From assembly GCA_964424685.1 (NCBI GenBank), contig CAYRJH010000005.1:1-38787 (forward strand): 38,787 nt of DNA. The letters are read 5' to 3'. Under the pieces are notes generated by a model. It worked only from the letters and a program-made list of their open reading frames with translations. It ran no database searches and was not told the origin of the DNA. Both the position numbers and the translations under genes were made by a program. Source of the DNA: an uncultured Actinomycetota bacterium. GTDB taxonomy: Bacteria > Actinomycetota > Humimicrobiia > Humimicrobiales > Humimicrobiaceae. Positions within the stretch are counted from its first letter, which is position 1, and each line of letters starts with the position of its first letter. Below, piece by piece: positions 1 through 38,787 of this stretch.

Positions 1-38
1 ATTGATATTACAAGTAGCCATAAAATTATTTTTTTCAT
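1..38 (-). CDS. Partial CDS: the N-terminal 12 codons (MKKIILWLLVIS...) of an unidentified, probably exported protein that continues past the left window edge
   Basis: A minus-strand ATG at 38-36 is preceded by AAAGGA with a 7-nt spacer. The Lys-rich start followed by a hydrophobic run resembles a signal peptide. The fragment is far too short to identify. Confidence 0.25.
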   Translation of the reverse strand, partial: MKKIILWLLVIS

Positions 39-92
39 TATTATATCCTTTCCTGTTTTACTTTTAAAACAGATTTTAATAAAATTACTCAC

Positions 93-146
93 GAGATTTG
101 TTTACTTTTGGCCAAGTCTCAAGTGCCTAAAAGTTAGACAAATCTC
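93..146 (-). terminator. Long imperfect stem-loop between the end of the LacI-family gene and the next gene; possible intrinsic, perhaps bidirectional, terminator
   Basis: GAGATTTGT (93-101) pairs with ACAAATCTC (138-146). The stem extends inward with a few mismatches (TTACTTTTGG / CCTAAAAGTTA). A T-rich tract follows on the + strand (147-180); the T-run on the - strand is weaker. The structure lies about 50 nt downstream of the regulator stop codon. Confidence 0.3.
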
Positions 147-197
147 CTTTCTTTTAAATTGGTTTCTTTTTTCTTTTTTTACCACCTCCTAAAATCT

Positions 198-1295
198 TTA
201 TTCCAATAATAAGTCAGTCGGTACCTCCTTTCTCCTAACCCCAGAATTACCAATTTTTTTACAGGATTGCCTGATAACCAATTCTGGCCTTAAAATAACT
301 CTTCTTAATTCTTTATCAGACCTATTTTCCAATATCCCTAATAACTGTTCTGCAGCTAACTTACCCAGCAAATACTTAGGCTGCCTAATCGTAGTAAGGG
401 GAATCTTGATCATGGATGAGATCTCAATATTGTCATAACCAATAACAGAAATATCCTCGGGTATTTTAATACCTTTATCGTTAATTTCTTCAATTGACTT
501 AATTGCTAAATAATCATTGCCCGAAAATATTGCCGTAATATTTTCTTGTCTGCTTAATATATAGCTAATTATACCCTCAATATTATATATACCGCCTGTT
601 TTAATAAATTTCGTCGGTACAAAATTATCGGTATTATTAATTTCATAACGTTTAAGTGTATCCATAAATCCCCTGAATCTCTCTCTCAAGCTAAGTAACT
701 TTCTATTTCCAAGAAAAAATATATTCCTATGACCAAGCTTTATAAGATACTCCGTAGCCAACTCTGCCCCATAATAGTCATCATTAACAACATAACTTAC
801 ACCCGGAATATCCAGTTTGCAGTCTATTAATAAAAATGGGATTCCTTTATCCCTGAGATCCTCGATTGTTTTCATTTTTAATTCGACTGTTGTAAGAAGA
901 AAACCATCTACTCCTCTTTCAATAAGTGTTCTTATATCCCTCTCCTCAAGATTTATGTCATTATTGGAGTTGCATAATATTACATTATAATTTTTTGCTT
1001 CTGCTGCATCGATAACTCCTTTAGCAACTCTTGAGTAGAATGGATTCTCTATATCCGCTAAAACCAGGCCAATAGTTCTGGTTTTGTTAGTCCTTAGACT
1101 CTGAGCTATAATGCTTGGCTTATATTCCTCTTTTTTAATAATTTCCGTAACCCTGTCTCTTGTATTCTTACTTACAAAAGCACTATCTGAAAGAACTCTT
1201 GATATCGTTGTCCTTGAGACCCCTGCTAATTCTGCTATCTCTCTGATTGTCATTTTTTTGAAGCTTTTTTTTGATTTTTTTAGCATCGATACCAT
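198..1295 (-). CDS. LacI/GalR-family transcriptional regulator
   Basis: It has an N-terminal HTH (MTIREIAELAGVSRTTISRVLSD) followed by a periplasmic-binding-protein-like sugar-binding core. The true start is probably Met15 (nt 1253), since the first 14 codons (MVSMLKKSKKSFKK) precede the canonical HTH start. Confidence 0.9.
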   Translation of the reverse strand: MVSMLKKSKKSFKKMTIREIAELAGVSRTTISRVLSDSAFVSKNTRDRVTEIIKKEEYKPSIIAQSLRTNKTRTIGLVLADIENPFYSRVAKGVIDAAEAKNYNVILCNSNNDINLEERDIRTLIERGVDGFLLTTVELKMKTIEDLRDKGIPFLLIDCKLDIPGVSYVVNDDYYGAELATEYLIKLGHRNIFFLGNRKLLSLRERFRGFMDTLKRYEINNTDNFVPTKFIKTGGIYNIEGIISYILSRQENITAIFSGNDYLAIKSIEEINDKGIKIPEDISVIGYDNIEISSMIKIPLTTIRQPKYLLGKLAAEQLLGILENRSDKELRRVILRPELVIRQSCKKIGNSGVRRKEVPTDLLLE

Positions 1296-1356
1296 ATATT
1301 TCTTAAAAATATTTGATTTTAACCATTATTTATAGCTTAAATACATTACTATTCTC

Positions 1357-1370
1357 TGTTATCGATTCCA
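1357..1370. promoter_or_regulatory. Candidate LacI-family (cre-like) operator, possibly for autoregulation
   Basis: TGTTATCGATTCCA matches the TGWAANCGNTNWCA-type pseudo-palindrome at about 12 of 14 positions around a central CG. It lies 60-105 nt upstream of the regulator start codons. Confidence 0.25.
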
Positions 1371-1867
1371 ATAAAATATCACATCAAACTTTATATGTCA
1401 ATATCTGGAATAAGAATATTTAAGGATATTAGATCTATGAAAGGTGAGAAAATTTAACCCATTTAAAAAAATAGTTAATGGCACAGTAGACAATAATATC
1501 CATAAGCTCATCTGCTGGATGTATATATCTTTTTTCTAATTTTTATATCGGTAACTATACTAAGTTACTTTTTATTTCCTGATGCGTTTTTTAGAGGTAG
1601 ACATCCTATCGTAAGTAGATTGGAGTTTTCTCCTGCTTTATGGATTTCAACACTTCAGATATTCTGATACAATTTCATTCCAACATCTCTTATTATAGGT
1701 GTGAGTCTTATTGCATATTAATGTAGGATATCAAAGGAAAAGTTTATGCCAATTGGATATATTGCATCCTGGATACTATCACAATAGTTGCTCTTTACTG
1801 TCCTTACCCCATTCTTTATTGCAGTTTTTAAGTTAGTATTAAATGTTTTAATATAGGTCAGCATGCC

Positions 1868-3049
1868 TCAGGGGCGTTTTAATTTAGAACGAGTTGTATT
1901 TACCCAGTATTTGTCTGTTTCATCCCCCCGCAGTTCAAGCGCTTTTTCAAAATAGGGCAGCGCTTCTTCATAGCGGCCCATGTTATATAAAGTATTACCG
2001 ATCCAGTTATAATTTGATATATTTGTTTTATCATCCTGCATCTCAAGCGATTTTTTAAGGTAAGGCAGCGCTTCTTCATGGCGGCCCAATCTGGAGAGAG
2101 TGGTACCGAGCCAGTTGTAGTCTATCCAGCTACCCTGCAGCTTAACCGCTTTTTCAAAATGAGGCAGTGCTTCTTCGTAGCGGCCCATGTTAGAGAGCGC
2201 AGTGCCGAGCCAACTGTAGTCTATCCCATCACCCTTTATTTTAACCGCTTTTTCAAAATAGGTCAGCGCTTCTTCGTGTCTACCCATATTGGTGAGCGTG
2301 GTGCCCAGCCAGCTGTAGTTTGATATATTTGTTTTATCATCCTGCATCTCAAGCGATTTTTTAAGGTAAGACAACGCTTCTTCGTAGCGGCCCAATCTGG
2401 AAAGATCAACACCGAGCCAGTTGTAGTCTATCCAGTTACCCTGCAGCTTTACCGCTTTTTCAAAATAGGGCAATGCTTCTTCGTAGCGGCCCTGGTTAGA
2501 GAGCTCTCTTCCTTTACTGGCGGCATCTTGTCCGGTTAGAGTATCTTTAGCCTTGTCGACGGTACTTTGAAAATTGGTAAAATCACCTGATTCGCGAAGT
2601 AATTTCTTATATTCTTCACTTTCCATATTTTCTTTAGCATCAATTTTTTTATTAATTAATGTCAATATTATTTCAATAAGTTTTTTAATATGATTTTCCA
2701 TCGGTTTCGTAAGAGCATCCTGCCAATGCGTATTTAACAAATAATATTTCATCGCACCTTTAGGCTCGATATCTTCAATTCTGAAAGGAATGACAGTTAC
2801 TTCAGAATTAAATGCAAGAGATATTTCTCTTGATACCTGTCTGGAATTATTTGAGTATGAAGAAAATATAAGAATCAATAGTTTACTTCGGGTAATTGCA
2901 CCTTCAATGGATTCAGCCCAGTCCAGCCCCGGCAGAATATCTCTGGGGGCGATCCAGCACCTTATTTTAGCAGCTTCAAGTGAAGCGCAGACTGCATCTG
3001 CTACTAATTTATCTTTTGTAGAATATGAAATAAATACATCATGAGCCAT
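1868..3049 (-). CDS. TIR domain protein with a C-terminal array of six TPR-like repeats (393 aa)
   Basis: Residues 3-125 carry bacterial TIR_2-type motifs: DVFISYSTKDK, IRCWIAPRDILPG, LILIFSSYSNNSRQVSREISLA (putative catalytic Glu75) and IPFRIEDIEP...HWQDA. Residues ~175-385 hold six repeats of 33/36 aa with the pattern GRYEEALPYFEKAVKLQG-WIDYNWLG. A GAGGA Shine-Dalgarno sits 9 nt upstream of the ATG, and the gene starts 33 bp downstream of the preceding gene. Confidence 0.85.
   Translation of the reverse strand: MAHDVFISYSTKDKLVADAVCASLEAAKIRCWIAPRDILPGLDWAESIEGAITRSKLLILIFSSYSNNSRQVSREISLAFNSEVTVIPFRIEDIEPKGAMKYYLLNTHWQDALTKPMENHIKKLIEIILTLINKKIDAKENMESEEYKKLLRESGDFTNFQSTVDKAKDTLTGQDAASKGRELSNQGRYEEALPYFEKAVKLQGNWIDYNWLGVDLSRLGRYEEALSYLKKSLEMQDDKTNISNYSWLGTTLTNMGRHEEALTYFEKAVKIKGDGIDYSWLGTALSNMGRYEEALPHFEKAVKLQGSWIDYNWLGTTLSRLGRHEEALPYLKKSLEMQDDKTNISNYNWIGNTLYNMGRYEEALPYFEKALELRGDETDKYWVNTTRSKLKRP
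1895..2527 (-). repeat. In-frame tandem coding repeats (TPR-like units), including a 306-bp (3-repeat) duplication of high nucleotide identity
   Basis: The segment from ~2013 is repeated from ~2319, an offset of 306 bp. The first 52 nt are identical and I hand-counted about 17 differences over ~237 nt. A further partial copy lies at ~1895-2010. Confidence 0.8.
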
Positions 3050-3082
3050 AATATATATTCCTCATCTAAATTAAATAATGTA

Positions 3083-5749
3083 TTATCGCTTAATCTCTTT
3101 GTTTAATTTAATCATGGTATACCCGGCTTTTGCAAGAATTTTATTAATGCCTTTTACCAGAGTACGGTCTTTTTCCTTCTCACTTTCAGAAAGCTTTTCC
3201 CAGGATATAAGACATTTATGCAGTTTTGCTGTCTTATCAGTTTTTTTTGCATAATGCCATCCATTATTAAGCTTTTCCTGCACCCATCGCTCATGTTCCA
3301 TCTTTGCCAGTTTGTCGATTTCATCATTTTGAAATTTACCCGGAGTCTCATTACCTCTGGTTTGAACCATTGCATATCCAACACTTGCCAGTTTATTAGG
3401 GATATCACTGACATTATTCCGGTTGTTTTCTTTATTATCTTCAGATAATTCAATATAGGGTTTAAGTAAACTATGTTCTTTTTTGCTATTTTGTGTTACC
3501 GGCCCATACTTATATCCTTTCGCAGTCAAATCTTCACAGAATACATCATGCGCCGCTTCCGCAAGTTTTTCCAGAAGATTTTTATTAAGCTCCATACGAT
3601 GCATTAGGGTATAAAAATCCTGGCCGTCTGCATGCAAATTCAATTGCGCTTCAGAAGGTATGCTTGAAGGCTCAAAGCTTGTCTTGCCTGACAGCTGACT
3701 TATGGAAACAATTGTCTCCATAGAGCGCGCTCCATGCTTATATTGCCTGGTTAATAAAAAGGCACGAAGCACTCCTTCGTCAATGCTTGTAATTCTTTTC
3801 CCTCCATAACTGTGCAGAATCTGGGGTTCGTTGCGGTCAAAGATTGACCGCAGGACAATTGCACGCCGGATGATATAGTAGGGATCTTTTATTTGCCCAT
3901 AGTCGTCTTTATTTTCCTGCCGGTTTGGGCCGAGGATATTTAAAAATCCTTTCAGGCGGCTTATAAAATCAGGTAGTTTTACCGCTCCGCTTTCCCTCTC
4001 GCTAATATTTGTCCCAAATGTTTCCATACTGTGGCTTGTCCCTCCTGCAAATACAAAAATACCCCTGCCTATATGGTGGGTCATTTGCCCTTCCTGGAAT
4101 TTTCCATCTTGCATGGGGGCAAGAAAATACCGCAGCCAGCCCAGAGTTTGATTTTGCAGAGAAGTATCAAATTCATCCCAGAAAACAAGTGATATCTTGC
4201 CAGATAACGCCCTGTCACGTATTTGATGATAGGCATCAAACAAATCCCCGGGTCCTCCAAGCTGTGAAAGATTAAAAGTTATCTCCTCAATTTCCCCCTG
4301 CCGTACCGAACTTGCTACCTGCTTTACTGCGAATGATTTGCCGGAGCCCGGCGGACCAAAGACCGCTATCGATAAAGGCGTTTTCTGATAACTCTCGCAA
4401 TATTCATTAATGAGATTGCTAATATTGTGTAAAGCTTCGATCTCCCTGCGGTCTATTGTCTGGAGTTTGCCAAACTTCCCCATAGGCACTTCAGGTAAAG
4501 CATGTTCCAGACCTTCGCGTACAATCAGCCTTGCTATATTCTCAAGAGAATCAGGACTTTTATCTTCAAGTATTGCCCAGAAACGGTCTGGTTCTTCAGG
4601 AGAAGTTTCGGAAAGTGCCTGTGCAGGATTTTTAATTGGCACAACTGATAAAAAACTGCAATCTTCTTCTAATTTAGCTGCTACCCCGGCTGCCGGGAAA
4701 GCCAGATTTATTTTCTTTGTTTCATTGCTGGCACGGCCATATCCCATTATATGAAGAAATCGCATAGCGCTGATCCCTGATTGAATGCCACGGGACATGT
4801 CTGGTTCCGGGGTATCCAGCATCAGCTCCCGGGCAATACTGCCGGCAAGACACGATGTATAGCCAATCATATATCCTTTATAACGGTTTTCCCATTCACC
4901 TTCCATGGCAGACGGGTCAAAAAAAAGAATGGCATCCGGTGAAGAATCTGTTTTTTTAGAAAGAAGAGCTGCGCCTGCCATATCAAAAGATATGATTATA
5001 TGAGCGCACTGCGTAATCTCATTTATATGAGGGTTATATAGAAGTTCCCACATCAAGTCCTGTGCAGTCCGTTCCCATGATACCTGGCGGCTTATGTGGA
5101 CCTGGCTGCGGCGCAGATCATCAGCTGTTATAATCACTATTAGCCGGTCTGCATGATTTTGTAAAAGATGATCCCACAGTTTACCCTGCACCACTGGCCA
5201 GGCCATTTTAAGGATAATCCAGGGTTTTGAGTTGCCCCTGGAAAGAGATTGGGGCCAGTATTCCTGGGCATCGCGGAACCCAAGAGCAGCATCATCCAGG
5301 ATTACAAGGTCCGGATTTACTGGATCGTCAACAACTTTTTTCCAGCTATCTGACGAAGACATACCATCATATGCCTTGCATAAACCTAAAAATTCCTGAA
5401 CCCGCCATACTTTTTCTCCCTTATTAGATGCATGCACATCTATTTTAAAAGGTGCCCATATAGCATAAGAATGATGGAAGTGGTTGTTACAGGGATTTAT
5501 AGGGCTTCGAGGTGCAGAGATTTGCCTGACTGTAATACTGGTTTGCCCTGTTTGATTTAAGTTTCTGGCAATACTTTTAACAAGGTCAGCCAGCATGGTT
5601 ACACCCCCTATCTGGCAAAATGAGGTGGTTAAGTTCTCTGCATTCCATACGTTCATAATGACATCTGCCCGCCGCACTCTGGCTATATTCCAATCAATAG
5701 TTACATCTCCTGTAACAACTACAGTCTTTGTATTTTTTTTCTTATTCAT
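3083..5749 (-). CDS. Large multidomain ATPase (888 aa): unassigned N-terminal alpha/beta domain (~aa 1-350), AAA+ ATPase (~aa 425-690), two C-terminal RyR-type repeats (~aa 722-795 and 806-880)
   Basis: AAA+ motifs are Walker A AVFGPPGSGKS (aa 462-472, nt ~4334-4366), Walker B LVFWDEFD (aa 521-528), IFVFAGGTS (sensor-1 region) and KHGARSMETIV (sensor-2-like). The RyR repeats read LAEAAHDVFCEDLTAKGYKYGPV..KEHSLLKPYIELSEDNKENNRN...LASVGY and LAKMEHERWVQEKLNNGWHYA...KLHKCLISWEKLSESEKEKDRT...LAKAGY. The N-domain alternates hydrophobic strand-like stretches (VVVTGDVTIDW, LVILDDAALGF, WIILKM, LIVIITADD, HIIISFDMAGAALL, AILFFDP), which is reminiscent of ribokinase/PfkB-like folds. That last point is inference only. 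Confidence 0.8.
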   Translation of the reverse strand: MNKKKNTKTVVVTGDVTIDWNIARVRRADVIMNVWNAENLTTSFCQIGGVTMLADLVKSIARNLNQTGQTSITVRQISAPRSPINPCNNHFHHSYAIWAPFKIDVHASNKGEKVWRVQEFLGLCKAYDGMSSSDSWKKVVDDPVNPDLVILDDAALGFRDAQEYWPQSLSRGNSKPWIILKMAWPVVQGKLWDHLLQNHADRLIVIITADDLRRSQVHISRQVSWERTAQDLMWELLYNPHINEITQCAHIIISFDMAGAALLSKKTDSSPDAILFFDPSAMEGEWENRYKGYMIGYTSCLAGSIARELMLDTPEPDMSRGIQSGISAMRFLHIMGYGRASNETKKINLAFPAAGVAAKLEEDCSFLSVVPIKNPAQALSETSPEEPDRFWAILEDKSPDSLENIARLIVREGLEHALPEVPMGKFGKLQTIDRREIEALHNISNLINEYCESYQKTPLSIAVFGPPGSGKSFAVKQVASSVRQGEIEEITFNLSQLGGPGDLFDAYHQIRDRALSGKISLVFWDEFDTSLQNQTLGWLRYFLAPMQDGKFQEGQMTHHIGRGIFVFAGGTSHSMETFGTNISERESGAVKLPDFISRLKGFLNILGPNRQENKDDYGQIKDPYYIIRRAIVLRSIFDRNEPQILHSYGGKRITSIDEGVLRAFLLTRQYKHGARSMETIVSISQLSGKTSFEPSSIPSEAQLNLHADGQDFYTLMHRMELNKNLLEKLAEAAHDVFCEDLTAKGYKYGPVTQNSKKEHSLLKPYIELSEDNKENNRNNVSDIPNKLASVGYAMVQTRGNETPGKFQNDEIDKLAKMEHERWVQEKLNNGWHYAKKTDKTAKLHKCLISWEKLSESEKEKDRTLVKGINKILAKAGYTMIKLNKEIKR

Positions 5750-5805
5750 TGATAAATACCCCCATACTTATAGTAATATGGTTAAATTTTAATAACATTA
5801 AATCA

Positions 5806-5825
5806 TGCATATTTGCAATATTGCA
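5806..5825. promoter_or_regulatory. Candidate operator upstream of the ATPase/TIR operon: three TGCA cores 8 bp apart, including the perfect 12-bp palindrome TGCAATATTGCA
   Basis: The sequence TGCATATTTGCAATATTGCA lies at 5806-5825, with the palindrome at 5814-5825. It is 57-76 nt upstream of the ATG at 5749, inside the divergent intergenic region. Confidence 0.2.
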
Positions 5826-6057
5826 TCCAGTAGTTCATTATTCTTTTCTGGTTTCTACAGTTTTATTAACATTTCTGGATAATAATATCATATTTATTAT
5901 TTTTCTTTAAAACCTATATTTTTTGGAAAATGTACGCTATGATCTATTATATTATTATTGCCATACATTGTTACCTATAATAAAGCAATAATAAATACCT
6001 GGCTTCTATGTTGGCGGCCAAAAGATTAAATAATGAGGTAAGGACATTATCGCCCCC

Positions 6058-6086
6058 TTGACAATACCTATAACTAATAATACACT
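6058..6086 (+). promoter_or_regulatory. Candidate sigma-70-type promoter for the RRM protein gene
   Basis: TTGACA (6058-6063), a 17-nt spacer, then TACACT (6081-6086). This would give a leader of about 115 nt ending in AGGAGG 6 nt before the ATG at 6207. Confidence 0.3.
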
Positions 6087-6206
6087 TAAACCCTCTATTT
6101 TGTTTAATGATATTTTAATTAAGAGCAGGTCACTACTTTCTATTACCTCTCCAAAAGAAATATTAAGAAGATTATAGGGAAATAATATTTTTTTAAGGAG
6201 GTAAGA

Positions 6207-6473
6207 ATGCAAGGTAGCAAACTATATGTTGGAAATTTCGGATACTCCACAATTGATTCACAATTGGAAAAACTGTTTTCTCCATTTGGACAGATTAAGA
6301 GTGTTACTGTCATAGGAAACAAGGGTTTTGGATTTGTTGAGATGTCAAGCACATCAGAAGCTGAAAAAGCAAAAGAAGCTTTAGATGGTTCAGACTTTGA
6401 AGGACGCACTTTAAGAGTTGACGAAGCTCGTCCGCAAAGCAGCAGGCCAGAAAGAAACTTCAGGAGATATTAA
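6207..6473 (+). CDS. Small RRM (RNP-1) type RNA-binding protein (88 aa)
   Basis: RNP2 motif KLYVGNF and RNP1 motif KGFGFVEM are present, with a typical ...GRTLRVDEARP tail. A strong AGGAGG RBS precedes the start. Confidence 0.9.
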   Translation: MQGSKLYVGNFGYSTIDSQLEKLFSPFGQIKSVTVIGNKGFGFVEMSSTSEAEKAKEALDGSDFEGRTLRVDEARPQSSRPERNFRRY

Positions 6474-6487
6474 ATATAATCAAAACT

Positions 6488-6528
6488 AACTGCATACAGG
6501 TTCTTTAAAAGAACTCTTATGCAGTTTT
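6488..6528 (+). terminator. Stem-loop just after the RRM gene (first of two tandem hairpins)
   Basis: AACTGCATA (6488-6496) pairs with TATGCAGTT (6518-6526). An inner GGTTC/GAACT helix sits within it. It is followed by TTGATTT, a weak U-tract. Confidence 0.4.
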
Positions 6529-6542
6529 GATTTCTCCATATT

Positions 6543-6589
6543 AATGATTTGCTGCTTATACATTAATTTAAACAGCAAATCATTTTTTT
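6543..6589 (+). terminator. Rho-independent terminator (second hairpin)
   Basis: A perfect 12-bp stem forms between AATGATTTGCTG (6543-6554) and CAGCAAATCATT (6573-6584). It runs directly into a T-run through 6589. Confidence 0.6.
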
Positions 6590-6685
6590 AACAAATAATT
6601 AGAAAGTAATTCGATGCCAGGTTCTCTATTGCAATAAAAGGTCGACCTGCTCTATAATTTTACACACACAGGAGGACAAGTTCTT

Positions 6686-7999
6686 ATGAAATTAGAGCTA
6701 ATTGTGCCGGCTACCCGGGAAAACTTAATGAATCGAAAGAAGACACCATGCCAGCATCTTGGCCTGGCTCTGGTTGCAGCCTTAACCCCGCCAGAGGTCG
6801 AAGTCTCTTTAACTGATGAGAATGTCACAACTATTGATTACCAGAAGGAAATAGACTTAGTGGGAATAACAGCAATAACTATTACAGCGAAACGCGCCTA
6901 TGAAATCGCCGATACTTTTAGAGCGAAGGGCGTTAAGGTTATCCTGGGGGGCAGCCACCCCAGTGCTCTGCCTGAAGAGGCAAGCCAGCATGCCGATGCT
7001 GTAGTAATCGGAGAAGCCGAAGGAACCTGGAAAAAAGTAATCGAAGATTTTAAGGCAAACAAACTGCAAAAGATTTACAGCCAGCGCAAGCAGCCCAGCT
7101 TGCTCAACTTACCTTTACCCCGCAGAGACTTATTCTTCAATGGAGCGTACCTTTTCCAGAACACAATCTCAACCACCAGAGGCTGCCCCTATGCTTGCTC
7201 CTTCTGCTCTGTTACTTCATTCTTCGGCCATACTTATCGTTGCCGCCCGATAGAGGAGATCCTCAAGGAGATAGAAACATTGGATCGCAAAAAAATCATC
7301 GTTTTCGTTGATGATAATATCGTCGGTAACACCAGGTTCGCTAAAGAGCTTTTCCGCGCCCTTATACCTTACAGAATCAAGTGGATTGCCCAGGCCTCAA
7401 TAACCGTAGCAAGAGATGACGATTTACTAAAACTCGCAGCAGCCAGCGGTTGCATTTTCCTGCTTATTGGTTTTGAGACAATTAACCCCGGCAATCTTGT
7501 AGCACTTGGTAAGAAATTGAATAAGGTGAACGAATATGAAATGGTGATTAAAAAGATCCACTCTTATGGTATTGCTATCCATGGTTTCTTTGTTCTTGGT
7601 TTAGACGAAGACGATGAAGATGTTTTCGAACGAACTATCCATTTTGTCAATAAAACACGAATGGATAGCGCTCAATTTGCCTGGCTCGTGCCGTATCCAG
7701 GAACCGCTTTATTCGAATCTTTGAATAATGCAGGACGGATAATAACCAAAGACTGGTCGCAATATGAATCTAATGTTGTATTCGATCCAAAGCTAATGAC
7801 TCGGGAGATTCTGCAAAAAGGGCGTGACCGAGTCTGGCGCGAAGTATACAGCCTACCCTCTATTTTGAGGAGGTGGAGATTTATGCACCGCCATCCGCTT
7901 TCATTCTGGGTGGTGAATCTTTATTACCGCTCTTTCTGGCTGAGAAAATTCAGAACCAATAGAGCCGGCAAAAAGTCCGAATCTCCAGTTTGCTTCTAA
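6686..7999 (+). CDS. B12-binding-domain radical SAM protein (class B rSAM, substrate unknown)
   Basis: The N-terminal domain is cobalamin-binding-like (LVGITAITITAKRAYEIAD..GVKVILGGSHPS). The radical SAM cluster motif is RGCPYACSFCSV (CxxxCxxC). An AGGAGG RBS precedes the start. Confidence 0.88.
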   Translation: MKLELIVPATRENLMNRKKTPCQHLGLALVAALTPPEVEVSLTDENVTTIDYQKEIDLVGITAITITAKRAYEIADTFRAKGVKVILGGSHPSALPEEASQHADAVVIGEAEGTWKKVIEDFKANKLQKIYSQRKQPSLLNLPLPRRDLFFNGAYLFQNTISTTRGCPYACSFCSVTSFFGHTYRCRPIEEILKEIETLDRKKIIVFVDDNIVGNTRFAKELFRALIPYRIKWIAQASITVARDDDLLKLAAASGCIFLLIGFETINPGNLVALGKKLNKVNEYEMVIKKIHSYGIAIHGFFVLGLDEDDEDVFERTIHFVNKTRMDSAQFAWLVPYPGTALFESLNNAGRIITKDWSQYESNVVFDPKLMTREILQKGRDRVWREVYSLPSILRRWRFMHRHPLSFWVVNLYYRSFWLRKFRTNRAGKKSESPVCF

Positions 8000-8297
8000 A
8001 TTTATTAAAGTTCTGCTTATTAAGCCAGCCTAAAAACAGGGTAAAATCTTTTAAAGTTTGCATAAGTTAAATTATATTGCCCGCTATTGCCACTGCCGTC
8101 TGTTTATTTTAAAAATTTTTTTTATAAAAGAAATAGAAAATTACAGGCAAATAACCGTTTAATACTTATGAATTTTAGAAGCAAATCCTTATGAATTAAA
8201 AATAATTGCTATTACTATTTTTAAAAAAATAGTAAAGTCTTATTATAAATATATTAAAATATTACAAATTTTATATTTTTTACAGAAAGGATGAGTT

Positions 8298-9272
8298 ATG
8301 GAAATTTTTAGCATACTACTGATTATTGCAGGACTGGTACTTCTTATTATCGGAGCAATAAATACTCTCCAGATGATTTTTATCATCGGGATAGTACTGG
8401 CAAGTGTAGGTTTGCTGCTTTTTATTTTTACAGGCTTCAGGACGGTAAGGCCCACTCAAAAAGGCATTATTGAAAGATTTGGGAAATACATAAGAACCAA
8501 GGAGCAGGGACTTACATGGATTATTCCGCTGATTGAAAAGATGTATAGAGTAAATATAACGGAACAAATGATTGACATTCCGCCGCAGATGGTTATAACC
8601 CAGGATAAGCTTAATGCATCAGTTGATGCCGTAGTTTACTACCGTATAAAAGATGTGAAAGCAAGCATTTATAATGTCGATGATCACAGGTCCCAGCTTA
8701 TGAGCCTTGCCAGGACTACACTCCGAGCAGTAATCGGAAATATGACATTAACAGATGCAAATGAAAACAGGGCCTCAATAAATGAAAAAGTTGAACTTGT
8801 CCTCGATAAGGAAACGGACAGCTATGGTGTAGAAGTGCTGCGATGTGAAATCCAGAAAATCGAACCTCCTTCGGATGTTCAGGCTTCAATGAATAATGTT
8901 GTCAAGGCTGAACAGGAAAAAATCGCTGCAAAGGATTATGCAACTGCTACGGAAACAAAGGCTGACGGTGAAAAAAGAGCTGAAATCAAGAAAGCTGAAG
9001 GTATAAAACAGGGCCTGATACTTTCTGCAGAAGGAAAAGGAGAAGCCATCAAGATAGTCGCAAATGCCGAAGCCGACAGGATAAAAATAGTTAATGAAGC
9101 TGCAGATAAATATTTCATTGGTAATGCGCAGGCGCTAAAGAAGCTTGAAACAGTGGAAATCGCCCTTAAAGAAAACGTTAAATTTATCCTGGATTCCGAT
9201 AAGATCACAACAATAGTAACCGATGCTGCGGGTGTTTCGCCGATACCGATGGAAAAAAAGCCGAAGGAATAA
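8298..9272 (+). CDS. SPFH/Band 7 (stomatin/prohibitin-like) membrane protein
   Basis: Two N-terminal hydrophobic helices are followed by an SPFH core (VRPTQKGIIERFGKY...GLTWIIPLIEKM...VDAVVYYRI) and an Ala/Lys/Glu-rich coiled-coil tail. Confidence 0.9.
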   Translation: MEIFSILLIIAGLVLLIIGAINTLQMIFIIGIVLASVGLLLFIFTGFRTVRPTQKGIIERFGKYIRTKEQGLTWIIPLIEKMYRVNITEQMIDIPPQMVITQDKLNASVDAVVYYRIKDVKASIYNVDDHRSQLMSLARTTLRAVIGNMTLTDANENRASINEKVELVLDKETDSYGVEVLRCEIQKIEPPSDVQASMNNVVKAEQEKIAAKDYATATETKADGEKRAEIKKAEGIKQGLILSAEGKGEAIKIVANAEADRIKIVNEAADKYFIGNAQALKKLETVEIALKENVKFILDSDKITTIVTDAAGVSPIPMEKKPKE

Positions 9273-9454
9273 CCTTAAAAATATTTATATATTAAATTTA
9301 TAGCAGTAATGACCTGCATTCAAAAAACAAATGAGGCCAGTGGCTTCTGAGTTGTTAAGCGTACAGAGCGTATACTTTTTTCTATAACCCATTTGTAATA
9401 CTAAAGCTCTGTAAGTATTTTCTTATTCTCTACACTAGATTTCCTTTTTTATCT

Positions 9455-10681
9455 TCATTGCTTTTTATCTGCAATGTCTTTTGCTTTTTGTTCAATAAGA
9501 CCAAGGTCTACTTCACCATAAGTATTTTTAGTTTCTACTGCAGCCCTTGCTACACTTACCGCAACCGCAGGCAAAACCCTCCTGTCAAACGGTTTTGGGA
9601 TAATGTAATCTTCCCTCAGGTCGCCTTCTATTATTTCTGAAATTGCTTTTGCCGCAGCGATTTTCATTTCCCTGTTTATCTCTAAAGCCCCTGCATCAAG
9701 AGCTCCCCTGAATATTCCCGGAAATGCCAGTACATTATTTACCTGATTGGGATAATCACTTCTTCCTGTAGCAATAATTTTCACTCCGCATCTTTTTGCA
9801 AGGCCGGGTTTAATTTCCGGTTCAGGATTAGCCAGAGCAAATACAATCGGACTGGTCTTCATTTTTTTTATCATATCTTCAGTCAACACATCAGCAGTTG
9901 ATACTCCGATAAATATATCGGCATCCTCCAGGGCACAGTAAAGATCGCCCTTTAAATTATTTAAATTCGTAGATTCTGCCAGTTTTCGCTTGGCCGGATT
10001 TAGATTTTCTCTTCCATTGTATATTATCCCGTTTCTATCACAGATGATTATATCGGATACACCGACATAGTTAAGCAGATCTGCAATGGATGTACCGGCT
10101 GCTCCTGCTCCGTTTATAACTATTTTTACATCCTTTATATCTTTCTTGTATATCTTTAGTGCATTGAACAATCCTGCCAGAGTTACAACAGCAGTGCCAT
10201 GCTGGTCGTCATGGAATATAAGCATATTTGTTTCTTCTTTTAACCTCTTTTCAATATCAAAACATCTCGGAGCCGCTATATCCTCAAGATTTATTCCCGC
10301 AAATGATGGCTCCAGCATTTTTATGGTTTTAACTATTGCTTCATTATCCTGGCTGTCTATACATATAGGGAACGCTGATACGCCGCCAAACTGTTTAAAT
10401 AATACACACTTCCCTTCCATAACCGGAAGCGCCGCCCTGGCTCCGATATTCCCAAGCCCCAGGACTGCAGACCCGTCGGTCACTACCGCAATCATATTGC
10501 CTCTGGATGTATATGTATTCAGTTCCCCGGGATTTTTTGCAATTACACGGCATGGTTCCGCAACGCCGGGTGAATAGGCAAGAGACAGGTCGTGTTCATT
10601 TTCGGTTTTCACCTTGCTTATTACATCAATCTTGCCCCTGTTCTTCTTATGCATTTCAAGTGCTTCATCATAAATATTCAA
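9455..10681 (-). CDS. NAD(P)-dependent malic enzyme (short form)
   Basis: Diagnostic motifs are LSLAYSPGVAEPC, VVTDGSAVLGLGNIG, INLEDIAAPRCF, FHDDQHGTAVV and INGAGAAG. Confidence 0.92.
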   Translation of the reverse strand: MNIYDEALEMHKKNRGKIDVISKVKTENEHDLSLAYSPGVAEPCRVIAKNPGELNTYTSRGNMIAVVTDGSAVLGLGNIGARAALPVMEGKCVLFKQFGGVSAFPICIDSQDNEAIVKTIKMLEPSFAGINLEDIAAPRCFDIEKRLKEETNMLIFHDDQHGTAVVTLAGLFNALKIYKKDIKDVKIVINGAGAAGTSIADLLNYVGVSDIIICDRNGIIYNGRENLNPAKRKLAESTNLNNLKGDLYCALEDADIFIGVSTADVLTEDMIKKMKTSPIVFALANPEPEIKPGLAKRCGVKIIATGRSDYPNQVNNVLAFPGIFRGALDAGALEINREMKIAAAKAISEIIEGDLREDYIIPKPFDRRVLPAVAVSVARAAVETKNTYGEVDLGLIEQKAKDIADKKQ

Positions 10682-10903
10682 TTGATCTTCACCTTACATT
10701 CCTTTATTTTTATTAATTACTTTAATTCTAATACTTATTTATATTAATCATACTAGTTTTTATTTTCCCTGGCACTATATTAGCATTAATCTGTAATTAC
10801 TTTCAAAATACAAAAATACCGGGTCTATTATTTTAATATATGCACTCTTTAATATTAAGTTTACAATTTTATTAATTACAAATAATAACATATAATAAAT
10901 TCC

Positions 10904-11656
10904 ATGGAATATTTTGCAGATACGGATATCGGAAAACATAGAGAAAAAAACGAAGATTATTTTTATGCCGGTGGTAATCTTTTTTTGGTGGCTGACGGTA
11001 TGGGAGGACATAGAGCCGGTGAGATAGCAAGTAAACTTGCCATAGAAACTTTCATAAAAGAGTTTAATCTAGAACCGTTAGATGATACAAAAAAAACTTT
11101 AACTGACAAAAAAAACAAAATTTTAACCTCGCGTGAAATAAAAAAGCTTTTAGCTTCCGCTGCCAATAATGCCAACAGAGAAGTATTTAAAAAAGCGGTT
11201 TCACAACCAGAATATTATAGTATGGGGACAACTCTTACCGGAAGTTATATTTACAAAGATAAAGCATATATAATACACATTGGCGACAGCAGACTTTACA
11301 TCAAGAGAAGCAATAAACTTAAATTACTGACTTCGGACCACACCATCGTAGGAGAACTCTTTAGAAGAGGAGAAATAAGCTATGATGCTACATTCAATCA
11401 TCCTCAAAGAAACTACCTTACCAATGTTATCGGTGTAACTGAACATATTGAACCTGATTTTGATTCATATAAAATCTTACCGGAAGATATAATTATTATA
11501 TGCTCCGATGGGCTTAATTCCATGTTAAGAGACAAGGATATCTTTAACATTACCGACAGATATAAACATACTAAGGATATTGTAAAAAATCTTATAAAAG
11601 AAGCAATAAAAAAAGGCGGCCTTGATAATATAACAATTATAGCTATTAAAATTTAA
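10904..11656 (+). CDS. prpC: PP2C-family Ser/Thr protein phosphatase (Stp/PrpC-like)
   Basis: Motifs are DIGKHREKNEDYF, VADGMGGHRAGEIAS, IGDSRLY, SDGL and GGLDNITII. It lies immediately upstream of the kinase gene, with a 5-nt gap. Confidence 0.9.
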   Translation: MEYFADTDIGKHREKNEDYFYAGGNLFLVADGMGGHRAGEIASKLAIETFIKEFNLEPLDDTKKTLTDKKNKILTSREIKKLLASAANNANREVFKKAVSQPEYYSMGTTLTGSYIYKDKAYIIHIGDSRLYIKRSNKLKLLTSDHTIVGELFRRGEISYDATFNHPQRNYLTNVIGVTEHIEPDFDSYKILPEDIIIICSDGLNSMLRDKDIFNITDRYKHTKDIVKNLIKEAIKKGGLDNITIIAIKI

Positions 11657-11661
11657 AACAC

Positions 11662-13491
11662 ATGACTGATAACCACCTTGAAAAATTTAAACTGATATCA
11701 AAAAGATATAAGATTATTAAAAAAATCGCATCAGGAGGAATGGCTGATGTTTTTCTGGGTGATGATTTAAAACTGGATAGAAAAGTAGCAATAAAAATAT
11801 TAGCCTCCAATTACGCAAGCGATAGAAATTTTGTAGCAAGATTTAAAAGCGAAGCTCAAATCCTTGCCAGGCTGAACCATCCCAATATTGTCCAGGTATA
11901 TGACTGGGGAGAATTCAATGGTTTCTATTATATCTGCATGGAATATATCGAAGGAGAAAGCTTAAAAGAAATAATTGAAAAAAAGGGTCCGCTTCCTCCT
12001 GAAACCGCTGCTGATTTTGCCATACAGATCTCAAATGCCCTGCTCACAGCTCACAAAAATAATCTTATCCACCGGGACATCAAACCGCAAAATATACTTA
12101 TAACACCTGAAGGAAAAGTAAAAGTCACAGATTTCGGCATAGCAAAATCTCTCATTACCGATGTTACCAAAACAATAAATATAATGGGAACGGCTCATTA
12201 CATTTCCCCTGAACAGGCAAAAGGAGAAGTCCTTGATCACCGGACTGATATTTATTCCCTCGGAATTGTTATGTATGAAATGCTTACCGGAGATATTCCT
12301 TTTAGGGGAGGGGGTTCAATTGATATCAGTCTTAAACATATAAATGAAAAACCCTTAAAACCTTCAGAATTGATAAAAAATATCCCGGATAAACTTGAAA
12401 AAATAGTTATGCATTGTCTGGAAAAAGATCCTTCCGTACGCTATCCCGGTCTTAGAGAACTTATCAGTGACCTTCAAAAATACGGGACTGAAAAACCTTT
12501 AAGCTTCGCCACGAGAAGACAGAGTTTAGATAAGATGGGCATATTTATGGAAAAAATGAAATCTCCGCTGGTAAGTATACTTGCAGCTATTTTTATGTTT
12601 TTTTTCTTAATCCTATCCATTATTTTCGGTTATAAATATTATAACAACGAACACACTGCCGGCAATATTGTACCGGTACCTTATATTGAGAATATCCCTG
12701 CTGAAAATGCAGAAAAAATATTATTGCTGTTTGACCTTAATTTGAAAATAAGTGGTGAGACTTATAATTCCGAAATCCCCCAGGGATCAATAGTAAGCCA
12801 AAATCCTGAGTCCGGTGAAAATATGCCGGCCGGCAGCGACATCGCTGTTACTGTCAGTAAAGGGCCTGAAATCACTTCAATTTTAACCCCGAATTTAGCA
12901 GGACTGGATTTTGAAGACGCTATAAAATTACTTAAAGAGTATGGGCTGGCAACAGGAGACGTCTCAAGAAAATATTCCAATACTTTTACAGAAAATATTG
13001 TAATAAGCCAGGCGCCGCAATTTAATGAACAGGTCAAACCCGGAGGATCTGTAAATCTGGTTGTAAGTAAAGGTGAAGAAATCATTGTAATCCCTGATAT
13101 TATCGGACAGGATTTTATAACTGCCTTTAATTATCTTCAATCCTTAGGACTTGTTGTAAAAAGCAGTAAAGCTCCGATAATAGAAGGTAATAACATAAAT
13201 GAACCGGGTAAAATTGTAAAGGTAATACCCTCCCCCGGCTCAAAAGTTAAGATTAATAGTTTAGTTGAGCTGGTAATTTCAACTAACGCGCAGCTGGTTT
13301 ATATTCCTGATCTTTTTTCAAAAAACATCGATATTGCCGGAGCCGAACTTGATTCCGCTAATTTAAAATATGAGATTAGTTATATAGAAACAGATTACTC
13401 GGTGCAGAAAGATCTCGTTATGGGCCAGGATCCGGAAGCTCATACCTATGTTTCTCCTGATTCTGTCGTCATTTTATTTGTTGGAAGCTAA
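11662..13491 (+). CDS. prkC: Ser/Thr protein kinase with a transmembrane segment and extracellular PASTA repeats (PknB/PrkC-like)
   Basis: Kinase motifs are GGMADVF, VAIK, HRDIKPQNIL, DFGIA and SPEQ. A TM helix (LVSILAAIFMFFFLILSIIFGY) follows, then about four PASTA-like repeats. Confidence 0.92.
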   Translation: MTDNHLEKFKLISKRYKIIKKIASGGMADVFLGDDLKLDRKVAIKILASNYASDRNFVARFKSEAQILARLNHPNIVQVYDWGEFNGFYYICMEYIEGESLKEIIEKKGPLPPETAADFAIQISNALLTAHKNNLIHRDIKPQNILITPEGKVKVTDFGIAKSLITDVTKTINIMGTAHYISPEQAKGEVLDHRTDIYSLGIVMYEMLTGDIPFRGGGSIDISLKHINEKPLKPSELIKNIPDKLEKIVMHCLEKDPSVRYPGLRELISDLQKYGTEKPLSFATRRQSLDKMGIFMEKMKSPLVSILAAIFMFFFLILSIIFGYKYYNNEHTAGNIVPVPYIENIPAENAEKILLLFDLNLKISGETYNSEIPQGSIVSQNPESGENMPAGSDIAVTVSKGPEITSILTPNLAGLDFEDAIKLLKEYGLATGDVSRKYSNTFTENIVISQAPQFNEQVKPGGSVNLVVSKGEEIIVIPDIIGQDFITAFNYLQSLGLVVKSSKAPIIEGNNINEPGKIVKVIPSPGSKVKINSLVELVISTNAQLVYIPDLFSKNIDIAGAELDSANLKYEISYIETDYSVQKDLVMGQDPEAHTYVSPDSVVILFVGS

Positions 13492-13496
13492 ATTTA

Positions 13497-14471
13497 TTAT
13501 CCGGTATTAAAAACTCCCATTGACTCAAACTTTTGAGCTCTTGCAGATTTTAACTCTTCTCCCGGAACATGCTCATATTTTTGCAGTGCATTTATAATAT
13601 ATCTTTTTACTATTTTAACCATTCTTTCAGGGGCATTCTGAGCTCCGCCCAGCGGTTCGGGAATAATCCTGTCTATTACTTTAAGTCTGATAAGATCCCT
13701 TGAAGTAAGCTTCAGTTCTCTTGCGGCTAATTTGGTTCCGGAAGGATTTTTCCATAAAATTGCCGCACAACCCTCAGGGGAAATAACAGAATAAGTTGAA
13801 TTCTCAAGCATAAAAACTTCATTGCCGACAGCCAGTGCCAGCGCTCCACCGCTCCCGCCTTCACCTATCAGGATAGAAATAACCGGAGTTTTAACTTCAA
13901 ACATTACTGAAATACTTTTTGCAATGGCGCCTGCCTGGCCGTTATCTTCGGCTTCAATAGCGGGATATGCGCCCGGGGTATCTATAAATGTTATTATCGG
14001 AAATCCAAATCTGTCAGCCAGTCTCATAATCCGCTGCGATTTCCTGTATCCCTGCGGTACGCTCATACCAAAGTTATACTCCATCCTCTCCTTTATATCC
14101 CTGCCTTTATTATGCCCTATGACAGCGACAGTTTTACCATTGATTTTCCCAAGCCCTGCTATGATTGACCTGTCTTCATTACCCAGTCTGTCACCGCAAA
14201 GAGTAATAAAATCATCAAAGATGCCGCTTATATAATCCTTACACTGCGGCCGTTTTTCATTTCTGGAAAGCTCTACGATTTTCCAAACTCTCCTGGCATC
14301 TTTTTCCACCCTTTTATAACTTTCTATTTTCTGAGCCAGGTCTCTTTCAGCATCCTTGAAGTGTATGCCAGTAAAAAAGGGGATTTTTTTTAATTTCTCA
14401 AGCTTGGAAAGCGACCCTAAAATCTCTTTAAGATAACTTTTTGGAATTTCTTCCAGTTTTTTTAAATCCAT
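13497..14471 (-). CDS. accA: Acetyl-CoA carboxylase carboxyltransferase subunit alpha
   Basis: Motifs are GDRLGNEDRSIIAGLG, NFGMSVPQGYRK, ITFIDTPGAYPAIEAEDNGQA and GEGGSGGALA. Confidence 0.93.
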   Translation of the reverse strand: MDLKKLEEIPKSYLKEILGSLSKLEKLKKIPFFTGIHFKDAERDLAQKIESYKRVEKDARRVWKIVELSRNEKRPQCKDYISGIFDDFITLCGDRLGNEDRSIIAGLGKINGKTVAVIGHNKGRDIKERMEYNFGMSVPQGYRKSQRIMRLADRFGFPIITFIDTPGAYPAIEAEDNGQAGAIAKSISVMFEVKTPVISILIGEGGSGGALALAVGNEVFMLENSTYSVISPEGCAAILWKNPSGTKLAARELKLTSRDLIRLKVIDRIIPEPLGGAQNAPERMVKIVKRYIINALQKYEHVPGEELKSARAQKFESMGVFNTG

Positions 14472-14505
14472 ATTACCGCTCGAATATCCCTTAATATTTT
14501 TTATA

Positions 14506-15288
14506 TTATTTAAATAATTTTAATATATTAGCCAGGGTTTTTTTCAAATCGCTTCTGTTTACAATCATATCTATCTGGCCATTTTTTAAATTCCTCTCCG
14601 CAGAACCAAAATCAGGAGGCGGGTTCTTCTTTATAGTCTGCTTTATAACCCTGGGACCTGCAAAACAGAAAAGCGAATTCGGTTCCGCTATTATTATGTC
14701 TGCCAGAGTAGCAAAACTGGCACTTACACCACCGGAAGTAGGGTCTGTAATTACAGATATATACGGAATTTTGTTTTCCTTAACCCTGTTTACGCTTGAC
14801 ACTGTTTTCGCCATTTGCATTAAAGACATAACACCCTCCTGCATTCTGGCACCTCCGGAAGTACAGAATATAACCAGAGGAATGTTTTTCTCTATGCTGT
14901 GACCGGATAGAACCTTTATCTTTTCTCCTACTGCACTTCCCATGCTTCCGCCCATAAAACCAAAATCCATAATGCCAAGAGCCAGGTAATTCCCATCTAT
15001 CTGTGCCTCACCAACCATAATTGCTTCGTCCATACTGGTTTTTAATTTAGCTTCTCTAAGTTTTACACTGTATGCTTTGACATCATAAAAATTCAAGAAA
15101 TCAACTGAATTAATATTTTTACCCAGCTCAATGAAACTGTTATCATCTGCAGTAATCTGCAATCTATCTCTCGCATTAATACAGTGATGATAATTGCAAT
15201 AGGGACAGACCCAAAGATTCACTATAAAAATGTCATTTTCGATATCTTTATTGCAATTCTTGCATTTAATCTTTTCCATATTTTCCAT
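14506..15288 (-). CDS. accD: Acetyl-CoA carboxylase carboxyltransferase subunit beta
   Basis: It has an N-terminal Zn-ribbon (CKNCNKD...CPYCNYH), followed by GFMGGSMGSAVGEK and SGGARMQEG. Confidence 0.93.
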   Translation of the reverse strand: MENMEKIKCKNCNKDIENDIFIVNLWVCPYCNYHHCINARDRLQITADDNSFIELGKNINSVDFLNFYDVKAYSVKLREAKLKTSMDEAIMVGEAQIDGNYLALGIMDFGFMGGSMGSAVGEKIKVLSGHSIEKNIPLVIFCTSGGARMQEGVMSLMQMAKTVSSVNRVKENKIPYISVITDPTSGGVSASFATLADIIIAEPNSLFCFAGPRVIKQTIKKNPPPDFGSAERNLKNGQIDMIVNRSDLKKTLANILKLFK

Positions 15289-15293
15289 AGTAT

Positions 15294-16547
15294 TTATAGA
15301 TATTTTTTAAAACCCAGAGTCACATTATGGCCGCCAAAACCCATTGAATTCGATATAGCCATATTGACTTCTCTTTTCTGGCTGACTTTTGCAGTGTAAT
15401 TTAAATCACACTTTTCATCGGGATTATCAAGATTGATAGTGGGTGGTATAGTATCGTTTATTATGGTCAATACTACTGAAACAGCTTCAATAGCTCCTGA
15501 CGCTCCCAGGCAATGGCCTACCATTGATTTGGTTGAGCTTATGTTTATATTATAAGCATACTCTCCAAAACACCTCTTAATCGCAGCAGTTTCAATAGCA
15601 TCATTTAAAGGAGTTGCTGTTCCATGCGCATTGATATAATCCACTTCCTCAAGCTTAATCTCACCCTCATTAAGGCAGTTTTTCATACATCTTGCTGCAT
15701 TTACACCTGATTCTTCAAGTGCAGTTATATGGTAAGCTTCACCGGAAAGGCCGTATCCAAAAATTTCACAGTATATTCTGGCATCTCTTTTTAAGGCTGA
15801 TTTAAGTTCCTCCAGAATCAATATCCCGCAGCCTTCTCCCATTACAAATCCATCCCTGTCCTTATCAAAAGGTCTTGATGCCTTTTCCGGCTCATCATTC
15901 CTGCTGGAAAGTGCCTGCATATTAGAAAAACCTGCCATTCCTAAAGGAGTTATGGCCGCTTCGCTTCCTCCGGCGATCATAATTTCAGCATCCCCTCTTT
16001 TAATTATTTCAAATGCGTCACCAATTGCATTCGAACCTGCGGCACATGCAGTAGTAGTTGTACCAACCGGTCCTTTAGCGCCGCTTATTATGGAAACCTG
16101 GGCAGCAGCCATATTGCAGATCATCATCGGAATAACAAAAGGACTTACCTTATCGGCACCTTTGCTAAGTAATTTTTCATGTTGTTGCTCTAAAGTCGCA
16201 AGTCCTCCTACCCCGCTTCCTATAAGAACTCCAATTTTATCTTCATTTACAGGATCTATCTTAAGACCACTGTCCTTAATTGCATCTGATGCTGCCGCTA
16301 CCGCAAATTGCGCAAATCTATCCATTCTTCTGGCCTGTTTAAAGTCTATATAATCTTCGGGTTTAAAATCTTTAATTTGGGCTGCAATCCTGGAAGCTAT
16401 TTTTTCAACATCAAAATGCTCAATCCTGCTCACACCTGATTTTCCTGAAATTAAATTATTCCAGAATTTATCAACTTCAAGCCCCAGCGGGGATATTATT
16501 CCAAGTCCGGTCACTACTACTCTTCTTCCACCATTTTCGTTTCTCAC
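15294..16547 (-). CDS. fabF: 3-oxoacyl-ACP synthase II
   Basis: VVVTGLGIISPLG, the active-site motif TACAAGSNAIG, and the HGTATPLND and GHCLGASG motifs are present. Confidence 0.93.
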   Translation of the reverse strand: MRNENGGRRVVVTGLGIISPLGLEVDKFWNNLISGKSGVSRIEHFDVEKIASRIAAQIKDFKPEDYIDFKQARRMDRFAQFAVAAASDAIKDSGLKIDPVNEDKIGVLIGSGVGGLATLEQQHEKLLSKGADKVSPFVIPMMICNMAAAQVSIISGAKGPVGTTTTACAAGSNAIGDAFEIIKRGDAEIMIAGGSEAAITPLGMAGFSNMQALSSRNDEPEKASRPFDKDRDGFVMGEGCGILILEELKSALKRDARIYCEIFGYGLSGEAYHITALEESGVNAARCMKNCLNEGEIKLEEVDYINAHGTATPLNDAIETAAIKRCFGEYAYNINISSTKSMVGHCLGASGAIEAVSVVLTIINDTIPPTINLDNPDEKCDLNYTAKVSQKREVNMAISNSMGFGGHNVTLGFKKYL

Positions 16548-16670
16548 TTATAATTCCTTTACCCTAAAGTTTATTAATTTACTTAAATTTTCATTCAATA
16601 TTTATTTGCGGTCCGTTTCCATATAAATTCAGCTATATCTAAAACTATCTAAAAATAATATTATTTATTC

Positions 16671-17417
16671 CTAAATACCCATCCCGCCATCTAAATTTAT
16701 TACAGTCCCGGTTATATAATTAGAATCATCACTTGCAAGGAAAAGTGCTGTTTTAGCCACATCGTCTACACTTCCCAGCCTACCGGTAGGAATCTGCTCC
16801 ATTAACTTTTCTTTTATTTTATCACTCAGTTTTTCAGTCATTTCGGTCTGGATATAACCCGGAGCTATAGCATTGACCAGTATATCCCTCCCGGCAAGTT
16901 CCCTGGCCAGTGTCTTTGTAAGTCCTATTATACCTGCTTTCGATGAAGAATAATTGCTCTGGCCTGCATTACCATGAACTCCCACAATAGAAGAAATATT
17001 TATTATTTTCCCGCTCCTGTTTTTTATCATATATCTTACTGTATACCTGGAACAAATAAATGCTCCGGTGAGGTTAATATCGATTACTTTTTTCCAATCT
17101 TCAAGGCTCATCCTTATTATTAAATTATCCCTCGTGATTCCGGCATTATTAACCAGAATATCAATCTTACCTTCCGTTTCAATAATTTTTTCAATAGCCT
17201 GCTCTACACTTGTTTCATTTGTTATATCCACTTTAAAAAACCCGATTTTACTTTTGCCGCCGGCCTGCTTTAATTCATCTGCTGTCTTTTTCCCTTCCTC
17301 ATCGTTTATATCAAAAATATATACCGATGCCCCTTCCATCAAAAAAGTCTCACAAATTTTTTTTCCTATTCCTCTGGCGCCTCCGGTTACCACTGCTACC
17401 CTATCCTTAAGCCTCAT
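16671..17417 (-). CDS. fabG: 3-oxoacyl-ACP reductase
   Basis: SDR motifs VTGGARGIGK, NNAG and YSSSKAG are present. It overlaps the end of fabD by 11 nt. Confidence 0.92.
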   Translation of the reverse strand: MRLKDRVAVVTGGARGIGKKICETFLMEGASVYIFDINDEEGKKTADELKQAGGKSKIGFFKVDITNETSVEQAIEKIIETEGKIDILVNNAGITRDNLIIRMSLEDWKKVIDINLTGAFICSRYTVRYMIKNRSGKIINISSIVGVHGNAGQSNYSSSKAGIIGLTKTLARELAGRDILVNAIAPGYIQTEMTEKLSDKIKEKLMEQIPTGRLGSVDDVAKTALFLASDDSNYITGTVINLDGGMGI

Positions 17418-18414
17418 TTGCTATTCCTTCCTTTTTTAATGTATTTTTTAAGTTTTCAATATCTTCCATTTTATCGGTATTTAGTATGGTAACTTCTTTA
17501 CAATTCTCTCTGGCAATCCTGTAGACCAATCCCGATAAAACTGTACCCGGCCCGACTTCTACAAATACAGCGATACCTTTTTTCAGCATGTATTCAATGC
17601 TGCCGACCCATTTTATTGGATTTGTAAGCTGCCCGGTCAGTGTATCTTTGATATCCTCCTTATTTATATAAGCCACCTCAGTTGTTGAAAAGAAAGACAT
17701 GCCCATATCTTTAAAGCTGACATTATTATCAATAAATCTTCCAATATTATCTGAAATGTCCTTCATAAGCGGGCAATGCGAGGCAATGCCTACTTTAAGC
17801 GGAATTATTTTCTTTGATCCTTTTAGTTTTAAAAACCCCATTACCTCTTTTACTGCATCTTCATAACCGCTTATTACTACTTGCCGGTAATCATTGTAAT
17901 TAGCAATAAAAACTCTTCCTTTAAAGCCGCGTAGGGCTTCTTCAACCAGGCAAACTTCCGTTCCTAAAACAGCAGCCATCATTCCCTTATCGTTTTTATT
18001 AATCTCACTCATAATAGCACCCCTGTATCCGACCAGCTCCGCACCCTTTTCGAAACCATATGCACCGCTGCTGTAAAGGGCACTATATTCTCCGAGGCTG
18101 TGTCCTATAACCGTATCAATATAATCCCTGTTTACCACTAAACTGTCTAAAATATAATCGTTAAGTGCACAACTCAAAGTATAAATCGAAATCTGGCTGA
18201 AGCGTGTATCATCCAGTAAATTATTGTCTCCAGAGCCGTTAATTATTTTAAGTAAATCTGTTCCCATAATTTTACTTGAAATCTCAAAATACTCTTTATA
18301 ACCACTGTTAGCATCTAAAAATTCACTGCCCATATTACTGTACTGCGATCCCTGTCCGGGAAACATTAAAATAATCTTTTTAGAAATTCCGGGATTTTTA
18401 TCCAAATTATCCAA
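17407..18414 (-). CDS. fabD: Malonyl-CoA:ACP transacylase
   Basis: FPGQGSQYSNMG and the active-site motif GHSLGEYSAL are present. Confidence 0.92.
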   Translation of the reverse strand: MDNLDKNPGISKKIILMFPGQGSQYSNMGSEFLDANSGYKEYFEISSKIMGTDLLKIINGSGDNNLLDDTRFSQISIYTLSCALNDYILDSLVVNRDYIDTVIGHSLGEYSALYSSGAYGFEKGAELVGYRGAIMSEINKNDKGMMAAVLGTEVCLVEEALRGFKGRVFIANYNDYRQVVISGYEDAVKEVMGFLKLKGSKKIIPLKVGIASHCPLMKDISDNIGRFIDNNVSFKDMGMSFFSTTEVAYINKEDIKDTLTGQLTNPIKWVGSIEYMLKKGIAVFVEVGPGTVLSGLVYRIARENCKEVTILNTDKMEDIENLKNTLKKEGIANEA

Positions 18415-18427
18415 TTAACAAACCTCT

Positions 18428-18856
18428 CTAACTAAGGACAAACATAATTTCGACTGTACAGGCTGTTTCATTTCTTACTGTTGCCCTGCCCTTTGCCCTG
18501 CCTATATTTCTTCTTAGATTTTCCAGTTCCACTTCTACAAGCAGTTCATCTCCGGGTTTTACTATTTTTTTAAACCTTGCTTTATCTATTCCCGCAAAAA
18601 GCACAAGTTTACCTTTATTTTCCGGCATCATAAGGGCCAGTACTGCTCCTGCCTGGGCAATGGTCTCCACTATAAGTACCCCGGGCATAATTGGATTGGA
18701 AGGAAAATGTCCCTTAAAATAATACTCCTGCTCTCTCACATATTTTACTGCTTTAATTTTTCTACCCGGTTCAACCTCAATAATTTTATCAATTAAAAGA
18801 AAAGGATCCCTATGGGGAATAATGTTTTTGATATCTTCCCTGCTTATTTCTTCCAT
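18428..18856 (-). CDS. fabZ: 3-hydroxyacyl-ACP dehydratase
   Basis: IPHRDPFLLIDKI and GHFPSNPIMPGVLIVETIAQAG are present. I trimmed the ORF-track start (19009) to the Met52 ATG at 18856 (MEEISREDIK...), because the 51-aa extension has no FabZ counterpart. Confidence 0.88.
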   Translation of the reverse strand: MEEISREDIKNIIPHRDPFLLIDKIIEVEPGRKIKAVKYVREQEYYFKGHFPSNPIMPGVLIVETIAQAGAVLALMMPENKGKLVLFAGIDKARFKKIVKPGDELLVEVELENLRRNIGRAKGRATVRNETACTVEIMFVLS

Positions 18857-19121
18857 AATTTTAATCCTTTGCGTAAGAAATTCTTTCTTAATTAAAAAAA
18901 ATATCCATTGTGCTTTGGATATATGCTTAGATAGACGCAGCCGCATTTTTATAGTTTCATCCGTGAACTGCAGTAATAATGCTCTGCAGTATTTTATAAT
19001 AGTGTCCATTTTTAATTATTTATTTTTTATTTTTGTATATAATATATAAAATATTATTTTTATCTATTATCCCAAAGAAAATATTTAAAAATGGTTTATT
19101 AATTACCTTAAAATCAAAAAA

Positions 19122-19799
19122 TTGAGAAAATTTAATACAGCAAGATATAAAAAATTTTTAAAAACTGATAAATTCGGCAAAAATATCATCTATCTGGAAA
19201 AGATAGATTCCACTAATAACTTTGCCTTTAGGATTTTAAAAGATAAGACTAAAAATAGTAGAATCCTAAACGGTACTCTGGTACTTGCCGAGACACAAAA
19301 AAAGGGAAGGGGCAGATTAGAAAGGCCCTGGTTATCTCCCCCGGGAGGATTATGGTTTACCTTAATACTAAAAACCGGACTTGAAGAAAAAAAACTACCG
19401 GAAGTAACGCTTATTGCTGCATATTCTGCCGCTGTTGTCTTAAATAGAGAATATAATATAAAAGTAACGATAAAATGGCCCAATGACTTATATTATAAAA
19501 AAACCAAGCTGGGCGGCATTCTAACCGAAGCCGAAAAAATAAACAGCAGTATTTTCTTAATAATTGGAATAGGCATAAATGCAAATATTGGTATAGAAGA
19601 TCTTGCACCTTTTAACAATGAATCCATATCAATCAGCACAATCCTCGGGAAAGATATTGAAAGAGAATGCCTCCTTCCAAGAATACTGTTTGAATTTGAA
19701 AAGAATTATAATTACTACTCACGGACAGAAGATTTTAAAACCATTTTTAAAAAAATAGAAGAAATTTTAGATTATGGTATGAATGACTTAATTTCCTGA
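19122..19799 (+). CDS. birA: Biotin-[acetyl-CoA-carboxylase] ligase, group I (no N-terminal HTH)
   Basis: The motif QKKGRGRLERPWLSPPGGLWFTL (GRGRxGRxW) and KWPNDLY..KLGGIL are present. It uses a TTG start, and its length of 225 aa leaves no room for a DNA-binding domain. Confidence 0.88.
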   Translation: MRKFNTARYKKFLKTDKFGKNIIYLEKIDSTNNFAFRILKDKTKNSRILNGTLVLAETQKKGRGRLERPWLSPPGGLWFTLILKTGLEEKKLPEVTLIAAYSAAVVLNREYNIKVTIKWPNDLYYKKTKLGGILTEAEKINSSIFLIIGIGINANIGIEDLAPFNNESISISTILGKDIERECLLPRILFEFEKNYNYYSRTEDFKTIFKKIEEILDYGMNDLIS

Positions 19800-19831
19800 G
19801 TAAAATTAATTTAAAAAGATTCTACCGGTAT

Positions 19832-21094
19832 TCAGGTCCTGGTTTTAAAGGCTCTCTTATTCATAATCATTTTCTTTTCGGCAATATTTATAACAGTATC
19901 GATATTTTGATGTATTTTTTCTTTAATGGCTTTCCCGATTGAAATACTTACCGGAAAATCCGGTTTAGATGACTGCTCACATTTTTTAAATATTCTTTCT
20001 ATAATATCGTCGGTAGTTTTACTATCTGTAAGAGGGAGCACTGTAATAAACTCGTCACCGCCCCACCTGACTACTACATCTTCATTTCTAAAACAGCTCT
20101 TTAAAATTCTTGCAACTTTGCAGAGTAACTGATCGCCCCTGTCATAACCATAATTATCATTCATCTCTTTTAATCCATTTACATCGGCGAAAATAATACT
20201 CAATGGAAGCTGCCTCTGCGTATTCAGCCTTCTTAGTTCCTCTTCAAAATAAGCACGGTTATATAAGCCGGTTAATTTATCATGGAAGGATAGATACCAT
20301 ATTTTTTCTTCTGCTTTTTTTTGTTCGGTTACATCCCTGAAGGACCATACCCTTCCTTTAATTTTATTGTCCTGTTTTAGCGGACTTGAAGAGCGCTCAT
20401 AGATTCTGCCATCTTTAAAATTAACAATATCAACACATTCAATTTCAGATTTATTAAGTTCATTGATTTTTTTCAAAAATCCCCCCGGATCTGCAAGCCG
20501 CACGGAAATATATTCAAGAAGCTCACCGTAAGTTTTCAGGTCAATAATTTTTTTAGGGATATTCCACAACTCTAAAAACTTATTATTATATAATAAAATT
20601 TTACCTTTTTCATCGGTCGCATAAATACCGTCTGCAGTAGAATGAAGGACGGCTTCAATCTTGGATCTGCCTTCTTTGATTTCTTCTTCCGCCTTTTTCT
20701 TATCAGTTATGTCTCTGGTAATCCCGAATGTGCCGATTATTTCACCATCTTTATTATATAATGGCATCTTTGTAGTTGATGCCCACCGGTCATTTTCCTT
20801 CTCCCAGGTCTCCTTCTCTTCAATATTTATGATTGGTTCCCCGGTTTTTACTATTCTTTGTTCATCCTCAAATGCCTTGCTGGCATGTTCTTCGGTAAAA
20901 ATATCAGAATCAGTCTTGCCAACCGCTTCATCCGGATTTTTTATTCTAAATTTTTCAGCACAGGATTTATTTATCCTGATAAACCTGCTTTCCAAATCTT
21001 TAAAATATATACTATCCGGTATATGCTCCATCAGAGCATCAATCATCTGTTTTTCTGTTATAATTATTTTTTTATTATTTGAATTTTTCTTCAT
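19832..21094 (-). CDS. PAS-PAS-GGDEF diguanylate cyclase
   Basis: Two PAS-like modules are followed by a GGDEF domain (LTGLYNR, DVNGLKEMND, RWGGDEF). An RxxD I-site (RNED) lies 5 residues before GGDEF. Confidence 0.88.
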   Translation of the reverse strand: MKKNSNNKKIIITEKQMIDALMEHIPDSIYFKDLESRFIRINKSCAEKFRIKNPDEAVGKTDSDIFTEEHASKAFEDEQRIVKTGEPIINIEEKETWEKENDRWASTTKMPLYNKDGEIIGTFGITRDITDKKKAEEEIKEGRSKIEAVLHSTADGIYATDEKGKILLYNNKFLELWNIPKKIIDLKTYGELLEYISVRLADPGGFLKKINELNKSEIECVDIVNFKDGRIYERSSSPLKQDNKIKGRVWSFRDVTEQKKAEEKIWYLSFHDKLTGLYNRAYFEEELRRLNTQRQLPLSIIFADVNGLKEMNDNYGYDRGDQLLCKVARILKSCFRNEDVVVRWGGDEFITVLPLTDSKTTDDIIERIFKKCEQSSKPDFPVSISIGKAIKEKIHQNIDTVINIAEKKMIMNKRAFKTRT

Positions 21095-21357
21095 ATTAAA
21101 TGCACCCCGCTAAAAAGAATCTGATATTTTTTTACTCTGTATTTCTATCTAATATATCATAAAATAAGATATAGTGTAAACAATGATACAACCCTAATTT
21201 AAAATCTTATATTTTAAATCTACTGGTACTGATTAATATCCTGTTATAAAATTTTAAAAATTTTTCACTGAGTTTTATTGCAAATTTTCTTATAATAGTC
21301 TTAAATGTAACATAAAAAAATAAATAAAATTTAAATTTAATATGAGGTAAAAGCAAT

Positions 21358-21627
21358 ATGACTATGAAGGTACCAAAGGAGGAAATACACGTTAAAATAA
21401 GAACTGATTCATTTTTTATTATTGGCTCCATACACATCATGGCAGGCGGCAGGATTATTGATTATATTAATGCTCAAACCAATAGATTTATACCGGTTAC
21501 TAATGCCGAGGTATATCCTCTCAATAGTCAACTAAAGGACGACTTGAATATCAGCGGCAGCAATGATGTTGTTTTTATAAACGTAGAAGATATTAAAATG
21601 CTTTCATCCCCTAAAGAGAAAAAATAA
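21358..21627 (+). CDS. Hypothetical small protein (89 aa)
   Basis: A GAGGT RBS lies 9 nt upstream of the ATG. The amino-acid composition looks protein-like (GSIHIMAGGRIIDYINAQTNRFIPVTNAEVY). I recognise no motif. Confidence 0.55.
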   Translation: MTMKVPKEEIHVKIRTDSFFIIGSIHIMAGGRIIDYINAQTNRFIPVTNAEVYPLNSQLKDDLNISGSNDVVFINVEDIKMLSSPKEKK

Positions 21628-21711
21628 AACATTTAACATAATATTAACTAAACAAGACTTTTTTAAAAATATTACAATAACTTAAAAAATTATAAGGTTT
21701 CTTCTTATTCT

Positions 21712-22917
21712 TTACACCAGCGGCTTTCCATTTTTCACCTTTTTTATCAGCATGGGTATAATTTCAAATAAATCTCCCTCTATCCCGTAGTTAGCTGCTT
21801 TAAATATGGGAGCCCCGGGATCTTTATTTATGGCAATAATGATATCCGAAGTCTGCATTCCTGCAAGATGCTGTATTGCTCCTGATATGCCGCAGGCAAT
21901 ATATATTTTGGGGTTAACTGTCTTTCCGGTCTGGCCTACCTGATGTGGATAGGATATCCATCCTGAATCAACTGCGGCTCTTGAAGCTCCTACCACTCCC
22001 CCCAGCAGATCGGCAAGTTCCTTAAGAATTAAAAATTTCTCGCTTCCACCCAGTCCTCTTCCGCCTGATACAATTACATCATAATCGGTAATATTTATTT
22101 TCCCGTCAAGTTCCTTATCGACACCCAGTAATTTATATTTAGTCTTAAATCTGGAATCATCAATTTTTATATACTCGATTTTACCCTCATAATCACTGAT
22201 ATTTCCAGTAATTATCTTCTTTTCCATAACATGAGGCCTCACCGTTGCCATCTGGGGTCTCGCATTTCTTGTGATAATAGTCGCAAGAATATTGCCTCCG
22301 AAAGTGGGTCTGGTCTGAAGGAGTATTTTCCTTTCGCTATCTATATCAAGGCCTGTGCAGTCTGCAGTGAGTCCTGTCTTCATTATAGCTGCGACTTTAG
22401 GAATTAAAGTTCTTCCAAACCAGGTAGCTCCTGCAAGAAATATCTCAGGCTTATGCCTGGTTAGTATCTGCACCAAAGCTTTGGAAAAAATATCATCAAG
22501 ATTGTTTGAAAAAACAGGGCTCTCCACTAAATACAGTTTATCCAGGCCGTACCTGAAAGCCTCTACCGCACTCTCTTTAATTGAACTTCCTACTGCAACC
22601 GCAGAAAGTTCGACGCCAAGCCTGTCGGCCAGTTTCCTGCCCTCGCTTATAAGTTCAAATCCAACATCCGTTATTATACTGCCGCTTGCCTCAAGATATA
22701 CGCAAACACCGCTGTAATCCGAAAAATCTTTTTTCTCTTCAGCAAGACCGGTTATCTCTATGGAATTAAATTTACATACTTCAATGCAGGCTCCGCAGAA
22801 AACGCAGTTTTCATTAATTACTGCTATGCCGTTTACTATCTCGATGGCATCATAAAGACACACTTTTTTACAAAGACTGCACCCTGTACAGGTTTTTTCA
22901 TCTACTTTAATTTCCAC
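21712..22917 (-). CDS. etfA: Electron transfer flavoprotein alpha subunit with an N-terminal 2x[4Fe-4S] ferredoxin domain
   Basis: The N-terminus carries CTGCSLCKKVC and CVFCGACIEVC cluster motifs. The C-terminal Etf-alpha FAD-binding region contains VSGGRGLG, ASRAAVDSGW and GQTGKTVNPKIYIACGISGAIQH. Confidence 0.9.
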   Translation of the reverse strand: MEIKVDEKTCTGCSLCKKVCLYDAIEIVNGIAVINENCVFCGACIEVCKFNSIEITGLAEEKKDFSDYSGVCVYLEASGSIITDVGFELISEGRKLADRLGVELSAVAVGSSIKESAVEAFRYGLDKLYLVESPVFSNNLDDIFSKALVQILTRHKPEIFLAGATWFGRTLIPKVAAIMKTGLTADCTGLDIDSERKILLQTRPTFGGNILATIITRNARPQMATVRPHVMEKKIITGNISDYEGKIEYIKIDDSRFKTKYKLLGVDKELDGKINITDYDVIVSGGRGLGGSEKFLILKELADLLGGVVGASRAAVDSGWISYPHQVGQTGKTVNPKIYIACGISGAIQHLAGMQTSDIIIAINKDPGAPIFKAANYGIEGDLFEIIPMLIKKVKNGKPLV

Positions 22918-22936
22918 TAAATATTAACTCCCTGAC

Positions 22937-23740
22937 TCATATTACATTCAATTCTTTTAATACCTTATACAAATGCTCTACCTGTTCCCCCGTTGTTCCT
23001 TCGATTTTTATTGTTTCATGCTTTATTTGAGGTGTAAAAATCTTTACTACCTGAGTATAGGAGCCGGAAAGACCCACTTCGTTTTCATCTGCTTCCAGCT
23101 TTTGGGCATCCCATACAGGGATTTCCGCATTTTTTGCTTTCATCTTACCCCGGAGTGAAGGGACTCTGGGAACATTTATATCCTTTACTACCGATATGGC
23201 TGCAGGAAGATTCACTTCAAAAGTTTCATATCTATCTTCCATAAGTCTTTTAACTTTCATCTTATTTTTATCTATTTCAAGGATACTGCTTACATAACCA
23301 ATAAAAGGTATGTTCATTTTTTGTGCAAGTTCCGGACCGACCTGGCCGGTATCTCCATCAAGAGTTTGCTTTCCAAGTATAATCAGTCTGCAGTCCTCTA
23401 TTTTATTTATGGCTCTGGCCAGAGTGGCAGCAGTCGCCCAGGTATCTGCACCTGCAAATGCCCTGTCCGAAAGAAGGACAGCATTATCCACTCCTACAGA
23501 AATAGCTTCTTTCAATATTTCCACAGATTGAGGAGGCCCCATTGTAATAGCAACTGCCTCTACATTCTCACCCTCAAATCTTTCCTTTATTCTTACTGCT
23601 TCCTCAACAGCATAGCAGTCAAAAGGGTTTATAATGTTTTCTACTCCCTCTCTTATCAGGGTATTGGTATCAGGATCAATCTTAATTTCAGTGGTACCCG
23701 GTACCTGTTTTACGCAAACCACGATCTTTATTTTAATCAC
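22937..23740 (-). CDS. etfB: Electron transfer flavoprotein beta subunit
   Basis: VVCVKQVPGT, NPFDCYAVEEA and DLILGKQTLDGDTGQVGP-type motifs are present (the actual text is RLIILGKQTLDGDTGQVGPELA). It uses a GTG start. Confidence 0.9.
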   Translation of the reverse strand: MIKIKIVVCVKQVPGTTEIKIDPDTNTLIREGVENIINPFDCYAVEEAVRIKERFEGENVEAVAITMGPPQSVEILKEAISVGVDNAVLLSDRAFAGADTWATAATLARAINKIEDCRLIILGKQTLDGDTGQVGPELAQKMNIPFIGYVSSILEIDKNKMKVKRLMEDRYETFEVNLPAAISVVKDINVPRVPSLRGKMKAKNAEIPVWDAQKLEADENEVGLSGSYTQVVKIFTPQIKHETIKIEGTTGEQVEHLYKVLKELNVI

Positions 23741-23918
23741 CTGCTTCTTTATAATGACTATTCATTTTTAATCAATTGTCCTTATTGATTGCCCCTATAA
23801 ACTGCTCTTAATGCTAATGCCTGCCCTTATAAATAAAAAAAATATCTGCCCACAAGTAAAGATATACATTACATAAATGATGTTTGTAGGTCCTATAAGC
23901 TTTTTCCTTTAAATCCTT

Positions 23919-25070
23919 TTAGAGCACTCCTCTTTTTATCATATCCAGAGCAATTACATTTCTCATTATCTGGTTAGTCCCTTCATAAATCTGGGTTATT
24001 TTTGCATCTCTCATCATCTTTTCCAGAGGATATTCTTTCATATATCCATAACCTCCCAGTATCTGAACTGCATCAATAGTAACTTTCATTGCCATATCCG
24101 ATGCAAAAAGTTTTGACATTGAGGAAAGGCGGGTAACATTCCTTTCTCCGCTGTCAATTACTTTCGCCGTATGGTATACAAGCGCTCTGGCAGCTTCAAT
24201 ATTTGTAGCCATATCAGCAAGAATGTGCTGAATTGCCTGAAATGAAGATATGGGAACATTAAATTGTTTTCTTATCCTGGTGTAATTTAACGCTTCCTCC
24301 AGGGCTGCCTGGGCAACTCCTACTGCCTGCGCTCCTACTGCCGGTCTGGACTGATCAAAAGTTTTCATAGCTAAAATAAAGCCCATTCCTTCACTGCCCA
24401 GCAGATTTTCTTTCGGTACTTTGCAATCGTTAAAAATAAGCTCCCTGGTTGCCGAACTGCGTATGCCAAGCTTATTCTCTTTCTTTCCAAATTCAAATCC
24501 CGGTGTTCCCTTTTCTACAATGATAACGCTTGCTCCCCTTATGCCTTTTCCAGGATTAGTCATGGCAAATATAGAATAAATATCCGCTTCACCGCCGTTT
24601 GATATCCACTGTTTGGTTCCATTCAAAATATAAAAGTCGCCATCTTTTTTCGCAGTAGTCTTAATATTGCCCGCATCACTTCCTGCTTCAGCTTCTGTCA
24701 GTCCAAAAGCTGCAAGCTTGCTTCCACTTGCCATCGGCGGCAAGAATTTCTTTTTTTGTTCTTCATTCCCTGCAATAAGTATGGGTATGATACCCAGACC
24801 GGATGCTGCAAAAGAAGTAGCGATACCTAAATCCCCGCGGCTAAGCTCCTCAGTAGCAAGGCATACTTCAAAAATACCTGTACCCATGCCTTCATATTCT
24901 TCCGGGATAAATAACCTGAAAAGATCGCTCCCCCCAATCTCTTTTATTATTTCCACGGGGAATAATTCCTTCTCGTCCAGCTCAGCTCTTACAGGAATAA
25001 TCCTATCTTCTACTATTCTTCGGCAAATATCTACAATCATCTGCTGTTCTTCGGTTAAAAAATATCTCAT
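23919..25070 (-). CDS. bcd: Short-chain acyl-CoA dehydrogenase (butyryl-CoA dehydrogenase-like)
   Basis: Acyl-CoA dehydrogenase family motifs GLTEAEAGSDAG, WISNGG, QILGGYGY and IYEGTNQI are present. The gene order is the clostridial-type bcd-etfB-etfA. Confidence 0.88.
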   Translation of the reverse strand: MRYFLTEEQQMIVDICRRIVEDRIIPVRAELDEKELFPVEIIKEIGGSDLFRLFIPEEYEGMGTGIFEVCLATEELSRGDLGIATSFAASGLGIIPILIAGNEEQKKKFLPPMASGSKLAAFGLTEAEAGSDAGNIKTTAKKDGDFYILNGTKQWISNGGEADIYSIFAMTNPGKGIRGASVIIVEKGTPGFEFGKKENKLGIRSSATRELIFNDCKVPKENLLGSEGMGFILAMKTFDQSRPAVGAQAVGVAQAALEEALNYTRIRKQFNVPISSFQAIQHILADMATNIEAARALVYHTAKVIDSGERNVTRLSSMSKLFASDMAMKVTIDAVQILGGYGYMKEYPLEKMMRDAKITQIYEGTNQIMRNVIALDMIKRGVL

Positions 25071-25319
25071 AAGTCCCTCTATTTACAATACTATGATTAT
25101 TATTAATTTAGAACCGTTTACAAAAAAGACGGGACAGTAATTTAATAGTTTCACTATTTTTAAGTTAAAACGCTTCCCGGATAAATTACTGAAGTGAAAC
25201 TTTATACATACTGGCGCGTCTTAACCAAGTGACTTTACAGCTTTATACTTTAATATATATTTTTTCTTATGCAAAAACATTATTAAAATTATTGACCGGG
25301 TTCTTCCGGGAGACTTTTT

Positions 25320-25955
25320 ATGAATAATAAATTTAATACTGGAAATACTGAGATTGGTAAAATATTCCCTGTAAGTGGCATTATCTTAAATCTTTCCTCC
25401 AATTTAATATTTTCACTTGTTTTTGCAGTCCTTATGGCAATCTCTGCAAACTCATTTATATATTTGCCATTTACCCCCATCCCTGTGACCACACAGGTAT
25501 TAACCGTGCTTCTTTCCGGACTTTTCCTGGGCAGCAGGTGGGCTCTTACCAGCCAGGTATTTTACATACTTATGGGTCTTATGGGATTTCCTGTTTTTAG
25601 CGGATTTAAAAATGGTATAACCGCCCTACCCGGACCAACAGGCGGGTATATAATCGGATTTATGGCAGCTGCATTTGCAACCGGATATATATACGAGAAT
25701 TTATTGAAAAAGAATATGAGCAATACACGTAATCTGTTTGCCTGCCTGGCTTCCTGCACTGCAGGGGTAATACTTATCCATCTTTTTGGATTCATTCACC
25801 TGGCAGGATATTTTTATAGCACAGGCGGTGTTTATCCGGTTTCAGCAATACTTATTAAAACCTGGGAGCTGGGTACCCGGCCTTTTCTGATAATAGATTT
25901 CCTAAAAGTAATCACTGCAGGAATTATTATAAATCTAAATAGAATCAAAAAATGA
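25320..25955 (+). CDS. bioY: Biotin transporter S-component BioY
   Basis: PFTPIPVTTQVLTVLLSGLFLG and GPTGGYIIGF are present in a multi-TM protein. Its stop overlaps the next ATG (ATGA). Confidence 0.88.
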   Translation: MNNKFNTGNTEIGKIFPVSGIILNLSSNLIFSLVFAVLMAISANSFIYLPFTPIPVTTQVLTVLLSGLFLGSRWALTSQVFYILMGLMGFPVFSGFKNGITALPGPTGGYIIGFMAAAFATGYIYENLLKKNMSNTRNLFACLASCTAGVILIHLFGFIHLAGYFYSTGGVYPVSAILIKTWELGTRPFLIIDFLKVITAGIIINLNRIKK

Positions 25956-27805
25956 AAAAAATAAAAATAAATGATATTACTTTAAGGGAAATATTTCAGA
26001 ATACAGACCTTAAGCATATAGATTTAGAATCATTTGATATAATTCTAAATCATATCAATGACATAAAATATGACAGTCTGGAAATACTGGGGGGTTCAAG
26101 TTTTGAGAAGATTCTTGAAAGCAATTTTAACCTTTCACCTCTCGGACTTGCAGCATATATTAAAAATAAAATTCCTTCAATCCCAATTCAGGTACTGCTC
26201 GGAGCAAGGAATTTATGCGGACTGGAAGTTTACTCTAATGATATCATTAAAAGATTTATAAAGCAGTGCACTGCCAATGGTATAAGTATTTTTAGAGTAT
26301 ATGATTCATTAAATGATCTTGACAATTTTAAATACACAATATCGGCAGCAGTCGAAAACGGAGCCGCCTGCCAGGGTACAATTATATATGACAGCCTTCA
26401 GGATACAGGCTTCTATATAGAAAAAGTAAAGGAGTTAAAAAAATATGGCTGCAGCAGCATCTGTATAAAAGATGTCGAATCAACAATGCTTCCCAAAAAA
26501 GCAGGGGAACTTTTTAGAGAACTGGGTAATGCAATTGATATCCCCAAGTTTTTCAGCGCGTCAAACCTGAGAGGCTTGCAGATACTGAATTATTTCGAAG
26601 CCTGCCGCAGCGGTTGTGATGGTATAGACTTGAGTTTTTTCCCTTCATCATACACAAGCTGTAATCATACTGTATTTTCATTTATCTTAAGCCTGAAGGA
26701 TACAGATATTTCTCATAATCTGGATTATCCAAAATTAATCCAGATGGATGATATTATAAAAAGGTATATTTATCCGTTTATAAAACAGGACCTATTCCCT
26801 ACCAACTTTATTCTTAACAGTGTCAACAAAAATCTTCTCCCCAAATGGCTTATCTCAAGTATAGGCATCCAGCTTGCAGAAATCGGTGAAACAGATGCGA
26901 TGGGCTCTGTTCTTGAAGAAGTTTTTAAAATAAAAAAAGAGATAGGAAACCCGACACTTGCAACTCCCACAGGTCAAATCATAGGAAGTCAGGCTATACT
27001 TAATGCTGTTATTTCTGATTCCCGGTGGGATATACTATGTGATGAAATCAAAAAACTGATGTGGGGTTATTTTGGAAAACTTCCGGGAAAGATAGATAAA
27101 AAAATTATTGAGAAATTAGAAGATTCTTCAGGCGAAGATAAAATTAAAGTTAACCTCGAAGTTAAAGAAGTCTACGAACAATGTAAAAATGAACTCGTAA
27201 ATTTTTCAGATAAAGAAGAGGATATTTTAAGCTATTGTTTTTATCCTGAAAAAACAAGAAAACTCCTTGAGAAAAAAAAGGCCGGTCTTAAAAAAGCAGG
27301 ACCGGTAAAAGATTCTGGGATATATATAGAAAATTCTACTTTTGGAAAATACGGGACTGGTTCAATTGCAAAACTGGAGAACCTTGATATTAAAAAATTA
27401 AGAGAGATAACCAGTCTTGTTGAAAGCAGCAATATAGAGGAAATTAAACTGGAAGTTGAAGGGATTAAAATCTCTATAAATAATCCGGGATATAGATCAG
27501 TAGAAAAAAGCGTAATAAAAGAAAAAACATCCGAATCCGAAGCAAAAAAATCTGAAAATCTAATTGAAATAAAATCCCCGATTGTGGGTATATTTTATTC
27601 TTCCCCCGAACCAGACAGCCCTCCTTTTGTAAAAATCGGAGACAGGATTAAGGAAGGAGACACGCTGTGCATAATAGAAGCTATGAAACTGATGAATAAG
27701 ATTAATTCAGAATATAACGGCCAGATAATAGATATAACTGTCTCCAGCGAAGATGCCGTAGAGTTTGATCAAACATTGATGGTCATAAAAAAAGACGAAA
27801 AATAA
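25952..27805 (+). CDS. OadA/PycB-like carboxyltransferase (5S-type TIM barrel) fused to a C-terminal biotinyl (BCCP) domain; the carboxyltransferase active-site motifs appear degenerate
   Basis: Overall collinearity with OadA/PycB is clear (LEILGGSSFE, IQVLLGARNL, ISIFRVYDSLND, ICIKD, LATPTGQIIGSQAILN). The C-terminal biotinylation motif is CIIEAMKLMN. However, LRDAHQS is LREIFQN here, and the HxH metal motif is replaced by KFFSAS. Confidence 0.8.
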   Translation: MKKIKINDITLREIFQNTDLKHIDLESFDIILNHINDIKYDSLEILGGSSFEKILESNFNLSPLGLAAYIKNKIPSIPIQVLLGARNLCGLEVYSNDIIKRFIKQCTANGISIFRVYDSLNDLDNFKYTISAAVENGAACQGTIIYDSLQDTGFYIEKVKELKKYGCSSICIKDVESTMLPKKAGELFRELGNAIDIPKFFSASNLRGLQILNYFEACRSGCDGIDLSFFPSSYTSCNHTVFSFILSLKDTDISHNLDYPKLIQMDDIIKRYIYPFIKQDLFPTNFILNSVNKNLLPKWLISSIGIQLAEIGETDAMGSVLEEVFKIKKEIGNPTLATPTGQIIGSQAILNAVISDSRWDILCDEIKKLMWGYFGKLPGKIDKKIIEKLEDSSGEDKIKVNLEVKEVYEQCKNELVNFSDKEEDILSYCFYPEKTRKLLEKKKAGLKKAGPVKDSGIYIENSTFGKYGTGSIAKLENLDIKKLREITSLVESSNIEEIKLEVEGIKISINNPGYRSVEKSVIKEKTSESEAKKSENLIEIKSPIVGIFYSSPEPDSPPFVKIGDRIKEGDTLCIIEAMKLMNKINSEYNGQIIDITVSSEDAVEFDQTLMVIKKDEK

Positions 27806-27809
27806 TCAA

Positions 27810-29147
27810 ATGTTTAAAAGAATACTTATAGCAAATAGGGGAGAAATCGCAATAAGAATAATCAGGGCATGTAAAGAACTGGGTATCGAATGTGTTTCTG
27901 TATATTCAACCGCAGATAAAAATTCAATTCATACAAAATTATCAGATAAAAGCATCTGTATCGGTCCTCCTACTTCTTCAAAAAGCTATCTTAATATAGA
28001 TAGTATAATTTCCGCCGCACAAATAACAGAATGCGATGCAATTCATCCGGGCTATGGATTTCTGGCAGAAAATCCTGAATTTGTAAATGCATGCCGGCAA
28101 AACAATCTTATTTTTATAGGACCTCCCGCCGAAGTAATTTCCCTTGCCGGCAATAAATCAAAAGCCATAGAAATAATGCAGCAAAATAAAATACCGGTCA
28201 TTCCCGGTTCGTCAGGTAATGTAGATAACATAAGAAAAGCATTAAAATTAGGAAAGCACCTGGGTTACCCGGTTATTGTCAAAGCATCATTCGGCGGAGG
28301 GGGGAAAGGAATGAGAATCTGCAGCAATAAAAAAGACCTCTTAACCTACTTCCCTCTTGCAAAATCAGAGTCCGGATCTTCCTTTGGGAAAAGCGAGGTA
28401 TATATAGAGAAATATATTTCAAAACCAAGGCATATTGAATTCCAGATTATTGCAGATAATTACGGAAACACGGTATGTGTTGGAGAAAGAGAATGTTCAA
28501 TCCAGAGAAGACATCAGAAACTTATCGAAGAAGCTCCCGCAGTTAATCTGCCTTTTAAGACCGGCAGATTGATGCGTGAATTTGCGGTAAGGGCAGCAAG
28601 AGCTATAAATTATAAAAATCTTGGAACTATAGAATTCCTGCTGGATGAACAGGGAAGTTTTTACTTCATTGAAATAAATACCCGGATTCAGGTAGAACAC
28701 CCTGTAACAGAGATGGTTACGGGAATCGACCTTGTTAAAGAACAGATAAAGATAGCTTCCGGACAAAAAACTAATAGTGCAAATGAAAATTATAAAGCTC
28801 GCGGTTACTCTATAGAATTCAGGATTAATGCAGAAGACCCCGATAATGATTTCAAACCCTGTCCCGGAAAAATAAAGGATATTTCTTTCCCGGGTGGACC
28901 CGGCATAAGAGTAGATACTTTTGTGCACTCTAATTGCGAGATTTCGCCATTTTATGATTCTCTTATAGCAAAACTTATAGTATGGGACAGGACCAGGAAA
29001 GAAGCAATTTTAAGGTCACAGCGGGCTCTTGATGAATTTAAAATAGAAGGAATTAAAACTACCATACCTTTTTATAAAAAAATTATACAGATAGAGAATT
29101 TTATAGCAGGAAATATTCATACTCATTTTATTGATGAAGAAATGTGA
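27810..29147 (+). CDS. accC: Biotin carboxylase
   Basis: ILIANRGEIAIRIIRAC, HPGYGFLAEN, an ATP-grasp glycine-rich loop (SFGGGGKGMR) and EINTRIQVEHPVTE are present. It starts 4 nt after the preceding stop. Confidence 0.93.
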   Translation: MFKRILIANRGEIAIRIIRACKELGIECVSVYSTADKNSIHTKLSDKSICIGPPTSSKSYLNIDSIISAAQITECDAIHPGYGFLAENPEFVNACRQNNLIFIGPPAEVISLAGNKSKAIEIMQQNKIPVIPGSSGNVDNIRKALKLGKHLGYPVIVKASFGGGGKGMRICSNKKDLLTYFPLAKSESGSSFGKSEVYIEKYISKPRHIEFQIIADNYGNTVCVGERECSIQRRHQKLIEEAPAVNLPFKTGRLMREFAVRAARAINYKNLGTIEFLLDEQGSFYFIEINTRIQVEHPVTEMVTGIDLVKEQIKIASGQKTNSANENYKARGYSIEFRINAEDPDNDFKPCPGKIKDISFPGGPGIRVDTFVHSNCEISPFYDSLIAKLIVWDRTRKEAILRSQRALDEFKIEGIKTTIPFYKKIIQIENFIAGNIHTHFIDEEM

Positions 29148-29157
29148 TAATGGTAAT

Positions 29158-30063
29158 CTAATAACCATAGATTTCTATAAGAAGGCCTTCCCTGTCCCTT
29201 AAATAAAGGGCGTCATGATCATTGTTCCATACCGGCCCCGGGCTGCCCCAGTAAAATTTACCCTCACCATCTTTTCCGTTTCCGGTAAAAAGATATATGG
29301 CCTCATCCGGTTTAAAAAGATACTTATTAAATTTATAGATATTGGTGGCGCTGTCTTTAATTGTCCAGCCGTACGTATTAATAATATCAGTTCCTGTGTT
29401 TTTTATTATTACATACTCACCATTTAAATTGATATTATCACTTTCTTTTGCATCATAATTTATCAAAATTTCTATACTGGCTGAATCCGATTTCTGCCAT
29501 ACTCCAAGATTATTTTCTCTTGCATACCGTTCAGCTTCCAGGAATTTATCGCTATACTTTACGTCAGGTGGATATGTGTATGCATTTGCAAATCCTCTTA
29601 TCACCATTTCAAGATTTACAAACAAATCATTCATATATGCATATCTTAACAGCCTGCCATATTTATCCATTTCGGATACATCTTTTTCCAGACTTACTTC
29701 CCTGCCTAAGACCATTACCTGCAAAGTTTCCCGGGCTTCCTCAAAAAAATACATTCCGTATTCAGGAGTATTTATTCCGATAAGCCTTATTTTACTTCCG
29801 TCTGAAAGTATCATTGTATCCCCGTCCACTACTTCTTTAACTGTAAAAGTAACGCCTTTGCCAGCCCTGCCGTCATTACCGTTACCAGTATCACCTGAAG
29901 TCCTGCTGCCACTGCCTTTAATATTGCTGTTATTGTCTCCTACACTGCCTGTGGTTTCTCCACCGGTATCGTATTTATCATAATCATAATAAAGACCGCA
30001 GCCGTAAAAGAAGACTGCTAGAATTATTAAAATAAATGAAAGAATTTTTTTCCGGACAATCAT
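29158..30063 (-). CDS. Secreted or lipid-anchored thermonuclease (SNase) with a C-terminal lamin-tail (LTD) domain
   Basis: A signal peptide with a possible lipobox (ILAVFFYGCG) is followed by a Gly/Ser/Asn-rich linker. The SNase core contains VVDGDTMIL, IRLIGINTPE, DKYGRLLRY and NLGVWQ. The LTD-like tail contains NGEYVIIKNTG...WTIKD...YLFTG. The start abuts the yacP stop with a 0-bp gap. Confidence 0.82.
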   Translation of the reverse strand: MIVRKKILSFILIILAVFFYGCGLYYDYDKYDTGGETTGSVGDNNSNIKGSGSRTSGDTGNGNDGRAGKGVTFTVKEVVDGDTMILSDGSKIRLIGINTPEYGMYFFEEARETLQVMVLGREVSLEKDVSEMDKYGRLLRYAYMNDLFVNLEMVIRGFANAYTYPPDVKYSDKFLEAERYARENNLGVWQKSDSASIEILINYDAKESDNINLNGEYVIIKNTGTDIINTYGWTIKDSATNIYKFNKYLFKPDEAIYLFTGNGKDGEGKFYWGSPGPVWNNDHDALYLRDREGLLIEIYGY

Positions 30064-30678
30064 TTAATTATGCTTTTTACGCAGTTCTGAAAGTTCTTTT
30101 CTTGTTTTAATGCTTAATCTTTTTTCCAGGGTAAGAAATTTCCTATCAGACTCTTTCCTAAAACCAGCTATCTTTTCCCTTACTTCCCTTTTTAAATCTT
30201 TTAGTTCAATATGAAATTCCCTGCAGGATTTACGGTAGACATTTTTTCTAAACACTACTTTCTGCTGCAGGTAATCTGAAGTAACCACAAAAATTCTGCT
30301 ATAAACTGCCGGTTCCATATCTGGATATCCTGTTTCCACTCCTACCAGTTCCTCAATCACAGCATCGGCTGATTCATTTCTTCTGGAATAAATAACCTTA
30401 ACATCATCAATAGTCTGTATGCTTCTTTTTGGGTTCTCACTGTTTCTGGCATCAAAAACAATTACTACATCATAATTTTTCTGGCTTTTATACAGGGAAA
30501 GATCAGCTATTAGTTTATCTTTTATATAGTCTATTTTTTCCCTGCTTAACTTACCGGCTTTGAAAAAATCAAATATTAAGTTATGTCCGTCTACTATTAT
30601 TAAATTCTCACGGCTAATGTTCTTTTTCAATTTGCTCCTGAACCCTATATAAGATAATCCCGCTGGCAGCCGATACAT
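30064..30678 (-). CDS. yacP: YacP/Rae1-like NYN-domain ribonuclease
   Basis: LIIVDGHNLIF and VIVFDA are present, and the gene sits downstream of rlmB as in Bacillus. The ATG at 30678 overlaps rlmB by 65 nt. A TTG at 30630, preceded by AGGAG, is a plausible alternative start. Confidence 0.8.
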   Translation of the reverse strand: MYRLPAGLSYIGFRSKLKKNISRENLIIVDGHNLIFDFFKAGKLSREKIDYIKDKLIADLSLYKSQKNYDVVIVFDARNSENPKRSIQTIDDVKVIYSRRNESADAVIEELVGVETGYPDMEPAVYSRIFVVTSDYLQQKVVFRKNVYRKSCREFHIELKDLKREVREKIAGFRKESDRKFLTLEKRLSIKTRKELSELRKKHN

Positions 30679-31411
30679 TTAAAGATTGAATTCTGCCGCT
30701 TAGTTTGATTGATATCATAATATCACAATTATCACTGACTAATCTGCTTATGCCCTTATCCTCGCTTCCGAGAACAAGCGCCATAGGAAAAGTAAAATCA
30801 ACTTTATCCAGATATTTCACTTCTGGAGTTACATCCAGGGTAGTCCCGTAAATCCAGAATCCTTTCTCTTTTAATTCCTTTATGGCTCTTATAATATTTA
30901 TTACCCTGAATACTTTTACTATTTCAAGGGCTCCGGCAGAAATTTTACTTACTCTTTCATTTAAGGCCGCACTTCTTCTTTTTGGCACAATAACCCCTTC
31001 AAAACCAAACGCATTGCAGTTCCTTATTATTGAGCCAAAATTACCTACATCTGTTACACCATCAAGTATTATCAGTTTGTTTTTACTCTTATCGCATCCT
31101 TTTCTATCCATTACCTTATCAAGATAATCATCAAAATCCGCATAATTGTATGGCGATACTACGGCTACTATACCCTGGGGATTGATAACCTTAGCATGAA
31201 TGCTGTTAAATTGGTCCGGATTAAGTTCCTCAATATCAATATTCCTGCTCTCTGCCCCGGCAATTATACTCCGTACCCTTTGATCCTTTTCCCTCTGAGT
31301 GTTAATTATGACTTTATATATTTTTCTTCTGCCGGCATTCTCCGTAATCAGAGAATAAACAGGATTTATTCCTGATATATATTCGTAATTTATATTTTTA
31401 TTTATAGTCAT
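30614..31411 (-). CDS. rlmB: 23S rRNA (guanosine-2'-O)-methyltransferase, SpoU/TrmH family (RlmB-like)
   Basis: SpoU motifs LDGVTDVGNFGSIIRN, LVLGSEDKGIS and IKLSGRIQSLNVSAASGIILY are present. Confidence 0.88.
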   Translation of the reverse strand: MTINKNINYEYISGINPVYSLITENAGRRKIYKVIINTQREKDQRVRSIIAGAESRNIDIEELNPDQFNSIHAKVINPQGIVAVVSPYNYADFDDYLDKVMDRKGCDKSKNKLIILDGVTDVGNFGSIIRNCNAFGFEGVIVPKRRSAALNERVSKISAGALEIVKVFRVINIIRAIKELKEKGFWIYGTTLDVTPEVKYLDKVDFTFPMALVLGSEDKGISRLVSDNCDIMISIKLSGRIQSLNVSAASGIILYRVQEQIEKEH

Positions 31412-31497
31412 TGCTCATAATTTCCGCCGGAGAAATCCCACAAATTACTTTATATAAAAAATTCATAAAAATAGATGAAGTCAATATATCTTTTTTA

Positions 31498-33012
31498 TCA
31501 CAGATCTTTTTTATCTGCATCTTTTTTGTCCACAGTTTTCCACACGGTACCCTCTTTTCTGTCTTCCAGTATTACACCTTCACCATATAGATAGTCTCTT
31601 ATCCTGTCAGCTTCTTTATAATCGCCGGCCCTTCTGGCCGCTTCTCTTTTTTCTATTAGATTTTCTACTTCATCTTTTGTTATTTCTATTTCAGCTCCTG
31701 TATAACCGGTCATCCTGGAAATCTCTTTCGAAAAATTCAATCCCAGAATCATCCCCAGTTCCTTAATTTTATCTGATGCGCTGCTTAAACTTACTTTTAC
31801 AGACCGGCTGATTTTGAAATCGGGTTTTTGTATTATACTGTTTATTTTTTTTATATATTCAAAGATATCCCCTATTGCTTTTGCTGAATTAAAATCATCA
31901 TTCATCGAATCTTTAAAATCATTTTCAAACTTTTTCGTAAATGATTCCAATTTAAAAGCTACACTGTCAATATCTTCTATTTCTTTTTCTTTTCCACGTG
32001 AATAATCAGCATGTTTTGCTAAAAAATCAATATTTTTTAAGGTATTTATGATTTTTTCCAGCGCTTTGCCCGCCTCACTCAATTTTTCTGTACTGAATTC
32101 AAGCGGGCTCCTGTAATGAGTGGAAAGAATATACATTTTTATGACATTGGCAGAATAAATTTTAAGCAGGTTTTTTAAGATCCAGTTTTCCTTAAGTCCC
32201 AGTGATTTTGACATTTTCCCTTCTTTTACCTCAATCATACCGTTGTGCATCCAGTATTTGACAAAATTACCTTCACCCGGAAAAGCTGCTTCAGACTGTG
32301 CAATCTCGTTTTCATGATGGGGAAATATTAAATCTATACCGCCGCCGTGGATATCAATATGCCTGTCCAGAAGTTCTATCGACATTACCGAACATTCAAT
32401 GTGCCAGCCGGGCCTGCCCCTGCCCCATGGACTATCCCAGGATGGTTCACCTTCCCTGGCTTTTTTCCATAAAGCAAAATCGATTTTATTCTTTTTTACA
32501 AAACTATCATCTTCGTTATTTTTCATTTCATTTATATTCTGTCCTGAAAGTCCCCCGTAAGCGGAGAACCTGCTTACTTCAAAATATACATTGCCATCTA
32601 CAACATAACCGTAACCATTTTCAATAATCTTCTCTATAATATCTATTATTTCAGGAATCATCTCAGTGGCTACAGGCATCTTGCTGAACTTACCCACCTC
32701 AAGGTTCTTAATGTCCTCCAGAAAAGCATCCGTATACTTTGCGGTTATGACCTTATAATCTACTTTTTCTTCCTGCGCTTTCTTTATTATCTTGTCTTCA
32801 ATATCGGTGATATTCTGGACATATTCCACACTGTAGCCCAGATACTGAAAATAATTCCGCACCATATTAAATACTACAACAGGTCTTGCATTACCTATAG
32901 ATATAAAGTTATAAACGGTAGGGCCGCATACATACATCTTAACCCTGCCTTTATTTATAGGTTCAAATAATTCTTTTTTTCTACTCAGGGTATTGTAAAC
33001 TTTTAAGCTCAC
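31498..33012 (-). CDS. cysS: Cysteine--tRNA ligase
   Basis: LKVYNTLSRKKELF, MYVCGPTVYN, WGRGRPGWHIECS, FPHHENE and KMSKSLG are present. I moved the start to the GTG at 33012, which is preceded by GGGAGGA with a 5-nt spacer. The ORF-track ATG at 33045 adds 11 unsupported residues. Confidence 0.9.
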   Translation of the reverse strand: MSLKVYNTLSRKKELFEPINKGRVKMYVCGPTVYNFISIGNARPVVVFNMVRNYFQYLGYSVEYVQNITDIEDKIIKKAQEEKVDYKVITAKYTDAFLEDIKNLEVGKFSKMPVATEMIPEIIDIIEKIIENGYGYVVDGNVYFEVSRFSAYGGLSGQNINEMKNNEDDSFVKKNKIDFALWKKAREGEPSWDSPWGRGRPGWHIECSVMSIELLDRHIDIHGGGIDLIFPHHENEIAQSEAAFPGEGNFVKYWMHNGMIEVKEGKMSKSLGLKENWILKNLLKIYSANVIKMYILSTHYRSPLEFSTEKLSEAGKALEKIINTLKNIDFLAKHADYSRGKEKEIEDIDSVAFKLESFTKKFENDFKDSMNDDFNSAKAIGDIFEYIKKINSIIQKPDFKISRSVKVSLSSASDKIKELGMILGLNFSKEISRMTGYTGAEIEITKDEVENLIEKREAARRAGDYKEADRIRDYLYGEGVILEDRKEGTVWKTVDKKDADKKDL

Positions 33013-33092
33013 CTGTATCCTCCCGGTCATTAGAATGTTTATCACTTGATTTTTATTAATTAAAAGCTTTCGGACTTTTTAAGCCGCAGGTA

Positions 33093-33746
33093 TTACTTCT
33101 TTTCTTTCCTTAATTTTTCTATCTCTTTTTCCAGAAAATCTATCCTGGCGCAGCAGTCACTTAAAATTTCACTAACAGGGTCAGGCAGATTCATCCTGTG
33201 AAATTCATCTGACAGGATTTTTTCTCCTCCTATTTTTACAATTCTTCCCGGGACTCCTACTACCGTACACCTGTCAGGGACAGATTTAACTACTACCGCT
33301 CCCGAACCAATAATAACATCATTTCCAATCTCAATAGAACCCAGTACTTTTGCCCCTGCGGAAATAACTACATTATTTCCGATTGTAGGATGACGCTTAC
33401 CTTTTTCCTTCCCGGTGCCGCCCAGGGTCACCCCCTGATAAATAGTCACATTATTGCCGATTTCTGTTGTCTCGCCTATAACTACTCCCATACCGTGGTC
33501 TATAAAAATACCTTTACCTATCTTTGCTCCCGGATGAATCTCAATGCCTGTAAAGAACCTGCTGCACTGGGATATATATCTGGGAATAAAGGGTATTTTA
33601 TGTTTGTGAAGCCAGTGCGCAATTCTATGATTTATAACTGCGTGCACTCCTGAATAAGTAAAAATAATTTCCAGAGTATTTACCGCAGCAGGGTCTCTTT
33701 CTTTTGCGGCTATTATAAGATCTTTTAATTCTGCTATTAGTCCCAT
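33093..33746 (-). CDS. cysE: Serine O-acetyltransferase
   Basis: [35 protein letters not shown] and GKRHPTIG hexapeptide-repeat motifs are present. Confidence 0.9.
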
Positions 33747-33800
33747 AAAACTTTACCTTATGGTTATAAATTTAAATTATTAAAATGTAACTTCGGTCAA

Positions 33801-35285
33801 TTACAGGTTATTACTTTTTATATATTCTAAGGTTTGTTTAACTCTTTTTATACAATTTTCTAAACCCAGCATGGAAATAACCTTCGGCAGCTCCGGACCA
33901 TGTGTTTTACCGGTAAGGGAAACTCTTATGGGCATATATAAAAACCTGCCTTTTATTTTTTGTTCTTTAAGATTTTCTCCGGTAAAACCGATTAACTCTT
34001 TACTCTGCTCTTCATTAAAATCCATATCCGCGCTATTGTCAAAGGATTTCCATTTACTTTCCAGACTTTTAAGAAAATTTGCTATCACTGCCCTGGAAGT
34101 ATCAAGTTTTAAAATTTCTATTGCTTCTCTGCTATAATCCGTAATTATCTCACTGAAAAAATCTTTCATATAAAATGAAAAATCACTTAAGACTTTTAAA
34201 TTGTCCCGGAATGCTTCTGCACCTTTTAAAACTCTCATCGCTACTTTTTTATTTTCCATATCTTCAGTATTTATTATTTTATCTTTAATTAAATATGGCG
34301 CACATAGCACAGCCAGTTCCCCGGAAGTTTTTCTTCTTATATAAATACCGTTTATCCATTTTAATTTATCCATATCAAATACAGCAGGGCTTTTTGATAT
34401 ACCCGATATTTTAAATTTATAGGGAATATCTCTTATGCTAAATATCTCTTCTTCATCTCCGGGTGACCATGAAAGTATTGAAAGATAGTTTGACATAGCT
34501 TCCGCCAGATATCCTTCTTCCCTGAATTGAGAAACAGTAGTAGCCCCGTGCCTCTTGCTCAGTTTTGAACCATCCCCCCCAAGTATCATAGACAGGTGTG
34601 CAAAAAAGGGCAATTTGAGTCCAAGGTTTTCAAACAATAAGATTTGTCTTGCCGTATTGGTTATATGATCTTCGCCTCTCAGAACATGTGTTATTTTCAT
34701 ATCGCCATCATCTACTACAACTGCAAAATTATAGGACGGAGTACCGTCGGATTTAATAATTATAAAATCTCCAATGACATCTGATTTAAAGGTTATATTT
34801 CCCCTTATTAAATCATTAAAAGCAATTTCCCTGCCGCTTTCTACTTTAAACCTTATGGCAAATTTTTTACCCTCTTTTAAATTTTTTTCTATTTCAGAAC
34901 CGGAAAGTCCCCTGCACCTGTTATCATATTTTGACATCCTGCCTGCTGCATACTGGTCTTTTTTAAGTTTTTCCAATCTTTCCGGGGTGCAGAAACATCT
35001 GTAAGCCCTGTTCTGATTCAGCATTCTATCGGCAAAATCCCGGTATACTCTAATTCTTTCACTCTGCCTGTAAAATTCATCCCAGTCCAGGCCAAGCCAT
35101 TTTAAATCATTTATTATAGACTGCTCATAAACGCTGCTGGACCTCTTTATATCAGTATCTTCTATTCTTAAGATAAATTTTCCTTTCATGCTCCTTGCCG
35201 CCAGCCAGTTAAAAAGGGCTGTTCTTGCAGTCCCGATATGCAGGCCCCCTGTAGGGGATGGTGCAAATCTAAAACGAGGTGTCAT
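33801..35285 (-). CDS. gltX: Glutamate--tRNA ligase
   Basis: RFAPSPTGGLHIGTARTALFNWL (HIGH motif), LRIEDTD and KLSKRHG (KMSKS motif) are present. Confidence 0.92.
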   Translation of the reverse strand: MTPRFRFAPSPTGGLHIGTARTALFNWLAARSMKGKFILRIEDTDIKRSSSVYEQSIINDLKWLGLDWDEFYRQSERIRVYRDFADRMLNQNRAYRCFCTPERLEKLKKDQYAAGRMSKYDNRCRGLSGSEIEKNLKEGKKFAIRFKVESGREIAFNDLIRGNITFKSDVIGDFIIIKSDGTPSYNFAVVVDDGDMKITHVLRGEDHITNTARQILLFENLGLKLPFFAHLSMILGGDGSKLSKRHGATTVSQFREEGYLAEAMSNYLSILSWSPGDEEEIFSIRDIPYKFKISGISKSPAVFDMDKLKWINGIYIRRKTSGELAVLCAPYLIKDKIINTEDMENKKVAMRVLKGAEAFRDNLKVLSDFSFYMKDFFSEIITDYSREAIEILKLDTSRAVIANFLKSLESKWKSFDNSADMDFNEEQSKELIGFTGENLKEQKIKGRFLYMPIRVSLTGKTHGPELPKVISMLGLENCIKRVKQTLEYIKSNNL

Positions 35286-35414
35286 TTTTACTCCATTATT
35301 TTTATAATTACCAGACTTTAATCTTTTTTTTACAATAGATAAATATTTATATTAAATTTATAAAAAAATATATAAATACTTAAAAATGTAAATCTTCACA
35401 GTCTTATAAAAGAC

Positions 35415-35882
35415 CTATTCTAATAAAACCACGCACTCCGCAGCAATTCCTTCTCCTCTGCCGCAAAATCCAAGACCTTCAGTGGTGGTGGCTTTTATAT
35501 TTATATCATCTTCATTTATCCCCAATACCCGTGCTATATTTTTTTTCATTTCCGGAATATATTTAGAAACTTTTGGTTTCTGCATTATCAGGACTGCGTC
35601 TATATTTACAATACCGTAATTTATTCCTTTCATTTTTTTCACTACCTTATCCAGCAAAACAAGACTTGATATATCTTTATACTTTATATCAGTATCCGGA
35701 AAATGAATCCCTATATCTCCCAGGCCGCAGGCTCCAAGAATAGCATCCATTATGGAATGCACCAGAACATCTGCATCGGAATAACCTGCCAATCCTTCAG
35801 TATGCTCTAACTCTACTCCTCCGAGTATTAGTTTTCTGCCAGTCTTAAATTCATGAACATCAAATCCCAATCCAACCCTCAT
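35415..35882 (-). CDS. ispF: 2-C-methyl-D-erythritol 2,4-cyclodiphosphate synthase
   Basis: [17 protein letters not shown]-type ([14 protein letters not shown]), [12 protein letters not shown] and GRGEGIA are present. Confidence 0.92.
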
Positions 35883-35915
35883 AGTCAGTTTTTCCTCTCC
35901 ATAATTTTTATTGAA

Positions 35916-36626
35916 TTATTTCCTACCGTTTCTGATCATAATAAGCTCTGCCAGAAACAAATCAAGAGGAGTGGTGATTTTTATATTCTCGCGCCTTCCC
36001 CTTACCACATAAACTTTGAGGCTCATTCTTTCCATCAGAGATGCATCGTCTGTACCAATAAAACCATCCTCTAAAGCTTTATTATGTGCTTTTAGTATAT
36101 CTTCATAAAAAAAAGTCTGGGGAGTTTGAGCATGCCATACCGTATCCCGTGGAATGGTTTTATTTATAATATTCCCATCTGTTACTTTTACAGTTTCCAT
36201 TACAGGTGCCGCCATTATAACTCCTCTTATCTTACAATCCTTTTTGTTTTCTCTTAATAAAACATTTATCAGAAGATTTATTTCTTCCGGAGTTACAAGT
36301 GGTCTTACGCCGTCATGAATAGACACCAGTTTAGTGGACGAAGGTATTTCTTTAAGAGCATTATATACAGATTCCTGCCTGCTGCTGCCTCCAACTACAA
36401 GTTTTTTTACTTTACTAAATGAGTATTTGTTAATTATATTTTTCTGGCATAATTCAATATAATCTCCGGGGATTGAAATATAAATCTCTTTTATTTTTGA
36501 TGAATTTTGAAAAGTACTTATAGTGTGAGCTAATATAGGTTTTCCATAAATATCCATAAATTGCTTGCTGATATTGCCTTTAAATCTTGTACCCCTACCA
36601 GCTGCTGTAATTATCGCTGCGTTCAT
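35916..36626 (-). CDS. ispD: 2-C-methyl-D-erythritol 4-phosphate cytidylyltransferase
   Basis: AIITAAGRGTRF, VSIHDGVRPLV, QTPQTF and TDDASL are present. Confidence 0.9.
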   Translation of the reverse strand: MNAAIITAAGRGTRFKGNISKQFMDIYGKPILAHTISTFQNSSKIKEIYISIPGDYIELCQKNIINKYSFSKVKKLVVGGSSRQESVYNALKEIPSSTKLVSIHDGVRPLVTPEEINLLINVLLRENKKDCKIRGVIMAAPVMETVKVTDGNIINKTIPRDTVWHAQTPQTFFYEDILKAHNKALEDGFIGTDDASLMERMSLKVYVVRGRRENIKITTPLDLFLAELIMIRNGRK

Positions 36627-36709
36627 AAATTAATATCAATAGTATTTTTTGAAAACCTTCCTGCTATAGAATTTAAATATAATAAAATCAGAGCAATATC
36701 CCAATAATT

Positions 36710-37825
36710 CTACAGTCTAATTTTAGGGATTACTCCTCCTTTTCTATTGTATGGTTCATTATATAAGTAATATTCTGTAAACTTTTTCAGCTTATCATAT
36801 AAAGATCTTGCTCTATTCTTACCCATTCCTGCAATTTCAGATAATTCTTCTATATTCGCATTCATAATATTTTTTAAATTTCCAAACTTATCAATTAAAC
36901 TTGCGATAATCGGATGGGGAAGCCTTTGGACTTCAGTAATAATCCTCAAACCTCTGGGATGTATATCAAATTCCCTTAAACTGCCTTCTACTTCATATCC
37001 TAAAATCTTTGAAATATTCCCCAGTTCAAGCAATTCTTTCTCACTTAATAAATTTATTTTATCTTTTATTTCAAACGGCTCGGCAACAATATCCGGATGT
37101 ATATAATCATTTATAATATTTAAAGAGTCATTCACTACATTAATCATCAATTCCTCTACCTGCATTTTAAGAAGTCTTCCTTCTACTCCTAATTCATATA
37201 TATATCTCTTAACTTCTTTTTCTGTTTTCTGTACGATGCTTGATCTCTGCAATATACTTGTAACATCAAAAAGCGATACAAGGTCTTCCAGTTCTCTTAC
37301 AGTCAGATTAAATGTAAGATCATCTAATCCTTCTTTATATTTTTCAAGTGTTTGAAGCGCCTGATTTGCCTTGGATAGAATCACTCTCGGTTCTTCAAGC
37401 ATATACCTGATATCACCCTTATATATGGTAACTACATCTCTCTTCATTGAAATAGAGATAACAAGAGTATTGGTTTGTTTTGCCACCCTCTCTGCAGTTC
37501 TATGTCTTGTTCCTGTTTCAGATGTCTTGATGTTTGGATTGGGGAAAAGATGTGTATTGGCATATAAAATACGCTTGGCATCAGAACTTAAAATAATGGC
37601 CCCATCCATCTTTGCCAGCTCATAAAATTTTGTCGGGGTAAAACTGCTCCCTATATAAAATCCGCCGTCTACAAGTTTTAATACCTCTTCTGAATCCCCT
37701 ACTACAATCAATCCGCCTGTTTTTCCCTGAAGTATGTATTCTATACCCAGCCTGAGTTCAGTACCGGGAGCTATTTTCTTTAGACATTCTATTAATAATT
37801 CTTCATTTTTTTTATTCATTGGCAT
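36710..37825 (-). CDS. disA: DNA integrity scanning protein DisA (diadenylate cyclase plus HhH domain)
   Basis: DAC-domain motifs GGLIVVGD, MDGAIILS and GTRHRTAERV are present, with a C-terminal HhH-like IAGMGKNRARSL. The start is more likely Met3 (ATG at 37819), which has better spacing from AGG. Confidence 0.9.
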   Translation of the reverse strand: MPMNKKNEELLIECLKKIAPGTELRLGIEYILQGKTGGLIVVGDSEEVLKLVDGGFYIGSSFTPTKFYELAKMDGAIILSSDAKRILYANTHLFPNPNIKTSETGTRHRTAERVAKQTNTLVISISMKRDVVTIYKGDIRYMLEEPRVILSKANQALQTLEKYKEGLDDLTFNLTVRELEDLVSLFDVTSILQRSSIVQKTEKEVKRYIYELGVEGRLLKMQVEELMINVVNDSLNIINDYIHPDIVAEPFEIKDKINLLSEKELLELGNISKILGYEVEGSLREFDIHPRGLRIITEVQRLPHPIIASLIDKFGNLKNIMNANIEELSEIAGMGKNRARSLYDKLKKFTEYYLYNEPYNRKGGVIPKIRL

Positions 37826-37834
37826 CCTGTAAAA

Positions 37835-38787
37835 TTAAACTTTTAATATACTGCCGCGACCTATCTTTTTAATTCCAAATTGCATTTTCTTATCCTTAAC
37901 GCTTACCTCTACTTTCTGGCCGGACTTGACTTCACCACTTATCAGTTTTTCAGAAAGCGGGTCTTCTATTAAATTCTGGATGCACCTTCTCATGGGCCGG
38001 GCTCCCATCGAAGGGTCGTAACCTTTCTCCAGAAGTAAATCTTTTGCACCTTTCTTCAGCTCTATAATAATGCCCTGAAGCTCAAGCTGCTGCTGTACCC
38101 TTGACATCATCAAATCCATAATACTGTAAATCTGTTGTTTCTGTAATTTATGAAATACTATGACTTCATCAACTCTGCTAAGGAACTCGGGCCGGAAAGC
38201 CTGTTTCAGTTCACTCATCACTTTTTCTTTTATCCCCTCATAAGATAAATCTTCAGTATTTACCATTTTGAATCCCATTGGAGTATTTTTCTGGATTTCT
38301 CTTGCTCCGAGATTTGAAGTCATTATAATTACTGTATTCTTAAAATCCACCCTCTTTCCCTGGGAATCAGTAAGATGGCCTTCTTCAAAAATTTGGAGCA
38401 GTATATTGAAAACATCAGGATGTGCTTTTTCTATCTCATCCAGCAGTATTACACTGTATGGTTTCCTTCTAACCAGTTCGGTCAGCTGGCCCCCTTCATC
38501 ATAGCCTACATAACCGGGAGGGGAACCGACCAGTTTGGACACAGAATGTTTTTCCATATATTCGGACATGTCAATTTGTATTAAAGCTTCTTCCTTATCA
38601 AATAAAAATTCTGTTATAGTTTTAGCCAGTTCCGTCTTACCCACACCGGAGGGGCCTAAAAACATAAAAGAACCTATTGGTCTTTTGGGATCTTTTAGCC
38701 CGGAACGTGACCGTCTTATAGCCATTGATACTGTTTTTATAGCCTCATCCTGCCCCACAACTCTTTTATGAAGTTCATCTTCCATTC
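37835..38787 (-). CDS. clpC: Clp ATPase ClpC: C-terminal (D2) part, with the N-terminus beyond the right window edge
   Basis: [22 protein letters not shown], the Walker A motif [14 protein letters not shown], the Walker B motif [10 protein letters not shown], and GARPMRR are present. Confidence 0.9.

Follow-up and report, generated by a model that had tools for sequence, protein, structure and literature searches.

Within the window, the whole 38,787-nucleotide stretch of DNA that was analysed, two adjacent genes encode an ATPase that ends in a tandem RyR domain and a TIR-TPR protein. The pair is probably a Thoeris-like module, since a TIR enzyme is paired with an RyR tail that keeps the cADPR-binding residues of phage proteins. 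The full reading, of a minimal NAD+-derived signalling module with the RyR domain as signal receptor and the mechanism proposed below, is favoured here at slightly less than even confidence.

The gene pair

The features of the locus are as follows, all on the minus strand.

1868..3049, minus: gene 2, TIR-TPR protein, 393 aa (ORF, Pfam TIR_2 and TPR)
1910..2527, minus: TPR array of gene 2, six repeats (Pfam TPR_1)
2630..3049, minus: TIR domain, gene 2 residues ~1-140 (Pfam TIR_2)
3050..3082, minus: intergenic spacer, 33 nt (read from the sequence)
3083..5749, minus: gene 1, ATPase, 888 aa, with ribokinase-like domain, AAA+ module and tandem RyR (ORF, Pfam)
3104..3337, minus: RyR repeat 2, gene 1 residues ~805-882 (alignment to phage RyR Tad)
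3350..3592, minus: RyR repeat 1, gene 1 residues ~720-800 (Pfam, PDB RyR matches, RyR Tad gp68 alignment)
3650..4432, minus: AAA+ ATPase module, gene 1 residues ~440-700 (Pfam AAA, invariant motifs)
4610..5749, minus: predicted ribokinase/PfkB-fold domain, gene 1 residues ~1-380 (AlphaFold2 model, Foldseek)
5946..5974, minus: candidate promoter-like site, ~200 nt upstream of gene 1 (consensus scan)

The two ORFs are co-directional and 33 nt apart. Gene 1 stops with TAA at 3085-3083, a Shine-Dalgarno GAGGA (3063-3059) lies 9 nt 5' of the gene 2 ATG (3049), and a scan of the spacer found no terminator-like site. On the strength of the short gap, the Shine-Dalgarno and the missing terminator, genes 1 and 2 are one operon, and the coordinates, strand, gap and GAGGA are as the first-pass annotation of this DNA gave them. 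The candidate promoter (GTAACA-17-TATAAT) has 10 of 12 consensus matches, in a region where the consensus scan finds no more such sites than shuffled expectation.

The GC content is 0.40-0.45 over the gene pair versus 0.31-0.34 in the immediate flanks. The earlier description of the pair as compositionally atypical thus holds against those flanks, but the difference is modest and other coding stretches of the window reach 0.42-0.44. The flanks are housekeeping genes, as had been noted. The two-gene module recurs as a conserved unit in locus L001, with 92.9% identity over 3,993 bp but different immediate flanks. Gene 2 itself also stands behind the ATPase gene at L001, where it is 93% identical, and at L081, where it is 99% identical.

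The TIR-TPR protein

Pfam TIR_2 matches gene 2 at residues 5-112 (E 1.7e-21). The catalytic-position Glu75 (codon 2825-2827) had been called apparently intact, and it does align with the Glu that is conserved in bacterial PdTIR (structure 3h16). Together with F6 and Y9 it is invariant in 40/40 aligned TIR domains, namely that of gene 2 and 39 linked to the ATPase at related loci. TIR enzymes of this kind produce cyclic ADP-ribose immune signals.

The six TPR-like repeats described after the TIR domain correspond to six stretches of Pfam TPR_1. The array is also repetitive in its DNA, with a period of 99 nt (4.7 copies, 68% matches, 2035-2504, Tandem Repeats Finder) and a 286-nt direct repeat of 83% identity. 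TPR arrays are protein-protein interaction modules. No classical effector besides the TIR, and no membrane effector, was found in the window, in agreement with the earlier statement on effector types.

The tandem RyR domain

Pfam RyR matches two separate parts of gene 1 at E 2.4e-27, scoring 95.5 bits where the cut-off is 27.4, which confirms the two C-terminal repeats of the first-pass annotation. Together they make up a full tandem RyR fold of the Repeat12 type at the C-terminal end (Foldseek match 6uhi, E 1.8e-9). It superposes on AMP-PCP-bound RyR3 Repeat12 (9l91) with a target-normalised TM-score of 0.60, and ATP/ADP-bound RyR3 R12 structures were also matched by Foldseek, at a target-normalised TM-score of ~0.6.

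The pocket positions of repeat 1 are H734/F737/H759/N776, kept in 23-24 of 24 homologues. Repeat 2 has a full ligand tetrad, H819/W822/H844/D861, kept in 22-24 of 24, and so shares the ligand-residue pattern of the phage proteins RyR Tad and RyDEP. The tetrad aligns residue by residue with H129/W132/H154/D171 of RyR Tad, mutation of which lowers 3'cADPR binding ~100-fold (10.64898/2026.06.04.730250), and it has the same +3/+25/+42 spacing as the RyDEP ligand residues H75/W78/H100/D117 (PMC13232231). Phage RyR-domain proteins bind or cleave TIR-made 2'/3'-cADPR, according to two 2026 preprints in which the ligand-binding RyR proteins are all phage members (PMC13232231; 10.64898/2026.06.04.730250). 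The parallel between RyR repeats and cADPR, which had been offered as speculation, thus has direct support in the literature for phage proteins, and by analogy with these the RyR domain of gene 1 may bind TIR-made cADPR isomers.

Animal RyR R12 domains, which bind ATP/ADP, keep the same H/W/H/D residues, so the ligand of gene 1 could be an ordinary adenine nucleotide. The catalytic His/Asp dyad of RyDEP falls at H819 and D861. Animal RyRs and sponge homologues without catalytic activity share this dyad (PMC13232231), and it does not therefore predict glycosidase activity.

The AAA+ module and the N-terminal domain

Pfam AAA scores 25.3 bits on gene 1 (cut-off 21.2), and with it all four families expected from the first-pass annotation (RyR, AAA, TIR_2 and TPR) are matched. 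The Walker A GPPGSGKS (K471), Walker B LVFWDEFD (D525/E526) and sensor-2 GARSM (R675) motifs pointed out there do not vary across 24 homologues, and the same holds for T571 at the sensor-1 position and R598 at the Arg-finger position. The matches of the module in phmmer are weak and are to classical-clade AAA proteins (Cdc48 D2, E 0.0018; Rpt3; Vps4). The full-length model of gene 1 is poor in this region, with pLDDT <50 at 537-561 and 570-620.

The N-terminal domain, previously left unassigned, is a ribokinase/PfkB fold in an AlphaFold2 model of residues 1-440 (pLDDT 81.3, pTM 0.80). The top 50 Foldseek PDB matches of this model are all ribokinase-family kinases, the best being 4e8z (E 4.9e-10, probability 1.00), with target-normalised TM-scores of 0.46-0.60. 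Pfam and PDB sequence profiles gave no match to the domain and none links it to PfkB, and no GAGD motif, the canonical catalytic signature of PfkB, can be recognised. The many invariant polar residues would be compatible with either an enzyme or a site for a specific ligand; the invariant positions include G14, D15, T17, D19, W20 and G48-G49.

Distribution and association with TIR genes

Gene 1 has 1,691 homologues, the best 120 being mostly full-length with 52-99% identity. The ATPase family occupies at least 534 loci in many phyla among GTDB species-representative genomes, and its N-domain forms 2,197 clusters at 50% identity. Mean column identity across phyla is 67% in the 24-homologue alignment. 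The family is seldom plasmid-borne and does not occur in phages. PADLOC returned no match for the ATPase and only generic TIR/TPR matches for gene 2, and no paper in the searched literature describes the combination, which supports the earlier view that the pair matches no named defence system.

A TIR gene lies within 5 kb of the ATPase in 34 of 76 species-level loci. The association is close, with 27 of 49 TIR ORFs at ≤1 kb (15.6-fold over the 4-10 kb flanks, p = 4.5e-12). Besides the 33 nt in the window, gaps at other loci are 6-120 nt. Positions and orientations of the TIR genes vary between loci, as do the C-terminal arrays of their products (WD40 in 9/39 and TPR in 9/39 of a scanned set that includes the window's, with lectin-like arrays also found), which argues for repeated independent association of TIR with the ATPase. 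Layouts with only ATPase and TIR number nine, including the window's. Thoeris loci often carry several ThsB genes per ThsA; likewise, at least two TIR genes stand beside one ATPase in 9 loci. The conservation of the ATPase and the variable TIR architectures would fit a conserved hub with variable sensors.

Co-localisation of the two genes, a check suggested at the outset, stands from the side of the ATPase but is weak in reverse: the ATPase is present at only ~4 of 80 loci from the TIR subfamily to which gene 2 belongs. In 28 subfamily loci the upstream flank is 3 kb or longer, and only 5 of these show a match to the ATPase or to RyR. Of the 76 ATPase loci, 42 lack a TIR gene and 8 lack every recognised partner; on a Clostridium estertheticum plasmid no partner is listed beside the ATPase, in a gene table that is incomplete there.

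These figures, together with the housekeeping flanks and the ATP/ADP binding of animal R12 with the same pocket residues, speak for an arrangement of two independent modules. The TIR-TPR protein would then be a self-contained sensor and NAD+-depleting NADase effector, and the ATPase a regulatory enzyme of separate function that senses adenine nucleotides (ADP/ATP/ADPR), the two being adjacent through a shared accessory locus or a loose association. This is rather unlikely given the enrichment of TIR in so many orientations and architectures, the short gaps, the retention of the whole module between differing flanks, and the independent occurrence of TIR beside a second RyR architecture.

The direction of signalling could also be reversed, with the ATPase as an upstream sensor or switch that responds, for example, to a phage protein or to a nucleotide drop through its RyR or ribokinase-like domains, and that activates the TIR-TPR protein through the TPR array, the TIR then killing by NAD+ depletion. 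The interaction role of TPR arrays, the intact Glu and the lack of another classical effector in the window agree with this. It is nonetheless quite improbable, as conservation is much higher in the ATPase than in its TIR partners, the opposite of what is expected of a pathogen sensor; the differing partner arrays make a single conserved docking mode unlikely, and binding of TIR products by RyR domains is documented.

Other partners of the ATPase

The pair itself is not the conserved core. A SLOG-like protein accompanies the ATPase more often than any other partner, at 45 of 76 loci; 7 of 8 long variants of the ATPase contain it as a fusion, and in some cases it is joined to SLATT membrane domains instead. 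Within 5 kb of the ATPase, 24 of 76 loci have a 2TM-TrkA_N-RyR protein. DUF4062-STAND-WD40 proteins recur beside the ATPase, and TIR or DUF4062 heads are found on STAND-NTPase-WD40/TPR giants among its partners. The 2TM-TrkA_N-RyR proteins also adjoin TIR-subfamily genes without the ATPase in three loci (L090, L107 and L117), a second and independent link between RyR and TIR. The window pair is apparently a minimal version of a larger, undescribed network.

Rather than being the effector, the ATPase might clear or process the signal, its RyR domain hydrolysing or sequestering cADPR isomers as RyDEP or RyR Tad do and its ribokinase-like domain modifying the resulting ADP-ribose. It would either terminate TIR signalling, as an off-switch or a brake on autoimmunity, or convert the signal for SLOG-SLATT or TrkA_N-RyR effectors. 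The retained dyad positions, the placing of a ribose-directed kinase fold next to a domain that would free a ribose end, the fusion to the SLOG-like partner, and the many loci where the obvious killing modules are other membrane-domain genes, SLATT or 2TM-TrkA_N-RyR are in keeping with this. However, the dyad is shared with non-catalytic proteins, the AAA+ module has no explained role in a simple hydrolase or kinase, and in the window and eight other loci with TIR and ATPase only, without a membrane effector, the pathway has to end in one of these two proteins. Such a role is unlikely.

Defence-island enrichment was another suggested check. No defence-island or mobile-element context was found, and the neighbours are housekeeping genes, including YjeF_N, NUDIX and pyridine-nucleotide oxidoreductases. 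With the high conservation and broad phyletic spread of the ATPase, its rarity on plasmids and its absence from phages, this would suit a housekeeping role in NAD+/ADP-ribose or ribose-nucleotide metabolism or its regulation, the ATPase being a metabolic regulator and the TIR-type proteins NAD+-turnover enzymes without a conflict role. That is highly improbable, because the partners (the TIR/DUF4062-headed giants, the SLATT pore-type domains and the several paralogous TIR genes at one locus) are typical parts of conflict systems, and because the distribution is patchy and gene content varies between close relatives.

Proposed mechanism

For the preferred reading, a Thoeris-like module, we infer which way the signal runs, what the gene 1 protein binds, the output chemistry and an immune role as follows. 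The TIR-TPR protein would be the variable component, which senses a trigger through its TPR array and generates the signal: its TIR domain (Glu75) would make a derivative of ADP-ribose, for instance a cADPR isomer, from NAD+. The 888-aa protein would read this signal, the tandem RyR domain binding the molecule in the H819/W822/H844/D861 pocket. Binding would switch the AAA+ module, probably through oligomer assembly or ATPase activity, and the AAA+ switch would control the ribokinase-fold N-domain as the output. This domain would most likely act on or consume a ribose-containing nucleotide metabolite or ATP, leading to cell arrest. In most other genomes the ATPase would work in a larger set with the SLOG-like protein, 2TM-TrkA_N-RyR, and at least one TIR- or DUF4062-headed TPR/WD40 sensor. 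If this is true, the pair would represent an apparently new Thoeris-like system in which an RyR domain is the receptor of the TIR signal.

Organisation of the gene pair

The first-pass annotation had proposed a two-gene operon, and both open reading frames are present on the minus strand of the window:

3083..5749 (-), gene 1, the 888-aa ATPase (ribokinase-like, AAA+ and tandem RyR)
1868..3049 (-), gene 2, the 393-aa TIR-TPR protein

The ATPase gene ends with TAA at 3085-3083, and is followed by a 33-nt spacer and by GAGGA 9 nt ahead of the ATG at 3049. No terminator-like site was found in the spacer. The Pfam domains that the annotation expected are matched, with RyR and AAA in the ATPase and TIR_2 and TPR in gene 2. 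The exact protein sequence of the window has no database record, and the 99%-identical representative protein P0001 was used in its place. The pair had also been described as compositionally atypical. Its GC content is indeed 0.40-0.45, against 0.31-0.34 in the immediate flanks and about 36% for the window, but the shift is modest and other coding regions in the window are similar.

A ribokinase fold at the N-terminus of the ATPase

The N-terminal domain of the ATPase, of about 380 aa, had been left unassigned, and there is no Pfam match over residues 1-430. A ribokinase/PfkB fold can now be given to it from a predicted structure. An AlphaFold2 model of residues 1-440 (pLDDT 81.3, pTM 0.80) was compared with the PDB using Foldseek, and the top 50 matches were all ribokinase/PfkB-family kinases (best E 4.9e-10, probability 1.00), with an identity of about 10%. 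The fold is that of HldA, LacC, ribokinase and pseudouridine kinase; the N-terminal G-D-x-T-x-D strand and the GG dipeptide (G48 G49) are invariant and are at the positions expected of these kinases. The difference from them is that the domain is here fused to AAA+ and RyR modules. A relation to PfkB at the sequence level was rejected, as a profile of the domain had 0 matches to PDB sequences at E <= 10, and the similarity therefore stands at the level of the fold only. The domain is found in 2,197 50%-identity clusters, 890 of these at E <= 1e-30, so that some 2,200 protein clusters now have a fold for an N-terminal domain without a Pfam family.

The domain has no PF00294 profile match and the catalytic GAGD and NXXE motifs were not recognised in it; as judged by sequence and model secondary structure, no GAGD-like Asp is apparent after the strand at 272-277, so that any kinase activity is putative.

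The AAA+ module

The Walker A (K471), Walker B (D525/E526) and GARSM (R675) motifs that had been read in the ATPase are present and are invariant in 24 full-length homologues. T571 at the sensor-1 position and R598 at the Arg-finger position, both assigned by position and not by structure, are likewise invariant in these homologues, so that Walker A, Walker B, sensor 1, Arg finger and sensor 2 of AAA+ proteins are all found. The Pfam AAA match is weak yet above the cut-off. The closest solved relatives of the module are the classical-clade Cdc48 D2, Rpt3 and Vps4, and these are weak (E ~2e-3); the region is poorly modelled in the structure prediction. A STAND NTPase identity was rejected, with nSTAND_NTPase5 scoring 20.1 bits against a cut-off of 34. 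The earlier reading of the pair as AAA+ rather than STAND holds, and gene 2 runs from TIR into TPR with no NTPase of its own. The arrangement of STAND/Avs-type NLRs, in which a STAND NTPase has an effector head and a repeat sensor in one protein, was not found in the window pair.

The RyR domain and its putative ligand pocket

Pfam RyR (PF02026) matches the ATPase in two stretches (E 2.4e-27; 95.5 bits against a gathering cut-off of 27.4). By superposition, the last ~185 aa are a complete tandem Repeat12-type RyR domain, the structures superposed including the Repeat12 domain (R12) of human RyR3 with ATP analogues or ADP. Foldseek placed the region with R12 and R34 domains, at a best E of 1.8e-9 and with TM-scores normalised to the target of 0.5-0.64. 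The tandem two-repeat fold of eukaryotic R12 is shared with the ATPase (TM-score normalised to the target ~0.6 for RyR3 R12; 18-29% identity), and the pocket residues are conserved. However, R12 is part of a 5,000-aa Ca2+ channel, whereas the RyR domain here forms the C-terminus of an AAA+ enzyme and, at related loci, that of a 2TM-TrkA_N membrane protein.

Phage proteins with RyR domains were found, in two independent preprints of 2026, to counter Thoeris by capturing the cADPR isomers that TIR makes or by cutting them. The RyDEP of mycobacteriophage DyoEdafos (gp78) is a RyR-fold glycosidase that cleaves 2'/3'-cADPR, with H75, W78, H100 and D117 as key residues, and other phage homologues are nanomolar sponges (PMC13232231, 2026 preprint). 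The RyR Tad of Pectobacterium phage CB1, gp68, binds 3'cADPR with a KD of 43 nM via H129/W132, H154 and D171 (10.64898/2026.06.04.730250, 2026 preprint). In sequence alignment, H819/W822/H844/D861 in repeat 2 of the ATPase correspond to H129/W132/H154/D171 of gp68, and they are kept in 22-24 of 24 homologues. The counterparts in repeat 1 are H734/F737/H759/N776. One caveat to the assignment of a cADPR-isomer pocket is that these residues are also kept in the R12 domains of animal ryanodine receptors, whose ligands are ATP/ADP and dantrolene (PMC12627627, PMC13642953).

A parallel between RyR repeats and cADPR had been offered as speculation. The binding of TIR products by RyR domains is now documented for phage proteins in the two 2026 preprints and, with the pocket aligned and conserved in repeat 2, this parallel becomes the best-supported lead. 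RyDEP and RyR Tad share the PF02026 family and the four pocket residues with the ATPase. They are small homodimers with a single repeat, and they counter the host as sponges or as glycosidases, whereas in the ATPase a covalent tandem repeat, of which one site is full and the other H/F/H/N, ends a cellular 888-aa protein encoded beside a TIR gene. Because this tandem RyR domain ends a cellular ATPase next to a TIR gene, it is plausibly a host-side receptor.

The TIR-TPR protein and the TIR partners

Gene 2 has a TIR_2 domain (E 1.7e-21) and six TPR repeats. The glutamate at the catalytic position, E75, had been considered intact, and in alignment it falls on the conserved Glu of PdTIR, a bacterial TIR of known structure. 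It is invariant in 40/40 aligned TIR domains, being that of the window and 39 adjoining ATPase homologues. The TPR array (window 1913-2504) is also repetitive as DNA, having 4.7 copies of a 99-nt period and a 286-nt stretch that is duplicated at 83% identity, which is suggestive of a fairly recent repeat expansion of the putative sensor region.

The TIR partners of the ATPase are found on either side, on either strand, and range from ~190 to 1,465 aa. Of 39 TIR proteins scanned, the window's and 38 partners, 9 have WD40 and 9 have TPR arrays. In 9 of the 76 usable ATPase loci there are at least two TIR genes beside the ATPase.

The co-localisation of the two genes, a check that had been proposed for the pair, is borne out from the side of the ATPase. 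Of 49 TIR ORFs, 27 are within 1 kb of the ATPase, a 15.6-fold enrichment over the flanks at 4-10 kb (p = 4.5e-12). In the reverse test, the window's TIR subfamily (47-61% identity) was found in 80 metagenomic loci and the ATPase in about 4 of these; any ATPase or RyR match was present in 5 of the 28 TIR-subfamily loci that have at least 3 kb of upstream flank. The TIR module of the window is therefore promiscuous and its association with the ATPase asymmetric. The weak reverse association lowers confidence in a dedicated two-gene system. It is still unlikely that the two are independent modules that lie side by side, given the enrichment around the ATPase.

Distribution of the ATPase family, its neighbours and fusions

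A total of 1,691 ATPase homologues are detectable, and the best 120 are mostly full-length with 52-99% identity. There are at least 534 ATPase loci among the GTDB representatives (one genome per species). The family is present in Chloroflexota, Acidobacteriota, Planctomycetota, Bacillota, Ignavibacteriota, Deltaproteobacteria and Methanomicrobia/Euryarchaeota. Cultured organisms with a homologue include Clostridium estertheticum CF009, on its plasmid pCF009-b, and Maioricimonas sp. JC845 (L072).

Genes within 5 kb of the ATPase at 76 usable ATPase loci
TIR gene: 34/76
DUF4062-headed large STAND/WD40 protein: 23/76
SLOG-like protein, ~195 aa: 45/76
2TM-TrkA_N(-RyR) protein: 24/76
At least one of these: 68/76

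For SLOG-like ORFs the enrichment within 1 kb of the ATPase is 52-fold (p = 1.8e-28). In the typical full arrangement one strand carries the ATPase, the SLOG-like gene and the TrkA_N-RyR gene in this order, surrounded by TIR or DUF4062 sensor genes; L014 and L069 are examples of such a fuller set with TIR. The window has only the ATPase and a TIR gene, a layout found in 9 of the 76 loci; no SLOG-like, DUF4062 or other extra partner gene was found in a six-frame search of the window.

The profile matches of the SLOG-like partner are weak, with Pfam YAcAr at E 0.059 and PADLOC ShosA (DprA-like) in 4 of 24 members (best E 6.4e-5), and its profile has no meaningful match among PDB sequences. Its long forms bear C-terminal SLATT_1/SLATT_3 membrane domains, which are called "SLOG-associating" domains. 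A relation of the SLOG-like proteins or of DUF4062 to TIR was rejected, with hhalign probabilities on the locus-derived alignments of 3.7% and 1.1%, respectively.

Domains are shuffled within the ATPase family, as seen in one related locus (L084) and in representatives P0124, P0140, P0158, P0162, P0211, P0234 and P0266. Among the representatives of at least 1,000 aa, 7 of 8 fuse ribokinase-like, AAA+, RyR and SLOG-like modules in chains of ~1,050-1,190 aa. RyR-less ATPases of ~730 aa make up 26 of 150 representatives. At L084 a RyR-less ATPase (736 aa, a complete gene; 345-2555) is followed 5 bp on by a RyR+SLOG-like fusion protein (2560-3627). Replacement of RyR by another known sensor domain was not found in ATPase homologues, and the idea of a RyR swap was rejected; instead there are RyR-less forms, RyR moved to the SLOG-like partner (L084) and RyR-SLOG fusions. 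The gene fusions tie the ATPase, SLOG-like, SLATT and RyR set together.

Proteins of ~600 aa with 2TM, TrkA_N and tandem RyR adjoin TIR genes without the ATPase in three related loci (L090, L107 and L117). Members of this family are at:

L107:1948-3741 (+), 2TM-TrkA_N-RyR protein
L090:11227-13065 (-), 2TM-TrkA_N-RyR protein
L117:2649-4499 (-), 2TM-TrkA_N-RyR protein
L134:2623-4623 (-), 2TM-TrkA_N-RyR protein

The family is also present in 26 of the 76 ATPase loci (for example L014, L069 and L012). Its genes lie either beside TIR genes without the ATPase or third, after the ATPase and the SLOG-like gene. Two N-terminal hydrophobic segments are present around a "FWDxxYYTV" pore-helix-like motif with no TVGYG filter, followed by TrkA_N/RCK and the C-terminal tandem RyR. 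On these sequence features, the protein may be a RyR-tipped ligand-gated membrane channel.

In three loci without TIR genes, nucleotide-related genes are found directly after the ATPase (L024:12722-14788, L016:12696-13220, L082:11198-11980 and 12107-14311). The neighbours there include RelA_SpoT-TPR with a weak LSDAT/SLOG match, NUDIX, standalone TrkA_N, and DUF4062-nSTAND1/NACHT followed by WD40 proteins.

Genomic context and mobility

A defence-island setting, for which a check had been proposed, is not seen. In the window and in its 99%-identical relative the module is flanked by housekeeping genes, encoding an RRM protein, a radical-SAM enzyme, Band_7, malic enzyme, a PP2C/PASTA-kinase pair, a LacI regulator and an ABC transporter. 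Elsewhere, too, the window resembles ordinary chromosomal DNA, with a PASTA Ser/Thr kinase and a PP2C phosphatase (11662-13491 and 10904-11656, by correspondence with related locus L081), acetyl-CoA carboxylase subunits and malic enzyme. No classical defence family is among the top recurrent Pfam families of 140 sampled other neighbours in related loci, which apart from TrkA_N and RyR are miscellaneous housekeeping families. A purely housekeeping role for the pair would be in keeping with these flanks but is most improbable.

The 38.8-kb window is free of tRNA genes and Rfam matches, and there is no integrase or transposase among the neighbours of the module in the window and its 99%-identical relative. 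The ATPase family is rare on plasmids (3 of 72,556 records). Its N-domain has no match in the phage collection, and tblastn of repeat 2 against 50,697 phage records gave 2 weak matches only. On a plasmid of Methylobacterium sp. FF17 (pA, NZ_CP107533.1:1567-4299 and 5696-11944; locus L167), an ATPase homologue lies beside a transposase and a very large protein (over 2,000 aa) of the SIR2 family, the latter being another NAD+-linked neighbour of the ATPase.

The window and the related locus L001 are 92.9% identical over 3,993 bp covering just the two-gene module, with homology ending at window 5826 and 1837. Outside the module, L001 differs by two additional genes of sugar metabolism on the upstream side and by another downstream gene. 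The two genes thus keep together as a unit, although there is no sign of mobility genes. A 24-nt imperfect direct repeat (79% identity) brackets the module near the ends of the L001 homology:

1746-1769, ATGCCAATTGGATATATTGCATCC
5805-5828, ATGCATATTTGCAATATTGCATCC

This could be the remnant of a cassette insertion or a chance match. It was rejected as a mobility marker, as its seed is 11 nt and chance alone should, roughly estimated, give several matches of that kind in 8 kb.

Comparison with known systems

The claim that the pair matches no named defence system stands against the profiles used. PADLOC has no match for the ATPase at E <= 0.1 and generic TIR/TPR matches only for gene 2, and NCBIfam has nothing specific. 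The closest comparison is with Thoeris, in which the gene of a TIR protein, its catalytic Glu intact, likewise adjoins that of a protein with a small-molecule-binding domain. Thoeris often has several TIR genes per reader gene, as do 9 of the related loci, and RyR domains of phage proteins are now documented binders of its signals, 2'/3'-cADPR. Gene 2 is a TIR-domain protein with the catalytic Glu, as Thoeris requires. It differs from ThsB in its TPR array and, since the PADLOC ThsB model matches at only E 0.022, it is a TIR protein but not of the ThsB family by profile. The difference from ThsA is greater. ThsA has a SIR2, SLOG, Macro or TM architecture, whereas in the ATPase a ribokinase fold is joined to AAA+ and tandem RyR; Pfam finds neither SIR2 nor SLOG nor Macro in it, and the window has no SLOG-like ORF. 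The window pair also differs from Thoeris in being outside a defence-island context. The window locus has the logic of Thoeris and, against the PADLOC release used, would be a case of TIR signalling with a new receptor/effector architecture.

A 2015 NAR paper by Burroughs et al. of the Aravind group reportedly described "nucleotide-centric" conflict systems built on SLOG/SLATT and TIR-STAND-repeat proteins. These systems share parts with the related loci, namely SLOG-like, SLATT_1/SLATT_3, TIR/DUF4062 heads on nSTAND/NACHT-WD40/TPR, NUDIX and RelA/SpoT, and they are preponderant in Chloroflexota, Acidobacteriota and Planctomycetota. The SLOG/SLATT and TIR-STAND-repeat systems of that group are covered in PMC7159879. 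Neither PMC7159879 nor PMC9503650 mentions RyR, ryanodine, PfkB or ribokinase, and no paper combining SLOG or SLATT with RyR was found in the literature searched, the coverage of which is incomplete. Neither the ribokinase-AAA+-RyR hub nor the TrkA_N-RyR protein appears to have been described before as a component of such systems.

Proposed mechanism and its meaning

The pair had been put forward as a TIR-based immune or conflict module. The operon, the domains and the TIR association support this; the defence-island context does not, and the immune role is, like the direction of signalling, the ligand and the output chemistry, something that we infer. In the Thoeris-like model, a trigger would be sensed by the repeat array of the TIR-TPR protein, which would then make a NAD+-derived signal. 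The signal would be bound by the RyR domain of the ATPase, the AAA+ module would switch, and the output would be delivered by the ribokinase-fold domain. The operon, domains, motifs, association and fusions are observed, and the binding of TIR products by RyR is taken from the literature, for phage proteins only. The model as a whole has a little under an even chance of being correct. That the ATPase is instead an enzyme which processes or clears the signal is considered decidedly unlikely, and signalling in the reversed direction, from the ATPase to the TIR-TPR protein, very unlikely.

A broader reading, which is tentative and on balance doubtful, is that Repeat12-type RyR domains are the native cellular receptors of TIR-made, ADP-ribose-derived signals in a widespread, undescribed prokaryotic network. 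The conserved ribokinase-fold/AAA+/RyR hub, the SLOG-like partner and the RyR-tipped 2TM-RCK membrane protein, possibly a signal-gated channel, would read many variable TIR-repeat sensors. The phage sponges and glycosidases would be captured copies of host receptors, and animal R12 would derive from an immune-signal receptor. Were this so, the long-debated link between cADPR and RyR would gain a concrete binding site.

The finding is more than a lone two-gene oddity because a large conserved RyR-centred network opens from the window pair. The two 2026 preprints left the role of cellular RyR proteins unanswered, and the window locus and its relatives (at least 534 loci and 2,197 protein clusters) are a candidate answer. 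The relatives include host proteins with the same predicted ligand pocket beside TIR genes, in two architectures, the AAA+ enzyme and the RCK-type membrane protein. If RyR is the receptor, a new class of Thoeris-like effector would be defined, and a network of several genes, so far overlooked, would come to light in Chloroflexota, Acidobacteriota, Planctomycetota and some archaea. The origin of the phage sponges would then be explained, and the long-standing problem of a direct action of cADPR on ryanodine receptors would have a defined pocket.

Follow-up and report, generated by a model that had tools for sequence, protein, structure and literature searches.

Bacteria, plants and animals use TIR-derived cADPR isomers as messengers of immunity, and each further class of receptor for them means a new branch of signaling. 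In Thoeris types I and VII, the SLOG and SLATT modules are cADPR-responsive (preprint 10.64898/2025.12.03.692087). Binding of such ligands has also been described for phage RyR proteins of the family PF02026, six of eight of which bind 2'/3'cADPR (Lopez Rivera et al. 2026 preprint, PMC13232231). RyDEP cleaves 2'/3'cADPR via H75, W78, H100 and D117, with H75 and D117 as the catalytic dyad (PMC13232231). Most phage RyR homologues tested bind the ligand without cleaving it, and seven of the eight were non-cleaving (PMC13232231), so that residue conservation is no predictor of catalysis. The role of cellular RyR domains was left open by this May 2026 preprint (PMC13232231). In an animal ryanodine receptor, Repeat12 of RyR3 binds AMP-PCP or ADP via Trp stacking (PMC12627627).

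The locus analysed here places a cellular RyR protein beside a TIR protein. It lies in a window of 38,787 nucleotides, the whole stretch of DNA that was analysed, and the TIR gene is composed as follows:

1868..3049, minus strand: TIR-TPR gene with an ATG start, 393 aa plus stop codon (ORF, Pfam TIR_2 and TPR families, AF2 model)
2654..3049, minus strand: TIR domain, aa 1-132, with the E75 codon at 2825-2827 and the BB-loop RDILPG
2534..2653, minus strand: flexible charged linker, aa 133-172 (pLDDT 48-67 in the AF2 model)
1871..2533, minus strand: six-repeat TPR superhelix, aa 173-393 (TPR_1/2/8/12 families; repeats near the TPR consensus)

Pfam TIR_2 matches aa 5-112 with 77.4 bits (cut-off 28), and TPR_1 reaches 151 bits in six stretches, the TPR matches spanning aa ~175-385. 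In the AlphaFold2 (AF2) model, with a mean pLDDT of 88.5, a flavodoxin-like fold (1-132, pLDDT >90) is followed by a low-confidence linker (~133-170) and by 12 helices that make up six TPRs (173-391). No P-loop or NTPase domain was present in the 393-aa protein, either in the Pfam scan or in the model. The ORF, the Pfam matches and the model thus bear out the preliminary description, which had read this gene as a TIR-TPR protein without an NTPase, next to an upstream AAA+ protein. All of its sequence statements hold as well; only the helix 117-132, which it had counted as linker, is the last helix of the TIR domain. Foldseek searches with the model gave TPR structures only (top matches: consensus-TPR, OGT and APC TPR structures) and no TIR-specific structural neighbour. 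The TPR part contains a tandem DNA repeat at 2035-2504 (period 99, 4.7 copies). Between orthologues the linker is the least conserved segment (78-84% identity). Arms-race diversification of the TPR part was considered and rejected: among three orthologues the difference between TPR (82-92% identity) and TIR (88-94%) is small, and therefore we make no such claim.

E75, which lies in the motif SREIS, is invariant among 36-40 aligned members of the TIR clade. Its counterparts in the alignment are the conserved TIR Glu residues of TIR-STING 6wt6 (KFEM), TLR1/6 (HYEL) and PdTIR 3h16 (KELD). The alignment check of the Glu and BB-loop proposed earlier was thereby run with a positive outcome, and the activity that had been called plausible gains from it: with an invariant E75 and the BB-loop RDILPG, the TIR domain looks catalytically competent.

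Upstream of the TIR-TPR gene, on the same strand and 33 bp apart, lies the gene of an ATPase:

3083..5749, minus strand: gene of an 888-aa protein with a ribokinase-like domain, an AAA+ core and two RyR domains (ORF; Pfam RyR 95.5 bits, AAA 25.3 bits)
4625..5749, minus strand: N-terminal ribokinase/PfkB-like fold, aa 1-375 (AF2 pLDDT mostly 80-96; Foldseek)
3599..4432, minus strand: AAA+ core and lid, aa ~440-717 (Pfam AAA; invariant motifs; weak PDB profile matches)
3356..3598, minus strand: RyR repeat 1, aa 718-798, ligand-site positions H734, F737, H759 and N776 (Pfam RyR, alignments)
3098..3340, minus strand: RyR repeat 2, aa 804-884, with H819, W822, H844 and D861 (HMMER alignment to RyR Repeat12, Foldseek)
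3050..3082, minus strand: intergenic spacer of 33 bp with a GAGGAA ribosome-binding site (sequence; terminator scan)
5946..5974, minus strand: promoter-like site GTAACA-17-TATAAT, ~200 bp upstream of the ATPase start (consensus scan only)

The AAA+ nature of the upstream protein follows from its Pfam AAA score of 25.3 bits against a cut-off of 21.2 and from the motifs Walker A GPPGSGKS (465-472) and Walker B VFWDEFD (522-528), which are invariant in the alignment together with a sensor-2-like KHGARS. Pfam nSTAND_NTPase5 stayed below its cut-off of 34 with 20.1 bits. In the PDB profile search, the core gave weak matches to Cdc48, Mpa and Rpt, all of them classical AAA proteins. No STAND structure was found among the structure and profile matches of the core, and a NACHT match in BFVD was of low probability; the confidence of the AF2 model is low in this core, so the fold-level test for STAND is a weak one. 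For aa 1-375, Foldseek found HldA 4e8z, the ribokinases 6ilr and 5byc and the tagatose-6-P kinase 3q1y, with target TM values of 0.50-0.56 and E-values of ~5e-9 to ~1e-8. Pfam PfkB gave no match to this domain, and a GAGD-type catalytic motif (the Asp of DTxGAGD) was not found in it by eye; the dipeptide G48-G49 is invariant in the alignment. No toxic effector domain is recognisable in the ATPase.

The ATPase has more than 1,691 conserved full-length homologues in more than 530 species and is conserved at 43-93% identity across phyla, with a mean column identity of 68% in the alignment. Judged by sequence, it is a self-contained, autonomous family defined by ribokinase-like, AAA and two RyR domains. 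Among the mobile-element collections searched, the phages gave no match, the plasmids only three distant ones and IMG/VR a single partial one; therefore the ATPase is not a mobile-element gene. In PADLOC the ATPase had no match and the TIR-TPR protein only generic TIR and TPR matches; at the level of a whole system, neither PADLOC nor NCBIfam matched either protein.

The Pfam RyR match of the ATPase (95.5 bits) lies above threshold and covers two stretches, and the modelled pair structurally matches Repeat12 and phage RyR structures (Foldseek: 6uhi, 9l90 and 6uhh, target TM ~0.6). In repeat 2, the residues H819/W822/H844/D861 are spaced +3/+22/+17, the same as H75/W78/H100/D117 of RyDEP, a mapping that uses the spacing and an alignment with other phage RyR proteins, not with the RyDEP sequence itself. 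All four are invariant or nearly so in the family alignment. W822 and K826 align with W880 and K884 of RyR3.

In the scan of the region, no terminator-like site was seen between the two genes; promoter-like and terminator-like sites were, in number, not above shuffled sequence. With a GC content of 0.41-0.43, the pair falls within the range of the rest of the window genes and thus gives no hint of a recent transfer. The pair is surrounded by housekeeping genes and not by a defence island. That loci of this kind, the window included, lie among housekeeping genes is an observation which points beyond defence. SLOG-like or TrkA_N-RyR genes, though common at other ATPase loci, were not present in the window, and when the gaps 1296-1867 and 5750-6206 were searched in six frames, no remnants of these genes or of a TIR gene came up. 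Rfam gave no match in 1-7000.

The tie between the TIR-TPR gene and the upstream gene, which the preliminary description had put forward, was supported by comparison across genomes. Three assemblies preserve the orthologous pair as a unit: besides the window, loci L001 and L091 contain it, the two genes diverge about equally fast (82-96% identity per domain), and the pair is kept at 93% nucleotide identity although the flanks differ. Among 76 genome loci of the ATPase, TIR genes occur at 31 and lie within 300 bp at 18. SLOG-like genes were found at 46 of the same loci, TrkA_N-RyR genes at 21 and RelA/SpoT-TPR genes at 5, and at least one of these four kinds is present at 62. The remaining 45 loci show no TIR gene within ~8 kb, and the ATPase gene can also stand alone, e.g. 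on a plasmid of C. estertheticum; hence the ATPase is not strictly TIR-dependent. The association was also seen from the side of the TIR clade. A RyR gene lies within ~1 kb of three of five clade members that were chosen only for their long contigs, and at 18 of 80 metagenome loci, or 7 of 17 when contigs of at least 10 kb are taken. Finally, a Rosetta-stone fusion exists: at L167, one chain carries the TIR domain (211 bits), the AAA module of the ATPase family (293 bits) and three RyR repeats. Thus a functional link of the TIR-TPR gene with the upstream ATPase gene is strongly supported by these sequence comparisons.

The proteins taking part in this association are quite varied. Next to genes of the TIR clade we found AAA-RyR proteins, TrkA_N-RyR proteins, stand-alone RyR pairs and a combination of RyR with TPR-S, SLOG and cyclase; the stand-alone pairs and the TrkA_N-RyR proteins adjoin TIR genes without any AAA domain. 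The common denominator among the TIR neighbours is the RyR domain, not an NTPase. The TIR partners of the ATPase include TIR-WD40, TIR-LRR and TIR-TM-solute-binding proteins and, at L058, a TIR-AAA_16-TPR protein with its own STAND-type NTPase. Their C-termini (TPR, WD40, LRR, solute-binding) are variable, whereas the ATPase is highly conserved. Many TIR partners are receptor-like, with extracellular solute-binding or lectin-like domains, which likewise points beyond defence. At some loci the partner slot holds a RelA/SpoT-TPR protein in place of TIR-TPR, both being nucleotide-messenger synthetases fused to a repeat sensor. SLOG-like and SLATT genes occur in ATPase loci as well. The assignment of the ~190-aa downstream family to SLOG comes from sub-threshold Pfam matches (YAcAr, DprA, YpsA) and from SLATT fusions; a sequence-profile search of this family against the PDB gave noise only.

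The interpretation we favour, and which we consider somewhat probable, is that the two genes form a Thoeris-like operon for TIR nucleotide signaling with a previously uncatalogued partner. The TPR superhelix would bind a trigger and thereby gather the TIR domains, whose E75 site would cleave or cyclise NAD+ to an ADP-ribose-type messenger, e.g. 2'/3'cADPR; the conserved catalytic features suggest this step. The tandem RyR module of Repeat12 type at the C-terminus of the ATPase would then recognise the messenger, as suggested by residue conservation, the experiments on phage homologues and the genomic coupling. More speculatively, ligand binding could control the AAA+ core and through it the N-terminal ribokinase-like domain as the output. 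We infer the direction of information flow, from TIR to RyR. Points that weigh against this interpretation are the ATPase loci without a TIR gene, the absence of SLOG-like and TrkA_N-RyR genes from the window, the housekeeping surroundings, the missing PADLOC match of the ATPase, and an ATPase with neither a recognisable toxic domain nor PfkB sequence signals beyond G48-G49. A role of the TIR-TPR protein as a ThsB-like signal generator, with the TPR part binding the trigger, had been named earlier as a fallback, and the comparative data favour it.

As repeat 2 retains the H/D dyad of the RyDEP glycosidase, the RyR module might not only sense the signal but also hydrolyse it. It may even be that this is its main task, i.e. 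that the RyR protein is an off-switch or buffer, a host cADPR glycosidase or sponge which sets the threshold of TIR signaling or resets it. Type III CRISPR systems have such an off-switch in their ring nucleases. With RyR as the off-switch, the true effector would lie elsewhere, in a SLOG-SLATT protein or TrkA_N channel at other loci and in plain NAD+ depletion here. This fits with H819/D861 as the equivalent of the dyad H75/D117, with stand-alone RyR pairs that adjoin TIR genes and have no output domain, and with the co-occurrence at many loci of SLOG-SLATT proteins as possible real effectors. Yet we regard it as unlikely. RyR is fused to large output-like modules (AAA+/ribokinase-like, TrkA_N membrane protein, nucleotide cyclase), as is typical of sensors. 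In the TrkA_N-RyR versions, the equivalents of H100 and D117 are both N, so that catalysis by them is unlikely, and most of the tested phage homologues bind their ligand without cleaving it.

Still less probable is the 'split NLR' of the preliminary description, in which the AAA+ protein supplies in trans the NTP-dependent switch for oligomerisation which in TIR-NLRs is part of the same chain, the TPR part has the ATPase or a trigger as its docking partner, and the TIR domain is the terminal, NAD+-depleting effector. TPRs are common mediators of protein-protein docking, both genes are in one operon, a natural TIR-AAA-RyR fusion is known and the weak match to nSTAND_NTPase5 is at least present, if below threshold. 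However, the core of the ATPase passes the threshold for classical AAA and not for STAND, and its profile matches agree with this; the ATPase forms an autonomous family. The C-termini of its partners (WD40, LRR, extracellular solute-binding after a TM) are too diverse for docking on one conserved ATPase, and the same-clade partner at L058 already has AAA_16/STAND and TPR of its own. Moreover, TIR can be replaced by RelA/SpoT, RyR proteins without AAA also pair with the TIR clade, and the Walker A Lys is missing from the very fusion that would speak for the switch. The claim is therefore not supported.

That the two genes are independent neighbours, with TIR-TPR as a self-contained NADase sensor-effector and the adjacency a coincidence, agrees with the many members of the very large TIR clade that have no RyR neighbour and with the many ATPase loci without a TIR gene, but it is already strongly disfavoured, and in our view very improbable, given the adjacency within 300 bp at 18/76 loci, the reverse enrichment (7/17 long contigs), the fusion protein and the orthologous pair preserved between differing flanks.

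The Thoeris-like reading of this locus can be extended, more tentatively, to a general one. The ADP-ribose messengers made by TIR could have their native receptors in cellular RyR (Repeat12) domains, within a widespread prokaryotic TIR-to-RyR pathway that is not confined to phage defence; we see this as a possibility, though a doubtful one. The phage RyDEP sponges and glycosidases would then be captured copies of host receptors, and the link between cADPR and the ryanodine receptor of animals would descend from an ancient TIR-RyR pairing. The window locus and hundreds like it supply the host side, with RyR beside or fused to TIR and with AAA+, channel-like or cyclase outputs. Many microbes show this pairing of TIR and RyR, which appears to be a hitherto undescribed means of reading out the NAD-derived signals made by TIR proteins. 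If true, it would offer a bacterial, genetically tractable model for the recognition of cADPR-type ligands by RyR repeats, in which it could be tested whether cADPR acts directly on ryanodine receptors, a matter of long dispute. It would also explain the origin of the phage anti-Thoeris RyR proteins and add a new effector family (ribokinase-like plus AAA+) which searches based on defence islands missed.

We found no description of the configuration of TIR-TPR with a RyR-ATPase, though an earlier mention of RyR-TIR in Burroughs et al. 2015 or Burroughs & Aravind 2020 is possible. Among known systems, Thoeris (types I-XI; Yirmiya et al. 2025 preprint, 10.64898/2025.12.03.692087) shares with this locus a catalytic-Glu TIR beside a nucleotide-binding sensor protein, the SLOG and SLATT modules (types I and VII) at sister loci, and a variable sensor part of the TIR protein. 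It differs in that the partner here is a ribokinase-like, AAA+ and RyR protein, that TIR shares its chain with long repeat or receptor-like domains, and that the window locus lies outside a defence island. A RyR/ATPase partner is absent from the text and the text-form supplementary tables of that preprint and is not among its listed effectors. Measured against Thoeris, the adjacency is present and the ligand residues are conserved, with 2'/3'cADPR binding shown for phage RyR homologues only.

The TIR-STAND-TPR proteins of TIR-NLR/Avs type and the NTP-dependent conflict systems (Kaur et al. 2020, PMC7159879) likewise have an N-terminal TIR and a C-terminal array of near-consensus TPRs. Shared, too, is an occurrence mainly in Chloroflexota, Acidobacteriota and similar lineages, and the TIR-AAA_16-TPR protein of L058 belongs to the same clade. 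The window TIR-TPR protein, however, lacks STAND, and its neighbour is a classical AAA with ribokinase-like and RyR domains; Kaur et al. 2020 make no mention of RyR. For BcTir/BcTpr (preprint 10.1101/2023.05.26.542521), the abstract describes TIR and TPR modules which also cooperate in one operon, but on separate proteins and without a RyR or AAA partner.

In Repeat12 of the animal ryanodine receptor (PMC12627627), tandem RyR repeats form a pseudo-symmetric adenine-nucleotide pocket as well. Unlike there, the repeats of the ATPase are not part of an ion channel, and the Trp is found only in repeat 2, with Phe in repeat 1. RyDEP and the phage RyR proteins (PF02026, PMC13232231) share with the ATPase the domain family, the pattern H-x2-W-x21-H-x16-D and the structural match of the modelled RyR pair. 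Whereas those proteins are small, of viral origin, and counter defence by destroying or sequestering host signals, RyR occurs here as a cellular tandem, joined to AAA+ and other output modules and encoded beside the TIR gene. This implies a role as native receptor or regulator, which is outside the scope of PMC13232231.

The two genes considered here lie side by side on the same strand:

1868 to 3049, minus strand: TIR-TPR open reading frame, ATG start, 393 aa
3083 to 5749, minus strand: ATPase gene, 33 bp upstream of TIR-TPR, 888-aa product with ribokinase-like, AAA+ and tandem RyR parts

A GAGGAA ribosome-binding site precedes the start of TIR-TPR, and a sequence scan found no terminator-like site between the two genes. 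The pair is surrounded by housekeeping genes (LacI regulator, RRM protein, radical-SAM enzyme, SPFH protein, malic enzyme, PP2C with PASTA kinase, acc and fab genes, GGDEF protein), and its GC content is unremarkable. A small RRM_1 RNA-binding protein is encoded divergently upstream of the ATPase (6207-6473, plus strand). Among our numbered comparison loci, RRM_1 genes were again found beside the ATPase in three from Anaerolineae (L018, L019, L022), and in L081 one lies near the TIR and RyR genes; the recurrence may stem from lineage relatedness or from a genuine association. The 570 bp that separate the stop codon of TIR-TPR from the LacI-family gene (1296-1867) are AT-rich and non-coding, with no Rfam match and no SLOG-like, TrkA_N-RyR or TIR remnant.

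The preliminary description had reported a TIR domain joined to a TPR array with no NTPase on the chain, and a Glu at the expected catalytic position. In Pfam, aa 5-112 match TIR_2 (77.4 bits; cut-off 28) and aa ~175-385 match many TPR families, TPR_1 scoring 151 bits over six stretches. The AlphaFold2 model (mean pLDDT 88.5; 40 input sequences) consists of a TIR fold (1-132), a poorly ordered linker (~133-170) and a 12-helix TPR superhelix (173-391), and contains no P-loop domain in its 393 aa. Its top Foldseek matches were consensus-TPR, OGT and APC TPR structures, and the TPR-coding DNA at 2035-2504 is a degenerate tandem repeat (period 99, 4.7 copies). The TIR clade is very large and well conserved (1,172 matches among 1,311 scored candidates, most at 45-60% identity). 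Invariant across the clade alignment (36-40 members) are C31, P35, R36, S63, S69, E75, H108, W109 and P116. In the alignment to TIRs of solved structure, the conserved Glu of TIR-STING 6wt6 (KFEM), TLR1/6 (HYEL) and PdTIR 3h16 (KELD) falls at E75, and the BB-loop reads RDILPG. The domain matches, the model and the alignment thus bear out that description.

The ATPase has three parts. Residues 1-375 are confidently predicted by AlphaFold2 to adopt a ribokinase/PfkB-like fold, with Foldseek matches to HldA 4e8z, the ribokinases 6ilr and 5byc and tagatose-6-P kinase 3q1y (E ~1e-8, target TM 0.50-0.56); Pfam PfkB did not match this region. A G48-G49 dipeptide and D15/D19 are invariant here; inspection by eye did not reveal a PfkB-type catalytic Asp. 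The AAA+ core (aa ~440-717) carries an invariant Walker A (GPPGSGKS), Walker B (VFWDEFD) and lid motif (KHGARS). In Pfam, AAA scored over and nSTAND_NTPase5 under threshold; a profile search of the PDB returned only classical AAA proteins (Cdc48, Mpa/ARC, Rpt1/3; E ~0.01) and no STAND protein, and the viral structure library gave Clp, Lon, FtsH and RFC-type matches. The AlphaFold2 model is poor in this part. The tandem RyR (aa 718-884; Pfam RyR 95.5 bits) resembles the ryanodine-receptor Repeat12 module both in sequence (HMMER) and in structure (Foldseek), matching 6uhi and RyR3 Repeat12 with AMP-PCP, ADP or ATP (9l90, 9l9b, 6uhh).

This architecture is widespread. The ATPase has more than 1,691 homologues conserved from end to end, and at least 534 loci in species-representative genomes (43-93% identity) in Chloroflexota, Acidobacteriota, Planctomycetota, Deltaproteobacteria, Gemmatimonadota and some archaea; mean column identity over 26 aligned sequences is 68%. 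It had no match in the phage collection, is rare on plasmids and matches no PADLOC model. A distant homologue (31% identity) on Methylobacterium sp. FF17 plasmid pA (NZ_CP107533.1; L090) lies near a giant SIR2-family protein, another NAD+-linked neighbour, with a transposase between them.

In 76 ATPase loci, open reading frames were called, and neighbours were clustered and then searched with HMMs. A TIR gene was present in 31, at most 300 bp away in 18, and belonged to the window's clade (at least 100 bits) in 19. The C-termini of these TIR proteins vary greatly: TPR, WD40, LRR plus ConA-like behind a TM helix, SBP_bac_5, DctP, LVIVD, PPC and, in L058, AAA_16(STAND)+TPR. Same-clade proteins with C-terminal DctP, SBP_bac_5, ConA-like or LRR domains occur at L004 5610-8726, L056 2964-5282, L074 10691-12580 and L014 7382-9187; the L074 protein has, after its TIR, a hydrophobic segment that probably spans the membrane, giving a Toll-like-receptor topology. 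Such receptor-like ends hint at sensing of extracellular ligands rather than phage.

Five loci encode a RelA/SpoT (alarmone-synthetase)-TPR protein, which in at least L024 (10722-12788), L034 (10804-12687) and L039 (10682-12718) occupies the adjacent downstream position, the slot of TIR-TPR in the window. A ~190-aa protein was found in 46 loci, in most directly after the ATPase. Its Pfam matches are all sub-threshold and within the SLOG superfamily (YAcAr, DprA, YpsA), of which it is probably a new branch, and longer versions are fused to the two-TM domains SLATT_1, SLATT_3 or DUF4231. The family's motifs are GxTGHR, LAEGADR and WDG..GGT (for example L013 10620-11201); it is absent from the window. 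In 21 loci there is a ~600-aa TM + TrkA_N + RyR protein. At least one of these four partners was present in 62 of the 76 loci. The window has only the ATPase and TIR-TPR among these genes, a configuration common to 8 loci. The same pair recurs in L091 and in L001, there with 93% nucleotide identity over the pair and different flanks, and the two genes diverge in parallel.

The association was also seen from the TIR side. Three of five clade members, selected solely for long contigs, had an RyR gene within ~1 kb: a stand-alone RyR, a TrkA_N-RyR and an RyR plus TPR-S. Among 80 metagenome loci encoding the clade, many on contigs <3 kb, 18 had an RyR gene; on contigs of at least 10 kb the fraction was 7/17, or 9/17 with SLOG-like genes counted. 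The RyR architectures included AAA-RyR, TrkA_N-RyR, a stand-alone RyR pair, and RyR + TPR-S + SLOG-like + nucleotide cyclase. The element common to these partners is therefore the RyR domain and not an NTPase. The cyclase proteins (~780 aa, with TPR-S PF20308 and an adenylate/guanylate cyclase; L112 5519-7876, L116 5597-7879, L153 1433-3772) adjoin TIR genes of the window's clade, a position that points to a cascade in which a TIR signal leads on to cyclic nucleotides.

L092 encodes, directly upstream of its TIR gene, a stand-alone tandem RyR of 166 aa with its own start codon (3064-3564; 84% DNA identity to window 2615-3591) and no ribokinase-like or AAA part. The locus is either decayed or a minimal RyR + TIR pair that occurs naturally. 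L167 (8001-10490) joins the window's two genes in a Rosetta-stone fusion: one 830-aa chain holds the clade's TIR (211 bits), the ATPase-family AAA (293 bits) and three RyR repeats. Its Walker A (GPPGAGLR) has lost the Lys and its Walker B reads VFFQDFD, thus the AAA site is probably inactive. Because its TIR sits where the canonical protein has the ribokinase-like domain, the fusion suggests that the N-terminal position is the output slot of the AAA-RyR chassis.

In RyR3 Repeat12 crystal structures with AMP-PCP or ADP, the adenine is stacked against W880, and K884 is in contact with the phosphates (PMC12627627). ATPase W822 and K826 fall at these positions in an ungapped HMMER alignment and are invariant or nearly so in the family. 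A May 2026 preprint, which covers viral proteins only, reports RyDEP, a mycobacteriophage RyR-domain protein that cleaves 2'/3'cADPR by means of H75, W78, H100 and D117; W78 stacks on the adenine, and the phosphates are contacted by H100 (PMC13232231). Of eight further phage PF02026 proteins in that study, six bind these Thoeris signals, some as nanomolar sponges. Mapped by spacing and family alignment, H819, W822, H844 and D861 of repeat 2 reproduce the exact RyDEP spacing (+3, +22, +17) and share columns with Arthrobacter phage Xenomorph gp87 and with TIR-linked RyR proteins. The equivalents are H734, F737, H759 and N776 in repeat 1, and H-W-N-N in TrkA_N-RyR.

The pair is probably a TIR-driven nucleotide-signalling system whose RyR-domain partner is uncatalogued. 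Of the readings considered, the best supported is the alternative raised in the preliminary description, a ThsB-like signal generator. On this reading a variable sensor, the TPR array in the window, shares one chain with an enzyme that makes the messenger; that enzyme is TIR in most loci and RelA/SpoT elsewhere. The sensor-enzyme is encoded beside conserved proteins in which nucleotide-binding modules (RyR, SLOG) are joined to putative outputs: AAA+ with the ribokinase-like domain, the TrkA_N membrane protein, a SLATT pore or a cyclase. One alternative to be taken seriously is an RyR module that breaks the signal down or buffers it instead of transducing it. The first proposal, a split NLR with its NTPase encoded upstream, is not supported, as the ATPase is autonomous and not STAND-type and some partners have a STAND module of their own.

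RyR domains are not mentioned in Kaur et al. 2020 and 2021. A 2025 survey of Thoeris (10.64898/2025.12.03.692087), which required enrichment beside defence genes, predicts 29 types; its text and those supplementary tables available in text form name no RyR, PF02026 or TrkA effector. The comparative data fit a Thoeris-like logic. More broadly, the RyR domains of cellular proteins might be the ancestral receptors for cADPR-type messengers made by TIRs.

Follow-up and report, generated by a model that had tools for sequence, protein, structure and literature searches.

The window, i.e., the whole stretch of DNA that was analyzed (38,787 nt from an uncultured Actinomycetota bacterium), contains on its minus strand a complete ORF at 3083..5749, with an ATG start and a product of 888 aa. 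From N- to C-terminus, the protein consists of a ribokinase/PfkB fold (aa ~6–375), an AAA+ ATPase (aa ~441–716), and two RyR repeats (aa 717–884). This three-part architecture, originally proposed from the sequence, is confirmed by the ORF list, Pfam, the PDB profile search, and Foldseek, and the domain matches are not attributable to chance. The PfkB-fold domain is connected to the ATPase by a linker and helical region (aa 376–440, 4430..4624, minus strand) of low confidence according to pLDDT, with AlphaFold2 values below 50 at aa 377–400 and 420–442.

The neighboring gene on the same strand (1868..3049, minus) encodes a TIR-TPR protein of 393 aa, recognized by its ORF, a TIR_2 match (E 1.7e-21), and six TPR repeats. 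Its TIR domain (aa 1–135, 2645..3049, minus strand; Pfam) has the predicted catalytic Glu at E75, which aligns with the Glu of PdTIR (3H16). The TPR array (aa ~170–385, 1895..2542, minus strand; Pfam TPR) includes a 99-bp DNA tandem repeat at 2035–2504 reported by Tandem Repeats Finder. Between the 2 genes lie 33 nt that include a ribosome-binding site, GAGG (3050..3082, minus strand), and the genes form a co-oriented two-gene cassette that looks like an operon. PADLOC reports only a weak ThsB match for the TIR-TPR protein (E 0.022) and neither a model nor a match for the 888-aa protein. The other genes in the window, which encode a LacI regulator, an RRM protein, a radical SAM enzyme, an SPFH protein, and malic enzyme, look housekeeping-like rather than like a defense island. 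A six-frame HMM scan of the window revealed no c1dom (a recurrent neighbor of the family, described below), DUF4062, or additional RyR gene, and an Rfam search of positions 1–8000 found nothing. Compared with a relative, the cassette has 93% nucleotide identity and divergent flanks, which marks a variable genomic spot.

The N-terminal domain (aa ~6–375, 4625..5734, minus strand) was assigned by AlphaFold2, Foldseek, and conservation, and canonical kinase motifs appear to be absent from it. The AlphaFold2 model of aa 1–440 has a pLDDT of 80.9 and a pTM of 0.80, and its top 50 Foldseek matches in the PDB are all PfkB kinases (E 1.7e-9 to 2e-7, probability 1.00, target-normalised TM 0.45–0.59). 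As for sequence searches, aa 1–440 have no match in Pfam (including PF00294), NCBIfam, or the PDB profile search, and hhalign against Escherichia coli RbsK found nothing (probability 0.1). Judging by the predicted model, the PfkB link is thus one of fold only, and at this level it bears out a PfkB-like guess first made tentatively from the sequence. According to Foldseek, the fold, a ribokinase-like alpha/beta one with a lid formed by a beta-sheet, is shared with RbsK, PfkB, LacC, and HldA. Further resemblance to RbsK includes the G-x-x-x-x-D ribose-binding strand (G14...D19 vs G11...D16 in RbsK) and the Gly-Gly hinge (G48 G49 vs G41 G42), and the domain also has the "IIT-x-N" strand of ribokinase/PfkB kinases. 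Among 106 relatives the near-invariant residues are G14 D15 T17 D19 W20, G48 G49, D153, R159, D211 L212 R213, S224 W225 E226, E283, W286, G292, and G296, with the last 2 falling in the motif GYMIGYTSCLAGSIA (aa 292–306).

In contrast to ribokinase/PfkB kinases, the domain lacks a PF00294 profile match, has its motifs replaced, and is fused to an AAA+ ATPase. The kinase motifs were mapped onto E. coli RbsK by motif and secondary-structure register rather than by structural superposition, so the following correspondences are inferred ones. RbsK "ITPNETE" (NXXE) corresponds to "ITA[N/D]DLR", in which the Glu position is taken by the invariant R213. Regarding GXGD, G296 is kept and the position of the catalytic Asp is Y297 (Y in 83, N in 5, K in 5, H in 4, and F in 2 of the 106 relatives). 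Both motifs therefore appear to have been lost, and because R213 replaces the Glu and Y297 the Asp, the domain is probably not a phosphotransferase. This agrees with the earlier idea that it is a small-molecule sensor and not a kinase.

The central module (aa ~441–716, 3602..4429, minus strand) is a divergent AAA+ ATPase, supported by PF00004, weak PDB profile matches, and conserved motifs. It has a Walker A GPPGSGKS (aa 465–472, 4334..4357, minus strand; G465, G468, G470, and K471 in 106 of 106 members) and a Walker B LVFWDEFD (aa 521–528, with DEFD at 525–528; 4166..4189, minus strand; W524, D525, E526, F527, and D528 in 106 of 106). Across the module AAA+ motifs are kept in 103–106 of 106 members, and candidates for sensor-1 (T571), the Arg finger (R598), and sensor-2 (R675) are invariant among the 106 relatives, although aa 534–620 are poorly modeled, with low AlphaFold2 confidence. 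PF00004 scores 25.3 bits against a cutoff of 21.2 and covers profile positions 3–73 of 131. The best PDB sequence matches are classical AAA ATPases, namely Rpt1, Vps4, Cdc48, and Mpa, with E of 0.005 or worse and only over the stretch from Walker A to Walker B. Foldseek with the full-length model gave no strong structural match for this region, where the model has low confidence. Thus, of the single classical AAA+ module that had been proposed, the AAA+ identity with GPPGSGKS and DEFD stands, while the module has diverged and support for placing it in the classical clade is weak. It shares with Rpt1, Vps4, Cdc48/p97, and Mpa the Walker A GPPGxGKS, the Walker B hhhhDE, and a PF00004 score above the gathering cutoff. 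The difference is a conserved family-specific insert, LGWLRYFLAPMQDG, which follows Walker B and is modeled with low confidence. Membership in a well-characterized housekeeping ATPase family, the outcome that would have spoken against the original prediction, was rejected: the only NCBIfam matches of the protein, pup_AAA (18.7 bits vs 504.75) and TIGR02928 of the orc1/cdc6 family (11.7 vs 181.3), are both far below their cutoffs.

The C-terminal region contains 2 RyR repeats, as originally proposed and now supported by PF02026, the PDB profile, and Foldseek. Repeat 1 (aa 717–800, 3350..3601, minus strand) is defined by Pfam, the PDB profile, and an alignment to the phage protein RyDEP, and has a predicted pocket formed by H734, F737, H759, and N776. 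Repeat 2 (aa 801–884, 3098..3349, minus strand) is defined by the RyDEP alignment, with a predicted pocket of H819, W822, H844, and D861. PF02026 matches in two stretches (E 2.4e-27, 95.5 bits vs a 27.4-bit cutoff). The family profile, compared with PDB sequences, matches the R12 and R34 domains of RyR1/2/3 over aa 717–884 with E down to 9e-25, and over the same span it also matches a Bacteroides "putative ryanodine receptor" entry. Both repeats together make up one R12-like globular unit: the R12/R34 profile match spans aa 727–884, and Foldseek with the full-length model reports 6uhi (E 4.9e-10, target-normalised TM 0.65), as well as RyR3 R12 structures. In comparison with animal RyR R12, the likeness thus consists of tandem RyR repeats, a profile E of ~1e-24, and target-normalised TM values of 0.55–0.65. 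The animal domain, however, is a peripheral regulatory part of a channel of ~5,000 aa, whereas here it is joined to a soluble ATPase with no channel domain. Separate TM-TrkA_N-RyR proteins are also present in loci of relatives.

The original prediction described the bacterial RyR domain as having no established function, a view that no longer holds: 2'/3'cADPR is bound or cleaved by PF02026 proteins of phages (PMC13232231), and ADP and ATP are ligands of animal R12 (PMC12627627, PMC13642953). RyDEP (Lopez Rivera et al., bioRxiv 2026, PMC13232231) binds and cleaves 2'/3'cADPR via four residues including the catalytic dyad H75/D117, and 3'cADPR is contacted by H75, W78, H100, and D117. Six of 8 phage PF02026 proteins tested bound 2'/3'cADPR, and the two characterized further have nanomolar dissociation constants (PMC13232231). 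The contact residues are kept across PF02026, including animal R12, and other phage homologues tested bound without cleaving (PMC13232231). As for the animal domains, R12 binds ADP and AMP-PCP in its cleft (PMC12627627; 6uhh and 9l9b are among our Foldseek matches), and R12 of RyR1 and RyR3, which binds ADP and ATP analogues, was termed an ADP sensor (PMC13642953, PMC12627627).

In the alignment with RyDEP (reference sequence MN234187.1 gp78), H819/W822/H844/D861 of repeat 2 correspond to H75/W78/H100/D117 with identical 3/22/17 spacing, and these residues are conserved in 105, 101, 87, and 102 of 106 relatives, respectively. Repeat 1 has a degenerate tetrad, with F737 in place of Trp and Asn (N776) in place of the catalytic acid. 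Apart from the Pfam family and tetrad spacing, the resemblance to RyDEP extends to a two-pocket, two-fold architecture, the RyDEP homodimer being comparable to the tandem repeats. RyDEP, however, is a single-domain viral anti-defense protein of 138 aa that acts on cADPR isomers by cleavage or sequestration. The 888-aa protein, in contrast, is cellular, carries covalent tandem repeats (one of them degenerate) at the end of a PfkB-fold and AAA+ protein, and has a predicted role in host-side reception rather than evasion.

The same tetrad suggests that the protein could be a host-encoded terminator or regulator of the signal, with repeat 2 acting as a RyDEP-like inverting glycosidase that turns TIR-made 2'/3'cADPR into ADPR and the ribokinase-fold domain binding or processing the ribose product. 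TIR signaling would then be reset or buffered, and the ATPase would couple this to the oligomeric state. Ring nucleases reset or buffer signaling in type III CRISPR in a parallel manner. The dyad equivalents H819 and D861 are kept in 105 and 102 of 106 relatives, the N-terminal domain invariantly has a GG motif and a counterpart of the ribose-binding Asp (D19), and the phage DyoEdafos RyDEP is located in an NAD+-salvage operon, which connects the release of ADPR with the metabolism of ribose and nucleotides. Nevertheless, because the H/D dyad is conserved throughout PF02026, including in binders of cADPR isomers that do not cleave them, it is not diagnostic of catalysis; conservation of the tetrad separates neither binding from cleavage nor cADPR from ATP/ADP. 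Moreover, repeat 1 carries Asn at the catalytic-acid position, and an 888-aa ATPase would be far more elaborate than a simple hydrolase calls for. We consider such a terminator unlikely.

The protein belongs to a family with 2,219 representatives at 50% identity, found in at least 493 species from many bacterial phyla and archaea with a patchy distribution. The homologues number more than 1,691, the top 120 being full-length with 52–99% identity, and conservation across phyla is 42–60%. No characterized member was found, and there is no NCBIfam equivalog. A literature search for the RyR domain together with TIR, SLOG, AAA+, ribokinase, or phage returned the RyDEP preprint only and no cellular RyR-domain system. 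The architecture, which had not been recognized from characterized proteins, is not a one-off but that of a very large conserved family. The family is cellular: a scan of 2.9 million viral contigs turned up a single real relative, without RyR repeats, and when repeat 2 was compared with 50,697 phage records by tblastn, the two matches were weak and unannotated. A viral origin or anti-defense role was rejected as the main reading given one viral relative against at least 493 cellular species and the multidomain, 888-aa size.

The link to the TIR-TPR gene, implied from the outset, is borne out by comparative genomics. Among 78 species-level loci, 57 (73%) have at least one of four partner types within 3 ORFs of the homologue: TIR in 26 (33%), SLOG-like c1dom in 32, DUF4062-STAND in 22, and TrkA_N-RyR in 15. 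The remaining 21 have none of the four partner domains. The catalytic Glu is present in 36 of 36 aligned TIR domains adjoining homologues, and many of the neighboring TIR and DUF4062 proteins are fused to STAND modules or to repeats. SLATT-like membrane proteins and TrkA_N-RyR proteins co-occur in the related loci. The gene for the 190-aa c1dom lies immediately downstream in the same orientation in 24 of 73 loci, with gaps mostly of −4 to 21 nt; in 2 loci (L054 and L060) c1dom is fused to the homologue, and in a third (L084) a variant lacking RyR precedes a RyR-c1dom fusion. For c1dom there is no significant match in the PDB and there are only sub-threshold Pfam matches to the SLOG families YAcAr, DprA, and YpsA, on the basis of which it is tentatively considered SLOG-like.

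These counts bear on whether the protein is simply a housekeeping or metabolic regulatory ATPase, e.g., a nucleotide or energy-state sensor, with incidental adjacency to TIR-TPR. The ordinary genes flanking the cassette (LacI, RRM, radical SAM, SPFH, malic enzyme), the high conservation across phyla (42–60%), and the 21 of 78 loci with no recognized partner are what such an ATPase would lead one to expect. The patchy distribution over bacterial phyla and archaea and the missing NCBIfam equivalog, however, are not, and neither are TIR at 33% of loci, at least one conflict-type partner within 3 ORFs at 73%, c1dom gene fusions, and the location of the cassette at a variable genomic spot relative to the 93%-identical relative. 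Altogether, this makes a housekeeping role very improbable.

From the domain identities, motif conservation, gene linkage, and gene fusions described above, we infer a function, including its ligand, direction of signaling, and output. Since RyR repeats and an ATPase are combined in a protein whose gene usually adjoins a TIR gene, it is probably a new receiver of TIR-made nucleotide signals. We propose that it is the signal-receiving ATPase of a TIR-based nucleotide-signaling conflict system, most likely anti-phage, which in the window would be pared down to 2 co-oriented genes. The TPR array of the partner would sense a trigger, and the TIR domain (E75) would turn NAD+ into an ADPR-derived signal, e.g., a cADPR isomer. 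This signal would bind the R12-like tandem repeats, chiefly the pocket of repeat 2 (H819/W822/H844/D861), and thereby gate the AAA+ ATPase, presumably oligomeric. The N-terminal domain, with its ribose-binding Asp (D19) and Gly-Gly hinge kept, may serve as a second ribose/nucleoside site or as an output module. The specific scheme in which TIR makes the signal, the RyR repeats receive it, and the ATPase is gated by it has, in our estimate from sequence data, a little short of an even chance of being right. Besides the architecture and the linkage, the Glu kept in all 36 neighboring TIR domains, the RyDEP-like pocket of repeat 2, the invariant ATPase motifs, the cellular distribution of the family, and the conserved cassette between divergent flanks speak for it. 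Counting against it are the effector-type TIR fusions among the neighbors, the 21 of 78 partnerless loci, the housekeeping flanks, the lack of a PADLOC model, the poorly modeled AAA+ region, the register-based kinase-motif mapping, and the fact that the tetrad separates neither binding from cleavage nor cADPR from ATP/ADP.

The TIR fusions in particular would fit signaling in the reverse direction, since STAND- or repeat-fused TIRs elsewhere act as NAD+-depleting effectors and not as signal generators (Yirmiya et al. 2025). The protein would then sense adenine nucleotides or nucleosides through its R12-like and ribokinase-fold domains, and the AAA+ motor would remodel or assemble TIR-TPR into an active NAD+-depleting effector. 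Binding of ADP and ATP analogues by R12 of RyR1 and RyR3 (PMC13642953, PMC12627627) is in line with such a sensor. TPR arrays are typical platforms for protein–protein interaction, many neighboring TIRs, with STAND or repeat regions attached, look like effector-type TIRs, and the ATPase motifs are invariant in relatives. However, coupling and fusion to SLOG-like proteins, as well as the TrkA_N-RyR and SLATT-like membrane proteins, which resemble receivers or effectors, would be left unexplained, and retention of the exact cADPR-contact tetrad favors an ADPR-type ligand. Reversed signaling seems unlikely.

As for reception of a TIR-made signal by the RyR repeats, a close described parallel is Thoeris (ThsB with ThsA and others; Yirmiya et al. 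2025). In both cases a TIR gene with a catalytic Glu lies beside a gene for a nucleotide-binding domain, and the SLOG-like, SLATT-like, and ion-channel-like partners in the related loci are also found among predicted Thoeris effectors. In contrast, no described Thoeris type has an RyR, AAA+, or PfkB-fold domain, and Yirmiya et al. make no mention of the family. In addition, TIR is fused to TPRs in the window. A wider proposal, possible but on balance doubtful, is that prokaryotes natively use R12-type RyR repeats to receive cADPR-type signals generated by TIR domains. The setting would be an immune system of several components, widespread but undescribed, which would comprise the PfkB-fold/AAA+/RyR ATPase, the SLOG-like protein, and TM-TrkA_N-RyR channel-like proteins. 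The ATPase would then represent a new ligand-gated effector class, and the animal cADPR-to-ryanodine-receptor axis would have descended from a prokaryotic immune module.

Bacteria, plants, and animals all use TIR-derived nucleotides as immune signals, and the receivers known in bacteria rely on SLOG, Macro, or one of a few other domains. A preprint of May 2026 reported binding or destruction of 2'/3'cADPR by RyR-domain proteins of phages and left open whether RyR-type domains of cells encounter such signals (PMC13232231). The family described here would be the host-side counterpart to these phage proteins, being large, cross-phylum, and TIR-linked, with the cADPR-binding residues kept. If true, a receptor domain and an ATPase-type effector, both of them new, would be added to TIR immunity, and the carriage of RyR-domain decoys by phages would have a reason. 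The protein would also provide a tractable soluble model of nucleotide binding by R12, which in human RyR is the site for dantrolene and ADP, and the long-debated link between cADPR and the ryanodine receptor would become testable from its evolutionary root.

The C-terminus of the 888-aa protein, encoded by an intact open reading frame with an ATG start at 3083–5749 on the minus strand, carries 2 tandem RyR repeats, as had been proposed; Pfam, a PDB profile search, and Foldseek all bear this out. RyR (PF02026) matches 2 stretches of the protein (E = 2.4e-27). A profile built from 32 full-length homologues in alignment A1 matches, over aa 717–884, the animal ryanodine receptors RyR1/2/3 at their R12 and R34 repeat pairs (best E = 9e-25), as well as crystal structures of the Bacteroides "putative ryanodine receptor". 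Foldseek with the full-length model reports 6uhi (E = 4.9e-10) and RyR3 R12 structures with ATP, ADP, and dantrolene.

The original prediction regarded the bacterial RyR domain as having no established function; phage PF02026 proteins, however, have been shown to bind or cleave 2'/3'cADPR and to act on Thoeris signals (PMC13232231, a May 2026 preprint). RyDEP (DyoEdafos gp78) is a glycosidase with 2'/3'cADPR as its substrate, and most other phage homologues tested bind this molecule without cleaving it, the 2 characterised ones with nanomolar affinity (PMC13232231). The possibility that the 888-aa protein is a host RyDEP-like signal terminator is considered unlikely. In the RyDEP structure the terminal ribose is contacted by H75 and D117, adenine is stacked by W78, and the phosphates are bound by H100, and the authors report the same ligand residues in animal R12 (PMC13232231), whose corresponding cleft accommodates ADP and AMP-PCP (PMC12627627, PMC13642953).

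When the RyDEP sequence (gp78 from MN234187.1) is aligned with both repeats, H819, W822, H844, and D861 of repeat 2 correspond to H75, W78, H100, and D117 with identical spacing (3/22/17), and are conserved in 105, 101, 87, and 102 of 106 family members, respectively. Repeat 1 has H734, F737, H759, and N776 at these positions (106, 79 plus 21 with Tyr, 84, and 104 of 106). Given this residue match, its conservation, and the binding of ADP and AMP-PCP by animal R12, the C-terminal domain is best read as a predicted adenine/ADPR-type nucleotide pocket with one complete and one degenerate site.

The motifs GPPGSGKS (aa 465–472), DEFD (aa 525–528), and GYMIGYTSCLAGSIA (aa 292–306) are located where they had been placed. 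The first 2 belong to the middle module, which PF00004 matches partially (25.3 bits vs a cutoff of 21.2, profile positions 3–73 of 131). K471 (Walker A), D525/E526 (Walker B), the candidate Arg finger R598, and the candidate sensor-2 R675 are present in 106 of 106 members, and the candidate sensor-1 T571 in 103. PDB profile matches to Rpt1, Vps4, Cdc48, and Mpa reach E = 0.005–0.1 at best and cover the stretch from Walker A to Walker B only, and AlphaFold2 pLDDT is ~33–60 over aa 534–620. The module is accepted as a divergent AAA+: of the "classical AAA+ module" claimed earlier, the AAA+ part stands on PF00004 and the conserved motifs, whereas the weak PDB matches leave membership in a classical clade unproven.

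As for the N-terminal domain, aa 1–430 have no Pfam match, and sequence methods (PDB profile search and hhalign vs RbsK) do not detect a relationship to PfkB. At the level of fold, the guess of a PfkB-like domain gains support: for the AlphaFold2 model of aa 1–440 (input alignment A2 of 20 sequences; pLDDT 80.9, pTM 0.80), all 50 best Foldseek matches in the PDB are ribokinase/PfkB kinases, including HldA, LacC, PfkB-2, RbsK, pseudouridine kinase, and ketohexokinase (E = 1.7e-9 to 2e-7, probability 1.00, target-normalised TM 0.45–0.59, identity 7–13%). The ribokinase fold is thus common to PfkB kinases and the 888-aa protein, but by sequence and motif tests the latter would not count as a PfkB kinase.

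A register was inferred from the succession of secondary-structure elements in the model, set against the sequence of E. coli RbsK, rather than by coordinate superposition. It pairs the first strand "VVVTG14-D-V-T-I-D19-W" with RbsK "VVLG11-S-I-N14-A-D16-H", the hinge "QxG48G49" with G41 G42, the NXXE region "IIT208-A-[N/D]210-D211-L-R213" with "IIT-P-N187-E-T-E190", and the catalytic region "I-G296-Y297-T-S-C" with "A-G254-D255-T-F-N". Among the 106 members, D19, G48, D211, R213, and G296 are essentially invariant, and the residues at position 297 include Y (83 members), N (5), K (5), H (4), and F (2). In this register the ribose-binding Asp and the hinge would be kept, since D19 and G48 are essentially invariant, but neither the Glu of NXXE nor the catalytic Asp would be; this speaks for a pseudokinase that binds a ligand and against a phosphotransferase.

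Directly after the gene of the 888-aa protein, separated from it by 33 nt that include a GAGG ribosome-binding site, lies a gene for a 393-aa TIR-TPR protein (1868–3049, minus strand), and a scan of the window found these 2 system components only. The TIR-TPR protein has a TIR_2 domain (Pfam E = 1.7e-21), in which the catalytic Glu is E75, aligned with the Glu of PdTIR 3H16, followed by 6 TPRs. Its TPR array is encoded by a 99-bp DNA tandem repeat (2035–2504, 4.7 copies, 68% match), which suggests that this putative sensor part has recently expanded or diversified its repeats. The cassette (1837–5826) is 93% identical in nucleotides to a metagenome-assembled contig (L001:4519–8510), and the flanks differ by indels. 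The latter contig has an extra 3.9 kb, with genes for a xylose-isomerase-like TIM barrel and an FGGY kinase, between the radical SAM gene and the homologue, and an MFS transporter gene in place of the window's LacI. GC content is 0.38–0.445 at 2001–5000 (cassette) vs ~0.36 for the whole window. Rfam gives no match in the 2 fairly long intergenic stretches on either side of the cassette (1296–1867 and 5750–6206), where promoter-like and terminator-like sites do not exceed chance expectation.

Gene neighborhoods were compared in 80 loci of homologues by calling and clustering ORFs and building local HMMs; counts refer to the 78 loci with the full gene. At least 1 partner gene lies within 3 ORFs in 57 of them: a ~190-aa, tentatively SLOG-like domain, c1dom (32 loci; motifs "GVTGHR", "AEGADR", and "WDG..GGT"), TIR (26), giant DUF4062-NACHT-WD40/TPR proteins (22), and ~600-aa membrane proteins with TrkA_N and a C-terminal RyR (15). 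Pfam agrees with the TrkA_N+RyR and DUF4062+NACHT assignments. For c1dom there is no Pfam assignment, with sub-threshold matches only (SLOG families YAcAr, DprA, and YpsA); a 590-aa protein in which it is fused to a membrane region weakly matches SLATT_3.

c1dom (e.g., L017:4670–5257) is translationally coupled to the homologues; in 24 of 73 loci its gene directly follows theirs in the same direction, with gaps mostly from −4 to 21 nt. It is also fused to their C-terminus (L054:5977–9195, aa 885–1072; L060:3288–6635, aa 927–1108), and an RyR-RyR-c1dom fusion (L084:2416–3627) starts 5 nt after a variant that lacks RyR repeats. That these parts are joined in some loci and split in others links the PfkB-fold/AAA+ core, the RyR repeats, and c1dom as a single functional unit. 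Complete variants of 728–736 aa with the PfkB-fold and AAA+ parts and without RyR repeats are P0232/L083, P0142/L084, P0259/L085, and P0180/L088; the gene after the variant in L085 encodes an AAA_33 + luciferase-like protein, and the variant in L088 neighbors a PAS-GGDEF-EAL gene. The catalytic Glu is kept in all 36 aligned TIR domains adjoining homologues. That the 888-aa protein is a nucleotide-state sensor switching on an effector TIR seems rather improbable.

The TrkA_N-RyR proteins (L011, L016, L024, L033, L038, L045, L048, L077, and others, e.g., L009:2038–3825, minus strand) have N-terminal transmembrane helices, TrkA_N (E = 2.6e-16), and RyR (E = 1.5e-12), and are encoded 2 genes downstream of the homologues. 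They look like RyR-regulated proteins of ion-channel type, a prokaryotic echo of ryanodine-receptor logic. The DUF4062-NACHT-WD40/TPR STAND proteins (1,000–1,700 aa) sometimes flank the homologue on both sides (L022, L013, L018, L032, L075, and others).

The family is large and tightly conserved: homologues form >1,691 clusters at 90% identity, and the top 120 are all ~870–900 aa long with 52–99% identity. Clustered at 50% identity, the matches of the N-domain profile comprise 2,219 representatives, of which 908 have E < 1e-30. With 1 genome per species, the family occurs in at least 493 species, including Chloroflexota, Acidobacteriota, Planctomycetota, Chlorobi, Actinomycetota, Gemmatimonadota, Bacillota, Ignavibacteriota, and Cloacimonadota among bacteria and Methanomicrobia among archaea. 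Its phylum distribution is patchy, yet identity is 42–60%. The IMG/VR viral contig collection contains only 1 real relative, a 964-aa protein with an N-terminal extension and without RyR repeats (L089:4287–7181), on a 117-kb contig listed as viral. Patchy spread, retained identity, and a cellular rather than viral home fit horizontally spread accessory systems. Names among the top 120, where given, are "hypothetical", "ATPase", or "RyR domain-containing"; with such a distribution and the recurrent partners, a housekeeping ATPase with an incidental TIR-TPR neighbor is very unlikely.

The 888-aa protein belongs to PF02026 and to the AAA+ superclass. It has no PADLOC model and far sub-threshold NCBIfam matches only, and the family appears in none of the described Thoeris types, PADLOC models, or literature searched. 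Its predicted mode of action is most similar to that of a Thoeris-type effector or receiver, and the system is classified as TIR-linked nucleotide signaling in which the architecture of receptor and effector is new. Domains, conserved residues, linkage, and fusions are observed; ligand, signaling direction, and output are inferred. We tentatively favor, with somewhat less than even confidence, an RyR-gated ATPase that receives an ADPR-derived signal made by TIR. The TPR array would sense a trigger, TIR would convert NAD+ to the signal, the RyR repeats would bind it, and this binding would gate the AAA+ ATPase, with the ribokinase-fold pseudokinase as a second ribose/nucleoside site or output. 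Larger versions probably have additional receivers or effectors in c1dom, alone or with the SLATT-like membrane region, and in the TrkA_N-RyR proteins. The family would supply a host-side counterpart to the phage RyDEP finding and connect TIR/cADPR signaling with the RyR R12 domain.
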